From Escherichia phage vB_EcoM-G28, in the sequence record NC_054916.1: a stretch of 64,000 nucleotides of DNA. One strand, 5' to 3'. The translations under genes and the position numbers were made by a program. The stretch's first letter is position 1. Each line of letters starts with the position of its first letter. Positions 1 through 64,000 of this stretch are shown here, in pieces. The notes beneath the pieces are model-generated. The model made no database searches. It worked only from the letters and a program-made list of their open reading frames with translations, and was not told where the DNA came from.

Positions 1-1
1 A

Positions 2-1177
<1,176 letters not shown>

Positions 1178-1205
1178 TATTAAAGCATATTAAAGAGGAT
1201 TAAAA

Positions 1206-3185
1206 ATGACTTTATTATCTCCGGGCATTGAGCTCAAAGAAACTACGGTTCAAAGCACCGTGGTTAATAACTCTACTGGTACAGCAGCTTTGGCCGGTAA
1301 ATTCCAGTGGGGTCCTGCTTTTCAGATTAAACAGGTTACAAATGAAGTAGATTTAGTTAATACTTTTGGTCAACCAACCGCTGAAACTGCTGACTATTTT
1401 ATGTCTGCGATGAATTTCTTGCAGTACGGAAATGACTTACGAGTAGTTCGTGCTGTTGATAGAGATACCGCTAAAAACTCATCACCAATTGCTGGTAATA
1501 TTGAATACACAATTTCTACCCCAGGTAGTAACTATGCGGTTGGAGATAAAATCACGGTCAAATATGTTTCAGATGATATTGAAACTGAAGGTAAAATTAC
1601 TGAAGTAGACGCAGATGGAAAAATTAAGAAAATTAATATTCCTACTGCAAAAATTATCGCTAAAGCTAAAGAAGTCGGTGAATATCCAGAATTAGGTTCT
1701 AACTGGACTGCGGAAATTTCTTCGTCTTCCTCTGGTTTAGCTGCAGTAATAACTCTTGGAAAAATTATTACTGATTCTGGTATTTTATTAGCTGAAATTG
1801 AAAATGCTGAAGCTGCTATGACAGCGGTTGACTTTCAAGCAAATCTCGAAAAATACGGAATTCCAGGAGTAGTAGCTCTTTATCCAGGCGAATTAGGCGA
1901 TAAAATTGAAATTGAAATCGTATCTAAAGCTGACTATGCAAAAGGAGCTTCTGCATTACTCCCAATTTATCCGGGCGGTGGTACTCGCGCATCTACTGCT
2001 AAAGCAGTGTTTGGATATGGACCACAAACTGATTCACAGTACGCTATTATAGTTCGTCGAAATGATGCTATTGTTCAAAGCGTTGTTCTTTCAACTAAGC
2101 GTGGTGAAAAAGATATTTACGATAGTAACATCTATATCGATGACTTTTTCGCAAAAGGTGGTTCAGAATATATTTTTGCAACTGCACAAAACTGGCCAGA
2201 AGGCTTCTCTGGAATTTTAACTCTGTCTGGTGGATTATCATCAAATGCTGAAGTAACAGCAGGAGATTTGATGGAAGCTTGGGACTTCTTTGCTGACCGT
2301 GAATCTGTTGACGTTCAACTGTTTATTGCGGGTTCTTGTGCTGGTGAATCTTTAGAAACAGCATCTACTGTCCAAAAACACGTCGTTTCAATTGGTGATG
2401 CTCGTCAAGATTGCTTAGTATTGTGCTCACCACCGCGTGAAACTGTAGTTGGAATTCCTGTAACCCGTGCTGTTGATAACTTAGTCAATTGGAGAACTGC
2501 AGCAGGTTCATACACTGATAATAACTTTAATATCAGTTCAACCTACGCAGCAATTGATGGTAACTACAAATATCAGTATGACAAATATAATGATGTGAAT
2601 CGTTGGGTCCCATTAGCAGCTGATATTGCTGGATTGTGTGCAAGAACCGATAACGTTTCTCAGACTTGGATGTCTCCAGCTGGTTATAATCGTGGCCAGA
2701 TTCTTAACGTTATTAAACTTGCTATTGAAACTCGCCAGGCTCAGCGCGACCGTTTATACCAAGAAGCTATCAACCCGGTAACTGGTACAGGTGGTGATGG
2801 TTACGTATTGTATGGTGATAAAACAGCTACTTCTGTTCCTTCTCCATTTGATCGTATTAACGTTCGTCGTCTGTTTAATATGTTGAAAACGAATATCGGA
2901 CGCAGTTCAAAATATCGTTTGTTCGAATTAAACAATGCGTTTACTCGTTCTTCATTCCGTACAGAAACTGCTCAGTACTTGCAAGGAATTAAAGCTCTTG
3001 GCGGAATTTATGAATATCGTGTAGTTTGCGATACAACAAATAACACTCCGTCAGTAATTGATAGAAATGAGTTTGTTGCAACATTCTACATCCAACCGGC
3101 TCGTAGTATAAATTATATCCAACTTAATTTCGTCGCAACTGCTACTGGTGCAGATTTCGATGAGTTAACTGGTCTTGCAGGTTAA
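1206..3185 (+). CDS. 18: Tail sheath protein gp18
   Basis: 659-aa ORF, size and position as T4 gp18; ATG start at 1206. Confidence 0.9.
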   Translation: MTLLSPGIELKETTVQSTVVNNSTGTAALAGKFQWGPAFQIKQVTNEVDLVNTFGQPTAETADYFMSAMNFLQYGNDLRVVRAVDRDTAKNSSPIAGNIEYTISTPGSNYAVGDKITVKYVSDDIETEGKITEVDADGKIKKINIPTAKIIAKAKEVGEYPELGSNWTAEISSSSSGLAAVITLGKIITDSGILLAEIENAEAAMTAVDFQANLEKYGIPGVVALYPGELGDKIEIEIVSKADYAKGASALLPIYPGGGTRASTAKAVFGYGPQTDSQYAIIVRRNDAIVQSVVLSTKRGEKDIYDSNIYIDDFFAKGGSEYIFATAQNWPEGFSGILTLSGGLSSNAEVTAGDLMEAWDFFADRESVDVQLFIAGSCAGESLETASTVQKHVVSIGDARQDCLVLCSPPRETVVGIPVTRAVDNLVNWRTAAGSYTDNNFNISSTYAAIDGNYKYQYDKYNDVNRWVPLAADIAGLCARTDNVSQTWMSPAGYNRGQILNVIKLAIETRQAQRDRLYQEAINPVTGTGGDGYVLYGDKTATSVPSPFDRINVRRLFNMLKTNIGRSSKYRLFELNNAFTRSSFRTETAQYLQGIKALGGIYEYRVVCDTTNNTPSVIDRNEFVATFYIQPARSINYIQLNFVATATGADFDELTGLAG

Positions 3186-3201
3186 TACAGTGCATTCTAA
3201 A

Positions 3202-3219
3202 GGCCTGTTTCGACAGGCC
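3202..3219 (+). terminator. GC-rich stem-loop with UUCG loop downstream of gene 18
   Basis: ggcctgt-ttcg-acaggcc immediately after the gene 18 stop. Confidence 0.55.
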
Positions 3220-3220
3220 A

Positions 3221-3228
3221 TATAAATA
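3221..3228 (+). promoter_or_regulatory. T4-type late promoter (TATAAATA), first of two upstream of gene 19
   Basis: Exact TATAAATA. Confidence 0.55.
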
Positions 3229-3279
3229 CACTATATCCTTAATTCTTTAATTCTATATGCCCTAGGTTAAACATAGGGA

Positions 3280-3287
3280 TATAAATA
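3280..3287 (+). promoter_or_regulatory. T4-type late promoter (TATAAATA), proximal to gene 19
   Basis: Exact TATAAATA about 15 nt upstream of the gene 19 ATG. Confidence 0.6.
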
Positions 3288-3301
3288 CTACAGAGGTTAA
3301 T

Positions 3302-3793
3302 ATGTTTGTAGATGATGTAACACGAGCGTTTGAATCTGGTGATTTTGCTCGACCTAACTTATTCCAAGTAGAAATTTCTTATCTTGGACAAAATTTTACG
3401 TTCCAATGTAAAGCCACTGCTTTACCAGCTGGTATTGTAGAAAAAATTCCAGTCGGATTTATGAACCGTAAAATTAACGTGGCAGGCGATCGTACATTCG
3501 ATGACTGGACTGTTACAGTAATGAACGATGAAGCTCATGATGCTCGCCAGAAGTTTGTTGATTGGCAAAGCATTGCTGCTGGTCAAGGAAACGAAATTAC
3601 TGGTGGAAAACCTGCAGAGTATAAAAAGAGCGCTATTGTTCGTCAATATGCTCGTGATGCTAAAACAGTAACAAAAGAAATTGAAATTAAAGGTCTGTGG
3701 CCTACTAACGTGGGTGAACTTCAATTAGATTGGGATTCAAACAATGAAATCCAAACCTTTGAAGTAACTCTTGCTCTCGATTATTGGGAATAA
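3302..3793 (+). CDS. 19: Tail tube protein gp19
   Basis: 163-aa ORF between sheath and portal genes, size as T4 gp19. Confidence 0.9.
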   Translation: MFVDDVTRAFESGDFARPNLFQVEISYLGQNFTFQCKATALPAGIVEKIPVGFMNRKINVAGDRTFDDWTVTVMNDEAHDARQKFVDWQSIAAGQGNEITGGKPAEYKKSAIVRQYARDAKTVTKEIEIKGLWPTNVGELQLDWDSNNEIQTFEVTLALDYWE

Positions 3794-3800
3794 AATGAAT

Positions 3801-3814
3801 GGGGAGAAATCCCC
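3801..3814 (+). terminator. Stem-loop with GAAA loop after gene 19
   Basis: gggga-gaaa-tcccc. Confidence 0.45.
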
Positions 3815-3825
3815 ATCCTGCTTAA

Positions 3826-5450
<1,625 letters not shown>

Positions 5451-5451
<1 letters not shown>

Positions 5452-5696
5452 TGGAAGGTTTAATTGAAGCTATTAAATCAAACGACCTCGTAGCCGCTCG
5501 TAAATTATTTGCTGAAGCCATGGCTGCAAGAACGATTGATTTAATTAAAGAAGAAAAAATCGCTATCGCTCGTAATTTCTTAATCGAAGGTGAAGAACCT
5601 GAAGACGAGGATGAAGATGAAGATGATGACGAAGATAGCGATGATAAAGACAACAAAAAAGACAAAGACTCTGACGAAGACGAGGATGATGAATAA
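5451..5696 (+). CDS. 67: Prohead core protein gp67 (acidic C-terminal tail)
   Basis: 81 aa with a poly-Asp/Glu C-terminus; position between 20 and 68. Confidence 0.8.
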
Positions 5697-6121
5697 TGCT
5701 TCTGATCCCTGAAACTCATGAATTAGTTCTCGAGAATGTCGAAGCACTTATTCCTGAAGCACAGGGTCGCTTTGACGAATTGTCTTCTGCTTTAAATAAA
5801 GACGATATAAATACAATTGTCGAGAATATGCTTGATGATGAAACTGATTTAGCGGTTGCATTAGCTTCTATTAATGAAAATATGCCGTTAAATGAATTCA
5901 TCGTTAAACATGTTTCCGCCCGTGGTGAAATTACTCGCACTAAAGACCGCAAAACGCGTGAACGTAATGCATTTCAAACCACTGGGCTGTCTAAAGCAAA
6001 ACGTAGACAAATTGCTCGTAAAGCTACCAAAACGAAGATTGCCAATCCAGCAGGTCAATCTCGTGCTCAGCGTAAGCGTAAAAAAGCTCTTAAACGCCGT
6101 AAAGCATTAGGATTAAGCTAA
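5696..6121 (+). CDS. 68: Prohead core protein gp68
   Basis: 141 aa with a basic C-terminus; synteny. Confidence 0.8.
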
Positions 6122-6759
6122 TGAATGAACCCCAATTACTAATTGAAACTTGGGGTCAACCTGGCGAAATTATTGATGGCGTGCCAATGCTTGAATCTCA
6201 TGATGGAAAAGACTTAGGTTTAAAACCGGGTTTATACATCGAAGGAATATTCATGCAAGCGGAAGTCGTCAATAGAAATAAACGTCTTTATCCAAAACGC
6301 ATATTAGAAAAAGCGGTAAAAGACTATATTAATGAGCAAGTTTTAACTAAACAAGCTCTCGGAGAATTAAATCATCCTCCACGCGCTAATGTTGACCCAA
6401 TGCAAGCCGCTATCATTATAGAAGATATGTGGTGGAAAGGAAATGACGTATACGGACGAGCTCGTGTTATTGAAGGTGACCACGGTCCTGGAGATAAATT
6501 AGCAGCTAATATTCGTGCCGGATGGATTCCAGGAGTTTCTTCTCGTGGATTAGGTTCATTGACTGACACAAATAAAGGTTATCGTATCGTAAACGAAGGA
6601 TTCAAATTAACTGTAGGTGTTGATGCAGTATGGGGTCCAAGTGCTCCAGATGCATGGGTAACTCCTAAGGAAATTACCGAATCACAGACGGCGGAAGCCG
6701 ATACAAGTGCCGATGACGCCTATATGGCTCTCGCAGAGGCCATGAAAAAAGCGTTATAA
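6121..6759 (+). CDS. 21: Prohead protease gp21
   Basis: 212 aa; position and size as T4 gp21. Confidence 0.9.
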   Translation: MNEPQLLIETWGQPGEIIDGVPMLESHDGKDLGLKPGLYIEGIFMQAEVVNRNKRLYPKRILEKAVKDYINEQVLTKQALGELNHPPRANVDPMQAAIIIEDMWWKGNDVYGRARVIEGDHGPGDKLAANIRAGWIPGVSSRGLGSLTDTNKGYRIVNEGFKLTVGVDAVWGPSAPDAWVTPKEITESQTAEADTSADDAYMALAEAMKKAL

Positions 6760-6789
6760 ATATTATTATCTAAACAACAGGACTACAAA

Positions 6790-7599
6790 ATGCTTAAAGA
6801 ACAACTGATTGCTGAAGCGCAAAAAATTGATGCTTCCGTTGCTCTTGATAGTATTTTCGAATCAGTTAATATTTCTCCGGAAGCAAAAGAAACTTTCGGC
6901 ACTGTATTCGAAGCTACCGTCAAGCAGCACGCCGTTAAATTAGCTGAATCTCATATCGCTAAAATTGCTGAAAAGGCAGAAGAAGAAGTAGAAAAAAATA
7001 AAGAAGAAGCCGAAGAAAAAGCTGAGAAGAAAATCGCTGAGCAAGCTTCTAAATTCATCGACCATCTTGCAAAAGAATGGCTCGCCGAAAATAAATTAGC
7101 AGTTGATAAAGGCATCAAAGCCGAACTGTTTGAATCCATGCTTGGTGGATTAAAAGAGCTCTTTGTTGAACACAACGTTGTTGTTCCAGAAGAATCAGTT
7201 GATGTTGTAGCTGAAATGGAAGAAGAGCTGCAAGAACATAAAGAAGAATCAGCTCGTCTGTTCGAAGAACTCAATATGCGCGACGCATATATCAATTATG
7301 TGCAGCGTGAAGTGGCATTGAGCGAAAGTACTAAAGATCTGACTGAGTCTCAAAAAGAAAAAGTCTCTGCTCTGGTCGAAGGTATGGATTATTCAGATGC
7401 ATTCTCAAGTAAATTGAGTGCAATCGTAGAAATGGTGAAGAAATCTAATAAAGATGAAAGCACTATTACTGAGGGTATAAATACTCCTGATACTGAAGCA
7501 GCCGGACTGAATTTCGTCACTGAAGCTGTAGAAGATAAAGCTGCACAGGGTGCAGAAGATATTGTAAGTGTATATGCGAAAGTCGCATCTCGTTTCTAA
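6790..7599 (+). CDS. 22: Prohead core scaffold protein gp22
   Basis: 269 aa, acidic and helical; synteny. Confidence 0.9.
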   Translation: MLKEQLIAEAQKIDASVALDSIFESVNISPEAKETFGTVFEATVKQHAVKLAESHIAKIAEKAEEEVEKNKEEAEEKAEKKIAEQASKFIDHLAKEWLAENKLAVDKGIKAELFESMLGGLKELFVEHNVVVPEESVDVVAEMEEELQEHKEESARLFEELNMRDAYINYVQREVALSESTKDLTESQKEKVSALVEGMDYSDAFSSKLSAIVEMVKKSNKDESTITEGINTPDTEAAGLNFVTEAVEDKAAQGAEDIVSVYAKVASRF

Positions 7600-7617
7600 T
7601 TTTAAAGGTTAACACAA

Positions 7618-9183
7618 ATGACTATCAAAACTAAAGCTGAACTTTTGAACAAATGGAAGCCATTACTGGAAGGTGAAGGTTTACCGGAAATTGCTAATAG
7701 CAAACAAGCGATTATCGCTAAAATCTTTGAAAACCAGGAAAAAGATTTCCAGACAGCTCCGGAATATAAAGACGAAAAAATTGCTCAGGCATTCGGTTCT
7801 TTCTTAACAGAAGCTGAAATCGGTGGTGACCACGGTTACAATGCTACTAACATCGCTGCAGGTCAGACTTCTGGCGCAGTAACTCAGATTGGCCCAGCTG
7901 TTATGGGTATGGTACGTCGTGCTATTCCTAACCTGATTGCTTTCGATATTTGCGGTGTTCAGCCGATGAACAGCCCGACCGGTCAGGTATTCGCACTGCG
8001 CGCAGTATATGGTAAAGACCCAATCGCTTCCGGTGCTAAAGAAGCATTCCACCCAATGTATGGTCCAGATGCAATGTTCTCTGGTCAGGGTGCTGCTAAG
8101 AAATTCCCGGCGCTGGCTGCTAGCACAGAAACCACAGTAGGTGATATCTATACTCACTTCTTCCAGGACACTGGTACTGTGTATCTGCAGGCTTCTGCTC
8201 AAGTAACAATTAGTGCAAGCGCAACTGATGCAGCTAAATTAGATGCTGAAATTAAGAAACAAATGGAAGCTGGTGTACTAGTAGAAATCGCTGAAGGTAT
8301 GGCTACTTCTATCGCTGAACTTCAGGAAGGTTTCAACGGTTCTACCGATAACCCATGGAATGAAATGGGCTTCCGTATCGATAAACAAGTTATCGAAGCT
8401 AAATCTCGCCAGCTGAAAGCTGCTTACTCTATCGAATTAGCACAAGACCTCCGCGCTGTTCACGGTATGGATGCTGATGCTGAACTGTCTGGTATTCTGG
8501 CTACCGAAATCATGCTGGAAATCAACCGTGAAGTTGTTGATTGGATTAACTACTCAGCTCAGGTTGGTAAATCTGGTATGACCCTGACTCCGGGTTCTAA
8601 AGCTGGTGTATTTGACTTCCAGGATCCGATTGATATTCGTGGTGCTCGCTGGGCGGGTGAATCCTTTAAAGCTCTGTTGTTCCAGATTGACAAAGAAGCA
8701 GTTGAAATTGCTCGTCAGACCGGTCGTGGTGAAGGTAACTTCATTATCGCTTCCCGTAACGTAGTTAACGTTCTGGCTTCAGTTGATACTGGCATTTCTT
8801 ATGCTGCACAGGGTCTGGCTACCGGCTTTAACACTGATACTACCAAGTCAGTATTTGCTGGCGTTCTGGGTGGTAAATACCGTGTATATATCGACCAGTA
8901 TGCTAAACAGGATTATTTCACTGTAGGTTATAAAGGTCCGAACGAAATGGATGCTGGTATTTACTATGCTCCATATGTAGCTCTGACTCCGCTGCGTGGT
9001 TCCGATCCGAAGAACTTCCAACCAGTAATGGGATTCAAAACTCGTTACGGTATCGGTATCAACCCATTTGCAGAATCCGCTGCTCAGGCTCCGGCTTCTC
9101 GCATCCAGAGCGGTATGCCTTCTATTCTGAATAGCCTTGGTAAAAACGCTTACTTCCGCCGTGTATATGTTAAAGGTATCTAA
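7618..9183 (+). CDS. 23: Major capsid protein gp23
   Basis: 521 aa; N-terminal propeptide-like region; synteny. Confidence 0.95.
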   Translation: MTIKTKAELLNKWKPLLEGEGLPEIANSKQAIIAKIFENQEKDFQTAPEYKDEKIAQAFGSFLTEAEIGGDHGYNATNIAAGQTSGAVTQIGPAVMGMVRRAIPNLIAFDICGVQPMNSPTGQVFALRAVYGKDPIASGAKEAFHPMYGPDAMFSGQGAAKKFPALAASTETTVGDIYTHFFQDTGTVYLQASAQVTISASATDAAKLDAEIKKQMEAGVLVEIAEGMATSIAELQEGFNGSTDNPWNEMGFRIDKQVIEAKSRQLKAAYSIELAQDLRAVHGMDADAELSGILATEIMLEINREVVDWINYSAQVGKSGMTLTPGSKAGVFDFQDPIDIRGARWAGESFKALLFQIDKEAVEIARQTGRGEGNFIIASRNVVNVLASVDTGISYAAQGLATGFNTDTTKSVFAGVLGGKYRVYIDQYAKQDYFTVGYKGPNEMDAGIYYAPYVALTPLRGSDPKNFQPVMGFKTRYGIGINPFAESAAQAPASRIQSGMPSILNSLGKNAYFRRVYVKGI

Positions 9184-9199
9184 GATATAACCTTATTAT

Positions 9200-9217
9200 G
9201 GGAGACTTCGGTCTCCC
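9200..9217. terminator. Stem-loop (UUCG loop) between gene 23 and the convergent small ORF
   Basis: gggagac-ttcg-gtctccc, can serve both convergent transcripts. Confidence 0.6.
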
Positions 9218-9232
9218 ATTCTTGTTTCTATA

Positions 9233-9499
9233 CTACGCAATCTTAACTCGACGGTTGATGATGTCACGGAAGTCAATACGATTTTCTTGGATTTTCAGCC
9301 AGTTACCAGATTTGTCTTTGGTATGGGTAGAATATTCACCGTTCCACCAGAAGTCAGTAGCATAAGCCATGGTTTCATATTTCTTAACTAGGGCATTCAC
9401 TGCATTACCGTTAGGATTGGAACCATATTTTTCTACCAGGGCTTTGATGTCTTTATCAAGAGCGGACAGAGTAGTACGAATAAAGTTTAACTTGTTCAT
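9233..9499 (-). CDS. Hypothetical 88-aa protein, antisense to the late head genes (the ORF track extends it to 9514)
   Basis: ORF with GAGGAG Shine-Dalgarno before the ATG at 9499 and its own early-type promoter; no recognisable motif. Confidence 0.55.
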   Translation of the reverse strand: MNKLNFIRTTLSALDKDIKALVEKYGSNPNGNAVNALVKKYETMAYATDFWWNGEYSTHTKDKSGNWLKIQENRIDFRDIINRRVKIA

Positions 9500-9529
9500 T
9501 TTTAATCTCCTCATGTTTTTGATAGGTCT

Positions 9530-9559
9530 ATAGTAACATGTGATAACCTTGCTGTAAAC
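9530..9559 (-). promoter_or_regulatory. Sigma70/T4 early-type promoter for the 88-aa ORF
   Basis: Minus strand reads GTTTACA, a 17-nt spacer, then TACTAT. Confidence 0.45.
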
Positions 9560-9565
9560 AACTTT

Positions 9566-9573
9566 TATAAATA
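9566..9573 (+). promoter_or_regulatory. T4-type late promoter for gene 24
   Basis: Exact TATAAATA about 30 nt upstream of the ATG. Confidence 0.6.
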
Positions 9574-9601
9574 AACATATACTCTCAACAAGGAAAGCGC
9601 A

Positions 9602-10885
9602 ATGGCTAAAATCAACGAACTTCTGCGCGAATCAACCACAACGAATAGCAACTCAATCGGTCGCCCAAATCTCGTTGCTTTGACTCGCGCTACCACTAAA
9701 TTAATATATTCTGACATTGTAGCAACGCAAAGAACTAATCAACCTGTTGCTGCTTTTTATGGTATTAAATACCTTAACCCAGATAACGAATTTACATTTA
9801 AAACTGGTGCTACTTACGCTGGCGAAGCTGGGTATGTAGACCGAGAACAAATCACAGAATTAACAGAAGAGTCTAAATTAACTCTCAATAAAGGCGATTT
9901 ATTCAAATATAATAATATCGTTTATAAAGTATTAGAAGATACACCATTTGCTACCATTGAAGAAAGCGATTTAGAATTAGCTCTTCAGATTGCAATTGTT
10001 CTTTTAAAGGTTCGTCTATTTTCTGACGCAGCGTCAACGAGCAAATTTGAAAGCTCTGATAGCGAAATTGCGGATGCTAGATTCCAGATTAATAAATGGC
10101 AAACCGCAGTTAAATCTCGTAAACTTAAAACTGGCATCACAGTTGAATTAGCACAAGATTTAGAAGCAAATGGATTCGATGCTCCTAATTTCTTGGAAGA
10201 TTTGCTTGCAACTGAAATGGCGGATGAAATCAATAAAGATATTCTACAGTCTTTGATTACAGTGTCAAAACGCTATAAAGTTACAGGAATTACTGATACT
10301 GGATTCATTGATTTGAGTTATGCATCTGCACCTGAAGCTGGTCGTTCATTATACCGAATGGTATGTGAAATGGTTTCACATATCCAAAAAGAATCAACTT
10401 ATACAGCAACGTTCTGTGTTGCTTCAGCTCGTGCTGCTGCGATTCTTGCTGCATCAGGTTGGTTAAAACATAAACCAGAAGATGATAAATATCTTTCACA
10501 AAATGCCTACGGGTTCTTAGCTAATGGTTTACCGCTTTATTGCGATACTAACAGCCCATTAGATTATGTAATCGTTGGCGTGGTAGAAAATATTGGCGAA
10601 AAAGAAATTGTTGGATCAATTTTCTATGCTCCGTATACAGAAGGTCTTGACTTAGATGACCCTGAACATGTAGGTGCATTTAAAGTTGTAGTTGATCCAG
10701 AAAGTTTGCAGCCATCTATCGGTTTATTGGTTAGATATGCTTTATCTGCAAATCCTTACACTGTAGCAAAAGATGAAAAAGAAGCAAGAATAATTGATGG
10801 TGGAGACATGGATAAAATGGCGGGTCGTTCAGATTTGTCTGTTTTATTAGGTGTTAAGCTACCAAAAATTATCGTTGATGAATAA
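9602..10885 (+). CDS. 24: Head vertex protein gp24
   Basis: 427 aa; synteny and size as T4 gp24. Confidence 0.9.
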   Translation: MAKINELLRESTTTNSNSIGRPNLVALTRATTKLIYSDIVATQRTNQPVAAFYGIKYLNPDNEFTFKTGATYAGEAGYVDREQITELTEESKLTLNKGDLFKYNNIVYKVLEDTPFATIEESDLELALQIAIVLLKVRLFSDAASTSKFESSDSEIADARFQINKWQTAVKSRKLKTGITVELAQDLEANGFDAPNFLEDLLATEMADEINKDILQSLITVSKRYKVTGITDTGFIDLSYASAPEAGRSLYRMVCEMVSHIQKESTYTATFCVASARAAAILAASGWLKHKPEDDKYLSQNAYGFLANGLPLYCDTNSPLDYVIVGVVENIGEKEIVGSIFYAPYTEGLDLDDPEHVGAFKVVVDPESLQPSIGLLVRYALSANPYTVAKDEKEARIIDGGDMDKMAGRSDLSVLLGVKLPKIIVDE

Positions 10886-10891
10886 AACAAA

Positions 10892-10907
10892 GGGACCTTT
10901 CGGTCCC
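10892..10907. terminator. Bidirectional stem-loop between gene 24 and rnlB
   Basis: gggacc-tttc-ggtccc flanked by A/T runs on both sides. Confidence 0.6.
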
Positions 10908-10914
10908 TTTTTAT

Positions 10915-11919
10915 TTAACTTACCAATTCAATCCAAGCCGGACGAAGTACATCTTGTACCATTTTAACTAATTCCTTTTTAACCAAAGAAGGATTATCTG
11001 CTTGAGTTAGAGTAATACCTTCACGAGAAGTTTCTTCCAAAATATCTTGAACAGTTAGTCCCATCACCTTTCCAAAATCTTTTGGACCAATTTCGCCAAT
11101 TTTAGAAATAACGTTATTTACTCGGTTCAGTGTAACGTAACAAGCTAAAATTCCCACCAATTTGTTATCAGCTTCTGACAGTTCAACTTTAGCTTTAATA
11201 GGCTTATCAGACTTTTTCTTTTCACTAAATTTAGAATTCTTGCATTTAATCGCTACGCGATTGCCATTAGGCATCCAAGAAGGATAACAAGGTTTCAATA
11301 CATAACCTTCAGCGGTAAATACTTCGCCTTTTGCTTCGGCATTCCAAACGCATTTATTTGCATCAACTAATCCAGCATGGTCTACTGTAAAATTATAATC
11401 TTGGACGACAGAATCTAAATCATTTGGCAATTTAATAAGCTCTTCAAATTTACCGCGACCTAAAAGTGGAGCCATTTTAAATTTAAATGTATTACAGAAT
11501 GATTCCATCATATAATCATCGACATAAGTCACATCACCACTTTCGGTAGTAACAATAATGTCAAATACATAAAAATCTTTATCGCCATAATCGACATTCT
11601 TCTGAATGCCAGGTCCAGCAAATTCGCCAAAGACTTGATAAGATACAACTGCTGAAGTTTCCATAATATCTTGTACTGCTTTAATGGAATCAGCGTAATT
11701 CTTTAGAATAATTTCATACCCAAAGAAATCTTCAGCAGGAAGAATAGGACCAGTACGTTTAGCACAAGTTGCTTTATCGCGCTCAATAATCAACGAAAAA
11801 TTTGTACCATGAATCTTTTCACGAGCTACCCATTCGCCGCCAGTCAATCCTAAACTATAAAGTTTTTCAATGAATTTAGAATTGTAATGATTTTCAAGAC
11901 TGCTATACTTTTTAAACAT
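10915..11919 (-). CDS. rnlB: RNA ligase 2 (RnlB)
   Basis: 334 aa; N-terminal KIHGTN nucleotidyltransferase motif I; size and position as T4 Rnl2. Confidence 0.9.
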
Positions 11920-11928
11920 AATTAATCC

Positions 11929-12207
11929 TCAAAATGTAATTTCTAACCAATCACCATCACGCTGGTCACTATTGACTTTAAAGCTAAATCCTTCTTTTCT
12001 CAGCCAATCACCAATTTCTTCAGTAATCAATTTATCGCGAGCAGTGCAATAATAACTAAAATATGTTTTACCTTGTTCAGCTGCTTTATTAGCAAGTTCC
12101 GAAAAATCTTTAATAAAACACTCTAGTTTAAACTGTTTACTTTTAAGTGCTTTTTCACGTAATTGATTAGCAAAAGATTCATTTTCATAAAGATCATACT
12201 GTTCCAT
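11929..12207 (-). CDS. Hypothetical protein (T4 24.2 position)
   Basis: 92-aa ORF; synteny. Confidence 0.6.
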   Translation of the reverse strand: MEQYDLYENESFANQLREKALKSKQFKLECFIKDFSELANKAAEQGKTYFSYYCTARDKLITEEIGDWLRKEGFSFKVNSDQRDGDWLEITF

Positions 12208-12409
12208 TTTTCACCTTTTTATTAATATGTCTTTTTCTATAGACAACTTTTTCTCGAGTCTCAAATTTATTTTTAGCAGTCATAGCTCGAGCCCATAATA
12301 CAGCCACTTCTTTTGCCTGTAAGTTCAATTCACGAGCAATTTCAATGAATGACTTTCCAGACTCATGAAGAGTAAACACCACAACCTCAGTTCTCATAAT
12401 CAATCTCAT
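12194..12409 (-). CDS. Hypothetical small protein (T4 24.3 position), possible helix-turn-helix
   Basis: 71-aa ORF; the segment SGKSFIEIARELNLQAKEVAVLW resembles an HTH. Confidence 0.5.
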   Translation of the reverse strand: MRLIMRTEVVVFTLHESGKSFIEIARELNLQAKEVAVLWARAMTAKNKFETREKVVYRKRHINKKVKNGTV

Positions 12410-12478
12410 GTTATCGAGTTGGTGCCATTATATACATCATTTTCTGATTGTGTTTTGTGTGCTTTCAAAATGAAGAAA

Positions 12479-12492
12479 GGGGCCGAAGCCCC
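12479..12492 (-). terminator. Stem-loop downstream of the 24.3-position ORF / upstream of hoc
   Basis: ggggc-cgaa-gcccc. Confidence 0.4.
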
Positions 12493-12497
12493 TAAGA

Positions 12498-13916
12498 TTA
12501 TGGATAGGTATAGATGATACCAGTTTCTAAAGCAGTTTTATGAATGATGTATCCATTACGCGATTCTTGAACATCAACTTCCGGATAGTCTTTCATCATC
12601 TTCTGAAGGGTGTAACGATGCAGGTAATATTTACTATCTGGATCGTCAGTTTTCCAATCTTTACCTTCTTCAGTCATTTTTTGGATTTCATCCATAACCC
12701 ACCAACCGCACCAGATGTAAGCTGAAGTACGGTGTGGAAGAGGATGAACATAAGGCAATTCACCTTCTGGTTCCGGAGCAACTTTATCAGTCACTTGAAC
12801 TTGACCTGTTGTTTTAACTGTTTTGCTATCATAATCAGTTGCTGCAACGACAGCAGTAACTTCAATAGTTTGACTTCCAACAGATGAGGTATCGACAGTA
12901 TATACGTTAGTTGACCCTTCTACAGGAGAAGAATCTTTCTTCCACGAGTAAGTAATTTGTGCTTCTTCTGGAGCATCCGTAACATTAGCAGTAAATGTAG
13001 CCGAAGCATCTTGCTGAACGTTAATAGAAGGAGGAGTCAATGTAACCTGTGGATTCATTGTCTTCTTATTAACTGTCAATGATACTTCATTAGAAGTAAC
13101 TTCCTTTTCATTGTAATTTTCTGCTGTTACTTGGGCTACGCATTTAATTCTTTTTACTCCACTTGTAGTTGGAGTATAGCTAAATGTAGAGCTAGTTTCT
13201 CCACCAACTTGTGAATCATCTACATACCACTGATACGTAGCAGATGCTCCATCAGGTTGAGAAGCTAAGGCAGCAGTAAATTGAACTGGGGTTCCAATTA
13301 CTCCAGCTGAAGGACTAGCAGGAGTTACTGCCAATGTAGTTGTCTGTGTCTTTTTATTAACAGTCAGTGATACTTCATTAGAAGTAACGGTTTTTTCATC
13401 ATAATTTGTCGCGGTTACTTGAGCTACACACTTGATTTTTTTAACTCCGCTTGCGGCAGGAGTGTAATTGAATGTAGCAGAAGTCGCTTCGTCTACAGGA
13501 GAACTGTCAACGTACCATTGATACGTAGCAGATGCACCTGATGGCTGCGAAGCTAAAGCAGCGGTAAATTTAACAGCTGTTCCAATTACTCCTGCTGGAG
13601 GACTATTGGGAGTTACGGCTAAGGTAGTCGTCTGAGTTTTGTTTTTGACTGTGATAGTTGTAGTAGCTTCTGCTGTTTCAGCATCAGTATCTGGAACTGT
13701 GTTTGTTGCAACTACTTTAATAGTCTTTTGACCGGCAGGTCCTTTTAGTACATAACTAAAAGTTGCTTCAGCTCCATCCTGTGGAACATCGTCTACAGTC
13801 CAAGCATAGGTAATAGTTCCACCTCCAGTTTCACCACTGGGTGTAGCAGTAAACTGCTGAGTCTGATCTATAACTCCAGTAGGTGTTTTAGGAGTTATAT
13901 CAACTGTAAAAGCCAT
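12498..13916 (-). CDS. hoc: Hoc (highly immunogenic outer capsid protein), extended to 472 aa
   Basis: Ig-like domain repeats plus C-terminal capsid-binding region; T4 Hoc is 376 aa as I recall. Confidence 0.85.
   Translation of the reverse strand: MAFTVDITPKTPTGVIDQTQQFTATPSGETGGGTITYAWTVDDVPQDGAEATFSYVLKGPAGQKTIKVVATNTVPDTDAETAEATTTITVKNKTQTTTLAVTPNSPPAGVIGTAVKFTAALASQPSGASATYQWYVDSSPVDEATSATFNYTPAASGVKKIKCVAQVTATNYDEKTVTSNEVSLTVNKKTQTTTLAVTPASPSAGVIGTPVQFTAALASQPDGASATYQWYVDDSQVGGETSSTFSYTPTTSGVKRIKCVAQVTAENYNEKEVTSNEVSLTVNKKTMNPQVTLTPPSINVQQDASATFTANVTDAPEEAQITYSWKKDSSPVEGSTNVYTVDTSSVGSQTIEVTAVVAATDYDSKTVKTTGQVQVTDKVAPEPEGELPYVHPLPHRTSAYIWCGWWVMDEIQKMTEEGKDWKTDDPDSKYYLHRYTLQKMMKDYPEVDVQESRNGYIIHKTALETGIIYTYP
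13064..13640 (-). repeat. Tandem, diverged duplication of a ~96-codon Ig-like domain inside hoc
   Basis: Two consecutive protein blocks KTQTTTLAVTP...SNEVSLTVNK are near-identical; the DNA copies are diverged. Confidence 0.75.
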
Positions 13917-13925
13917 AAGTTATCC

Positions 13926-14606
13926 TTATTTTAATGTTACGAAAGAAGAATTGCGTGTTTCACGAATTAAAACTGATCCGTCGCGATTAATGTAATAAAT
14001 TAAGCTAAACAAAGTTTGGTGTGCTGACGCGTGTTCAAAACTAGTTGGATGAGATTTCCAATCAGGAGTTTCAGCGATCCATTGATAAATCCACCAAGGA
14101 ACCGTACAGAATCCTGGATTTTTCCCCAATAATTGAAGATTCGGACTAAAGTTTTCCGGAAGAGTAAATACAGACGGCTTTTCAGATTCAATAATCTCAG
14201 CTACAGCTTGTTCAAACTTTTCTTCAACAAAAGGAGTGTCTTCAATCAAAACATCGGTATTTTCAGGAATTTTATCCGTTTCGACTACTTCAATTTTAAT
14301 ATCAGATTTAACCGGAGAATCAATCAGAAGTGCTGCTTCTGGATTAACTTCTTCATCGTCATATTTTAATCCCTCTGCAGCATCAGCAGCATTGATTAAG
14401 TCTTTAATAGATAACCCATCAGTCTCTGGCATAGGTTCACTAGCGAGCTTCTGGAGGGCTTCTTCAATATCAACAACGATATTATCAAAAGATTTATTCT
14501 TTTTGACCTTTATACCAAACTGTTCAGCGTATTCAGCTAATTTAGCTTTAGCTTCTTTATTATCATCAAGAGCCTTCAACTCTGCAATATAATCTTTATC
14601 TATCAT
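13926..14606 (-). CDS. inh: Inhibitor of prohead protease (Inh)
   Basis: 226 aa; position next to hoc as in T4. Confidence 0.8.
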   Translation of the reverse strand: MIDKDYIAELKALDDNKEAKAKLAEYAEQFGIKVKKNKSFDNIVVDIEEALQKLASEPMPETDGLSIKDLINAADAAEGLKYDDEEVNPEAALLIDSPVKSDIKIEVVETDKIPENTDVLIEDTPFVEEKFEQAVAEIIESEKPSVFTLPENFSPNLQLLGKNPGFCTVPWWIYQWIAETPDWKSHPTSFEHASAHQTLFSLIYYINRDGSVLIRETRNSSFVTLK

Positions 14607-14655
14607 AATATTTCCTCAGTATAAATATAGATATATTTATTACTCGGAAAATAGT

Positions 14656-15273
14656 ATGTACCACTTTGTATATGAAACAACAAATCTAATAAATGGTAAA
14701 AAGTATATAGGAAAACACTCTACTGATGACTTGAATGATGGTTACCTTGGTTCCGGTAAGGCAATTCAGCAGGCTATAAAGAAATATGGTGAAAACAATT
14801 TTTCTAGAACAATACTAAAAGAGTTTAAAACTTCCGAAGAAGCGTACATGTATGAAGAAGAAATTATAACTCCTGAAATAATAAAAAGCAAAAATTATTA
14901 TAATATGAAACCTGGTGGAATTGGTGGAATTGTTATGACTACAGAGGTTATAGCAAAGATGAAAGAATCTTCCGCTAAGAGATTTGAAAACTCACCGGGC
15001 ACGGTATTAGGTACAACTTGTTACACTAATGGAACTAAAAATATTTTTATTAAACCTGGAGAACTTGTTCCAGAAGGATTTGTAAAAGGGATGGTTCATC
15101 CTAATAGAAAGTCCAGAAAAGGATGTAAAGTCAAACCGACTACCACAGGAACTTTTTGGGTCAATAATGGTGCAATAAATAAATTAATACAACCAGACGG
15201 TATTATTCCCGACGGATTTATTAAAGGTCGTCTCATGAAAAGAGATTCTAAAGGCAAATTTAGTAAGGCATAA
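14656..15273 (+). CDS. segE: GIY-YIG homing endonuclease SegE
   Basis: 205 aa; N-terminal GIY-YIG motif (YHFVYET...KKYIGKH); position upstream of uvsW. Confidence 0.85.
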   Translation: MYHFVYETTNLINGKKYIGKHSTDDLNDGYLGSGKAIQQAIKKYGENNFSRTILKEFKTSEEAYMYEEEIITPEIIKSKNYYNMKPGGIGGIVMTTEVIAKMKESSAKRFENSPGTVLGTTCYTNGTKNIFIKPGELVPEGFVKGMVHPNRKSRKGCKVKPTTTGTFWVNNGAINKLIQPDGIIPDGFIKGRLMKRDSKGKFSKA

Positions 15274-15275
15274 TT

Positions 15276-16784
15276 ATGGATATTAAAGTACATTTTCACG
15301 ACTTCAGTCATGTACGCATCGATTGTGAAGAGAGCACGTTCCACGAATTAAGAGATTTCTTTTCGTTTGAGGCCGATGGATATAGATTTAACCCTCGCTT
15401 CAGATATGGCAACTGGGATGGACGAATCCGTCTTTTAGATTATAATCGTCTTCTTCCATTCGGCTTAGTCGGGCAAATTAAAAAGTTCTGTGATAACTTT
15501 GGCTATAAAGCCTGGATTGACCCACAAATTAACGAAAAAGAAGAATTATCAAGAAAAGATTTTGATGAATGGCTTTCTAAATTAGAAATCTATTCAGGAA
15601 ATAAAAGAATTGAACCACACTGGTATCAAAAAGATGCAGTGTTCGAAGGATTAGTTAATCGTCGTAGAATTCTTAATCTTCCAACATCTGCAGGTAAATC
15701 TTTAATTCAGGCTCTGCTTGCGCGATATTATTTGGAAAATTATGAAGGTAAAATTCTTATCATTGTTCCAACAACTGCTCTGACAACTCAGATGGCTGAT
15801 GACTTTGTTGATTATCGTTTATTCAGTCACGCAATGATAAAGAAAATTGGTGGCGGAGCATCAAAAGATGATAAATATAAAAATGATGCACCAGTCGTTG
15901 TTGGTACATGGCAAACTGTAGTAAAACAACCAAAAGAATGGTTCTCACAGTTTGGAATGATGATGAATGATGAATGCCATCTTGCTACAGGAAAAAGTAT
16001 TTCATCTATCATATCAGGTTTAAATAACTGCATGTTCAAATTTGGTCTATCTGGTTCATTACGTGACGGCAAAGCCAATATCATGCAGTATGTTGGAATG
16101 TTTGGCGAAATATTTAAGCCAGTAACGACTTCTAAGTTAATGGAAGATGGGCAAGTAACTGAGCTAAAAATTAATAGTATTTTTCTTCGTTATCCTGATG
16201 AGTTCACTACTAAATTAAAGGGAAAAACTTACCAAGAAGAAATAAAAATTATTACTGGGCTCAGTAAAAGAAATAAATGGATAGCTAAATTAGCTATTAA
16301 GCTTGCGCAAAAAGATGAAAACGCTTTTGTCATGTTTAAACATGTATCACATGGTAAAGCTATTTTCGATTTAATTAAAAATGAATACGATAAAGTTTAT
16401 TACGTATCAGGGGAAGTTGATACCGAAACCCGCAATATAATGAAAACCTTAGCTGAAAATGGCAAAGGAATAATTATAGTAGCTAGTTATGGTGTATTTT
16501 CTACTGGTATTTCAGTTAAAAATCTGCATCACGTTGTTTTAGCGCACGGTGTTAAATCAAAAATCATTGTATTACAAACAATCGGTCGTGTATTACGTAA
16601 GCATGGTTCTAAGACAATAGCAACAGTCTGGGATCTTATAGATGACGCGGGCGTAGTTTCTAAATCAAAAACATCTTCTAAAAAATACTCGCATTTAAAC
16701 TATCTTTTAAAACATGGACTTGATCGTATTCAGCGTTATGCTGATGAAAAGTTTAATTATGTGATGAAAGAGGTTAAACTTTGA
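15276..16784 (+). CDS. uvsW: UvsW DNA/RNA helicase
   Basis: 502 aa; size and position as T4 UvsW. Confidence 0.9.
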   Translation: MDIKVHFHDFSHVRIDCEESTFHELRDFFSFEADGYRFNPRFRYGNWDGRIRLLDYNRLLPFGLVGQIKKFCDNFGYKAWIDPQINEKEELSRKDFDEWLSKLEIYSGNKRIEPHWYQKDAVFEGLVNRRRILNLPTSAGKSLIQALLARYYLENYEGKILIIVPTTALTTQMADDFVDYRLFSHAMIKKIGGGASKDDKYKNDAPVVVGTWQTVVKQPKEWFSQFGMMMNDECHLATGKSISSIISGLNNCMFKFGLSGSLRDGKANIMQYVGMFGEIFKPVTTSKLMEDGQVTELKINSIFLRYPDEFTTKLKGKTYQEEIKIITGLSKRNKWIAKLAIKLAQKDENAFVMFKHVSHGKAIFDLIKNEYDKVYYVSGEVDTETRNIMKTLAENGKGIIIVASYGVFSTGISVKNLHHVVLAHGVKSKIIVLQTIGRVLRKHGSKTIATVWDLIDDAGVVSKSKTSSKKYSHLNYLLKHGLDRIQRYADEKFNYVMKEVKL

Positions 16785-17473
16785 ATTATAAATTAATATA
16801 TGATAATTTAATTAATAGAGCCCAGAATCGGGCTCGCCTTAATGGATACACTGAAACACATCATATAATTCCTAGATGTATGGGTGGTACAAATGATAAG
16901 TGTAATTTAGTAGAACTAACGGCTGAAGAACATTTTATAGCCCATAAACTTTTAGCTAAAATTCATCCAAACCATTACGGTATAATTAAAGCTGTTATAT
17001 GTATGGGGATGAATTCAAATACTCATGAAAGACACGTCAATAAATCTTACGCATGGGAACGTCGTAAAATGGCAGAACTTCAATCCGGCGAAGGTAATCC
17101 ATTTTACGGAAAACACCATACGGAAGAACATAAACAATATATGTCAAAACTCATGAAAAGTCGTCCAATTACATGGGGAAATAAAATTAGTAAAACTAAA
17201 AGAATGAACCCAACGAAATGGACTGAAGAAGCTAAAAGATTACATTCAATCAATCAATCGGGTAAAAATAACGGCATGTATGGAAGGAAACATTCCGCTA
17301 AATCTATTCAGAAAATTAAAGATAACATGCCAGATAATTCAGGAGCTAATAACCCAGCTGCTAAACCTATAGAAGTAAATGGTGTTAAGTATAAATGTAT
17401 GAAAGATGCTTCTAAAGCTACTGGATTATCAATGTACAAACTAAGAATACTTAGAAAAACAGTTAATTTATAA
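16781..17473 (+). CDS. HNH-family free-standing homing endonuclease (MobE paralog), TTG start overlapping the uvsW stop
   Basis: 230 aa; N-terminus ETHHIIPRCMGG...N...EH is an HNH motif and aligns residue-for-residue with the ORF at 45047..45778; first codon is TTG. Confidence 0.75.
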   Translation: MNYKLIYDNLINRAQNRARLNGYTETHHIIPRCMGGTNDKCNLVELTAEEHFIAHKLLAKIHPNHYGIIKAVICMGMNSNTHERHVNKSYAWERRKMAELQSGEGNPFYGKHHTEEHKQYMSKLMKSRPITWGNKISKTKRMNPTKWTEEAKRLHSINQSGKNNGMYGRKHSAKSIQKIKDNMPDNSGANNPAAKPIEVNGVKYKCMKDASKATGLSMYKLRILRKTVNL

Positions 17474-17478
17474 GGGCT
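17467..17478 (+). terminator. Stem-loop (UUCG loop) after the HNH gene
   Basis: gggc-ttcg-gccc. Confidence 0.4.
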
Positions 17479-17486
17479 TCGGCCCT

Positions 17487-17732
17487 TTGGAGAAAAAGAT
17501 GTTACTAGAATTTAAACAATTTCTTTATGAAGCTTCTATTGATGAATTTATGGGTAAAATTGCCTCTTGTCAAACATTAGAAGGTTTAGAAGAACTTGAA
17601 GCTTATTATAAGAAAAGAGTCAAAGAAACTGAATTAAAAGACACTGATGACATCTCTGTGAGAGATGCTTTGGCAGGAAAAAGAGCTGAATTAGAAGATT
17701 CAGACGATGATGAAGTAGAAGAAAGCTTTTAA
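17487..17732 (+). CDS. uvsW.1: Small acidic helical protein (UvsW.1-like)
   Basis: 81-aa ORF downstream of uvsW; synteny. Confidence 0.6.
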   Translation: MEKKMLLEFKQFLYEASIDEFMGKIASCQTLEGLEELEAYYKKRVKETELKDTDDISVRDALAGKRAELEDSDDDEVEESF

Positions 17733-17787
17733 ATTAAAAAAGGCCCAACCGAAAAGGAAGGGCCAAAACTATAGACTAAAGGTCACA

Positions 17788-17955
17788 CTATAGCAAAAGT
17801 TGTGTTTCATTTAATTGTTCTTCCGAACTTTCTGAAACTGGTAGTTCTTTAATGTAATTATAGCAAGGCCCAGGATGTACAGGACCTTTGTCTGTTTCAA
17901 CAACCAATGCAGAATCGATTGGAGTTTTACAGACAACACAAATCTTATCTGACAT
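17788..17955 (-). CDS. 55-aa Cys-containing small protein (T4 uvsY.-2 position), not in the ORF track
   Basis: ATG preceded by GAGGAG; translation MSDKICVVCKTPIDSALVVETDKGPVHPGPCYNY... has CxxC...C spacing; below the 60-aa track cutoff. Confidence 0.55.
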   Translation of the reverse strand: MSDKICVVCKTPIDSALVVETDKGPVHPGPCYNYIKELPVSESSEEQLNETQLLL

Positions 17956-17983
17956 GATTGTCTCCTCTGAATTATATATCTAT

Positions 17984-18208
17984 TTATACAACTCTCATAT
18001 GCATATCAATGCCCATATCTTTAGAATAAAAATATTCATCAAGATATCCAGCAAATTTTCCTTTAATATAAAGGACATCTTCACCACATGGATGGTCGGC
18101 CAGGATACGAATATCCTGACGCTTAAGATTATACTTTTTCATTAAGAATTGAATTTCCGTTTCAAATTCTTCTTCATAATTAAAAGCATCATCAATGTTA
18201 TATCTCAT
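17984..18208 (-). CDS. Hypothetical protein (T4 uvsY.-1 position)
   Basis: 74-aa ORF immediately downstream of uvsY. Confidence 0.6.
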   Translation of the reverse strand: MRYNIDDAFNYEEEFETEIQFLMKKYNLKRQDIRILADHPCGEDVLYIKGKFAGYLDEYFYSKDMGIDMHMRVV

Positions 18209-18621
18209 TATTTTCCAGCCTCAAATGCCCGCATGTCTTGAATATGCTTAATAGCAAATCCACGTGATTTAATAGCATCAAGAGCTCCGCTACAGAAATC
18301 CAATAAAATCCCCCAATACTGTAACGATGTATCAACCTTTAAAACATCCTTATCAGCTGATAGAACTGTCTTCATTTCTGATTTCTCGTAACGATCCATA
18401 CTAAATTCATCACCATCTCCTCGTCCCGAGTAGTAGTCTAATTTAGCTTTAAGAGCAACTTTTTTCTGTGCTTCAATTCTAAGCATTTCCTTTTTAATAC
18501 TTGAATGCTTATTAAGCCATTTACTATATAACATCACATTATTAGCTGCTTCATACTGTAATTTAGTCGAATCTATAAACACATCTTTCTTCAATTCTTC
18601 TTGAAGATCTTCTAATCTCAT
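18208..18621 (-). CDS. uvsY: UvsY recombination mediator
   Basis: 137 aa; size and position as T4 UvsY. Confidence 0.9.
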   Translation of the reverse strand: MRLEDLQEELKKDVFIDSTKLQYEAANNVMLYSKWLNKHSSIKKEMLRIEAQKKVALKAKLDYYSGRGDGDEFSMDRYEKSEMKTVLSADKDVLKVDTSLQYWGILLDFCSGALDAIKSRGFAIKHIQDMRAFEAGK

Positions 18622-18662
18622 ATTGTTCTCTATTCAATTGTTATTGGATGGACTTAGATTCA

Positions 18663-18688
18663 TTATACCACGTTTATACGTGAAGCAT
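18663..18688 (-). promoter_or_regulatory. T4 middle-mode promoter (MotA box plus -10) for uvsY
   Basis: Minus strand reads ATGCTTCA (MotA box), 13 nt, then TATAAT. Confidence 0.5.
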
Positions 18689-19086
18689 TATACTCTGTTA
18701 CTGGAAGCCAGTTGTAGTTTTATCTGCTCAATATCATCAGGATTATCGATGACCGAAAAGCGTATTTCTACTATCAGAGTATAATCATCATAAACTGGTA
18801 TTACATTAACTGCTAATTTATCAATACGTGGCTCATAGTTTCTTACTGCGCTTTCGATGTTACGCTCAACAGTATCAGCAGTAAGAGGAGTCATATTCTC
18901 AAAAAGTTGATCAGATAAATCGCATCCAAATTCTGGGTCAAACGGTCTCGACCCTTTTCTGGTTGTGATAATTCCCAAAAGGCTATTTTTAATTGACCTT
19001 AATCCAAGAGATCTAGAAACATCTTTGTCCCAATCCATTTTCATTTCTGGGTCAATGTCAGAATAAAGCTTATTAATATTTGCCAT
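18688..19086 (-). CDS. 25: Baseplate wedge protein gp25
   Basis: 132 aa; synteny. Confidence 0.85.
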   Translation of the reverse strand: MANINKLYSDIDPEMKMDWDKDVSRSLGLRSIKNSLLGIITTRKGSRPFDPEFGCDLSDQLFENMTPLTADTVERNIESAVRNYEPRIDKLAVNVIPVYDDYTLIVEIRFSVIDNPDDIEQIKLQLASSNRV

Positions 19087-19712
19087 TACAATAGCTCAAA
19101 GAATTCTTTGAGTCCTCTTATTACATGAGCGTGAGATTTTCCACACTCTGGACACTTAATTGGAACAGCCAAATAAACAGTAGGCTTTAAAAGCATATCT
19201 TTTATAGCTACAATATCTGACTCTGTGATGATAGAATATAAATCTTCCAGTTCTTTTTCATTTAAGTCTTCAATTGGAATGCTTTCCCCGTTAGCATGAA
19301 TCGTTTCTATGCATGATACTATCATGTGGGCTATATTTTTATCATCAAAAATTTTAGGGTAATGGAACTTAATTTTAATGTCACCCAGTGTATACCAGAG
19401 GTCTTCTGGTGCATCTATTTGTGTATGTAATAGATTTATATGGGTTGGTATTTCAGTTCCGCAGGTGCACTTCCAGGAGTTTTCGTGATTAACTTCGCCA
19501 AGAGAATGTGCCCATAAATGAATCAACAATAGTTCTGATTCTTGACGATTTAAATCTTTTGCATTTGTGCAGTCTTTGATTAGCTTTTTAACAATTACTT
19601 CTACGGAACCATTATTTTTGGCAGTAATAAGTTCTAGATATTCTTTAAGAGTAAATGCACGACAGTTGATTATTTTAGAACCAACTCTCACGTCAAATTT
19701 GTATTCATACAT
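19086..19712 (-). CDS. 26: Baseplate hub protein gp26
   Basis: 208 aa; synteny. Confidence 0.85.
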
Positions 19713-19737
19713 ATTTAGCTCCTTTATTTATCATATT

Positions 19738-19745
19738 TATAAATA
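19738..19745 (+). promoter_or_regulatory. T4-type late promoter for gene 51, in the divergent 26/51 control region
   Basis: Exact TATAAATA 18 nt upstream of the ATG. Confidence 0.55.
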
Positions 19746-19762
19746 GAATAAAAGGAGCATCT

Positions 19763-20512
19763 ATGGCAAACATTATTCGTTGTAAATTACCAGATGGTGT
19801 TCATCGTTTTAAACCATTTACGGTAGAAGATTATCGAGATTTTTTGTTAGTTCGAAACGATATAGAACATCGGTCACCACAAGAACAAAAAGAAATAATT
19901 GCTGATTTAATTGCCGATTATTTTGGAGACTATCCGAAGACTTGGCAACCATTTATATTTTTGCAGGTATTTGTAGGGTCAATAGGTAAAACTAAAGTAC
20001 CGGTCACATTTGTATGTCCAAAATGTAAAAAAGAAAAGACGGTTCCATTTGAAATATATCAAAAAGAATTAAAGGAACCTGTTTTTGATGTAGCTAATGT
20101 TAAAATTAAATTAAAGTTTCCTTCTGAGTTTTATGAAAATAAAGCAAAGATGATTACTGAAAATATTCATTCTGTTCAAGTAGATGAAACATGGTATGAT
20201 TGGAAGGAAATTAGTGAATCAAGTCAAATAGAACTTGTTGATGCCATCGAGATAGAAACATTAGAAAAAATTCTCGATGCATTGAATCCTATTAATTTAA
20301 CGCTACATATGTCCTGCTGTGATAAGTATGTAAAAAAATACACTGATATAGTAGATGTGTTTAAGCTATTAGTTAACCCAGATGAGATATTTACTTTTTA
20401 TCAAATTAATCACACACTCGTAAAAAGTAATTATAGTTTAAATTCAATAATGAAAATGATTCCTGCCGAGCGCGGATTCGTATTAAAACTGATTGAGAAG
20501 GATAAACAATAA
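19763..20512 (+). CDS. 51: Baseplate hub assembly protein gp51
   Basis: 249 aa; synteny. Confidence 0.85.
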
Positions 20513-21687
20513 TGAGTATGTTGCAACGCCCAGGATATCCAAATCTCAGCGTTAAATTATTTGATAGCTACGACGCTTGGAGTAATAATAGATTTGTTGA
20601 ATTAGCTGCTACTATTACCACATTAACTATGCGGGATTCTCTTTATGGCCGAAATGAAGGAATGCTGCAGTTTTATGATTCTAAAAACATCCATACAAAA
20701 ATGGATGGAAATGAAATAATTCAGATTTCTGTAGCTAATGCAAACGATATTAATAATGTTAAAACAAGAATTTATGGATGTAAGCATTTTTCCGTGTCAG
20801 TAGATTCAAAAGGTGATAACATCATTGCTATTGAATTGGGAACTATTCATTCTATAGAAAATCTTAAATTTGGCAGACCGTTTTTTCCTGATGCAGGTGA
20901 ATCTATAAAGGAAATGCTTGGCGTCATTTATCAAGACCGTACGCTATTGACTCCAGCAATAAATGCTATAAATGCTTATGTTCCTGATATTCCGTGGACT
21001 AGTACATTTGAAAACTATTTGTCATATGTCAGAGAAGTTGCTCTAGCTGTAGGAAGTGACAAATTTGTATTTGTGTGGCAAGACATCATGGGAGTTAACA
21101 TGATGGACTATGATATGATGATAAATCAAGAACCATATCCAATGATTGTCGGTGAGCCATCTTTAATAGGTCAATTCATCCAAGAATTAAAATATCCATT
21201 AGCGTATGATTTCGTTTGGTTGACTAAATCGAATCCCCACAAACGTGACCCAATGAAAAACGCTACTATCTACGCTCATTCATTTTTAGATTCTTCATTG
21301 CCAATGATTACTACAGGAAAAGGCGAAAACTCTATTGTAGTGTCAAGGTCAGGTGCTTATTCTGAAATGACTTATAGGAATGGATATGAAGAAGCTATTC
21401 GTCTTCAAACTATGGCACAATACGATGGCTATGCTAAATGTTCTACTGTCGGTAATTTTAACTTGACTCCTGGCGTTAAAATTATTTTTAATGATAGTAA
21501 AAACCAATTTAAAACAGAATTTTACGTTGATGAAGTTATTCATGAATTATCCAATAATAATTCAGTAACTCATCTATATATGTTCACTAATGCAACGAAA
21601 CTGGAAACAATAGACCCAGTTAAGGTTAAAAATGAATTTAAATCTGATACTACCACTGAAGAAAGTAGTTCTTCCAATAAGCAATAA
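20512..21687 (+). CDS. 27: Baseplate hub protein gp27
   Basis: 391 aa; synteny. Confidence 0.9.
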
Positions 21688-22165
21688 AGAAGTTTCTATT
21701 CCTAAAATGGGTCTTAAACATTATAACATTTTGAAAGATGTTAAAGGTCCTGATGAAAATTTAAAACTTCTTATTGATTCTATTTGTCCGAATTTATCAC
21801 CGGCAGAAGTTGATTTCGTTTCTATTCATTTATTGGAATTTAATGGAAAGATTAAATCTCGCAAAGAAATAGATGGCTATACTTATGACATTAATGATGT
21901 TTACGTGTGTCAAAGATTAGAATTTCAATACCAAGGAAATACATTTTATTTTAGACCTCCTGGAAAATTTGAACAATTTTTAACTGTGAGCGATATGTTA
22001 TCTAAATGCTTGCTTAAGGTCAATGATGAAGTTAAAGAAATTAATTTTCTTGAGATGCCAGCATTCGTTTTAAAATGGGCAAATGATATTTTTACAACTT
22101 TAGCAATTCCTGGCCCTAATGGTCCAATAACTGGAATTGGCAATATTATTGGATTATTTGAATGA
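21632..22165 (+). CDS. 28: Baseplate hub distal protein gp28
   Basis: 177 aa; overlaps the end of gene 27. Confidence 0.75.
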
Positions 22166-23934
22166 AAAAGCCACAAGAAATGCAAACGATGCGTAGAAAA
22201 GTTATTTCAGATAATAAACCAACACAGGAAGCGGCTAAATCCGCTTCTAACACTTTATCTGGACTTAACGATATATCTACGAAATTGGATGATGCTCAAG
22301 CTGCTTCTGAATTAATTGCTCAAACTGTCGAAGAAAAATCGAATGAAATAATTGGAGCAATTGACAACGTAGAAAACGCAGTGAGTGATACTACTGCCGG
22401 TTCTGAGTTAATTGCTGAAACTGTCGAAATTGGCAACAATATTAATAAAGAAATTGGTGAATCGCTCGGGAGCAAATTAGATAAATTAACAAGTTTACTA
22501 GAGCAAAAAATTCAGACAGCCGGAATTCAACAGACGGGAACTAGTTTAGCCACGGTTGAAAGCGCTATTCCTGTTAAAGTTGTTGAGGATGATACAGCTG
22601 AATCTGTGGGTCCTTTATTACCGGCTCCTGAAGCAGTTAATAATGATCCTGATGCTGATTTTTTCCCTACCCCTCAGCCAGTTGAGCCCAAACAAGAATC
22701 GCCAGAAGAAAAACAGAAAAAAGACGCATTTAACTTAAAATTATCTCAAGCTTTAGATAAATTAACAAAGACTGTTGATTTCGGATTTAAGAAATCTATT
22801 TCAATTACTGATAAAATATCAAGCATGCTATTTAAGTATACCGTCAGTGCTGCTATTGAAGCTGCTAAAATGACAGCAATGATATTGGCTGTTGTTGTCG
22901 GAATAGACCTGTTGATGGTTCATTTCAAATATTGGTCAGATAAATTTTCACAAGCTTGGGATTTGTTTAGTACAGACTTTACTAAATTCTCTAGCGAAAC
23001 CGGAACATGGGGTCCTTTATTACAAAGCATCTTTAGTTCTATCGATGAAATTAAAAAATTCTGGGAAGCGGGAGACTGGGGTGGTTTGACTGTAGCTATT
23101 GTAGAAGGGCTTGGAAAGGTTCTTTTTAATTTAGGAGAGCTTATTCAATTAGGTATGGCTAAATTATCTGCTGCAATTCTTCGAGTCATTCCTGGCATGA
23201 AGGATACCGCTGATGAAGTAGAAGGAAGAGCACTAGAAAATTTCCAAAATACTACAAATGCTTCTCTTAACAAAGAAGACCAAGAAAAAGTTGCAAACTA
23301 TCAATATAAAAGAATGAATGGAGAACTTGGTCCGATAGCAAAAGGACTAGACAAAATTGCGAACTGGAAAACTCGTGCATCTAACTGGATTCGTGGTGTT
23401 GATAATAAAGAAGCACTAACGACTGTTGAAGAGAGGGCAGAGGAAGAAGAAAAATTAAAGCAACTTTCTCCGGAGGAAGCTAAAATTGCTTTAATGAAAG
23501 CTAATGAAGCTCGTGCTGCTATGAATCGTTTTGATCAATATGCCGATTCAGCTGATATGAGTAAAGACTCAACAGTTAAATCAGTTGAAGCTGCCTATGA
23601 AGACCTTAAAAAACGGATGGATGACCCGGATTTAAATAATTCACCGGCAGTTAAAAAAGAGCTTGCTGCTAGATTTTCTAAAATTGATGCTACTTATCAA
23701 GAGCTCAAGAAAAATCAGCCTAATGCCAAACCTGAAACTTCTGCTAAATCGCCAGAAGCAAAACAAGTCCAGGTAATAGAAAAGAACAAAGCACAGCAAG
23801 CTCCTGTTCAACAAGCATCTCCTTCGATCAATAATACTAATAATGTTATTAAGAAAAATACTGTCGTTCATAATATGACACCTGTCACGAGCACGACTGC
23901 TCCTGGTGTATTCGATGCGACTGGAGTTAATTAA
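22162..23934 (+). CDS. 29: Baseplate hub / tail length determinant gp29
   Basis: 590 aa; synteny. Confidence 0.9.
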   Translation: MKKPQEMQTMRRKVISDNKPTQEAAKSASNTLSGLNDISTKLDDAQAASELIAQTVEEKSNEIIGAIDNVENAVSDTTAGSELIAETVEIGNNINKEIGESLGSKLDKLTSLLEQKIQTAGIQQTGTSLATVESAIPVKVVEDDTAESVGPLLPAPEAVNNDPDADFFPTPQPVEPKQESPEEKQKKDAFNLKLSQALDKLTKTVDFGFKKSISITDKISSMLFKYTVSAAIEAAKMTAMILAVVVGIDLLMVHFKYWSDKFSQAWDLFSTDFTKFSSETGTWGPLLQSIFSSIDEIKKFWEAGDWGGLTVAIVEGLGKVLFNLGELIQLGMAKLSAAILRVIPGMKDTADEVEGRALENFQNTTNASLNKEDQEKVANYQYKRMNGELGPIAKGLDKIANWKTRASNWIRGVDNKEALTTVEERAEEEEKLKQLSPEEAKIALMKANEARAAMNRFDQYADSADMSKDSTVKSVEAAYEDLKKRMDDPDLNNSPAVKKELAARFSKIDATYQELKKNQPNAKPETSAKSPEAKQVQVIEKNKAQQAPVQQASPSINNTNNVIKKNTVVHNMTPVTSTTAPGVFDATGVN

Positions 23935-23942
23935 GGAATAAT

Positions 23943-25037
23943 ATGGCAATTGTTAAAGAAATAACTGCTGATTTAATTAAAAAGTCCGGTGAGAAAATTT
24001 CAGCCGGACAGAGTACTAAATCAGAAGTAGGAACTAAAACATACACAGCCCAGTTTCCAACTGGGCGTGCTAGTGGTAATGACACTACAGGGGACTTCCA
24101 GGTAACAGATCTATATAAGAATGGATTATTATTTACTGCATACAATATGTCATCTAGGGATTCTGGAAGTCTTAGATCGATGAGATCTAACTACTCTTCT
24201 TCATCTTCGAGTATTTTACGTACAGCTAGAAACACTATTAGTAGTACAGTATCAAAACTATCAAATGGATTAATATCAAATAATAATTCAGGAACAATAA
24301 GTAAATCTCCTATCGCAAACATTCTTTTACCGAGATCTAAATCTGATGTTGATACATCATCACATAGATTTAATGATGTTCAAGAAAGCCTCATCAGTAG
24401 AGGCGGAGGTACTGCTACTGGTGTGCTAAGTAATATTGCTTCAACTGCAGTATTTGGGGCGTTGGAAAGTATAACACAAGGTATAATGGCTGATAATAAT
24501 GAACAGATTTATACGACAGCCAGAAGTATGTATGGTGGTGCTGAAAATAGAACTAAAGTGTTTACATGGGATTTGACTCCACGTTCAACAGAAGATTTAA
24601 TGGCTATTATTAATATCTATCAATATTTTAACTATTTTTCTTATGGTGAAACGGGTAAATCTCAATATGCTGCTGAAATAAAGGGGTATTTAGATGATTG
24701 GTATCGTTCTACGTTAATTGAACCTTTATCTCCGGAAGACGCAGCTAAAAATAAAACACTATTTGAGAAAATGACATCGAGTTTAACCAACGTTCTAGTA
24801 GTTTCAAACCCGACAGTTTGGATGGTGAAAAACTTTGGTGCAACATCTAAGTTTGATGGAAAAACGGAAATATTTGGTCCATGCCAAATCCAGAGCATCA
24901 GATTTGATAAAACACCTAATGGTAACTTTAACGGATTAGCTATTGCTCCAAACCTCCCTAGTACATTTACTCTCGAGATTACTATGAGAGAAATTATCAC
25001 GTTAAACCGTGCTTCTTTATATGCGGGGACTTTTTAA
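23943..25037 (+). CDS. 48: Baseplate tail-tube cap gp48
   Basis: 364 aa; synteny. Confidence 0.9.
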   Translation: MAIVKEITADLIKKSGEKISAGQSTKSEVGTKTYTAQFPTGRASGNDTTGDFQVTDLYKNGLLFTAYNMSSRDSGSLRSMRSNYSSSSSSILRTARNTISSTVSKLSNGLISNNNSGTISKSPIANILLPRSKSDVDTSSHRFNDVQESLISRGGGTATGVLSNIASTAVFGALESITQGIMADNNEQIYTTARSMYGGAENRTKVFTWDLTPRSTEDLMAIINIYQYFNYFSYGETGKSQYAAEIKGYLDDWYRSTLIEPLSPEDAAKNKTLFEKMTSSLTNVLVVSNPTVWMVKNFGATSKFDGKTEIFGPCQIQSIRFDKTPNGNFNGLAIAPNLPSTFTLEITMREIITLNRASLYAGTF

Positions 25038-26002
25038 TGTATTCTTTAGAGGAATTTAATAATCAAGCAATAAACGCAGATTTCCAACGTAATAATATGT
25101 TTAGCTGCGTTTTTGCAACAACTCCATCAACTAAAAGCTCTTCGTTGATAAGTTCAATTAGCAACTTTTCTTATAATAACTTGGGCCTAAATTCAGATTG
25201 GTTAGGATTAACTCAAGGTGATATTAATCAGGGAATTACCACGCTAATTACAGCTGGCACACAAAAACTGATAAGAAAATCAGGGGTTAGTAAATATCTT
25301 ATTGGTGCCATGAGTCAACGTACAGTTCAAAGTTTATTGGGCTCATTTACAGTTGGTACATATTTAATTGACTTCTTTAACATGGCATATAACTCATCTG
25401 GATTGATGATATATTCAGTAAAAATGCCAGAGAATAGATTATCCTATGAAACTGACTGGAACTATAATTCTCCTAATATTCGTATAACTGGGAGAGAATT
25501 AGACCCTTTGGTTATTTCATTTAGAATGGATTCAGAAGCATGTAACTATCGTGCAATGCAAGACTGGGTTAACTCTGTTCAAGACCCAGTAACTGGATTG
25601 CGTGCTTTGCCACAAGATGTCGAGGCAGATATTCAGGTTAATCTTCATTCTCGTAATGGACTGCCTCATACTGCGGTGATGTTCACCGGATGCATTCCAA
25701 TATCAGTGAGCGCTCCTGAGTTATCATATGATGGAGATAACCAAATAACTACATTTGATGTTACTTTTGCGTACAGAGTGATGCAGGCTGGAGCAGTTGA
25801 TAGGCAAGCTGCGCTTGAATGGCTTGAATCTGCTGCTATAAATGGTATTCAAAGCGTTCTTGGAAATAGTGGAGGTGTTACTGGACTATCTAATTCGCTT
25901 TCACGATTTAGTAGATTAGGAGGAACTGCAGGAAGCATTTCAAACATTAATACTATGACAGGGATTGTCAATTCACAGAGTAAAATATTAGGAGCAATAT
26001 AA
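25037..26002 (+). CDS. 54: Baseplate tail-tube initiator gp54
   Basis: 321 aa; synteny. Confidence 0.9.
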   Translation: MYSLEEFNNQAINADFQRNNMFSCVFATTPSTKSSSLISSISNFSYNNLGLNSDWLGLTQGDINQGITTLITAGTQKLIRKSGVSKYLIGAMSQRTVQSLLGSFTVGTYLIDFFNMAYNSSGLMIYSVKMPENRLSYETDWNYNSPNIRITGRELDPLVISFRMDSEACNYRAMQDWVNSVQDPVTGLRALPQDVEADIQVNLHSRNGLPHTAVMFTGCIPISVSAPELSYDGDNQITTFDVTFAYRVMQAGAVDRQAALEWLESAAINGIQSVLGNSGGVTGLSNSLSRFSRLGGTAGSISNINTMTGIVNSQSKILGAI

Positions 26003-26006
26003 CAAT

Positions 26007-26024
26007 GGGGACCGAAAGGTCCCC
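26007..26024. terminator. Bidirectional stem-loop (GAAA loop) between gene 54 and the convergent early operon
   Basis: ggggacc-gaaa-ggtcccc followed by a T run. Confidence 0.6.
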
Positions 26025-26030
26025 ATATTT

Positions 26031-26321
26031 TTATTTACGGAATGAAATAAAAGCAGCAACTGAAGCAACTAAACTGTCTTCAATATAAACTTCAATTTTT
26101 ACCGGAGCTTCTGACTCAAATTTACCTGTTACTACACCTTGGAAAATGCTTTCAGTCTGTTCTGGCTTTGAAAAATTTTCAGAAGGAAAAATTCCGAACT
26201 TTTTATCTGTTCCAAAAATTTTGATAAATTCATCGTAAACCGCTTCATTAAAAGCGTTATCAGCAGGAATAACGCCTTCAACTACGAGTTCTTGACCTAA
26301 AAAGCGCAAAGAAGATTTCAT
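26031..26321 (-). CDS. Hypothetical early protein (T4 alt.-3 position)
   Basis: 96-aa ORF with its own early promoter module. Confidence 0.6.
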   Translation of the reverse strand: MKSSLRFLGQELVVEGVIPADNAFNEAVYDEFIKIFGTDKKFGIFPSENFSKPEQTESIFQGVVTGKFESEAPVKIEVYIEDSLVASVAAFISFRK

Positions 26322-26328
26322 TTTGTGT

Positions 26329-26382
26329 TCCTCATGTTATGTCAGTAAGATTATTATAACACAACACGAGGGACTTGTAAAC
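26329..26382 (-). promoter_or_regulatory. Early promoter plus leader module (54 bp) identical to the one upstream of alc
   Basis: Minus strand carries GTTTACA, a 17-nt spacer, TATAAT and a GAGGA Shine-Dalgarno; same 54-mer at 41844..41897 and 42195..42248. Confidence 0.6.
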
Positions 26383-28439
26383 TATATTTTGAACTTTTTA
26401 GACATTTCGTTGATGTTAACCAAAGAAGCCAAGATTTGAGAAACTTCGTTTTCCTCTTCTTTTGATTCTTCTACAAGGAATTGATTAAATCCAGCCATTG
26501 GACGAACTTCACCAGTTTCCATTAGATGGTCGCCATCATATACCGATTCTTCTAACTGTTCAGAAGGAGGAACGATTGTGCCTTCGATTAGATACTTGTT
26601 ATAAGCAGTTTCTTTCATCATGTACGTACTCACTTTATTAATCTTCAGCAAAATTCCACGCGGTAGAATAACTTCAGCTTCTGATGGAAATCCTGATAAA
26701 TGACCTGGAACGATAACTTTGATTCGCTCAGCTCCTTTAATTACCATACCCGCGCTAGTTTCAGCATCTTCATTGGCATACGTAGAATGACTGCCCATAT
26801 GCATCAAATCTTCAGCATCAACTGAACCTTCTCCTTCACCAGAAAATACTGTGCCGGAATCATCTAGAGCCATATAGTTTTTACCATACTCACCGAAGAT
26901 ATTTGGTTTAAGCGATGTGGATACGAAGTTCTTGAAGTAGAACATTTTATTTTCAATATTATGACGTAAAGTTTTAAAGGTAACTTCTTGTCCACGGTAA
27001 AGTGTAGTTCCTGGAGGAAGAACTGATCCTTTGGCAAAGGCAGAATCCATTGTCTCGATGTGTTTAATAGCTCGTTCCATATATTCTTCACGGGTAGAAT
27101 CCGGTTTACCTAAAAGGAACGAGTTCATTTCAACATATGAATCTGCACAATAATCTTCAATTACATCAGACTCAGCTTGAGTTAATCCTTTTGGAGTTAC
27201 TTCAGTACTTGCATATTCATACGCTTGAGAAGCAGACTCATTAATCAATTTATAAATGCCATTCATGACAAATTGAACAATAGCTACCTTTTCATCTGGT
27301 GTAGCTTTAGAACCTTTAACTAAATCATTGACGATTTTCTTAATAACATCAAAGCTATTAGAAATATTAATGTCAGCAAGATCACTTAAAATTTTATCAG
27401 TTTTATAATCAAAAAATTCTTTATTCTTTAAATATTCTTGAGAACCTTGATATGATATATCGCTCTGTAACTTGATAGATGGATCACGTAAACGCGCATG
27501 AGCCAATGCAATATGATTTCGGAAGCTTTCTAATTCATAATCGCTAGATTTAAAACGGGAAGCACTTCTCATACCACCGATAGCTCCTTTGCTGAAGTTT
27601 GAACCAACCTGAATAACGCCAGAGTTCATTGGTCCTTCTGCTTTATATACCGGAACTTTAGATTCAAACTCTTGATATTTCTTAGCAGCGAAGCTATCAC
27701 CCTGAAGTGAAGCATCGACAGTAGAATATTGAGCTTGTGCTGCTAATCGACGACTAATTTTAGTTTTCTGAATAACAGCTTGATCCGTACGCTTATCATT
27801 TTCTAAAGCAATAGAAGCAGCAACAGCAACAGCTTTAGGAACAGCATTGCCTGTTTTAACATCTACATAAACATCACCAACCTTTGATTCAACTTTTGTG
27901 AATAACTCAGTTGAAATAGGAGGTACACCTGGAATGTCTTCTAAATTGGCATTTTTACGGTAAACCATAATATATGCATATTTCTTATCATAGTCCCAGA
28001 TTTCCTTTAAAAGAACATATCGACCTGCTCCTTTAGTACGTACTAAACGGTCGGCAATAACTTGCATTTGACGAGCTGCACCGTTTGTTTTACTCTTTAG
28101 TACGCGGAATAAGCATGCGTCAATTTTGTACTGTTTCATTGTCTGAAGAGCAGTATCAAAAACCGCATTAATAACACCAATTGGATTTCCACCCAAGTTT
28201 TTAAGTTTAACGAGCGATAGTTTCTCATTAACACCTATCATTACGATATGCATCATTTTATCGCCTGGCTTAACGTTTTTATTTGTATCACCGCCAGAGG
28301 TGTATGTACAAAATCTAAATCCAGGAAGCACGCTTTCTTCACCGGCTTGAATAGCAAAAATTTGAGGTATTTTATGCTTAGGATTTAAGTTAACAACCGG
28401 CGCCGAAGCGCCGTCAAATAATTCTGTAATAAGTTCCAT
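26382..28439 (-). CDS. Alt-family mono-ADP-ribosyltransferase, paralog 1
   Basis: 685 aa; C-terminal R-S-E signature (LYRG, FVSTSL, EAEVILPRG); N-terminus MELITELFD shared with the neighbouring paralog. Confidence 0.8.
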   Translation of the reverse strand: MELITELFDGASAPVVNLNPKHKIPQIFAIQAGEESVLPGFRFCTYTSGGDTNKNVKPGDKMMHIVMIGVNEKLSLVKLKNLGGNPIGVINAVFDTALQTMKQYKIDACLFRVLKSKTNGAARQMQVIADRLVRTKGAGRYVLLKEIWDYDKKYAYIMVYRKNANLEDIPGVPPISTELFTKVESKVGDVYVDVKTGNAVPKAVAVAASIALENDKRTDQAVIQKTKISRRLAAQAQYSTVDASLQGDSFAAKKYQEFESKVPVYKAEGPMNSGVIQVGSNFSKGAIGGMRSASRFKSSDYELESFRNHIALAHARLRDPSIKLQSDISYQGSQEYLKNKEFFDYKTDKILSDLADINISNSFDVIKKIVNDLVKGSKATPDEKVAIVQFVMNGIYKLINESASQAYEYASTEVTPKGLTQAESDVIEDYCADSYVEMNSFLLGKPDSTREEYMERAIKHIETMDSAFAKGSVLPPGTTLYRGQEVTFKTLRHNIENKMFYFKNFVSTSLKPNIFGEYGKNYMALDDSGTVFSGEGEGSVDAEDLMHMGSHSTYANEDAETSAGMVIKGAERIKVIVPGHLSGFPSEAEVILPRGILLKINKVSTYMMKETAYNKYLIEGTIVPPSEQLEESVYDGDHLMETGEVRPMAGFNQFLVEESKEEENEVSQILASLVNINEMSKKFKI

Positions 28440-28442
28440 GAT

Positions 28443-30539
28443 TTATCCTTGAACGAACTTGTAAGGCATGTTTGTAATATCTATGCAAGACGCAATAATT
28501 CCAAGAGATGATTCTACTTTCTGTTTAACATTTGATGAAACAAATGATGCAAAGTCAACTCTGTCTTCTATTTCAATATCACCTGTCATTGCAATTACTT
28601 CACCAGTTTCCATTAGACGGTCACCGTCATAAATTACTGATTCGGTGAGTTCTTCCGTAGTCATAACTTCAGCTTGAATGAGTTTTGTATTATTAGATGT
28701 TGTTCCGTCATTATTAGAAGCATCAGTTATTTTATTAACTTTGACCATCAATCCGCGTGGTAGAATAACTTCAGCTTCTGTTGCTATTCCGAGACTTCCT
28801 GGATATACAACATTAACTTTATGAGCTCCATCAATTGCCCATCCTATTTGAACTTTAACGTATTCAGGATTTTCTTTATACGCTCTTATTTCGTTTGGAT
28901 TAATAGTTATTCCTTCTTCATTTTTATCAACTGTTAATTCATTACGAGCTTCTGGTTCTAAAAGACCAATGCCAGCATGTGTAATTCCAAAACGCCCAAA
29001 AATGATAGGAGTTAAAGAAGTAGATACAAAATTTCTGAAATAGAACACTTTATTTTTAACTAGCGCTTCGTATATAGGAGCAGTCATACTTTGAGCACGA
29101 TAAACTGTAATGCTTTCTGGTATACGGTCACCGTTTTCAAAAGCTGAATCTAAGTTATTTATAGCAGATTCAATTTCTTTTTCACTCATTACATCATATC
29201 GTTCTGGATTGTAGCGTCCTAAAAGAAGATTATTGATGTCAGTATATCCTGAACCGCAATACTCTCTAATGCCGCGCTTTTGTGATGGAGTATATTTAGA
29301 ACCATCACGGGCAATAGTAATATCAATCATTGGACCTGCACCAATTCCAGAAAAACTATAAATCATTCGTTTGATGAATTTAGTTTTTGCTGCGTTCCAG
29401 GAATTTTTAGTTATTTCTTCCCAGACTTCATCTGGCTGCCCTTTACGAGTTTTATTATGTTTATCAAGCCAAGTATCTTTATATTCTTCAAAGAATTTAT
29501 TAATAGCTGCTGCATACTTCTCTAAACATTTTATTGAAGTAGTTGGTTCATTTTTGATCGCGTTAAAAATTACGTCTTTAATTTTTTCAGAAACTTCATT
29601 AACCTCACTTTTTGAAAAGAATTTATAATCATAGTGAAGTTCATCTGCAGTTCCTTCGGCAATAATTTTTGCTGCTTTAGTTTTAGAAGCTAATGAATTA
29701 ATTCCAAGCTTCATTTCTTCTGCTTCGGGAATTAAAGGAGCGGTAGCAGGTTTATTGAAATTAGCTGCGGTAGATTCATACTTCTGGAATAATTCGCTTT
29801 CAAATCTAGAAGATTCCAATGACTGACTTTGCGCAATTGCTCTACGGGAAATTTTAACTTTAACGATTACAGCTTGGTCAGAACGTTTATCATTTTCTTG
29901 CGCAATAGATGCAGCAATTGCCTCATTTTTAGTTACTTGAGCTCCAGTATCTTTATTGATATAAACATCGCCGACTTTCGATTCAACTTTAGTAAAGAGC
30001 TCGGTACTAATTTCCGGAACTCCTGGAATGTCTTCTAGTGATACATTTTTGCGATGTATAAGAATATATGCATACTTTTTATCATAATCCCAGAGTTCCT
30101 TAAGAAGGACGTATCTGCCACCTGAACGACTACGGATAAGTCTATCAGCAATAACTTGAATTTGTTGAGCTTGACCAGCAGTTTTAGACTTAAGAATACG
30201 GAGCATACAGGCATCAATTTTATACTGACGCATCGTCTGCATTGCAACAGTAAAAACTGAATTGATATAATTAATTGGGCTTGGACCAAGACCTTTTAAT
30301 TTGGCAATTGAACCTTTAGCAGTTAATGTAAAAGGAACAATATGCATCATTTTATCGCCCATTTTTAAATCGCGATTAGTATCACCTCCAGATGTATAGG
30401 TACATAAACGAAAGCCCGGTTGTTCAATTGCATCATCAACGTGAACTGAAAAAATTTGTGGTATTTTCTTCTTTGGATTTAAGTTTGTAATCGGAAGAGT
30501 AGTATCTTCGTCAAATAATTCTGTAATGAGTTCCATCAT
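28443..30539 (-). CDS. alt: Alt-family mono-ADP-ribosyltransferase, paralog 2 (gene adjacent to the ligase side)
   Basis: 698 aa; C-terminal R-S-E signature (VYRAQ, FVSTSL, EAEVILPRG); position upstream of gene 30 cluster. Confidence 0.8.
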   Translation of the reverse strand: MMELITELFDEDTTLPITNLNPKKKIPQIFSVHVDDAIEQPGFRLCTYTSGGDTNRDLKMGDKMMHIVPFTLTAKGSIAKLKGLGPSPINYINSVFTVAMQTMRQYKIDACMLRILKSKTAGQAQQIQVIADRLIRSRSGGRYVLLKELWDYDKKYAYILIHRKNVSLEDIPGVPEISTELFTKVESKVGDVYINKDTGAQVTKNEAIAASIAQENDKRSDQAVIVKVKISRRAIAQSQSLESSRFESELFQKYESTAANFNKPATAPLIPEAEEMKLGINSLASKTKAAKIIAEGTADELHYDYKFFSKSEVNEVSEKIKDVIFNAIKNEPTTSIKCLEKYAAAINKFFEEYKDTWLDKHNKTRKGQPDEVWEEITKNSWNAAKTKFIKRMIYSFSGIGAGPMIDITIARDGSKYTPSQKRGIREYCGSGYTDINNLLLGRYNPERYDVMSEKEIESAINNLDSAFENGDRIPESITVYRAQSMTAPIYEALVKNKVFYFRNFVSTSLTPIIFGRFGITHAGIGLLEPEARNELTVDKNEEGITINPNEIRAYKENPEYVKVQIGWAIDGAHKVNVVYPGSLGIATEAEVILPRGLMVKVNKITDASNNDGTTSNNTKLIQAEVMTTEELTESVIYDGDRLMETGEVIAMTGDIEIEDRVDFASFVSSNVKQKVESSLGIIASCIDITNMPYKFVQG

Positions 30540-30574
30540 ATCCTCTCTAGTGTTTATTCTATTTATAAAATTAA

Positions 30575-30588
30575 AGGCCCGAAGGCCT
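30575..30588 (-). terminator. Stem-loop between the 62-aa ORF and the alt genes
   Basis: aggcc-cgaa-ggcct. Confidence 0.4.
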
Positions 30589-30777
30589 TTAATAATCTAT
30601 TGGTAAGAGAGTACGATATATTTCAAACTTTGGACCTTTTTCATAAGCATCAAAAGTTTCTGTGAATTTATTATAAGCATATGCATCTATAAATTCAATC
30701 ATGATTTGTGATACAGAAGTAGAAACATCTCCACCTTCTTTTTGAGCCACGACAATTGTTTCTAAGTAAGCTTTCAT
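30589..30777 (-). CDS. Hypothetical 62-aa protein
   Basis: ORF overlapping the gene 30 stop. Confidence 0.45.
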   Translation of the reverse strand: MKAYLETIVVAQKEGGDVSTSVSQIMIEFIDAYAYNKFTETFDAYEKGPKFEIYRTLLPIDY

Positions 30778-32237
30778 AAACCAGTTACCTCATGAAAATC
30801 ACCAAATACATCTTCGAATGTATTAGCTTTAGTTTTATCTTCGCGTAAACGAATCGCAATCGGAAGAAATAATTTAACGTAATCAGTGCGGCCATCAGAT
30901 TTTAACCAACCGTTGCATTCGCACTCTAGAATTTTTCCAATATAATAATTTTGGTTTTCCATAATGCGAGTACGGTCAAGTTCATGCGATTTTACACCGG
31001 CTTTATCTTTTAAGCCTGAACCAGCATTTACTTTAATTTTTCCACACTCTGACTCAAGAATAAATCCACCTGCTTTAGTAGGGTCTTTACGGTGAGGATA
31101 AATTCCTACAATTTTTAAATCAACATCAATTACTTCTTTAAATTTATAGAGATTTTTTGAACGAGCATTTTCCCATAATCCATCGATATTTTTGAGAATA
31201 ATACCTTCAAGACCTTGGTCAATATACTTTTTATAAATTACCTTAGCTTCATCTAGGTTATTTACTACCTGGTTTTCAATTAAAATTACTTTATCATATC
31301 CAGATGTCATTTGTTCTAGTTTAGAAAAACGTACATCATATTTCAAACGAAATGCAGGAAGACCGTATATTTCTACCAACGGTACATAATCCCAGACCTG
31401 AAACTTCATGCATTGAGCTTCTTTTTCAGAAATGGTTCCTTTTAAGGATTTATTGGCGATTCCATTAGAAGTAGTACGAGATTCCGCTACTTCGGCGAAT
31501 TCTTTAGCTTTACTAATTTCAGGATAAGCATCAAAAAGAAAATCTAGTCCTTCTGGTTCCTTTTTAACTTGCTCATGGTATACCAATTCGCCATCAATTA
31601 ACACACCTTCTGGATGAATCTGGCGGGCTTCAGCAGTCATTTTGATTAACTCTTCCTTAAGAAGATCTAATCCTAGATATTCATTACCAGCTCGCGATAA
31701 AAGACGAACATCATCTAATTCATCGCCTCGGACTTCAGCAAAACACCGAGCTCCATCTGCTTTTAACTGCGCAAAAGCTGGAAACTTGATATTCTTACTA
31801 ATGCCTTTTTCATCATAAGAACTTGCCAGCATTTGAGGTTGTTCAGGAATTAAACCCGGCCAAACTTTGTTTGCAATAGATACTGAAGCACCACATTCAA
31901 GGTCTCGCATCATAACTCGACGCAAAACTTCAACATCATCCTTTTTACCATCGGTGATATATCCAGTTAATTCCTCAATTGCTGCATTGCCAGTTAATTT
32001 CCGAGTAGCTAACGTGAATTCAATGAAGTCAAGCATATCGGTAATAGTCAGCATTCCAAAACTCTGGGTAGCAATACCAGGTTTAGGCCATTTCTTGATA
32101 TAATACTGTAACCCACGAGAATAAGTCAGACGATATACTCGTTTAAGCAATTCATTATCTTTATTCTTTTCAAGAATTGCTTGCTTCTGTTTAGTTGATC
32201 CAATAGATGCTATTTCATTCAGAATTTTAAGAATCAT
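30774..32237 (-). CDS. 30: ATP-dependent DNA ligase gp30
   Basis: 487 aa; KADGAR adenylation motif; size as T4 DNA ligase. Confidence 0.95.
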   Translation of the reverse strand: MILKILNEIASIGSTKQKQAILEKNKDNELLKRVYRLTYSRGLQYYIKKWPKPGIATQSFGMLTITDMLDFIEFTLATRKLTGNAAIEELTGYITDGKKDDVEVLRRVMMRDLECGASVSIANKVWPGLIPEQPQMLASSYDEKGISKNIKFPAFAQLKADGARCFAEVRGDELDDVRLLSRAGNEYLGLDLLKEELIKMTAEARQIHPEGVLIDGELVYHEQVKKEPEGLDFLFDAYPEISKAKEFAEVAESRTTSNGIANKSLKGTISEKEAQCMKFQVWDYVPLVEIYGLPAFRLKYDVRFSKLEQMTSGYDKVILIENQVVNNLDEAKVIYKKYIDQGLEGIILKNIDGLWENARSKNLYKFKEVIDVDLKIVGIYPHRKDPTKAGGFILESECGKIKVNAGSGLKDKAGVKSHELDRTRIMENQNYYIGKILECECNGWLKSDGRTDYVKLFLPIAIRLREDKTKANTFEDVFGDFHEVTGL

Positions 32238-32503
32238 TGTTCATCCTTCAGAGTTTGATTTACATCTCTATTATAAATCAATTCATCATTAAGCTCAGGC
32301 AAAGACTTATGATATGTAGTTCTAACTTTATTTCCTTGCATCCAGTGCTTGACGTAAATGAAACCTTGCTCTACACATTTTTTAAAAATTCGTTCGTCTT
32401 TTTGAGCACGGAATTCTGGATTGCATCTAAAAAATTGATTTACGTGTCCATAATCACGTGTAGTATTACCTTCATTTTCATAAATAGTATGAACAACAAA
32501 CAT
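32234..32503 (-). CDS. Hypothetical protein (T4 30.1 position)
   Basis: 89-aa ORF; synteny. Confidence 0.55.
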   Translation of the reverse strand: MFVVHTIYENEGNTTRDYGHVNQFFRCNPEFRAQKDERIFKKCVEQGFIYVKHWMQGNKVRTTYHKSLPELNDELIYNRDVNQTLKDEQ

Positions 32504-33339
32504 TAGAATGCTCCTTGAAAAATATTATCACCACAAGTAGGTCTATTATACAAATACTCTATGCCGCCGGGTTTAATATAGTTCCATGTCTGAAACGGAT
32601 GTGTCTGATATGGATGATATGGATTATAAGGATTAAATCCAGGAGTTCTCCAGGTAGTGTTCCAAGGAAAAGAATCGTTTTTAACCATCTTCTCAATTAC
32701 ATCTTTTATAGCTTTTTCACTATCAAAACTTTCTTTATTTTCCTTTGGCGAAAAAAGCTTATTTTCTACATCATTCCATGTATAAACTCGCTGAGCAGTT
32801 TTTGGAATATTGTCACGCTCTCCTCGAGCCATCCAATAAACAGGAACATTTAATATTTCACTCGCGTGATCGCAGTGGTGAGCGAGATCGTCAATATAAC
32901 AAATTACGTTATATTTCTCTTTTGCCTTTTTGAACAACTCTTCTTTTGAAGAATCATGACCACACATCAATACTTCTGAGAAGGCACCAGGAAAAAGAGC
33001 ATTCAAATTAAATTGACGATTCAGCAGAGCGTCAATAGAATCACCCAGTGCTGTAACAGCTACAAAATTATAATCTTCTTTTAATTTGTTAATTACACAC
33101 AGGGCATCTTTATATGGAGACAAATAGCGAATAAAATCTGAACGATTATACTTTTCGATTAATTTAACACCAAGTTCTTCATCGCAATTAAAGAGCTTAC
33201 CAGGAGAAATAAATTTTTCGTCCTGAATCATTTTTAAAATATGTTCCAACGGAAGATTATATTTTTGGGCAAAATAAGGAAGGCCTGATTGCCAGCTTAA
33301 ACATACTCCATCAATATCAGTTAAAATAGTAGGCTTCAT
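32503..33339 (-). CDS. HAD-superfamily hydrolase-like protein (T4 30.2 position)
   Basis: 278 aa; N-terminal ILTDIDGV matches HAD motif I (DxDG). Confidence 0.55.
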   Translation of the reverse strand: MKPTILTDIDGVCLSWQSGLPYFAQKYNLPLEHILKMIQDEKFISPGKLFNCDEELGVKLIEKYNRSDFIRYLSPYKDALCVINKLKEDYNFVAVTALGDSIDALLNRQFNLNALFPGAFSEVLMCGHDSSKEELFKKAKEKYNVICYIDDLAHHCDHASEILNVPVYWMARGERDNIPKTAQRVYTWNDVENKLFSPKENKESFDSEKAIKDVIEKMVKNDSFPWNTTWRTPGFNPYNPYHPYQTHPFQTWNYIKPGGIEYLYNRPTCGDNIFQGAF

Positions 33340-33800
33340 AGAGAGTCTCTTAATAGGTTTAACACATCAATAAATTCAGCTTCGGTTAGTATTGTATCAT
33401 CTTTTGTTAGACCACTAGCCATGCTGTGCTTCAAAACTTTTCCTTTCGAGGCTTGTAATGCATCGCGAAAGCCCTTGTTTTGAATCGCTGCTTCAAAATA
33501 TGCATTTGTGTATAATTCTTTCCACGCTGGGGAGTATCTTGAAAATGGAACTCCAAGCCAGAAGAGGGTTCCGCGGTCCTGAGCTCTTGCATAAGACCTT
33601 CCAGCTTGTTGGGCGGCAAGCCCGGATAACCCAAATATACGACGTTGTTGTTCAACATTTTTCACCTTGCATCCTTGGAGGAATCCTTCAAGACCTCCAA
33701 ATTGAATACCATCCATAACGAAAGGCCAATGGGCGAAATTACTTAATGCACATGATGGCCACCTAAAATTACTTCTAATCTCTAACTCAGACATTTTCAA
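33336..33800 (-). CDS. NADAR/YbiA-like (DUF1768) protein (T4 30.3 position)
   Basis: 154 aa; LSNFAHWPFVMDGIQFGGLEGFLQGCKV matches the NADAR signature as I remember it. Confidence 0.6.
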   Translation of the reverse strand: MKMSELEIRSNFRWPSCALSNFAHWPFVMDGIQFGGLEGFLQGCKVKNVEQQRRIFGLSGLAAQQAGRSYARAQDRGTLFWLGVPFSRYSPAWKELYTNAYFEAAIQNKGFRDALQASKGKVLKHSMASGLTKDDTILTEAEFIDVLNLLRDSL

Positions 33801-33993
33801 TGCTTATAATTTCAACATCAGCCCAATGACCATAGTTTGGTAGACGAAATTCAACTGGCCAGTCACTGCCTTTTTCTAATATAATAGACTTAACTTGTGG
33901 TTCTTCGTGTTCATCAGTATACGGATTTTTATCTGTTACTTTATATGTGACCTTAATGTACTGAATTCCAAAAATCTTATTAATTATATTCAT
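33787..33993 (-). CDS. Hypothetical small protein (30.x block)
   Basis: 68-aa ORF; synteny. Confidence 0.5.
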   Translation of the reverse strand: MNIINKIFGIQYIKVTYKVTDKNPYTDEHEEPQVKSIILEKGSDWPVEFRLPNYGHWADVEIISIENV

Positions 33994-34187
33994 ACTAATT
34001 CCTTTAATCCGTAGATAGGAGATAATTCATCGCCCATACGAAGGTCTTCATTCCCATCTACCCAAGAAACAATATAAGCCTCTTTTACTTGAACATCTCC
34101 CAATTTAAATGCGGGTAAAACCTTAGAAATTAATCCAGGTATACCAACTCCCTTTAATTCAACGGTTTGGCCTAAAAAGAATTTCAT
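33990..34187 (-). CDS. Hypothetical small protein (30.x block)
   Basis: 65-aa ORF; start overlaps the upstream stop. Confidence 0.5.
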   Translation of the reverse strand: MKFFLGQTVELKGVGIPGLISKVLPAFKLGDVQVKEAYIVSWVDGNEDLRMGDELSPIYGLKELV

Positions 34188-34474
34188 TAGAACCTCATCT
34201 GAAAACCATGTGATTTAACATTACCGCCATTAATATCAGAACTATTAATTTCACGTGCAATTGAGGGATCAATGTCAATTTCGCCATTAAGTTTAATGAT
34301 AGACAAAGTATCACGCCCATTTACTGTGCGGAACTCTAAAGGACAAACCACATCAACGTAGTTTTTAATCGATTCACTGGTAGGTTGCAAATGGGCAGGA
34401 AGGTCTTTAGGCGCCTTTGAGAAAACTACTTCACAGAAGTTTTTACGAGTATCAAAATAAGTGGTCATAAACAT
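34187..34474 (-). CDS. Hypothetical protein (30.x block)
   Basis: 95-aa ORF. Confidence 0.5.
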   Translation of the reverse strand: MFMTTYFDTRKNFCEVVFSKAPKDLPAHLQPTSESIKNYVDVVCPLEFRTVNGRDTLSIIKLNGEIDIDPSIAREINSSDINGGNVKSHGFQMRF

Positions 34475-34489
34475 AATATTTTCCTCAGT

Positions 34490-34503
34490 AGGGGCCGAAG
34501 CCC
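34490..34503 (-). terminator. Stem-loop within the 30.x block
   Basis: ggggc-cgaa-gcccc. Confidence 0.4.
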
Positions 34504-34514
34504 CTCATTTTATT

Positions 34515-34892
34515 TTAAATATCAAATTCGTTAAGAACTACATCAAAGATTGCTTCAAGATGATCAGGTTTAGCTCTGTTACTCAGAATATGACGAATCC
34601 AAGTTTTAACTAAGAGTTTACGATTAGCACCATTCCAGCAAGGATGAGTCCCTAAATCGCGTTGACGGAAATCATCATCCAGAGCGATTTTAAAGTTGGA
34701 ACCTTCCATCGTGATTGAAACCGTGATACCGTTTTCAAATCGTATATAAACGTAATTAGGAGTCATATACTGTTCAATTTCGCATACTGATCCATTTTGA
34801 TGTTTCCAAAGGCAAATAGTATCAATAGAACCTGCAATACCATTAGAAACATATTTACGTTCAAAGTTGATGTAGTTCATTTTATTCTCCAA
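34515..34892 (-). CDS. Hypothetical protein (30.x block)
   Basis: 125-aa ORF with an early promoter upstream. Confidence 0.55.
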   Translation of the reverse strand: MENKMNYINFERKYVSNGIAGSIDTICLWKHQNGSVCEIEQYMTPNYVYIRFENGITVSITMEGSNFKIALDDDFRQRDLGTHPCWNGANRKLLVKTWIRHILSNRAKPDHLEAIFDVVLNEFDI

Positions 34893-34916
34893 GATGTTTA
34901 ATTGCGGTACAGGTAT

Positions 34917-34945
34917 ATAATATCATATCCTGTACCAAAGTAAAC
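34917..34945 (-). promoter_or_regulatory. Early-type promoter inside an inverted repeat
   Basis: Minus strand reads GTTTAC, 17 nt, TATTAT; flanked by GGTACAGG / CCTGTACC. Confidence 0.45.
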
Positions 34946-34947
34946 AA

Positions 34948-35280
34948 TTATTTTACTACTTTCCAATGCTGCATGTCAAGTTTACCAACTTTTTTCATCT
35001 TCTCAATTAAGCGTTCGGCACGTTGGCGAGCTGTAACATAATGCCATTCGCCTAATTCATTTTGTTCAATTTTTCCAACGATTACTGTATTCAATTCATA
35101 AATCCAACCAGTAAAGAAATTATGAACTTGAATTGTAAAGGTGAAATCTGTTCCCATACCTTCTGTTGTTTCTACTTCAATAATATCACCTTCAACTGCC
35201 ATTAAGAACCACATAGTTTCATCATATTTACCATTGAAGCATTTAGTTTTAACTGCAGCGTTCAGATTAATCGTTTTCAT
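34948..35280 (-). CDS. Hypothetical protein (30.x block)
   Basis: 110-aa ORF. Confidence 0.55.
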   Translation of the reverse strand: MKTINLNAAVKTKCFNGKYDETMWFLMAVEGDIIEVETTEGMGTDFTFTIQVHNFFTGWIYELNTVIVGKIEQNELGEWHYVTARQRAERLIEKMKKVGKLDMQHWKVVK

Positions 35281-35367
35281 TTTATTCTCCTTTGTTTGTG
35301 TAAGATAATACTATCACAAAGGAACCATACTGTAAACAACTTTGTGCAATCTTTGGAAAATAAAAAA

Positions 35368-35385
35368 GGACTCCCGAAGGAGTCC
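35368..35385 (-). terminator. Stem-loop downstream of the basic small ORF
   Basis: ggactcc-cgaa-ggagtcc. Confidence 0.5.
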
Positions 35386-35390
35386 TCAAC

Positions 35391-35567
35391 TTATGCTTTC
35401 TGCTTACCAAAACGAGAAGCATCATCTCGAAGAACCGCACGTGCTCGGCGCATGATCTTCTCAACAGTTTGATTGATACGAGAGTTCGACCCACGCTTGT
35501 AGCCAGCGCGTTTAGAATCACCAACTTTCTTTTCAACTGCTTTCTTTGCTTTAACTTGTTTTGCCAT
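35391..35567 (-). CDS. Small basic protein, about 58 aa from the MAKQVKAKK start (ORF track extends to 35609)
   Basis: Lys/Arg-rich ORF; the internal ATG has a better-placed ribosome-binding site than the track start. Confidence 0.45.
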   Translation of the reverse strand: MAKQVKAKKAVEKKVGDSKRAGYKRGSNSRINQTVEKIMRRARAVLRDDASRFGKQKA

Positions 35568-35855
35568 TATAAATTCTCTTTTAAATGAAAATGCAGGACT
35601 TATTGGCATTGCCTGCGCAAGCCCTCAAGGGGAACATAGGTTTTGAATATTTACCGACAGGATAACCATAAACCTCGTCATCATACCACCAAGACTTACA
35701 CAGATAACACTTTTCTGACGCATGATAGTAACATTCAAGAGGTACACCATAAAACTGCCGGGGTCTTAAAACTATAATGATTCGCAAATCAATAATCAGA
35801 CAGTTCGATGGCTCCTCGATTTTAGCTCACACTAAGGCAGTGAATCTCCAATAAA

Positions 35856-36104
35856 TTACTTCAATGTTACCACAAAGTGACGAACTGCTTTTCGTGCAGC
35901 AGAAGCCAGAGGCTTAGCATATTTAAGTTCATCTTTTTCCTGAAGCTCAGCAGCTAATGCAGTTTGAGCAGGATTCAGATGTTTGAAATAACGCAGGATT
36001 TCAAGAGCTTCGGCTTCAACATCAATAGATGCGCCATAGTTTTCGTGACCATTATTCCATGCGTTTCGTTGCAGTTCAAGAGCGTGTTGTAATTGTTTAA
36101 TCAT
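35856..36104 (-). CDS. rIII: rIII lysis-inhibition accessory protein
   Basis: 82 aa; position next to gene 31; size as T4 rIII. Confidence 0.8.
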   Translation of the reverse strand: MIKQLQHALELQRNAWNNGHENYGASIDVEAEALEILRYFKHLNPAQTALAAELQEKDELKYAKPLASAARKAVRHFVVTLK

Positions 36105-36251
36105 TTAAAAATTCTCGTTAGAGATTAAAACTCGGTAGTCACGTTCTTCTGAATTTCATCTTCTTTCGACAGATCTCTCAGTTGTAGACTACCACGTAGA
36201 ATTGTTCGGTTAACTTATTATTCCGACACCCAATTCATATTATTATTTATA

Positions 36252-36587
36252 TCACTTATAAAGACATGGAATAGCTTTATAATGACATGTTACGAATTTT
36301 TGTTTAATTTCTTTTGGCTGCTTAAGACCCAGAGCTACAAAAGGATGCGGAACGTTTCGAATTTGACCAACTGGCAGAGAAGTCAAATCACCAACTTCGC
36401 AGAAACCTTCAGGAACATCAGGACCAACAGAGTGAACTACACACAGTTCAGGAACTTCACCTTGAACACGTTTACCGATAATAAGTCCTGATTCTGTAAC
36501 TTCTTCATCACCGGCTTGCGCAGGTTCAGAAACTAAAATAACATATTCACCGACAGCACGAATTGGTAGCTGTTGTACTTCAGACAT
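36252..36587 (-). CDS. 31: Co-chaperonin gp31 (GroES analogue)
   Basis: 111 aa; size and position as T4 gp31. Confidence 0.9.
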
Positions 36588-36643
36588 CGTTTTTCCTTTT
36601 TATTAACAGATGAATTAATAATAACAAATAATTCTTAAAGCAT

Positions 36644-36952
36644 TTATTTACCAATAAATTGAAGCAAATGCTCAACTTTCATACCATTAACGGAAATCAA
36701 CTTATCAATAGAAAAACCTCGCCATGCACCAAGCTCAACATCAAATACTGGAATCATATCAGTAGATTCTTTCCGAGTAGATTCAGTCAATTTACCGGTT
36801 TGCATGGTTGGCATAAAGTCTGCATCACGAGTACCTTTCATAGTACGAATAGTACCATCAGACTTTTCAAAAACTACGTTTGAAATACCCATGGACAATT
36901 TAGTTTTCAAAATTTCACGAATTGCTACTTTCTGTTCAGTCGTCAGTTTCAT
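36644..36952 (-). CDS. Hypothetical protein (T4 31.1 position)
   Basis: 102-aa ORF. Confidence 0.55.
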   Translation of the reverse strand: MKLTTEQKVAIREILKTKLSMGISNVVFEKSDGTIRTMKGTRDADFMPTMQTGKLTESTRKESTDMIPVFDVELGAWRGFSIDKLISVNGMKVEHLLQFIGK

Positions 36953-37189
36953 TTATTTACCTATCACAGTTTTAATATGAGTTGTTCCACGTTCTTTAAG
37001 GGTGGAAAGTAATTTTTGGCATTTTTCTAAATCAGATTTCCAACTATATGGTCTATCAATACTAGTCCAATCAGTTTTATAATACTGTTTCCATTTAGAG
37101 AAAAAATATTTCTTAAACTCTACAGCAAATGAGATGTTCTCGTTAGAATAAGAACTAATTGCTGTGAGCTTTACCAAACGAAATTTCAT
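36953..37189 (-). CDS. Hypothetical protein (T4 31.2 position)
   Basis: 78-aa ORF. Confidence 0.5.
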   Translation of the reverse strand: MKFRLVKLTAISSYSNENISFAVEFKKYFFSKWKQYYKTDWTSIDRPYSWKSDLEKCQKLLSTLKERGTTHIKTVIGK

Positions 37190-37770
37190 TATTCACCACA
37201 GAATTCGTTGATATTTTCCCAGTTTAACTTATTCAAGTTTTTCTTAGGAACATTAAACACTTCAATACCTGCATTTCGCAGAATATCATCCCAGCCAGGT
37301 TTATTTTTATCATATGTTTCGCAGTAAACCAGCTTTTTAATACCAGATTGAGCTATCGCTTTTGCGCAATCTGGACATGGAGAAAGTGTTACATACATAG
37401 TAGCACCTTCAATAGAAGAACCATTTCGCGCAGCAAACAAAATTGCATTTAGTTCAGCATGAATTTCATTTTTAGATGACCATTCCGAGTGAGCACTACG
37501 ATGTTCTTTCGCCAAGACAAAACGATCAATTGAACCAAATGATACGCATTCAGGCTTATGACCTTGAATGATAGTATGTTTAGGCTTATTCAACAACCAA
37601 CCTTGCTCAGCAGCATAATCACAACAGTTCACACCCCCTGCGGGTGAACCATTATACCCAGTAGAAATAATACGTCCATTCTTTTCAATTACTGCTCCTA
37701 CCTTCCAGGAGCAACATTTTGATTCCTGTGATACTAAATATGCAATTTGAAGTACTGTACTCGCTTTCAT
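37189..37770 (-). CDS. cd: dCMP deaminase
   Basis: 193 aa; zinc-binding deaminase motifs (HAE...PCPDC); size as T4 Cd. Confidence 0.9.
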   Translation of the reverse strand: MKASTVLQIAYLVSQESKCCSWKVGAVIEKNGRIISTGYNGSPAGGVNCCDYAAEQGWLLNKPKHTIIQGHKPECVSFGSIDRFVLAKEHRSAHSEWSSKNEIHAELNAILFAARNGSSIEGATMYVTLSPCPDCAKAIAQSGIKKLVYCETYDKNKPGWDDILRNAGIEVFNVPKKNLNKLNWENINEFCGE

Positions 37771-38105
37771 TTCATAATCACCAGATAAGCAGATTTAGCA
37801 GTTTCAACACGATAAATTTCGTGACGAAGTTTAGTTATACTTTTAATAACAGAACTAATTATATTCTGCCCATCTTTAAAGCGGTTTTTCTTATCAATAA
37901 AAACTGCGCCAGTCATCTTTTTGTGAAGCTCAACTGGATACTTCGTCACAATAATAGCATCATACACAGAAGGATGAATACTATTCACCAGAGTATCATT
38001 CATTAAAGTTATTCTAATGAACTGTGCTGTTTCAGAATCAAGCGCTCTATGATCGCCAGTATCATTTTCAAGACAATTATCAATTATATCAGTTAAATTC
38101 ATCAT
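37767..38105 (-). CDS. Hypothetical protein (cd.x block)
   Basis: 112-aa ORF. Confidence 0.5.
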   Translation of the reverse strand: MMNLTDIIDNCLENDTGDHRALDSETAQFIRITLMNDTLVNSIHPSVYDAIIVTKYPVELHKKMTGAVFIDKKNRFKDGQNIISSVIKSITKLRHEIYRVETAKSAYLVIMK

Positions 38106-38338
38106 AGTACGCCATACACCCTTTGTGCTTCAACTAATCCATCAAAATCCAGTTTAAGATGCGATATTTGATCGCCATCACCTGGATTCACAATTACTAA
38201 TACTGAACGAGGAGTTTCGGTAATAACACGAACCGATGTTTCAGGAAATCGTTCAGAAACCTTATTTACTAATTCCTGTGCAAATAGTTTAACTTTTTCT
38301 TGGAATTCTTTAACAGTAATCGGTTTTTCACTTAGCAT
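38102..38338 (-). CDS. Hypothetical protein (cd.x block)
   Basis: 78-aa ORF. Confidence 0.5.
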   Translation of the reverse strand: MLSEKPITVKEFQEKVKLFAQELVNKVSERFPETSVRVITETPRSVLVIVNPGDGDQISHLKLDFDGLVEAQRVYGVL

Positions 38339-38859
38339 GTTGATCCCAGCTCCTTACTTTCAACGTTTTTAACTAATTTGACAGAAACTAATTCAGCATC
38401 TTGAGTAATCATTACCGGACCTTCTTCATACTCTTCAAGATATTCTAGAGCTTTCTTTTTAGCTTCTTCCTTCGTATCAGTTTGAGCATAGATATAAAAC
38501 ATACAACCAGTAATACCTACTACTTTCCACTTAATTTCTTTATCAGCTTTAATTTCAAATTTACTGACAGAATCATCTTTTTGAACTTCTTCGAAAAAAG
38601 AATATTCTAACATATAAGCAATTGAAAATAACGGGCTATCTTTATAGGATTCGCCCATTACATCAATAGCTTTATACCAGCAGTCATCAATTTCGCGTTT
38701 AATGCTAATAACATTCTTTGCAGGGTCAATTTTTACTTTAAATGAATTTTCATCAATAAACTGAGCGATTCGTTTATTAGCCCTGCAAGTTTCATTAAAA
38801 ATATCTTTATACCCAGTTTTAAAGCGATAAACCTTATCTTCTTCAAACCATTCGCTCAT
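38332..38859 (-). CDS. Hypothetical protein (cd.x block)
   Basis: 175-aa ORF with an early promoter at about 38878..38909. Confidence 0.55.
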   Translation of the reverse strand: MSEWFEEDKVYRFKTGYKDIFNETCRANKRIAQFIDENSFKVKIDPAKNVISIKREIDDCWYKAIDVMGESYKDSPLFSIAYMLEYSFFEEVQKDDSVSKFEIKADKEIKWKVVGITGCMFYIYAQTDTKEEAKKKALEYLEEYEEGPVMITQDAELVSVKLVKNVESKELGSTC

Positions 38860-38921
38860 TTCAATTTCCTCATTTGTTTTGGTAGAGCTATAATATCACA
38901 ACTCTACCGTAAAGTAAACCA

Positions 38922-39197
38922 TTAAATCGCTTTGAATTCCGCAGTTTGAGATTCAAAGCGAATGTCGCCTTTGATAACTAGCTCAGCATCAAGACCAAAT
39001 ACGACAATGATATGCGCGGAACCTGGATACAACGTGATGGCAACAGAATCCACCTGGTCTGGAAGCAAAGTGTTCAATACATGAGTCACTTGAGCATGAA
39101 TTCGAAGCTCGGCTGCGTTATCAAGTTTTTCAAACATATTATTAGCGATAATTTGACTAAACACTACTTCTACGATTTTAGAGTAAGTCGGAAACAT
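38922..39197 (-). CDS. Hypothetical protein (cd.x block)
   Basis: 91-aa ORF. Confidence 0.5.
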   Translation of the reverse strand: MFPTYSKIVEVVFSQIIANNMFEKLDNAAELRIHAQVTHVLNTLLPDQVDSVAITLYPGSAHIIVVFGLDAELVIKGDIRFESQTAEFKAI

Positions 39198-39261
39198 ATT
39201 TACCTCACATAATTTTCTTCAAGCCAATTAATAATATCCCAAGTTTTATGATGCAAAGCCA

Positions 39262-40465
<1,204 letters not shown>

Positions 40466-40469
<4 letters not shown>

Positions 40470-40696
40470 TTATTTTTCTCAACCAATGATTGAATATAAT
40501 CATGCAGGTCTTTAGATGCTTTACCCCACTTATTTTGGTATTCATTTTTAAGATTAGCCCGAGATTGAGCTAATAAAACATCATTAGTTGGAGGTAAAGA
40601 TTCTAATCGTTGAATCTGGCGTCCATAAATCATTGCAGCCATCTCAGATTCATAAATCAATCCTTTGAGATGTTCAAATTGATGCCATGAAATCAT
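40466..40696 (-). CDS. Hypothetical protein (pseT.x block)
   Basis: 76-aa ORF. Confidence 0.5.
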
Positions 40697-40992
40697 TTAC
40701 ATTTATCCTCTTTTAGCTCTTGACGATAATAACATATCATAGTTTTTTGGTCATGCACATATCGTTTTACATCATTAAGCCAAATACGAAATTCCTGGGA
40801 GTCTTCAAATGGCATACCGACCCAAGCTTTACCATCAATAACTTTAACTTGCCAAGATAGTTTAGCTTCATCATATGACTTTATTTGCACAGGCCAATTA
40901 GGATGAACTGTTTCTTTCTTTACTTCTAGAGGCTTTGTCGAACAACCAACTAGAAGACCAATAGATAATATTACTGCTGATAGTTTAATCAT
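40693..40992 (-). CDS. Outer-membrane spanin lipoprotein (T4 pseT.2 equivalent)
   Basis: 99 aa; N-terminal signal with lipobox LLVGC. Confidence 0.7.
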   Translation of the reverse strand: MIKLSAVILSIGLLVGCSTKPLEVKKETVHPNWPVQIKSYDEAKLSWQVKVIDGKAWVGMPFEDSQEFRIWLNDVKRYVHDQKTMICYYRQELKEDKCK

Positions 40993-41342
40993 TTAGAAAG
41001 GTCCTGGATGTCTTCTGCGAACTTGTTGAAGGAGTTGTTGATTTGTTTTTCAACCAATCCTGGCTTATGAGCCACCACATCCGCCTTCTTTGCATCTTTG
41101 CGCAGTTTTTCATTTTCACGCTCAATAGCAGCAATTGCCTCACGATTTTTATTATTCATCGCATCAATATAATTATACTGAATTCGCAAATTATTTAATG
41201 CTAAAGCGTTTTCATTGGCTGTTTTTGTAATTTCTGCAACAGACGTTTCTAATCTTTCTACCTTATTTTTTAAAATAATAGATGTTCCGCCAAATGCTAT
41301 TACAAGTAATAGCAATCCAGCTGTAAAATTACTTACATGCAT
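40989..41342 (-). CDS. Inner-membrane spanin (T4 pseT.3 equivalent)
   Basis: 117 aa; N-terminal transmembrane helix then predicted coiled coil; directly upstream of the lipoprotein ORF. Confidence 0.7.
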   Translation of the reverse strand: MHVSNFTAGLLLLVIAFGGTSIILKNKVERLETSVAEITKTANENALALNNLRIQYNYIDAMNNKNREAIAAIERENEKLRKDAKKADVVAHKPGLVEKQINNSFNKFAEDIQDLSK

Positions 41343-41839
41343 AAAGTTTTAATAACCTCTATAATATCGTCTTGAGAAAGACCGTTAATTAAAATATGAT
41401 GTTCAGCTGGAGATTTAGAAATTTTAAAGCATGCCTCAACATCTTCTGCCATATCCGATGCACTACGATTTGGATTACTAATTCCAAGACGATGTTTTCC
41501 CGTCAAAGGATTAACGATGATGTAGCATTTACAGCTATTAATGTGAACATTAGGTTGAGTCTGATTAATGAACACATCACAATCATATTTCGCAAGCTGA
41601 TTTTCTAAAAAGACTTTCATCTCCTCAACCGCATCAGGAAGCATATCACGGGCTTGCTCAAGACGACGATTTCGATATTCTTTGATGGTCGTTTTCCGCT
41701 TAACTTGCTTAGCTAAATCTTTCTTAAGATCGGTGATATATCCAACTCGACGATTTCCTTTGAATACAGAAATCCCATCTGTAGTATCACCGTATGCTTC
41801 AACGACCATCTCAGTAGTAATAAGCTGCAAATCCATCAT
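41333..41839 (-). CDS. alc: Alc (host transcription shut-off protein)
   Basis: 168 aa; position between rnlA and the pseT block as in T4. Confidence 0.75.
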   Translation of the reverse strand: MMDLQLITTEMVVEAYGDTTDGISVFKGNRRVGYITDLKKDLAKQVKRKTTIKEYRNRRLEQARDMLPDAVEEMKVFLENQLAKYDCDVFINQTQPNVHINSCKCYIIVNPLTGKHRLGISNPNRSASDMAEDVEACFKISKSPAEHHILINGLSQDDIIEVIKTLCM

Positions 41840-41843
41840 AAAG

Positions 41844-41897
41844 TCCTCATGTTATGTCAGTAAGATTATTATAACACAACACGAGGGACTTGTAAAC
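41844..41897 (-). promoter_or_regulatory. Early promoter plus leader module for alc (copy 1)
   Basis: Identical 54-mer to 26329..26382. Confidence 0.6.
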
Positions 41898-41903
41898 AGC
41901 TTA

Positions 41904-42190
<287 letters not shown>

Positions 42191-42194
42191 AAAG

Positions 42195-42248
42195 TCCTCA
42201 TGTTATGTCAGTAAGATTATTATAACACAACACGAGGGACTTGTAAAC
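42195..42248 (-). promoter_or_regulatory. Early promoter plus leader module, duplicated copy
   Basis: Third identical copy of the 54-mer, inside duplication copy 2. Confidence 0.55.
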
Positions 42249-42251
42249 AGC

Positions 42252-43839
<1,588 letters not shown>

Positions 43840-43847
43840 AATAAAAT

Positions 43848-43861
43848 GGGCCTTGCGGCCC
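43848..43861 (-). terminator. Stem-loop between nrdB and denA
   Basis: gggcc-ttgc-ggccc. Confidence 0.4.
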
Positions 43862-43868
43862 ACACTCC

Positions 43869-45047
43869 TTAAAAATATTTTTTAAAACTCATCATAACTT
43901 TATCATCAACATCATTATCAATCTGTGCAACAAGGTAAGATGACAGTTCTACTTCTTGTGGCGCGGATTGAACATTATCAGAATTAAGATATTCACGAAT
44001 CCAAGGATATGGATGTTTAACCGGAGCATCGGTAATTGGGCATGGAAGACCGCACTGTTTCATACGAGATACAGTTAAGTAATCAATAAAGCTCCACATG
44101 CTATTTGTATTTAATCCAGGAACATCGCCATCTTTAAATAAATGAACTGCCCAATCTTTTTCTTGGCGGTTAACTTCCATGAAAATATCAACTGCTTCTT
44201 GTTCACACTCTTGAGCAATTTTAACCCATTCATCGCCATCAGTACCGGATTGAAGTTGACGAATAATATATTGGGTGCCTTTAAGGTGAAGCTGCTCATC
44301 ACGTGCAATGAACTTCATAATCTTGGCATTACCTTCCATGATTTCCATGTTCTTATGGAAGTTAAAGGTACATGCAAAAGATACATAAAAACGAATAGCT
44401 TCTAAGGCATTAATAACGTGCAAACAGAGGTAAAGAGATTTCATTAGTGCTCGTTTAGCTTCGGCTTCTTGTTTAATAGCTCGATTTAAACGAAAAACAG
44501 CATCAGGAGATTCTTTAGCTAGTTCTGTAAATTCTTTAGCGTTTTCCCATTCACGGGTTTTAGTCAGAACATCATCATAATAACGTCCAATTGATTCAGC
44601 ACGTTTCATGATAGCTTCATCTAATACAATCTCATCAAATACCTTTGACGGATCAGTATAAAGATTTCGCATGATATGTGTATATGAACGACTATGAATA
44701 GTTTCACTAAAAGTCCATGTAGCAACCCATGTATCAAGACTTGGGTCTGAAATTAATGACATAAGTACAGCAGATGGCGCACGACCCTGAATGCTATCTA
44801 GAAGTGATTGATACTTCAGATTATTAGTAAAAATATCTTGCTGATATTGAGGAAGCTTGTTAAATTGTGCAGCATCCATCATTAAGTTTACTTCTTCAGG
44901 ACGCCAGAAAAATGACAACTGCTTTTCGGTTAAATCTTCAAAAACTTTATGACGTTGAATATCATAACGCGCAATACCAAGACCTGAACCGAAGAACATA
45001 GGTTCTTTTAAAACATCAACTGGATTTGTATTAAAAACTGTAGACAT
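43869..45047 (-). CDS. nrdB: Ribonucleotide reductase small subunit, uninterrupted (no intron)
   Basis: 392 aa from MSTVFNTNPVD; continuous reading frame; ATG overlaps the mobE stop. Confidence 0.9.
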   Translation of the reverse strand: MSTVFNTNPVDVLKEPMFFGSGLGIARYDIQRHKVFEDLTEKQLSFFWRPEEVNLMMDAAQFNKLPQYQQDIFTNNLKYQSLLDSIQGRAPSAVLMSLISDPSLDTWVATWTFSETIHSRSYTHIMRNLYTDPSKVFDEIVLDEAIMKRAESIGRYYDDVLTKTREWENAKEFTELAKESPDAVFRLNRAIKQEAEAKRALMKSLYLCLHVINALEAIRFYVSFACTFNFHKNMEIMEGNAKIMKFIARDEQLHLKGTQYIIRQLQSGTDGDEWVKIAQECEQEAVDIFMEVNRQEKDWAVHLFKDGDVPGLNTNSMWSFIDYLTVSRMKQCGLPCPITDAPVKHPYPWIREYLNSDNVQSAPQEVELSSYLVAQIDNDVDDKVMMSFKKYF

Positions 45048-45778
45048 TAATTTTTCCTCTTTAAAATTCTGCCGCGTTTCCAACCTGGCGGTATAATATC
45101 ATCTTTACCTATAAGCGTGCATTCACTTCCATTATTAATCCATTTCTTACCGCGGATTCCTTTATAATCTCTTGGTTGTATTTTGTCAAACTTTGCATCA
45201 AGTTGATATGCCCAACGAAATCCATAGGCATATTGAAATTTACCCTCAGCACAATATTTGATATTTGACCCGTTTCCATTAACTGATCTGGACGCTGCCG
45301 CAATAGAGTGAAAGGTTTCTATGAAATCCCCATCTAATGAGAATTTATGTATTTCGATAGATGGGCATGCATACCTATTCACGTTTGATACATGTTGTTT
45401 AGTTTCGTTTTTATGATGCTTGCCTAACATTCCTCTAGGATGAGGATTATTTTTCCAATATTTCTTAAAGAAATCAGAATTAGCTTTAGCAAATAATTTT
45501 CTGTGCAAGCTATACAATCTGTTATTAATTCTATTACCAGCTTTATCTGTTGCCATTAACGTTAACGCAGAGGCAAGACCAAAATGGCCTTCATTTATCT
45601 TGCATAGTAATAGATGCGCTATAAAATGTTCTCTAGCTGTTAATTCAACTAAATTTTCTTTATCATCAGAACCTCCCATGCATTTAGGGACTATATGATG
45701 TGTCTCTTTATATTCGGATAAAGGTTCCCGAGCCTGAGCTCGGGAAATTAGATCATTATAGATTTTTTGATAATTCAT
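45047..45778 (-). CDS. mobE: HNH-family homing endonuclease in the nrdA-nrdB intergenic position (MobE/Hef-like)
   Basis: 243 aa; HNH motif ETHHIVPKCMGG...N...EH; ATG overlaps the nrdA stop (TAATG). Confidence 0.8.
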   Translation of the reverse strand: MNYQKIYNDLISRAQAREPLSEYKETHHIVPKCMGGSDDKENLVELTAREHFIAHLLLCKINEGHFGLASALTLMATDKAGNRINNRLYSLHRKLFAKANSDFFKKYWKNNPHPRGMLGKHHKNETKQHVSNVNRYACPSIEIHKFSLDGDFIETFHSIAAASRSVNGNGSNIKYCAEGKFQYAYGFRWAYQLDAKFDKIQPRDYKGIRGKKWINNGSECTLIGKDDIIPPGWKRGRILKRKN

Positions 45779-48042
45779 TACAATTTACACGCTGCACAAT
45801 CGTCGGCTTTAGGAGTTTCTATTTCATAATCATCAGTACCAGAACCATCACGGGTATTATGATAATAGAAATTTTTAATGCCATAATACCATCCGTATAG
45901 CATGTCATCAATCATTACAGACATTGGAACCTTTCCTTTTGGAAAAATCTGCGGGTCATAATATGTATTCGCTGAAGCTGATTGACATACCCATTTCAGC
46001 ATAATAGCTACCTGCGTAAGATAAGGTTTATTACCTTTCTTAGCTAATTTCCATGTATAATCATAGAGGTCTATGTTATGCTCAATATTGGGCACGACTT
46101 GATTAAAGGAGCCCTCTTTTGATTCTTTAACACTTACCGGTCCACGTGGAGGCTCGATACCGTTTGTACTGTTAGAAACTTGGGAAGATGACTCACATGG
46201 CATAAGTGCTGATAATGTGCTATTACGGATGCCAAAGAGCTTAAGGTCTTCCCGCAGCGACGACCAGTCACAAACGTATTTTGGAGCTGCGATTTGGTCA
46301 ATCTTTTTATTGTACCAGTCGATAGGTAATTCGCCTCGAGACCAACGAGTGTCTGAATAATATTCGCAAGGTCCTTTTTCTTTGGCGAGCTTAATGGATG
46401 CTTTAATGAGTCCATACTGTAATCTCTCAAATAGTTCATGTGTTAAATCGTTAGCATCTTCATAAGAAGCAAAGTTACTTGCCAGCCAAGCTGCATAGTT
46501 GGTAACACCTACACCGAGGTTACGACGCTTTTTAGCTTTTTCTGCTTCAGGAACTGGATATCCTTGGTAATCCAAAAGATTATCAAGAGCACGAACTTGA
46601 ACTTCTGCCAATTCATTAATTTTATCTTGGTCTTGCCAATCGAAGTTATCCAACACAAATGCAGATAACGTGCACAATCCAATTTCAGCATCAGGACTAT
46701 TCACATCATTTGTTGGAATAGCAATTTCACAACACAGGTTACTCTGACGAATCGGTGCCTTTTCACGAATAAATGGAGTATAGTTATTCGTATTATCAAT
46801 GAACTGTACATAAATCCTTGCTGTTCCTGATCGTTCAGTCATGAGCAATTCAAATAGTTCACGGGCTTTAATACGCTTTTTGCGAATATTAGGGTCTTTT
46901 TCTGCTGCTTCGTATAATTCGCGGAAACGGTCTTGGTCTTTAAAATAAGAATAATAAAGCTCGCCACCCATTTCATGCGGACTGAACAAAGTAATGTAGT
47001 CGTTCTTTCCAAAACGTTCCATCATCAAATCATTCAGCTGGACGCCATAATCCATATGACGGATACGGTTTTCTTCTACACCTTTGTTATTTTTCAAAAC
47101 GAGAAGATTTTCAACTTCCAAATGCCAAATGGGATAATAAGCAGTAGCAGCGCCGCCACGAATTCCGCCCTGTGAACATGATTTAACAGCAGTCTGAAAA
47201 TGTTTCCAAAAAGGAATAACACCAGTATGGCGTACTTCACCCATGCCAATCTTAGAACCTTCGGCACGAATCATACCAACGTTAATACCAATTCCAGCGC
47301 GTTTAGAGATATATTCAACGATTGAAGCGGAAGCCTTATTGATAGACTTCAGCGAATCACCTGCCTCAATAACAACACATGAACTAAACTGTCGAGTCGG
47401 AGTACGGCAACCAGCCATAATAGGAGTTGGCAATGAAATCTGTCGAGTAGATACTGCTTCATAAAAACGGATAACATGTTTTAATCTATCAACAGGTTCA
47501 TCTTGATGTAATGCCATTCCAATAGTCATAAATGCAAACTGTGGAGTTTCATAAATTTGACCAGTGGTTTTATCTTTAACTAGATATTTTTCTTTTAATT
47601 GCATCGCCCCGGAATAAGTAAATTCCATATCCCGCTCGTGCTTAATTTTTGATTCTAAAAATGTAATTTCTTCTGCTGAATATTTTGACAATAATTCAGG
47701 GTCATATTTACCTTCATTTACACAGTAAGAAATATGGTCAATAAATGAACGTGGTTCATACTGCCCATAAACATGCTTACGAAGAGCAAACATTAAACAG
47801 CGTGCAGCTACATATTGATAATCAGGCTCTTCAACCGAAATAGAATTCGCAGCGGCCTTAATGACAATAGTCTGAATATCATCAGTTGTCATTCCATCAC
47901 GGAGATATGATTTAATATTTTCATATAATTCATAAGGATTTACAGATGTTCCTTCAGCTGCCCAAGATAAAACTTTAATAATTTTTTGTGGATCAAAGCT
48001 CTGAGAAACGCCACTACTTTTGATAACATTAATTAATTGCAT
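45778..48042 (-). CDS. nrdA: Ribonucleotide reductase large subunit
   Basis: 754 aa; size as T4 NrdA. Confidence 0.95.
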   Translation of the reverse strand: MQLINVIKSSGVSQSFDPQKIIKVLSWAAEGTSVNPYELYENIKSYLRDGMTTDDIQTIVIKAAANSISVEEPDYQYVAARCLMFALRKHVYGQYEPRSFIDHISYCVNEGKYDPELLSKYSAEEITFLESKIKHERDMEFTYSGAMQLKEKYLVKDKTTGQIYETPQFAFMTIGMALHQDEPVDRLKHVIRFYEAVSTRQISLPTPIMAGCRTPTRQFSSCVVIEAGDSLKSINKASASIVEYISKRAGIGINVGMIRAEGSKIGMGEVRHTGVIPFWKHFQTAVKSCSQGGIRGGAATAYYPIWHLEVENLLVLKNNKGVEENRIRHMDYGVQLNDLMMERFGKNDYITLFSPHEMGGELYYSYFKDQDRFRELYEAAEKDPNIRKKRIKARELFELLMTERSGTARIYVQFIDNTNNYTPFIREKAPIRQSNLCCEIAIPTNDVNSPDAEIGLCTLSAFVLDNFDWQDQDKINELAEVQVRALDNLLDYQGYPVPEAEKAKKRRNLGVGVTNYAAWLASNFASYEDANDLTHELFERLQYGLIKASIKLAKEKGPCEYYSDTRWSRGELPIDWYNKKIDQIAAPKYVCDWSSLREDLKLFGIRNSTLSALMPCESSSQVSNSTNGIEPPRGPVSVKESKEGSFNQVVPNIEHNIDLYDYTWKLAKKGNKPYLTQVAIMLKWVCQSASANTYYDPQIFPKGKVPMSVMIDDMLYGWYYGIKNFYYHNTRDGSGTDDYEIETPKADDCAACKL

Positions 48043-48359
48043 AAGTCCTCAACTTGAAAATCGTCTTTAAACAATCGGTTAACTATATGAGCTATTATAT
48101 CACCATGACACGGCTTTGGTTTACATGTGCATCCTAGCCTCATTCCACGTAAAGGCTCTAAATGTGCTTTAGTTATTTCTCCGGATTTAATTCGACGTAT
48201 AAAATCTTTTTTGAATAATTCAATGGCAGCCTCCCGGCTGCCAGCATCTTTACCGACGTAATTTCCCCAAAATGTACCGCGGTGAATATTAACATCAAAG
48301 TCGGATTTATATTTATTCACTACCCGGCATAGACGGCCCGCGCGGTGATAATTCAGCAT
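48033..48359 (-). CDS. Hypothetical protein (nrdA.x block)
   Basis: 108-aa ORF. Confidence 0.55.
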
Positions 48360-48588
48360 ATTGTTTTTCCGTCAAAACAGTAATATCGTAGTAACAGTCA
48401 GAAGAAGTTTTAACTGTGGAAATTTTATTATCAAAATACTCACGGGTCATTTTATGAGTATAATATTTTTTACCATAAATGATAATAGGCTGATTTGGTC
48501 CTGGAACTTCTAACTCGCTTGGGTTAGGAAGTGTAAAAAGAACGGCACCAGAAGTATCTTTAAATCGTAAAATCATATATCCTCGCAA
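48313..48588 (-). CDS. Hypothetical protein (nrdA.x block)
   Basis: 91-aa ORF. Confidence 0.5.
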
Positions 48589-48599
48589 TTAAATTAAAA

Positions 48600-48911
48600 T
48601 TATACCGCCATTTTTCCTTTCAAGACACCGTGGGATTGATAATCTTTGAGAACGAAATCTTTAGGTCTAAGTTTAAGAACATATTTTAATTGTTCTTTAG
48701 TAGAAAGATATCGGAATTTATAAGGTAGACCACTTATTACCAGCTCACAAAGCTCTTTAGGTTCACGCCTCAAAATTTCTTTACATTGTTCTACGTGATT
48801 CATATAGATATGAGTATTACCACCAGAAAATATCAAATCTCCTGGAATAAGATTACACATCTTAGCTACAATATGAACTAACGTAGCATATGATGCAATA
48901 TTAAACGGTAG
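48600..48911 (-). CDS. td: Thymidylate synthase, exon 2
   Basis: 103 codons from LPFNIASYATLVH; the leading Met in the ORF track is an artefact spanning the intron's last G. Confidence 0.9.
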   Translation of the reverse strand, partial: LPFNIASYATLVHIVAKMCNLIPGDLIFSGGNTHIYMNHVEQCKEILRREPKELCELVISGLPYKFRYLSTKEQLKYVLKLRPKDFVLKDYQSHGVLKGKMAV

Positions 48912-49356
48912 CATTATGTTCAGATAAGGTCGTTAATCTTACCCCGGAATTATATCCAGCTGCATGTCACCATGCAGATCAGACTATATCTCCAACTTGT
49001 TAAAGCAAGTTGTCTATCGTTTCGAGTCACTTGACCCTACTCCCCAAAGGGATAGTCGTTAGGCATTTATGTAGAACCAATTCCATTTATCAGATTTTAC
49101 ACGATAAGTAACTAATCCAGACGAAATTTTAAAATGCCTTTTCCATCTCTTTTCAAAATCTTTAGCACTTCCTACATATACTTTATTGTTTAAAGTATTT
49201 TTAATCTGATAAATTCCGCTTTTCATAAATACCTCTTTAAATATAGAAGTATTATTAAAGGGCAGTCCTACAATTTAGCACGGGATTGTCTACTAGAGAG
49301 GTTCCCCGTTTAGATAGATTACAAGTATAAGTCACCTTATACTCAGGCCTCAATTA
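48912..49356 (-). ncRNA. Group I self-splicing intron of td, about 445 nt, with a deleted endonuclease ORF
   Basis: Intron 5' end TAATTGAGGCCTGAGTATAAGGTGACTTATACTTGTAATC and 3' end ...CTGAACATAATG match the T4 td intron as I recall it; exon 1 ends in U. Confidence 0.85.
49059..49226 (-). pseudogene. I-TevI homing endonuclease remnant (55 aa, internal in-frame deletion)
   Basis: MKSGIYQIKNTLNNKVYVGSAKDFEKRWKRHFK joined directly to ISSGLVTYRVKSDKWNWFYINA; the catalytic and DNA-binding regions between them are missing. Confidence 0.85.
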
Positions 49357-50728
<1,372 letters not shown>

Positions 50729-50740
50729 ATATTATTTTCC

Positions 50741-50983
50741 TTAAACAGACTTTTTCACAATTTTCCAATCAGCTTTAAACTGCTCGACGTCAGAATGGTA
50801 AATCCAGAATCCTGCGCTTTCTCCATCCTCATAAAGAGGGCATCTATCACATTCATCTTCCCATCCCATATCACGCAAAAGATGTTCAGCTTTTTCAACA
50901 AGTTCAGAATCTTTACCGATGATATTAAAATACCATTTACCTCTAACTTCCGAATCTTTGATGCTCTGGCGTTGTAATCTCAT
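50741..50983 (-). CDS. Hypothetical protein (frd.x block)
   Basis: 80-aa ORF with an early promoter at about 51003..51038. Confidence 0.5.
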   Translation of the reverse strand: MRLQRQSIKDSEVRGKWYFNIIGKDSELVEKAEHLLRDMGWEDECDRCPLYEDGESAGFWIYHSDVEQFKADWKIVKKSV

Positions 50984-51037
50984 TTTATTCTCCTTAGTTG
51001 ATAGGGTAATAGTATCACACTACTACCCTTCTGTAAA

Positions 51038-51403
51038 CTACTTTTTGAAAGTTTTTCGCAAAAGTTCAATGATTTCATCTACATTGTTTTCGTCTACAAT
51101 GCAGTGAATTTTTGTTACACCAGAAACCAGGTCTTTGACTTCATCTTCTTCAGAAGTCGGTTCTTTATATTCTCGGAAACAATGAAATTCATCTTCGCAA
51201 ACATTGAAGTAAAAATGCTTTCCATTTGCGCATTCAATGTGTTTTATTACTCTAAATCCATCAACAAAGAAAGCTTCTTTAACTTCAAACCATCCGCCAT
51301 TTTCTTGAATAATTTTAACTATTGATGAATTAGAACGTGGGCGATAATTAATAAATGTATCAATAAGTCTTGGAACAAGCTCATACTTTTTACCGGTATA
51401 CAT
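51038..51403 (-). CDS. Hypothetical protein (frd.x block)
   Basis: 121-aa ORF. Confidence 0.5.
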   Translation of the reverse strand: MYTGKKYELVPRLIDTFINYRPRSNSSIVKIIQENGGWFEVKEAFFVDGFRVIKHIECANGKHFYFNVCEDEFHCFREYKEPTSEEDEVKDLVSGVTKIHCIVDENNVDEIIELLRKTFKK

Positions 51404-51447
51404 TACGTTTTCCTCATTTTAATAGGGGCTTGATAGCCCCTTGATAA

Positions 51448-51738
51448 TTACTGTTCAATAAATCCTGTGTAAAATTCTACATCTTCAGCATCCATACCGT
51501 CGCAGTATTCATTAACCATAAACTGTTTAAGACGATCTAAAGGACCTTCAATAACAACTGAAACATTACAATTAGGATCATTTAGTGCGCTTATGATACT
51601 AAGTTCAGGATAACGATTACGAATAATCTCTTCAATATATTCAAAATCAACAACATCAATATCAATTTTAGCCATATTATTTTCCTCTTTAATCATCAGC
51701 AGTATTGCCGATAGTTGTATAGTACCATGGAAGGACAA
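51448..51738 (-). CDS. Hypothetical protein (frd.x block)
   Basis: 96-aa ORF. Confidence 0.5.
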
Positions 51739-51791
51739 GGATGTAAACAGTTTTGTGAAAAAAATTTTTGAAATAAAAAAAGGGGACCTCT

Positions 51792-51810
51792 AGGGTCCCC
51801 AATTAATTAG
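51792..51810 (-). terminator. Intrinsic terminator after gene 32
   Basis: ggggacc-tctag-ggtcccc followed on the minus strand by a T run. Confidence 0.6.
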
Positions 51811-51822
51811 TAATATAATCTA

Positions 51823-52731
51823 TTAAAGGTCATTCAAAAGGTCATCCAGGTCCGTGTCATCAGCACTAGATGAACTGCCAGAGCTTGAGCTCATAAAATC
51901 ATCTTCAGTTTTTGTATTGAAGTCATCAACATTGAATGCATCCAAATCATCAGCAACCTTATCAGCTTTCTTAGCGGCAGTTGCTGCGGCACCGCCCATC
52001 ACAGCAGTTCCCATAACTTGACTGAATTTAGTGCTCAGTTCTTCAAACGATTTGAATTTATCTTTAGAAGTCATTTCAGAAAGGTCAACCATTTGTTCGA
52101 ACAGTTCTTTCTGGAAAGATTCATCGTCAATGTTTGGAATCGCAGATTGATTCAGGAATTTAGATTCGTCGTAGTTACTAAATCCAGAAACTTGTTTAAC
52201 TTTCAGTACAAAATTAGCACCTTCCCACGGACAAGTTACATCAACCGGAGTTTCACCCATTTCAACATCAACTGCAATCATTGCATTGATTTTATCCCAG
52301 ATTTTCTTACCGAAACGGTATTTAAATACTTTACCTTCGTTTTCTGGAGCAGCTGGGTCTTTTACTACAAGAATGTTAGCCCAGTAAGAAGTTTTACGTT
52401 TAACAAGACTGTACTCTTTATTGTCAGTGTTGTACAGATCATTTTTACTGATGTATTGACATACTGGGCAAGAATCGTAATCACCGTGGGTAGATGAACA
52501 TGTTTCAATATACCATTTACCATTTTTCTTGAAACCGTGATTTACAAGAATTGCGAATGGTGCTTGTTCATCATTTTTAGACGGAAGAAAACGAATTACT
52601 GCTTGACCGTTACCCGCATTATCGAGTTTCAGTTTCCACTCGCCTTTATCTTCAGAAGAAAAACCACCTTTATTTCCAGCCAGTTTAGCCATTTGTGCAG
52701 CGAGTTCAGCAGTAGATTTACGTTTAAACAT
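51823..52731 (-). CDS. 32: Single-stranded DNA-binding protein gp32
   Basis: 302 aa; acidic Ser/Asp-rich C-terminal tail; size as T4 gp32. Confidence 0.95.
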
Positions 52732-52762
52732 TTTTATTTCCTTTTTAATTTAATTAACAGTT

Positions 52763-52797
52763 GGTGCTATGACGATGTATGACCTCATAGCTGGTCA
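52763..52797 (-). promoter_or_regulatory. gp32 translational operator pseudoknot in the gene 32 leader
   Basis: Minus strand reads GACCAGCTATGAGGTCATACATCGTCATAGCACC, followed by an unstructured A/U-rich run before the ATG. Confidence 0.6.
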
Positions 52798-52814
52798 GTG
52801 AGATAATTATAATC

Positions 52815-52822
52815 TATTTATA
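52815..52822 (-). promoter_or_regulatory. T4-type late promoter for gene 32
   Basis: TATAAATA on the minus strand upstream of the leader. Confidence 0.5.
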
Positions 52823-52830
52823 ATAAGCAA

Positions 52831-53484
52831 TTAATACTTGCATGATTTCACAGTTTCAATAAAAACACTTTTAGCTTTCTGTGAATCAATATTTAAAATT
52901 TTTCTATAAGCCTTTAACTTTATAGAATAATTATTCCAGACTAAATTATCAGTCTGTTCATCATGTTTATCAATTATATTTAAAAACGAATCAAGCAAGA
53001 TAAACGTCTCAAACGAAATTATATTCGATTGAAGTAGTTTAAAAATATAACTTGATTGAACTTTTGGATTATACTCAAAGATTTCTTTAAAAGCAGAAAC
53101 TTCAACTTTCTTACTAAAATAATAAATGTTGCGAATATCTTCTTCAAACTTAAATTTAATTTGCTTTAAGCGTCCGATATATTCACGATAAAACACAAGT
53201 GCATCAGCGTCAGAGATGTCACCAATCCAAGCATCCTGGTTAGCAACAAGATTGCTTATAAAGATTAAAGCAAGTTCCTTTAATTTATATTTTTCTGATA
53301 ACTTCTGGAAAAAATACTTATCCCTTCGCTTTTGATAAGCGGCATCAGACACCCGCATGCACCAATTATACTTAATTACATCATACTTTCCATTCATATG
53401 TTGTTTTATCATTAAGTATAATTTATAAACTGATTTACCATCAATATATCTTTCACCACCAGCAGGCATGCGGAGTTTAATCAT
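52831..53484 (-). CDS. 59: Helicase loader gp59
   Basis: 217 aa; size and position as T4 gp59. Confidence 0.9.
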   Translation of the reverse strand: MIKLRMPAGGERYIDGKSVYKLYLMIKQHMNGKYDVIKYNWCMRVSDAAYQKRRDKYFFQKLSEKYKLKELALIFISNLVANQDAWIGDISDADALVFYREYIGRLKQIKFKFEEDIRNIYYFSKKVEVSAFKEIFEYNPKVQSSYIFKLLQSNIISFETFILLDSFLNIIDKHDEQTDNLVWNNYSIKLKAYRKILNIDSQKAKSVFIETVKSCKY

Positions 53485-53819
53485 AGTAGAAAATCTAATG
53501 TATTAGTTTTTTCACAACGAACAATAGAAGGACGTAAAAGATTTTCGTCAATAGCTTCTGACTGAATTTTTTCAATTATACCCGAAGGAATAAATTTAGC
53601 AAATTGAGTTTCAGGAATAGAATTTTCTTCTAAGAATGCTGTTGTAGCTTCAAGATAACTCATTCCAAACTCTTCTACCATTTTTTCAATAATAAATCCA
53701 TTTTCTTGGCGGTCAAGAAGTTTTGCTATTTCATCCTTTTCTTTCTTGATTGAAAGTTCTTTTTCTGAAAGACCGGTCTCATCGACCGGACGAATATCAT
53801 TTAGAGAAAACTGTGTCAT
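53481..53819 (-). CDS. 33: Late transcription co-activator gp33
   Basis: 112 aa from MTQFSLND (track ORF 115 aa). Confidence 0.8.
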   Translation of the reverse strand: MTQFSLNDIRPVDETGLSEKELSIKKEKDEIAKLLDRQENGFIIEKMVEEFGMSYLEATTAFLEENSIPETQFAKFIPSGIIEKIQSEAIDENLLRPSIVRCEKTNTLDFLL

Positions 53820-54066
53820 AAAGTTCAACTACCTCTTCGGTTTCAGCTTCAAACACATCACGGTTATCTTTATGATACAAAGCTAATAGACGATTAAACA
53901 TCTTACCATCAACGCCAAGTTCATCTTTGGCACGAATTCGAATATCTTTAATCAATTCATTATAACCAGAAATTTTCAGTTTATGATCAGATGCTTCTTT
54001 AATAAATTTAGCCAAGTCTTCGCCATGGATAGCTTCATCAAATTCAACCATTTCTTTTTTAGCCAT
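53797..54066 (-). CDS. dsbA: dsDNA-binding protein DsbA
   Basis: 89 aa; position between rnh and 33. Confidence 0.75.
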   Translation of the reverse strand: MAKKEMVEFDEAIHGEDLAKFIKEASDHKLKISGYNELIKDIRIRAKDELGVDGKMFNRLLALYHKDNRDVFEAETEEVVELYDTVFSK

Positions 54067-54074
54067 TATTCACC

Positions 54075-54992
54075 TCAAAATTCATTAATGCTATTAGTTA
54101 ATTTAGAAAGACCCGCTTTTACAAAATATGAATAAATTTTGCCACGCGGTGGTAATTTATATGAATTATAGTAATTCACAATGTTTGAAGCAATATTATC
54201 AGGAATATAATCAAAGTCAATTAGAACTAAATTTTCTTTATATCGATTATATTCAGATTCAGTGAGAAGCACCTTAGCTTGCTCACGGTCATTAGCAATA
54301 GCTTCAACAATAGAAGTTTTCATTGAAGGAGTTCGTTCACCTTCAACTCTGGTAAACCAAAAGTCAGATCGCACTTTAACTGAAGCGACGTTATCTTTTT
54401 TGTCGCCTTTAAGGATTTTAGTCATACAGTCAATTTCAGCAGAACCGCTTTTAATTTTAACCCATTTCTTGTGCATCGGTGACCATTGCTTAACATTTGG
54501 GTATTTGTGAAGTTGAGTAAAGTCACCATCCGACGAAATGATTAAAATCTTATGTCCTTCTAAAGAGAACTTTTTAACAAGAACAGCAATGTGGTCATCT
54601 GCTTCATACTTATCAATATCCATAACAATGTATGGCATATAAGCTTTCAATTCATCTATAACTTTATGGCTGGATTCAAAATAACCTTCCCAGTCCCAAG
54701 TAGATTCTTCTCGTGCTTTTCCACGGTTTTTCTTATAGTAATAAGCGAAATCACGGCGCCAATATCCCGATTTTGCGTTATCGATACACAGTACAATTTT
54801 AGTGTATCCAAGAGTTTTTGCTTTTTTGACATTAAACTTAATTGAGTTCAATATCAAATGACGAACCATTGATAAATTAATTTTTTCTTTATCTGGGAAG
54901 TTTACTAGAGCAGTCGAAAGTGCAATTTGACTAAAGTCAATTAAGCAGATTCCTTCTTTGTAATCTTCATCCAGCATCATTTCTAAATCCAT
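54075..54992 (-). CDS. rnh: RNase H (5'-3' flap exonuclease)
   Basis: 305 aa from MDLEMMLDEDYKEG (track ORF 310 aa). Confidence 0.9.
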   Translation of the reverse strand: MDLEMMLDEDYKEGICLIDFSQIALSTALVNFPDKEKINLSMVRHLILNSIKFNVKKAKTLGYTKIVLCIDNAKSGYWRRDFAYYYKKNRGKAREESTWDWEGYFESSHKVIDELKAYMPYIVMDIDKYEADDHIAVLVKKFSLEGHKILIISSDGDFTQLHKYPNVKQWSPMHKKWVKIKSGSAEIDCMTKILKGDKKDNVASVKVRSDFWFTRVEGERTPSMKTSIVEAIANDREQAKVLLTESEYNRYKENLVLIDFDYIPDNIASNIVNYYNSYKLPPRGKIYSYFVKAGLSKLTNSINEF

Positions 54993-55054
54993 ATGAACCT
55001 CGTTCAATTAGTGAGATTTCTATTATATACTATCCAAATCTTAAAGTAAACAAG

Positions 55055-55062
55055 TATAAATA
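55055..55062 (+). promoter_or_regulatory. T4-type late promoter for gene 34
   Basis: Exact TATAAATA about 35 nt upstream of the ATG. Confidence 0.6.
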
Positions 55063-55096
55063 CTTATTATTGAAAACACAATAGGAGCCCGGGAGA

Positions 55097-58000
55097 ATGG
55101 CCGAGATTAAAAGAAAGTTCAGAGCAGAAGATGGTCTGGACGCAGGTGGCGATAAAATAATCAACGTAGCTTTAGCTGATCGTGCCGTAGGAACTGACGG
55201 TGTTAACGTTGATTACCTAATTCAAGAAAACACAGTTCAACAATACGATCCAACTCGTGGATATTTAAAAGATTTTGTAATCATTTATGATAACCGCTTT
55301 TGGGCTGCTATAAATGATATTCCAAAACCAGCAGGAGCTTTTAATAGTGTACGCTGGAGAGCATTACGTACTGATGCTAATTGGACAACTGTTTCATCAG
55401 GACCTTATCAATTAAAGTCAGGCGAATCAATTTCAGTTGATACTGCAGCTGGTAATGACATTACATTTACTTTACCATCTTCTCCAATTGATGGAGATAC
55501 TATCGTTCTTCAAGATATTGGTGGAAAACCTGGTGTTAACCAAGTTTTAATTACAGCTCCGGTGCAAAGCATTGTAAATTTTAGAGGTCAGCAAGTACGA
55601 TCAGTACTAATGACTCATCCAAAATCACAGATAGTTTTAATTTTTAGTAATCGTCTGTGGCAAATGTATGTTGCTGATTATAGTAGAGAAGCTGTAGTCG
55701 TAACACCGGCAAGTCTTTATCAGGCGCAATCTAACGATTTTATCGTGCGCAGATTTACTTCTGCTTCAGCAATTAATATTAAACTTCCAAGATTTGCTAA
55801 TCATGGCGATATTATTAATTTCGTTGATTTAGATAAACTGAATCCACTTTATCATACAATTGTTACTACATACGATGAAACTACTTCAATACAAGAAGAT
55901 GGAACTCATTCTATTGAAGGTCGTACATCGATTGATGGTTTCTTAATGTATGATGATAATGAAAAATTGTGGAGATTGTTTGACGGGGATAGTAAAGCAC
56001 GTTTACGTATTATAACAACTAATTCTAGTATTCGTCCAAATGAAGAAGTTATGGTATTTGGAGCAAATAACGGAACAACCCAAACAATTGAACTTCAGCT
56101 TCCAACCGATATTTCCATTGGTGATACTGTTAAAATTTCCATGAATTATATGAGAAAAGGACAAACAGTTAAAATCAAAGCTGCCGGTGAAGATAAAATT
56201 GCTTCTTCAGTTCAATTGCTGCAATTCCCAAAACGTTCAGAGTATCCGCCTGAAACTAAATGGGTGACTGTTCAAGAATTAGTTTTTAACGGCGAAACTA
56301 ATTATGTTCCAGTTTTACAGCTTGCTTACATAGAAGATTCTGATGGAAAATACTGGGTTGTGCAACAAAACGTTCCAACAGTTGAAAGAGTTGATTCTTT
56401 AAATGATTCTACTAGAGCAAGATTAGGCGTAATAGCTTTAGCTACACAAGCTCAAGCAAATGCTGATTTAGAAAATTCTCCGCAAAAAGAATTAGCAATT
56501 ACACCAGAAACATTAGCTAACCGTACTGCTACAGAAACTCGTAGAGGTATCGCAAGAATAGCAACTACTGCCCAAGTGAACCAGGATACTACATTCTCTT
56601 TTGCTGATGATATTATCATCACTCCTAAAAAGCTGAATGAAAGAACTGCTACAGAAACTCGTAGAGGTGTTGCTGAAATTGCGACGCAGCAAGAAACTAA
56701 CGCAGGTACTGATGATACTACAATCATCACTCCTAAAAAGCTTCAAGCTCGACAAGGTTCTGAATCATTATCTGGTATTGTAACCTTTGTATCTACTGCA
56801 GGAGCTACTCCAGCTTCTAGCCGTGAATTAAATGGTACAAACGTTTATAATAAAAACACTAATAATTTAGTTGTTTCGCCTAAAGCTTTGGATCAGTATA
56901 AAGCTACTCCAACCCAACAAGGTGCAGTAATTTTAGCAGTTGAAAGTGAAGTAATTGCTGGACAGAGTCAAGAAGGATGGGCAAATGCGGTTGTAACGCC
57001 AGAAACGTTACATAAAAAGACATCAACTGATGCAAGAATTGGTTTAATTGAAATTGCTACGCAAAGTGAAGTTAATACAGGAACTGATTATACTCGCGCA
57101 GTCACTCCTAAAACTTTAAATGACCGTAAAGCAACTGAAAGTTTAAGTGGTATAGCTGAAATTGCTACGCAAGTTGAATTCGACGCAGGCGTCGACGATA
57201 CTCGTATCTCTACACCATTAAAAATTAAAACCAGATTTAATAGTACTGATCGTACTTCTGTTGTTGCTCTATCTGGATTAGTTGAATCAGGAACTCTCTG
57301 GGACCATTATACCCTTAATATTCTTGAAGCAAATGAGACACAACGTGGTACACTTCGTGTAGCTACACAAGTTGAAGCTGCTGCAGGAACATTAGATAAT
57401 GTTTTAATAACTCCTAAAAAGCTTTTAGGTACTAAATCTACTGAAGCACAGGAAGGCGTTATTAAAGTTGCAACTCAGTCTGAAACTGTAGCTGGAACGT
57501 CAGCAAATACTGCTGTATCTCCAAAAAATTTAAAATGGATTGTGCAGAGTGAACCTACTTGGGCAGCTACTACCCTGGTAAGAGGTTTTGTTAAAACTTC
57601 ATCTGGTTCAATTACATTCGTTGGTAATGATACAGTTGGTTCAACACAGTCATTAGAATTATACGAGAAAAATAGCTATGCAGTATCACCATATGAATTA
57701 AACCGTGTATTAGCAAATTATTTGCCGTTAAAAGCAAAAGCCGTAGATAGTAATTTACTGGATGGTCTAGATTCATCTCAGTTCATTCGTAGGGATATTG
57801 CACAAACGGTTAATGGTTCACTAACCTTAACACAACAAACGAATCTGAGTGCCCCTCTTGTATCATCTAGTACTGCTACGTTTGGTGGATCAGTTTCAGC
57901 AAATAGTACACTAACCATTTCTAATACTGATGGAATAGCAACTCGTCTGATTTTTGAGAAAGGACCTCAAACTGGAACGAACCCGGCTCAAACGATGACA

Positions 58001-58969
58001 GTCAGCGTGTGGGGGAATCAATTTAGTGGGGAATCAAACACAACACGTTCTACCGTATTTGAAGTTAGTGATGAAACATCTTATCACTTTTATTCTCAAC
58101 GCGATAAAGATGGTAATATAGCATTTAGCATTAATGGTACTGTAATGCCAATAAATGTGAATGCTTTAGGTTCTTTGAACGCGAACGGCGTTGCAACATT
58201 TGGTAGTTCAGTTACTGCTAATGGCGAATTTATCAGTAAATCGTCGAATGCTTTTAGAGCAATAAACGGTGATTATGGATTCTTTATTCGTAATGATGCT
58301 GCTAACACCTATTTTATGCTTACTGCATCTGGTGATCAGACTGGTGGATTTAATGGATTACGTCCATTATCAATTAATAATCAATCTGGTCAGGTTACAA
58401 TTGGTGAAAGCTTAATCATTGCCAAAGGTGCTACTATAACTTCAGGTGGTTTAACTGTCAACTCGAGAATTCGTTCTCAAGGTACTAAAACTGCTGACCT
58501 ATACACCCGTGCACCAACATCTGATACTGTAGGATTCTGGTCAATTGACATTAATGATTCAGCTACTTATAACCAGTTCCCGGGTTATTTTAAAATGGTT
58601 GAAAAAACTAATGAAGTGACTGGACTTCCATACTTAGAACGTGGCGAAGAAGTTAAATCTCCTGGTACGCTGACTCAGTTTGGTAACACACTCGATTCGC
58701 TTTACCAAGATTGGATTACTTATCCAACGACCCCAGAAGCGCGCACCACTCGCTGGACGCGTACATGGCAGAAAACCAAAAACTCTTGGTCAAGTTTTGT
58801 TCAGGTATTTGATGGGGGTAACCCTCCTCAGCCATCTGATATCGGTGCTTTACCATCTGATAATGCTATAATGGGGAATCTTACTATTCGTGATTTCTTA
58901 CGAATTGGTAATGTTCGCATTATTCCTGACCCAGTGAATAAAACGGTTAAATTTGAATGGGTTGAATAA
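55097..58969 (+). CDS. 34: Long tail fibre proximal subunit gp34
   Basis: 1290 aa; internal ~40-aa repeats (TPKKL...TATETRRG...IAT); size as T4 gp34. Confidence 0.9.
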   Translation: MAEIKRKFRAEDGLDAGGDKIINVALADRAVGTDGVNVDYLIQENTVQQYDPTRGYLKDFVIIYDNRFWAAINDIPKPAGAFNSVRWRALRTDANWTTVSSGPYQLKSGESISVDTAAGNDITFTLPSSPIDGDTIVLQDIGGKPGVNQVLITAPVQSIVNFRGQQVRSVLMTHPKSQIVLIFSNRLWQMYVADYSREAVVVTPASLYQAQSNDFIVRRFTSASAINIKLPRFANHGDIINFVDLDKLNPLYHTIVTTYDETTSIQEDGTHSIEGRTSIDGFLMYDDNEKLWRLFDGDSKARLRIITTNSSIRPNEEVMVFGANNGTTQTIELQLPTDISIGDTVKISMNYMRKGQTVKIKAAGEDKIASSVQLLQFPKRSEYPPETKWVTVQELVFNGETNYVPVLQLAYIEDSDGKYWVVQQNVPTVERVDSLNDSTRARLGVIALATQAQANADLENSPQKELAITPETLANRTATETRRGIARIATTAQVNQDTTFSFADDIIITPKKLNERTATETRRGVAEIATQQETNAGTDDTTIITPKKLQARQGSESLSGIVTFVSTAGATPASSRELNGTNVYNKNTNNLVVSPKALDQYKATPTQQGAVILAVESEVIAGQSQEGWANAVVTPETLHKKTSTDARIGLIEIATQSEVNTGTDYTRAVTPKTLNDRKATESLSGIAEIATQVEFDAGVDDTRISTPLKIKTRFNSTDRTSVVALSGLVESGTLWDHYTLNILEANETQRGTLRVATQVEAAAGTLDNVLITPKKLLGTKSTEAQEGVIKVATQSETVAGTSANTAVSPKNLKWIVQSEPTWAATTLVRGFVKTSSGSITFVGNDTVGSTQSLELYEKNSYAVSPYELNRVLANYLPLKAKAVDSNLLDGLDSSQFIRRDIAQTVNGSLTLTQQTNLSAPLVSSSTATFGGSVSANSTLTISNTDGIATRLIFEKGPQTGTNPAQTMTVSVWGNQFSGESNTTRSTVFEVSDETSYHFYSQRDKDGNIAFSINGTVMPINVNALGSLNANGVATFGSSVTANGEFISKSSNAFRAINGDYGFFIRNDAANTYFMLTASGDQTGGFNGLRPLSINNQSGQVTIGESLIIAKGATITSGGLTVNSRIRSQGTKTADLYTRAPTSDTVGFWSIDINDSATYNQFPGYFKMVEKTNEVTGLPYLERGEEVKSPGTLTQFGNTLDSLYQDWITYPTTPEARTTRWTRTWQKTKNSWSSFVQVFDGGNPPQPSDIGALPSDNAIMGNLTIRDFLRIGNVRIIPDPVNKTVKFEWVE

Positions 58970-58977
58970 GAGGTATT

Positions 58978-60093
58978 ATGGAAAAATTTATGGCAGAGTT
59001 TGGACAAGGATATGTCCAAACGCCATTTTTATCGGAAAGTAATTCAGTAAGATATAAAATAAGTATAGCGGGTTCTTGCCCTCTTTCTGCAGCAGGACCA
59101 TATGTTAAATTTCAGGATAATCCTATCGGAAGCCAAACATTTAACGCAGGTCTTCATTTAAGAGTTTTTGACCCTTCTACAGGAGCATTAGTTGATAGTA
59201 AGTCATATGCTTTTTCGACTTCAAACGATACTACATCAGCTGCTTTTGTCAGTTTCATGAATTCTTTTTCAAACAACAGACTTGTTGCTATATTAACCAG
59301 TGGAAAGGTTAATTTTCCTCCTGAAGTAGTATCTTGGCTAAGAACCGCAGGAACGTCTGCTTTTCCATCTGATTCTATATTGTCAAGATTTGACGTATCA
59401 TATGCCGCTTTTTACACTTCTTCTAAAAGAGCTATTGCATTAGAACATGTTAAACTAAGTAATAGAAAAAGTACAGACGATTATCAAACTATTTTAGATG
59501 TTGTATTTGACAGTTTAGAAGACGTTGGAGCTACAGGATTTCCTAAAAGAACATATGAAAGTGTTGAGCAATTTATGTCAGCGGTTGGTGGAACTAATAA
59601 CGAAATTGCACGTTTACCAACTTCATCCGCGATAAGTAAACTCTCTGATTATAATTTAATTCCTGGCGATGTTCTTTATCTTAAAGCACAGTTATATGCT
59701 GATGCCGATTTACTTGCTCTTGGAACTACAAATATATCTATCCGTTTTTATGATGAATCGAATGGATATATTTCTTCAACACATGCTGAGTTTACTGGAC
59801 AAGCTGGGTCATGGGAATTAAAGGAAGATTATGTAGTTATTCCAGAAACCGCAGCGGGATTTACAATATATGCACAAAGAACTGCTCAAGCTGGTCAAGG
59901 TGGCATGAGAAATTTAAGCTTTTCTGAAGTATCAAGAAATGGCGGAATTTCAAAACCTGCTGAATTTGGCGTCAATGGCATTCGAGTTAATTATGTCTGT
60001 GAATCTGCTTCACCTCCAGATATAATGGTACTTCCTACGCAAGCATCGTCTAAAACTGGTAAAGTGTTTGGACAAGAATTTAGAGAAGTTTAA
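58978..60093 (+). CDS. 35: Long tail fibre hinge connector gp35
   Basis: 371 aa; synteny. Confidence 0.85.
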   Translation: MEKFMAEFGQGYVQTPFLSESNSVRYKISIAGSCPLSAAGPYVKFQDNPIGSQTFNAGLHLRVFDPSTGALVDSKSYAFSTSNDTTSAAFVSFMNSFSNNRLVAILTSGKVNFPPEVVSWLRTAGTSAFPSDSILSRFDVSYAAFYTSSKRAIALEHVKLSNRKSTDDYQTILDVVFDSLEDVGATGFPKRTYESVEQFMSAVGGTNNEIARLPTSSAISKLSDYNLIPGDVLYLKAQLYADADLLALGTTNISIRFYDESNGYISSTHAEFTGQAGSWELKEDYVVIPETAAGFTIYAQRTAQAGQGGMRNLSFSEVSRNGGISKPAEFGVNGIRVNYVCESASPPDIMVLPTQASSKTGKVFGQEFREV

Positions 60094-60098
60094 ATTGA

Positions 60099-60116
60099 GG
60101 GAGCCTTCGGGTTCCC
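60099..60116 (+). terminator. Stem-loop (UUCG loop) after gene 35
   Basis: gggagcc-ttcg-ggttccc followed by a T run. Confidence 0.55.
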
Positions 60117-60124
60117 TTTTTCTT

Positions 60125-60132
60125 TATAAATA
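60125..60132 (+). promoter_or_regulatory. T4-type late promoter for genes 36-37
   Basis: Exact TATAAATA about 25 nt upstream of the gene 36 ATG. Confidence 0.6.
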
Positions 60133-60155
60133 CTATTAAAATAAAGGGGCATACA

Positions 60156-60812
60156 ATGGCTGATTTAAAAGTAGGTTCAACAACTGGAGGCTCTGTCATT
60201 TGGCATCAAGGAAATTTTCCATTGAATCCAGCCGGTGACGATGTACTCTATAAATCATTTAAAATATATTCAGAATACAATAAACCACAAGCTGCTGATA
60301 ACGATTTCGTTTCTAAAGCTAATGGTGGTACTTATTTAAATAGAGTAATTTTTAATAATGGAATAACGATTCCATTAGCAAGTAATTCTGGAAATGGTAT
60401 ATATCCTGGTAATGATGATGGAGCAACATTTGATACTACAAATATGGATATTGTTTCGTGGTATGGTATTGGTTTTAAATCATCACAAGGAACAGCAGGT
60501 AGAACTGTAGTAATTAACACGCGAAATGGAGATATTAGCTCAAAGGGTGTAATTGAAGCATCACAAATACGCGCAACTTCATTATCTCCAGTAAATAATT
60601 ATGACCTTACAAGGAAAGATTATGTTGATGGAGCAATAAATATTGTTACAGCAAACGCAAACTCTAGAGTATTACGCTCTGGAGATACTATGACAGGAAA
60701 TTTAACTGCGCCAAACCTTTTTTCACAGAATCCTGCATCTCAACCTTCGCATGTTCCACGATTTGATCAAATTGTTATTAAGGATTCTGTTCAAGATTTC
60801 GGCTATTATTAA
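60156..60812 (+). CDS. 36: Long tail fibre distal connector gp36
   Basis: 218 aa; synteny. Confidence 0.85.
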   Translation: MADLKVGSTTGGSVIWHQGNFPLNPAGDDVLYKSFKIYSEYNKPQAADNDFVSKANGGTYLNRVIFNNGITIPLASNSGNGIYPGNDDGATFDTTNMDIVSWYGIGFKSSQGTAGRTVVINTRNGDISSKGVIEASQIRATSLSPVNNYDLTRKDYVDGAINIVTANANSRVLRSGDTMTGNLTAPNLFSQNPASQPSHVPRFDQIVIKDSVQDFGYY

Positions 60813-60820
60813 GAGGACTT

Positions 60821-63800
60821 ATGGCTACTTTAAAACAAATACAATTTAAAAGAAGCAAAACTGCAGGAGCACGTCCTGCCGCTTCAGTATTAGCCGAAGG
60901 TGAATTGGCTATAAACTTAAAAGACCGCGTACTTTTTACTAAAGACGACCAAGGAAATATTATTGATCTGGGTTTTGCTAAAGGCGGTAGCATTGACGGG
61001 AATGTTATTCATACAGGAAACTATAATCAAACTGGTGATTATACTTTAAATGGCACTTTCACTCAGACAGGTAATTTTAATTTAACTGGTATTGCTCGAG
61101 TAACTCGCGATATTATTGCCGCCGGGCAGATTATGACCGAAGGCGGAGAACTTATTACAAAAAGTTCAGGTACAGCACATGTTCGTTTTCATGATTCAGC
61201 TGATCGTGAACGTGGAATCATTTATGCCCCGGCTAATGATGGATTAACTACGCAAGTAGTTAATATCCGCGTTCAAGACTACGCCGCTGGTGATGAAAGC
61301 ACCTATGCATTTTCAGGCAGTGGCCTATTTACTTCACCTGAAGTATCAGCATGGAAATCTATGTCAACTCCTCAGATTTTGACAAATAGAGTTATTACTA
61401 ATAATAAATCTACGAGCGATTATGACATTTATTCTATGGCAGACAACGTTCCATTGTCTGAAAGCACTACTGCTATTAATCATCTCCGTGTTATGCGCAA
61501 TGCTGTAGGCGCTGGTGTATTCCATGAAGTTAAAGATAATGATGGAATAACTTGGTATACTGGAGATGGCTTAGACACTTATCTTTGGTCGTTTACCTGG
61601 TCCGGTGGATTGAAAGCAGGCCATTCTATTTCTGTTGGTACTCCTGGTGGCAATAAAGGATACTCTGAATTAGGGACTGCTTCAATTTCTCTTGGCGATA
61701 ATGATACCGGGCTAAAATGGCATCAGGATGGATATTATTTCAGCGTCAATAATGGAACGAAAACATTTTTATTTAGCCCTAGCGAAACAACTAGCCTAAG
61801 AAAATTTGTAGCTGGATATTCTACTAATGGAACAGATTTAACTACTCCTCCGACTGAAAACTATGCATTAGCCACTGTTGTTACTTACCATGATAATAAC
61901 GCGTATGGTGACGGTCAAACTCTTTTAGGTTATTATCAGGGCGGTAATTATCACCACTATTTCCGCGGTAAGGGTACTACAAACATTAATACTCATGGCG
62001 GTTTGTTAGTTACTCCAGGCAATATTGACGTTATTGGTGGTTCGGTTAATATTGATGGTCGTAATAATGCTTCTACGCTGTTGTTTAGAGGTAACACAAC
62101 TGGTGCTAGTTCAGTTGATAATATGACAATTTCTGTATGGGGTAATACCTTTACTAATCCTAGTGTAGGTAATCGTAAAAACGTTATGGAAATTTCTGAC
62201 GCAACTAGTTGGATGAGCTATATTCAAAGACTTACTACCGGTGAAGTAGAAATGAACGTCAATGGTTCATTTGAATCATCTGGTGTTACTGCTGGAAATA
62301 GAGGAGTTCACACAACAGGCGAAATTTCATCTGGAGCAGTGAATGCGCTTCGCATTTGGAACGCAGATTATGGAGCCATTTTTAGACGTTCAGAAGGCAG
62401 TCTTCATATTATTCCAACTGCTTACGGTGAAGGTAAACATGGTGATATCGGTCCACTTCGCCCGTTTAGTATGGCTTTAGATACCGGTAAAGTTACTATT
62501 CCAGATTTACAATCAAGTTACAATACGTTTGCTGCTAACGGTTATATTAAATTTGTTGGTCATGGAGCGGGTGCCGGCGGTTATGACATTCAATATGCTC
62601 AAGCGGCTCCTATTTTCCAGGAAATTGATGATGATGCTATAAGCAAATATTATCCTATTGTTAAACAGAAGTTTTTAAACGGTAAATGCGTTTGGTCTTT
62701 AGGTACTGAAATTAATTCGGGTACATTTGTTTTACACCATATCAAAGAAGATGGATCACAAGGCCATACATCTCGTTTTAATCAAGACGGCACAGTTAAT
62801 TTCCCTGATAATGTTCAGGTTGGTGGTGGTGAAGCTACTATTGCTCGCAATGGTAACATCTGGTCTGATATCTGGAAAACGTTTACTTCTGCCGGTGATA
62901 CTACAAATATTCGCGATGCTATTGCGACTCGTGTTTCGAAAGAAGGCGACACGATGACTGGCAAATTAATCGTTAAAAGAGACTCCGACGCTATTAACTT
63001 AGCTGCGCCTTCAGCGACTGATGCAAGTTACCTTCTTTCTACTGGCGGTGGAGAAAATCAATGGTATATTGGTAAAGGCGGCGCTGATAATACCGTATCA
63101 TTTTACAACTATAAAACCAATGGGGCTGTGCAAATTAACTCTATTGGTGAAATCGCGCTGATTCCACAAGGTGCTGCAACATTTAACTTTAACCGCGATC
63201 GTCTCCATATAAATGGGACTCAATGGACTGCACATCAAGCTGGTGACTGGGTTAACCAATGGCATCAAGAAGCTCCTATATTTGTGGATTTTGGTAGTGT
63301 CGGCAATGACTGCTATTATCCTATTATTAAAGGAAAATCTGTTATTACGAATGAAGGATACGTATCTGGTGTTGATTTCGGTATGCGCCGTATCACTAAC
63401 CAATGGGCTCAGGCTATTATCCGTGTTGGTAACCAGGAAAATGCTAGCGATCCGCAAGCTATCTTCGAATTCCACCATAATGGAAACATGTACGTTCCTG
63501 ACATGGTTAAAGCTGGAGTAAGATTATCAGCTGGTGGAGGTGACCCTGCATGGACAGGCGCATGTGTTGTTATTGGTGATAATGACACTGGGTTAGTTCA
63601 TGGCGGTGATGGACGAATTAACATGGTTGCAAATGGAGTGCATATTGCTTCATGGTCGTCCGCTTACCATCTCCATGAAGGTCTTTGGGATACTACTGGT
63701 GCTTTGTGGACTGAACACGGAAGAGCTATTATTTCTTTTGGTCATTTAATCCAACAAAGCGATGCCTATTCCACATTTGTCCGCGATGTTTATGTCCGTT

Positions 63801-64000
63801 CTGATATTCGTGTTAAAAAAGACCTTGTTAAATTTGAAAATGCTTCTGAGAAGCTTTCTAAAATTAACGGTTACACTTATATGCAGAAGCGAGGCCTAGA
63901 TGAAGAAGGCAATCAGAAATGGGAACCTAACGCCGGTTTGATAGCTCAAGAAGTTCAAGCTATTTTGCCTGAATTAGTTGAAGGTGACCCTGATGGCGAA
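60821..64000 (+). CDS. 37: Long tail fibre distal subunit gp37 (3' end beyond the window)
   Basis: ATG at 60821 after GAGGA; frame open for 1060 codons to the window end; N-terminus MATLKQIQFKRSK as in T4 gp37; absent from the ORF track because no stop lies in the window. Confidence 0.9.
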   Translation, partial: MATLKQIQFKRSKTAGARPAASVLAEGELAINLKDRVLFTKDDQGNIIDLGFAKGGSIDGNVIHTGNYNQTGDYTLNGTFTQTGNFNLTGIARVTRDIIAAGQIMTEGGELITKSSGTAHVRFHDSADRERGIIYAPANDGLTTQVVNIRVQDYAAGDESTYAFSGSGLFTSPEVSAWKSMSTPQILTNRVITNNKSTSDYDIYSMADNVPLSESTTAINHLRVMRNAVGAGVFHEVKDNDGITWYTGDGLDTYLWSFTWSGGLKAGHSISVGTPGGNKGYSELGTASISLGDNDTGLKWHQDGYYFSVNNGTKTFLFSPSETTSLRKFVAGYSTNGTDLTTPPTENYALATVVTYHDNNAYGDGQTLLGYYQGGNYHHYFRGKGTTNINTHGGLLVTPGNIDVIGGSVNIDGRNNASTLLFRGNTTGASSVDNMTISVWGNTFTNPSVGNRKNVMEISDATSWMSYIQRLTTGEVEMNVNGSFESSGVTAGNRGVHTTGEISSGAVNALRIWNADYGAIFRRSEGSLHIIPTAYGEGKHGDIGPLRPFSMALDTGKVTIPDLQSSYNTFAANGYIKFVGHGAGAGGYDIQYAQAAPIFQEIDDDAISKYYPIVKQKFLNGKCVWSLGTEINSGTFVLHHIKEDGSQGHTSRFNQDGTVNFPDNVQVGGGEATIARNGNIWSDIWKTFTSAGDTTNIRDAIATRVSKEGDTMTGKLIVKRDSDAINLAAPSATDASYLLSTGGGENQWYIGKGGADNTVSFYNYKTNGAVQINSIGEIALIPQGAATFNFNRDRLHINGTQWTAHQAGDWVNQWHQEAPIFVDFGSVGNDCYYPIIKGKSVITNEGYVSGVDFGMRRITNQWAQAIIRVGNQENASDPQAIFEFHHNGNMYVPDMVKAGVRLSAGGGDPAWTGACVVIGDNDTGLVHGGDGRINMVANGVHIASWSSAYHLHEGLWDTTGALWTEHGRAIISFGHLIQQSDAYSTFVRDVYVRSDIRVKKDLVKFENASEKLSKINGYTYMQKRGLDEEGNQKWEPNAGLIAQEVQAILPELVEGDPDGE

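Follow-up and report, generated by a model that had tools for sequence, protein, structure and literature searches.

In phages T2 and T6, gp37 undergoes proteolytic cleavage at its C-terminus and is then capped by gp38, and this T2-type processed fibre predominates in the T4 superfamily (Trojet et al. 2011, PMC3157838). That paper credits the processing of T2 gp37 to Drexler, Riede and Henning 1986. S16-like fibres apparently occur in most T-even phages (Dunne and Leiman, PMC6851490). For phage S16 itself, PMC7917993 describes how the last 113 residues of gp37, an intramolecular chaperone, are removed by autocleavage after trimerisation, at DLNVS^SDRRIKK, and how this uncovers the surface on which gp38 docks. 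The same paper gives DVYIR^SDGRLKI as the predicted site in the Tequatrovirus fPS phages and describes the DVYIR strand as a gp38 docking element.

Endosialidase tailspikes, phi29 gp12 and MYRF carry a domain of the same family, PF13884, as the gp37 described here, but as carriers they differ from it, being tailspikes, neck appendages and a eukaryotic transcription factor rather than a fibre gp37. To our knowledge, the cleaved end is not capped by any adhesin in any of the three. Ser and Lys are said to form the catalytic dyad, a result attributed to Schulz et al. in 2010, and the tip complex of S16 gp37 with gp38 (PDB 6F45) was reportedly solved by Dunne et al. in 2018. The general chaperone gp57A is still required by T2-type fibres.

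The T4 fibre is built differently. Its gp37 binds the receptor itself, with gp38 and gp57A as its chaperones, and Pfam finds a Collar domain and His-rich Phage_fiber repeats at the end of the protein, and no Peptidase_S74 match. The 183-aa gp38 encoded downstream of T4 gene 37 has no Pfam match and is unrelated to that of the T2 type; the note on T4 gene 38 in RefSeq (NC_000866) states that the unrelated “gp38” of the T2 subfamily is an adhesin. Set against these systems, the window (the whole 64 kb stretch of DNA that we analysed) almost certainly ends inside gene 37 of a Tequatrovirus, a T-even phage of T2 type, in which gp37 cleaves itself and is capped by gp38. This fibre architecture is textbook T2-type and is already known.

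Gene 37 and its surroundings in the window

The features discussed below are as follows.

55097-58969, plus strand: gene 34, from the ORF list, in the long tail fibre operon
58978-60093, plus strand: gene 35, from the ORF list, in the long tail fibre operon
60156-60812, plus strand: gene 36, a 218-aa ORF, from the ORF list, in the long tail fibre operon
60821-64000, plus strand: gene 37, long tail fibre distal subunit of T2 type, partial, from its open frame, its start codon and its likeness to RB27 gp37
60821-62740, plus strand: proximal region and shaft of gp37 (aa 1-640), which alone are related to T4 gp37 (35% identity)
63557-63799, plus strand: distal tip of mature gp37 (aa 913-993), a homologue of the gp38-bearing beta-helix tip of S16 gp37
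63797-63802, plus strand: predicted autocleavage site R993/S994, from DVYVR^SDIRVKK aligned with the S16 and fPS sites
63800-64000, plus strand: intramolecular chaperone (Peptidase_S74) domain, N-terminal 67 of about 111 expected residues, from Pfam PF13884

Genes 34, 35 and 36 (Pfam Gp34_trimer and Phage_T4_gp36) have the same order and sizes in RB27, T4, T2 and eight contigs (L002-L009) that encode a gp36 identical to that of the window. An ORF scan of the window found a single frame that reaches its end, open from nt 60782. The first ATG in this frame, at 60821, lies eight bases beyond the stop of the gene 36 ORF and has a ribosome-binding site, AAGAGGA, on its 5' side. The protein starts MATLKQIQFKRSKTAGARPAASVLAEGELAINLKDR..., which is the T-even gp37 N-terminus, with MATLKQIQFKRSK... 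right after the start codon. Positions 60821-64000 hold exactly 1060 complete sense codons without a stop, in agreement with the sequence-only reading, which had described the frame as still open after 1060 codons and so longer than the 1026 aa of T4 gp37 (NC_000866). Relatives of this gene are annotated as “long tail fiber distal subunit”.

Among annotated records, the closest to the window's gene 37 is that of RB27 (Enterobacteria phage, Tequatrovirus), which has the same operon order, 34-35-36-37. RB27 gp37 (YP_009102449, 1104 aa) is 95% identical to the window protein, without gaps, over the 1059 residues compared; the 51 substitutions include one stretch before the cleavage site that reads HLIQQSDA in the window and HLVQESDA in RB27. 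Gene 37 is thus incomplete in the window and, as the RB27 protein is collinear with it, the stop is expected some 44 codons past the window edge. The remainder past position 64000 is expected to be close to ALLRLNYNGVIGLNTAAINEHTAEIAELKSEIEELKALVKSLLK, then a stop.

At the DNA level, 631 phage records matched the whole of gene 37 and 200 matched the last 1.2 kb of the window by megablast, and no record in the phage collection exceeded 93.6% identity across the gene. A 73-mer and a 27-mer chosen across window-specific substitutions found no exact match in viral_contigs or in metagenome_contigs. The best match to gene 37 among the contigs with identical gp36 is L002, at 95.8% over the first 2.16 kb, and RB27 stands at 92.9% overall and 96.3% in the last 1.2 kb. 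Since the first 2.16 kb is nearest L002 and the last 1.2 kb nearest RB27, gene 37 is, judged from these identities, recombinant among T-even relatives. L002, which is a metagenome contig, falls to 87% identity in the last 0.77 kb of the gene.

Similarity to T4 is confined to the proximal part. In the N-terminal attachment region, the first 60 aa of the two gp37 proteins are nearly identical and the genes occupy the same operon position, and BLASTP aligns T4 residues 1-743 with window residues 1-640 (E 4e-99, 35% identity), with nothing significant beyond. A weak Gp34_trimer match falls at aa 450-550 of the window protein (Pfam).

Elsewhere in the window, the thymidylate synthase gene td is split (48600-49905, minus strand). 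Its exon-1 ORF (49354-49905) matches Thymidylat_synt positions 1-175 and its exon-2 ORF (48600-48914) positions 176-266. Between them, at 48960-49143, lies a group I intron match of 40.9 bits (E 1.4e-8; the Rfam gathering score is 50); no Rfam family matched at its gathering threshold in the 64 kb window, and no other group I intron reached it. The gap between the exons, about 440 nt, holds no ORF of at least 90 aa. In RB3 and RB5 the match to the same 521 bases breaks into two pieces, and the 1092 bp that they span include I-TevI; from this two-piece match the td intron looks like one stripped of most of its homing endonuclease ORF. A 243-aa ORF with NUMOD1, which is typical of homing endonucleases, lies at 45047-45778 on the minus strand between the Ribonuc_red_sm ORF (43869-45083) and a 754-aa ORF, presumably nrdA (45778-48042), and is probably a free-standing mobile endonuclease gene; nrdB (Ribonuc_red_sm) is a single 404-aa ORF. 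A 108-aa ORF with DUF4326 (48033-48359, minus strand; 78.7 bits) sits between td exon 2 and the presumed nrdA. Two adjacent ORFs of 685 and 698 aa (26382-30539, minus strand) are alike in size and may be paralogues. The 64 kb window has no tRNA genes.

The chaperone domain and the distal tip

We computed the domain, its motif, the homology to S16 and the gene order in relatives. The Pfam family Peptidase_S74 (PF13884, “chaperone of endosialidase”) matches gp37 at aa 994-1053 with 48.3 bits (E 1.3e-12; curated cutoff 22 bits), over positions 1-57 of the 58 in the profile. We also considered that the motif might be matched by chance, and rejected this on the E value. The domain opens with S994-D-I-R-V-K999, where S994 is nt 63800-63802, so both the Ser at the first position of Peptidase_S74 and the Lys five residues on are present in SDIRVKK. 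The pattern S-D-x-R-x-K occurs once in the 1059 aa of gp37 examined.

In an alignment of six S74-type C-terminal domains (A1), S1, D2, R4 and K6 are invariant. Searched against solved chains, the profile of these six matched S16 gp37 (6F45_A, E 4.7e-28), the MYRF autoprocessing domain (7DC3, E 3.9e-10), a tail fibre (8JOV, E 5.6e-06) and the phi29 gp12 chaperone domain (3GUD, E 0.0037), and all four alignments start at domain position 1 or 2 (S-D). These matches, all from the S-D onwards, establish by profile comparison that the domain belongs to the intramolecular chaperone family. The sequence-only reading had suspected an S74-type intramolecular chaperone C-terminus with an S-D-x-R-x-K motif in a peptide that it quoted as ...VRSDIRVKKDLVKFENASEKLSKINGYTYMQKRG..., which is found in gp37. 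It had named a Pfam search as a check and the lack of an S74 hit as grounds for refutation; the search was positive, and the Pfam score and the structure-profile matches bear the claim out.

The domain crosses the window edge, with 67 residues here against 111 in the collinear RB27 protein. In relatives the chaperone domain continues as EALLRLNYNGVIGLNTAAINEHTAEIAELKSEIEELKALVKSLLK, beyond the window, and in RB27, L002, L004-L006 and L009 it makes up the last 111 aa, ending ...AEIAELKSEIEELKALVKSLLK, aligned with the S16 C-terminus. The helical C-terminal segment, which is the same in S16 and the RB27-type relatives, would therefore be supplied here by comparison with these relatives, as it is expected to fall past the end of the window. 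With the 111-aa domain of RB27 as query, tblastn returned 1229 phage records, 177 of them at no less than 95% identity. The whole set of relatives extends from Tequatrovirus to the fibres of T5-like phages, of Klebsiella and Vibrio phages and of cyanophages.

The tip that precedes the domain is anchored in a solved structure. The last 192 residues of RB27 gp37 (aa 913-1104) are identical to the window's wherever the window has them, and match residues 25-204 of PDB 6F45 chain A, the “long tail fiber distal subunit” of Salmonella phage S16, with E 1.7e-43. The aligned region takes in the mature tip, the S-D-R-R-I-K motif and the helical segment at the C-terminus. By this match and by alignment, the tip region of the window protein is homologous to the gp38-bearing tips of S16 and T2. 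It ends in the strand DVYVR, directly before the predicted cleavage site. The alignment of DVYVR^SDIRVKK with DLNVS^SDRRIKK of S16 and DVYIR^SDGRLKI of the fPS phages places the predicted end of mature gp37 at R993.

S16 thus resembles the window in having a homologous tip and chaperone domain with a common S-D-x-R-x-K motif, but it reads DLNVS/S where the window reads DVYVR/S, and its host is Salmonella, whereas the hosts of the window's subtype are of the E. coli/Shigella type. Compared with S16 and T2, the last tip segment of the subtype, just ahead of the cleavage site, is longer by about 12-17 residues; relative to S16 these are ..WSSAYHLHEGLWDTTGALW.. and ..SDAYSTF... This addition of about 12-17 residues is common to RB27 and many other phages, and it is the sole subtype-specific feature. 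T2 has the same C-terminal chaperone architecture, from NVYIR/SDIRLK at residue 1243 of its 1341-aa gp37, with gene 38 (annotated as an adhesin) and holin t next. However, T2 gp37 is about 240 aa longer than the window's, and its chaperone domain has 99 aa against 111 and is 40% identical. RB27 gp37 has the same S74 match as the window protein, at aa 994-1053.

Gene 38 and the alternative readings

We took a match to both PF21721 (Gp38_N) and PF05268 (GP38) as the mark of a gp38 adhesin. In RB27, the next gene begins 31 nt after gene 37, and its 258-aa product scores 79.6 bits for Gp38_N and 238 bits for the GP38 adhesin domain; holin t and asiA come next. All eight contigs with identical gp36 encode a gp37 of 1080-1109 aa with Peptidase_S74, a gp38 of 257-261 aa with Gp38_N and GP38, and Phage_holin_T, and the annotated order in T2 is gp37, long tail fiber adhesin, t holin. 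A gene for the gp38 adhesin therefore directly follows gene 37 in 10 of 10 relatives, by Pfam in RB27 and L002-L009 and by annotation in T2. The gene 38 adhesin of the window phage would lie outside the window, and we take it from these relatives. The check named by the sequence-only reading, whether a gene 38 homolog follows, can thus be answered through relatives, in which one does follow, but it is an adhesin unrelated to the chaperone of T4. The reading had also counted a gene 38 immediately downstream of a T4-like needle as grounds for refutation; as a criterion this was poorly framed, given that the T2-type gene 38 occupies the same place.

Because gene 38 is outside the window, one could imagine a phage in which the chaperone is cleaved off and there is no gp38 adhesin, so that the tip of gp37 binds the receptor as in the T5 L-shaped fibre protein pb1 or the endosialidase tailspikes; S74-type domains are indeed frequent in fibres without a separate adhesin (T5-like, Klebsiella, Vibrio, cyanophage). 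We consider this very unlikely, since in all ten relatives the gene directly after gene 37 encodes Gp38_N/GP38 or an annotated adhesin, the homologous tip of S16 was crystallised with gp38 bound, and the tip strand DVYVR is close to the DVYIR docking element for gp38 (PMC7917993). We give equally little weight to the proposal that gp38 is absent, or that the RB27-type insertion of 12-17 residues makes a receptor-binding tip once the chaperone is released. If true, it would mean a Tequatrovirus fibre that works like T5 pb1 and not like T2.

Fewer chances still attach to the S74 domain being a decayed, non-functional remnant in a fibre that relies for its folding on separate chaperones alone (gp57A or a T4-like gp38). 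Nothing specific speaks for such decay beyond the domain being only partly visible in the window. The Pfam score is more than twice the cutoff, S, D, R and K are intact, T4-type tip domains are absent, and the 66 residues that can be seen agree at 100% identity with RB27 and several other phages. Together with conservation of the domain at 95-100% in 177 phage records, this identity indicates purifying selection. The last alternative, to which we accord practically no credence, is a gp37 of T4 type, lengthened by insertions in the shaft, with a His-rich needle at its end that depends on the T4 gp38 chaperone. The N-terminal 60 residues, nearly identical to those of T4, would fit it. Such a needle is recognised by Collar, Phage_fiber and homology to T4 residues about 800-1026, yet significant similarity to T4 gp37 ends at aa 640, and Pfam finds neither Collar nor Phage_fiber in the window protein, where T4 has both, while S74 is absent in T4. 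With BLASTP stopping at aa 640 and the Pfam domains differing, the T4-type needle tip was rejected.

Processing and receptor recognition

For the T2-type fibre that we favour, cleavage, capping by gp38 and the seat of receptor specificity are drawn from publications on T2 and S16. On this reading, gp37 would first be a precursor of about 1104 aa, the last 111 or so residues of which, from S994, form the Peptidase_S74 intramolecular chaperone. This domain would aid the register and folding of the three chains into the distal beta-helical tip. The protein would then cleave its own R993-S994 bond, Ser994 acting as nucleophile and Lys999 as base by analogy with the family, after which the cut domain (111 residues) would dissociate and leave a mature gp37 that ends at R993. 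The exposed ...DVYVR tip would be capped by one copy of gp38 from the downstream gene, through the N-terminal domain of gp38, and the host receptor would be bound by the hypervariable loops of gp38. C-terminal autoprocessing of the window's gp37, which is of the RB27-like subtype, is accordingly a prediction by analogy with these phages.

The sequence-only reading had expected folding unlike that of T4 and possibly a different receptor specificity, and both folding and receptor recognition do differ, as T4 homology stops near aa 640 and T4 is without S74. The distal part is unrelated to the needle tip of T4, but the fibre is of the ordinary T2 type and not an unusual mosaic. Because the T2-type gp38 is an adhesin, receptor specificity would reside in gp38 and not in the tip of gp37.

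Knowledge of gp37 C-terminal processing dates from 1986 and the structure of the S16 tip complex from 2018, and the value of the finding is mainly correct annotation, with little beyond. Under the T2-type assignment, mature gp37 should end at R993, and host range should be set by the downstream gp38 adhesin and not by gp37. Engineering of this fibre would then mean swapping gp38, either alone or along with the gp37 tip that matches it.
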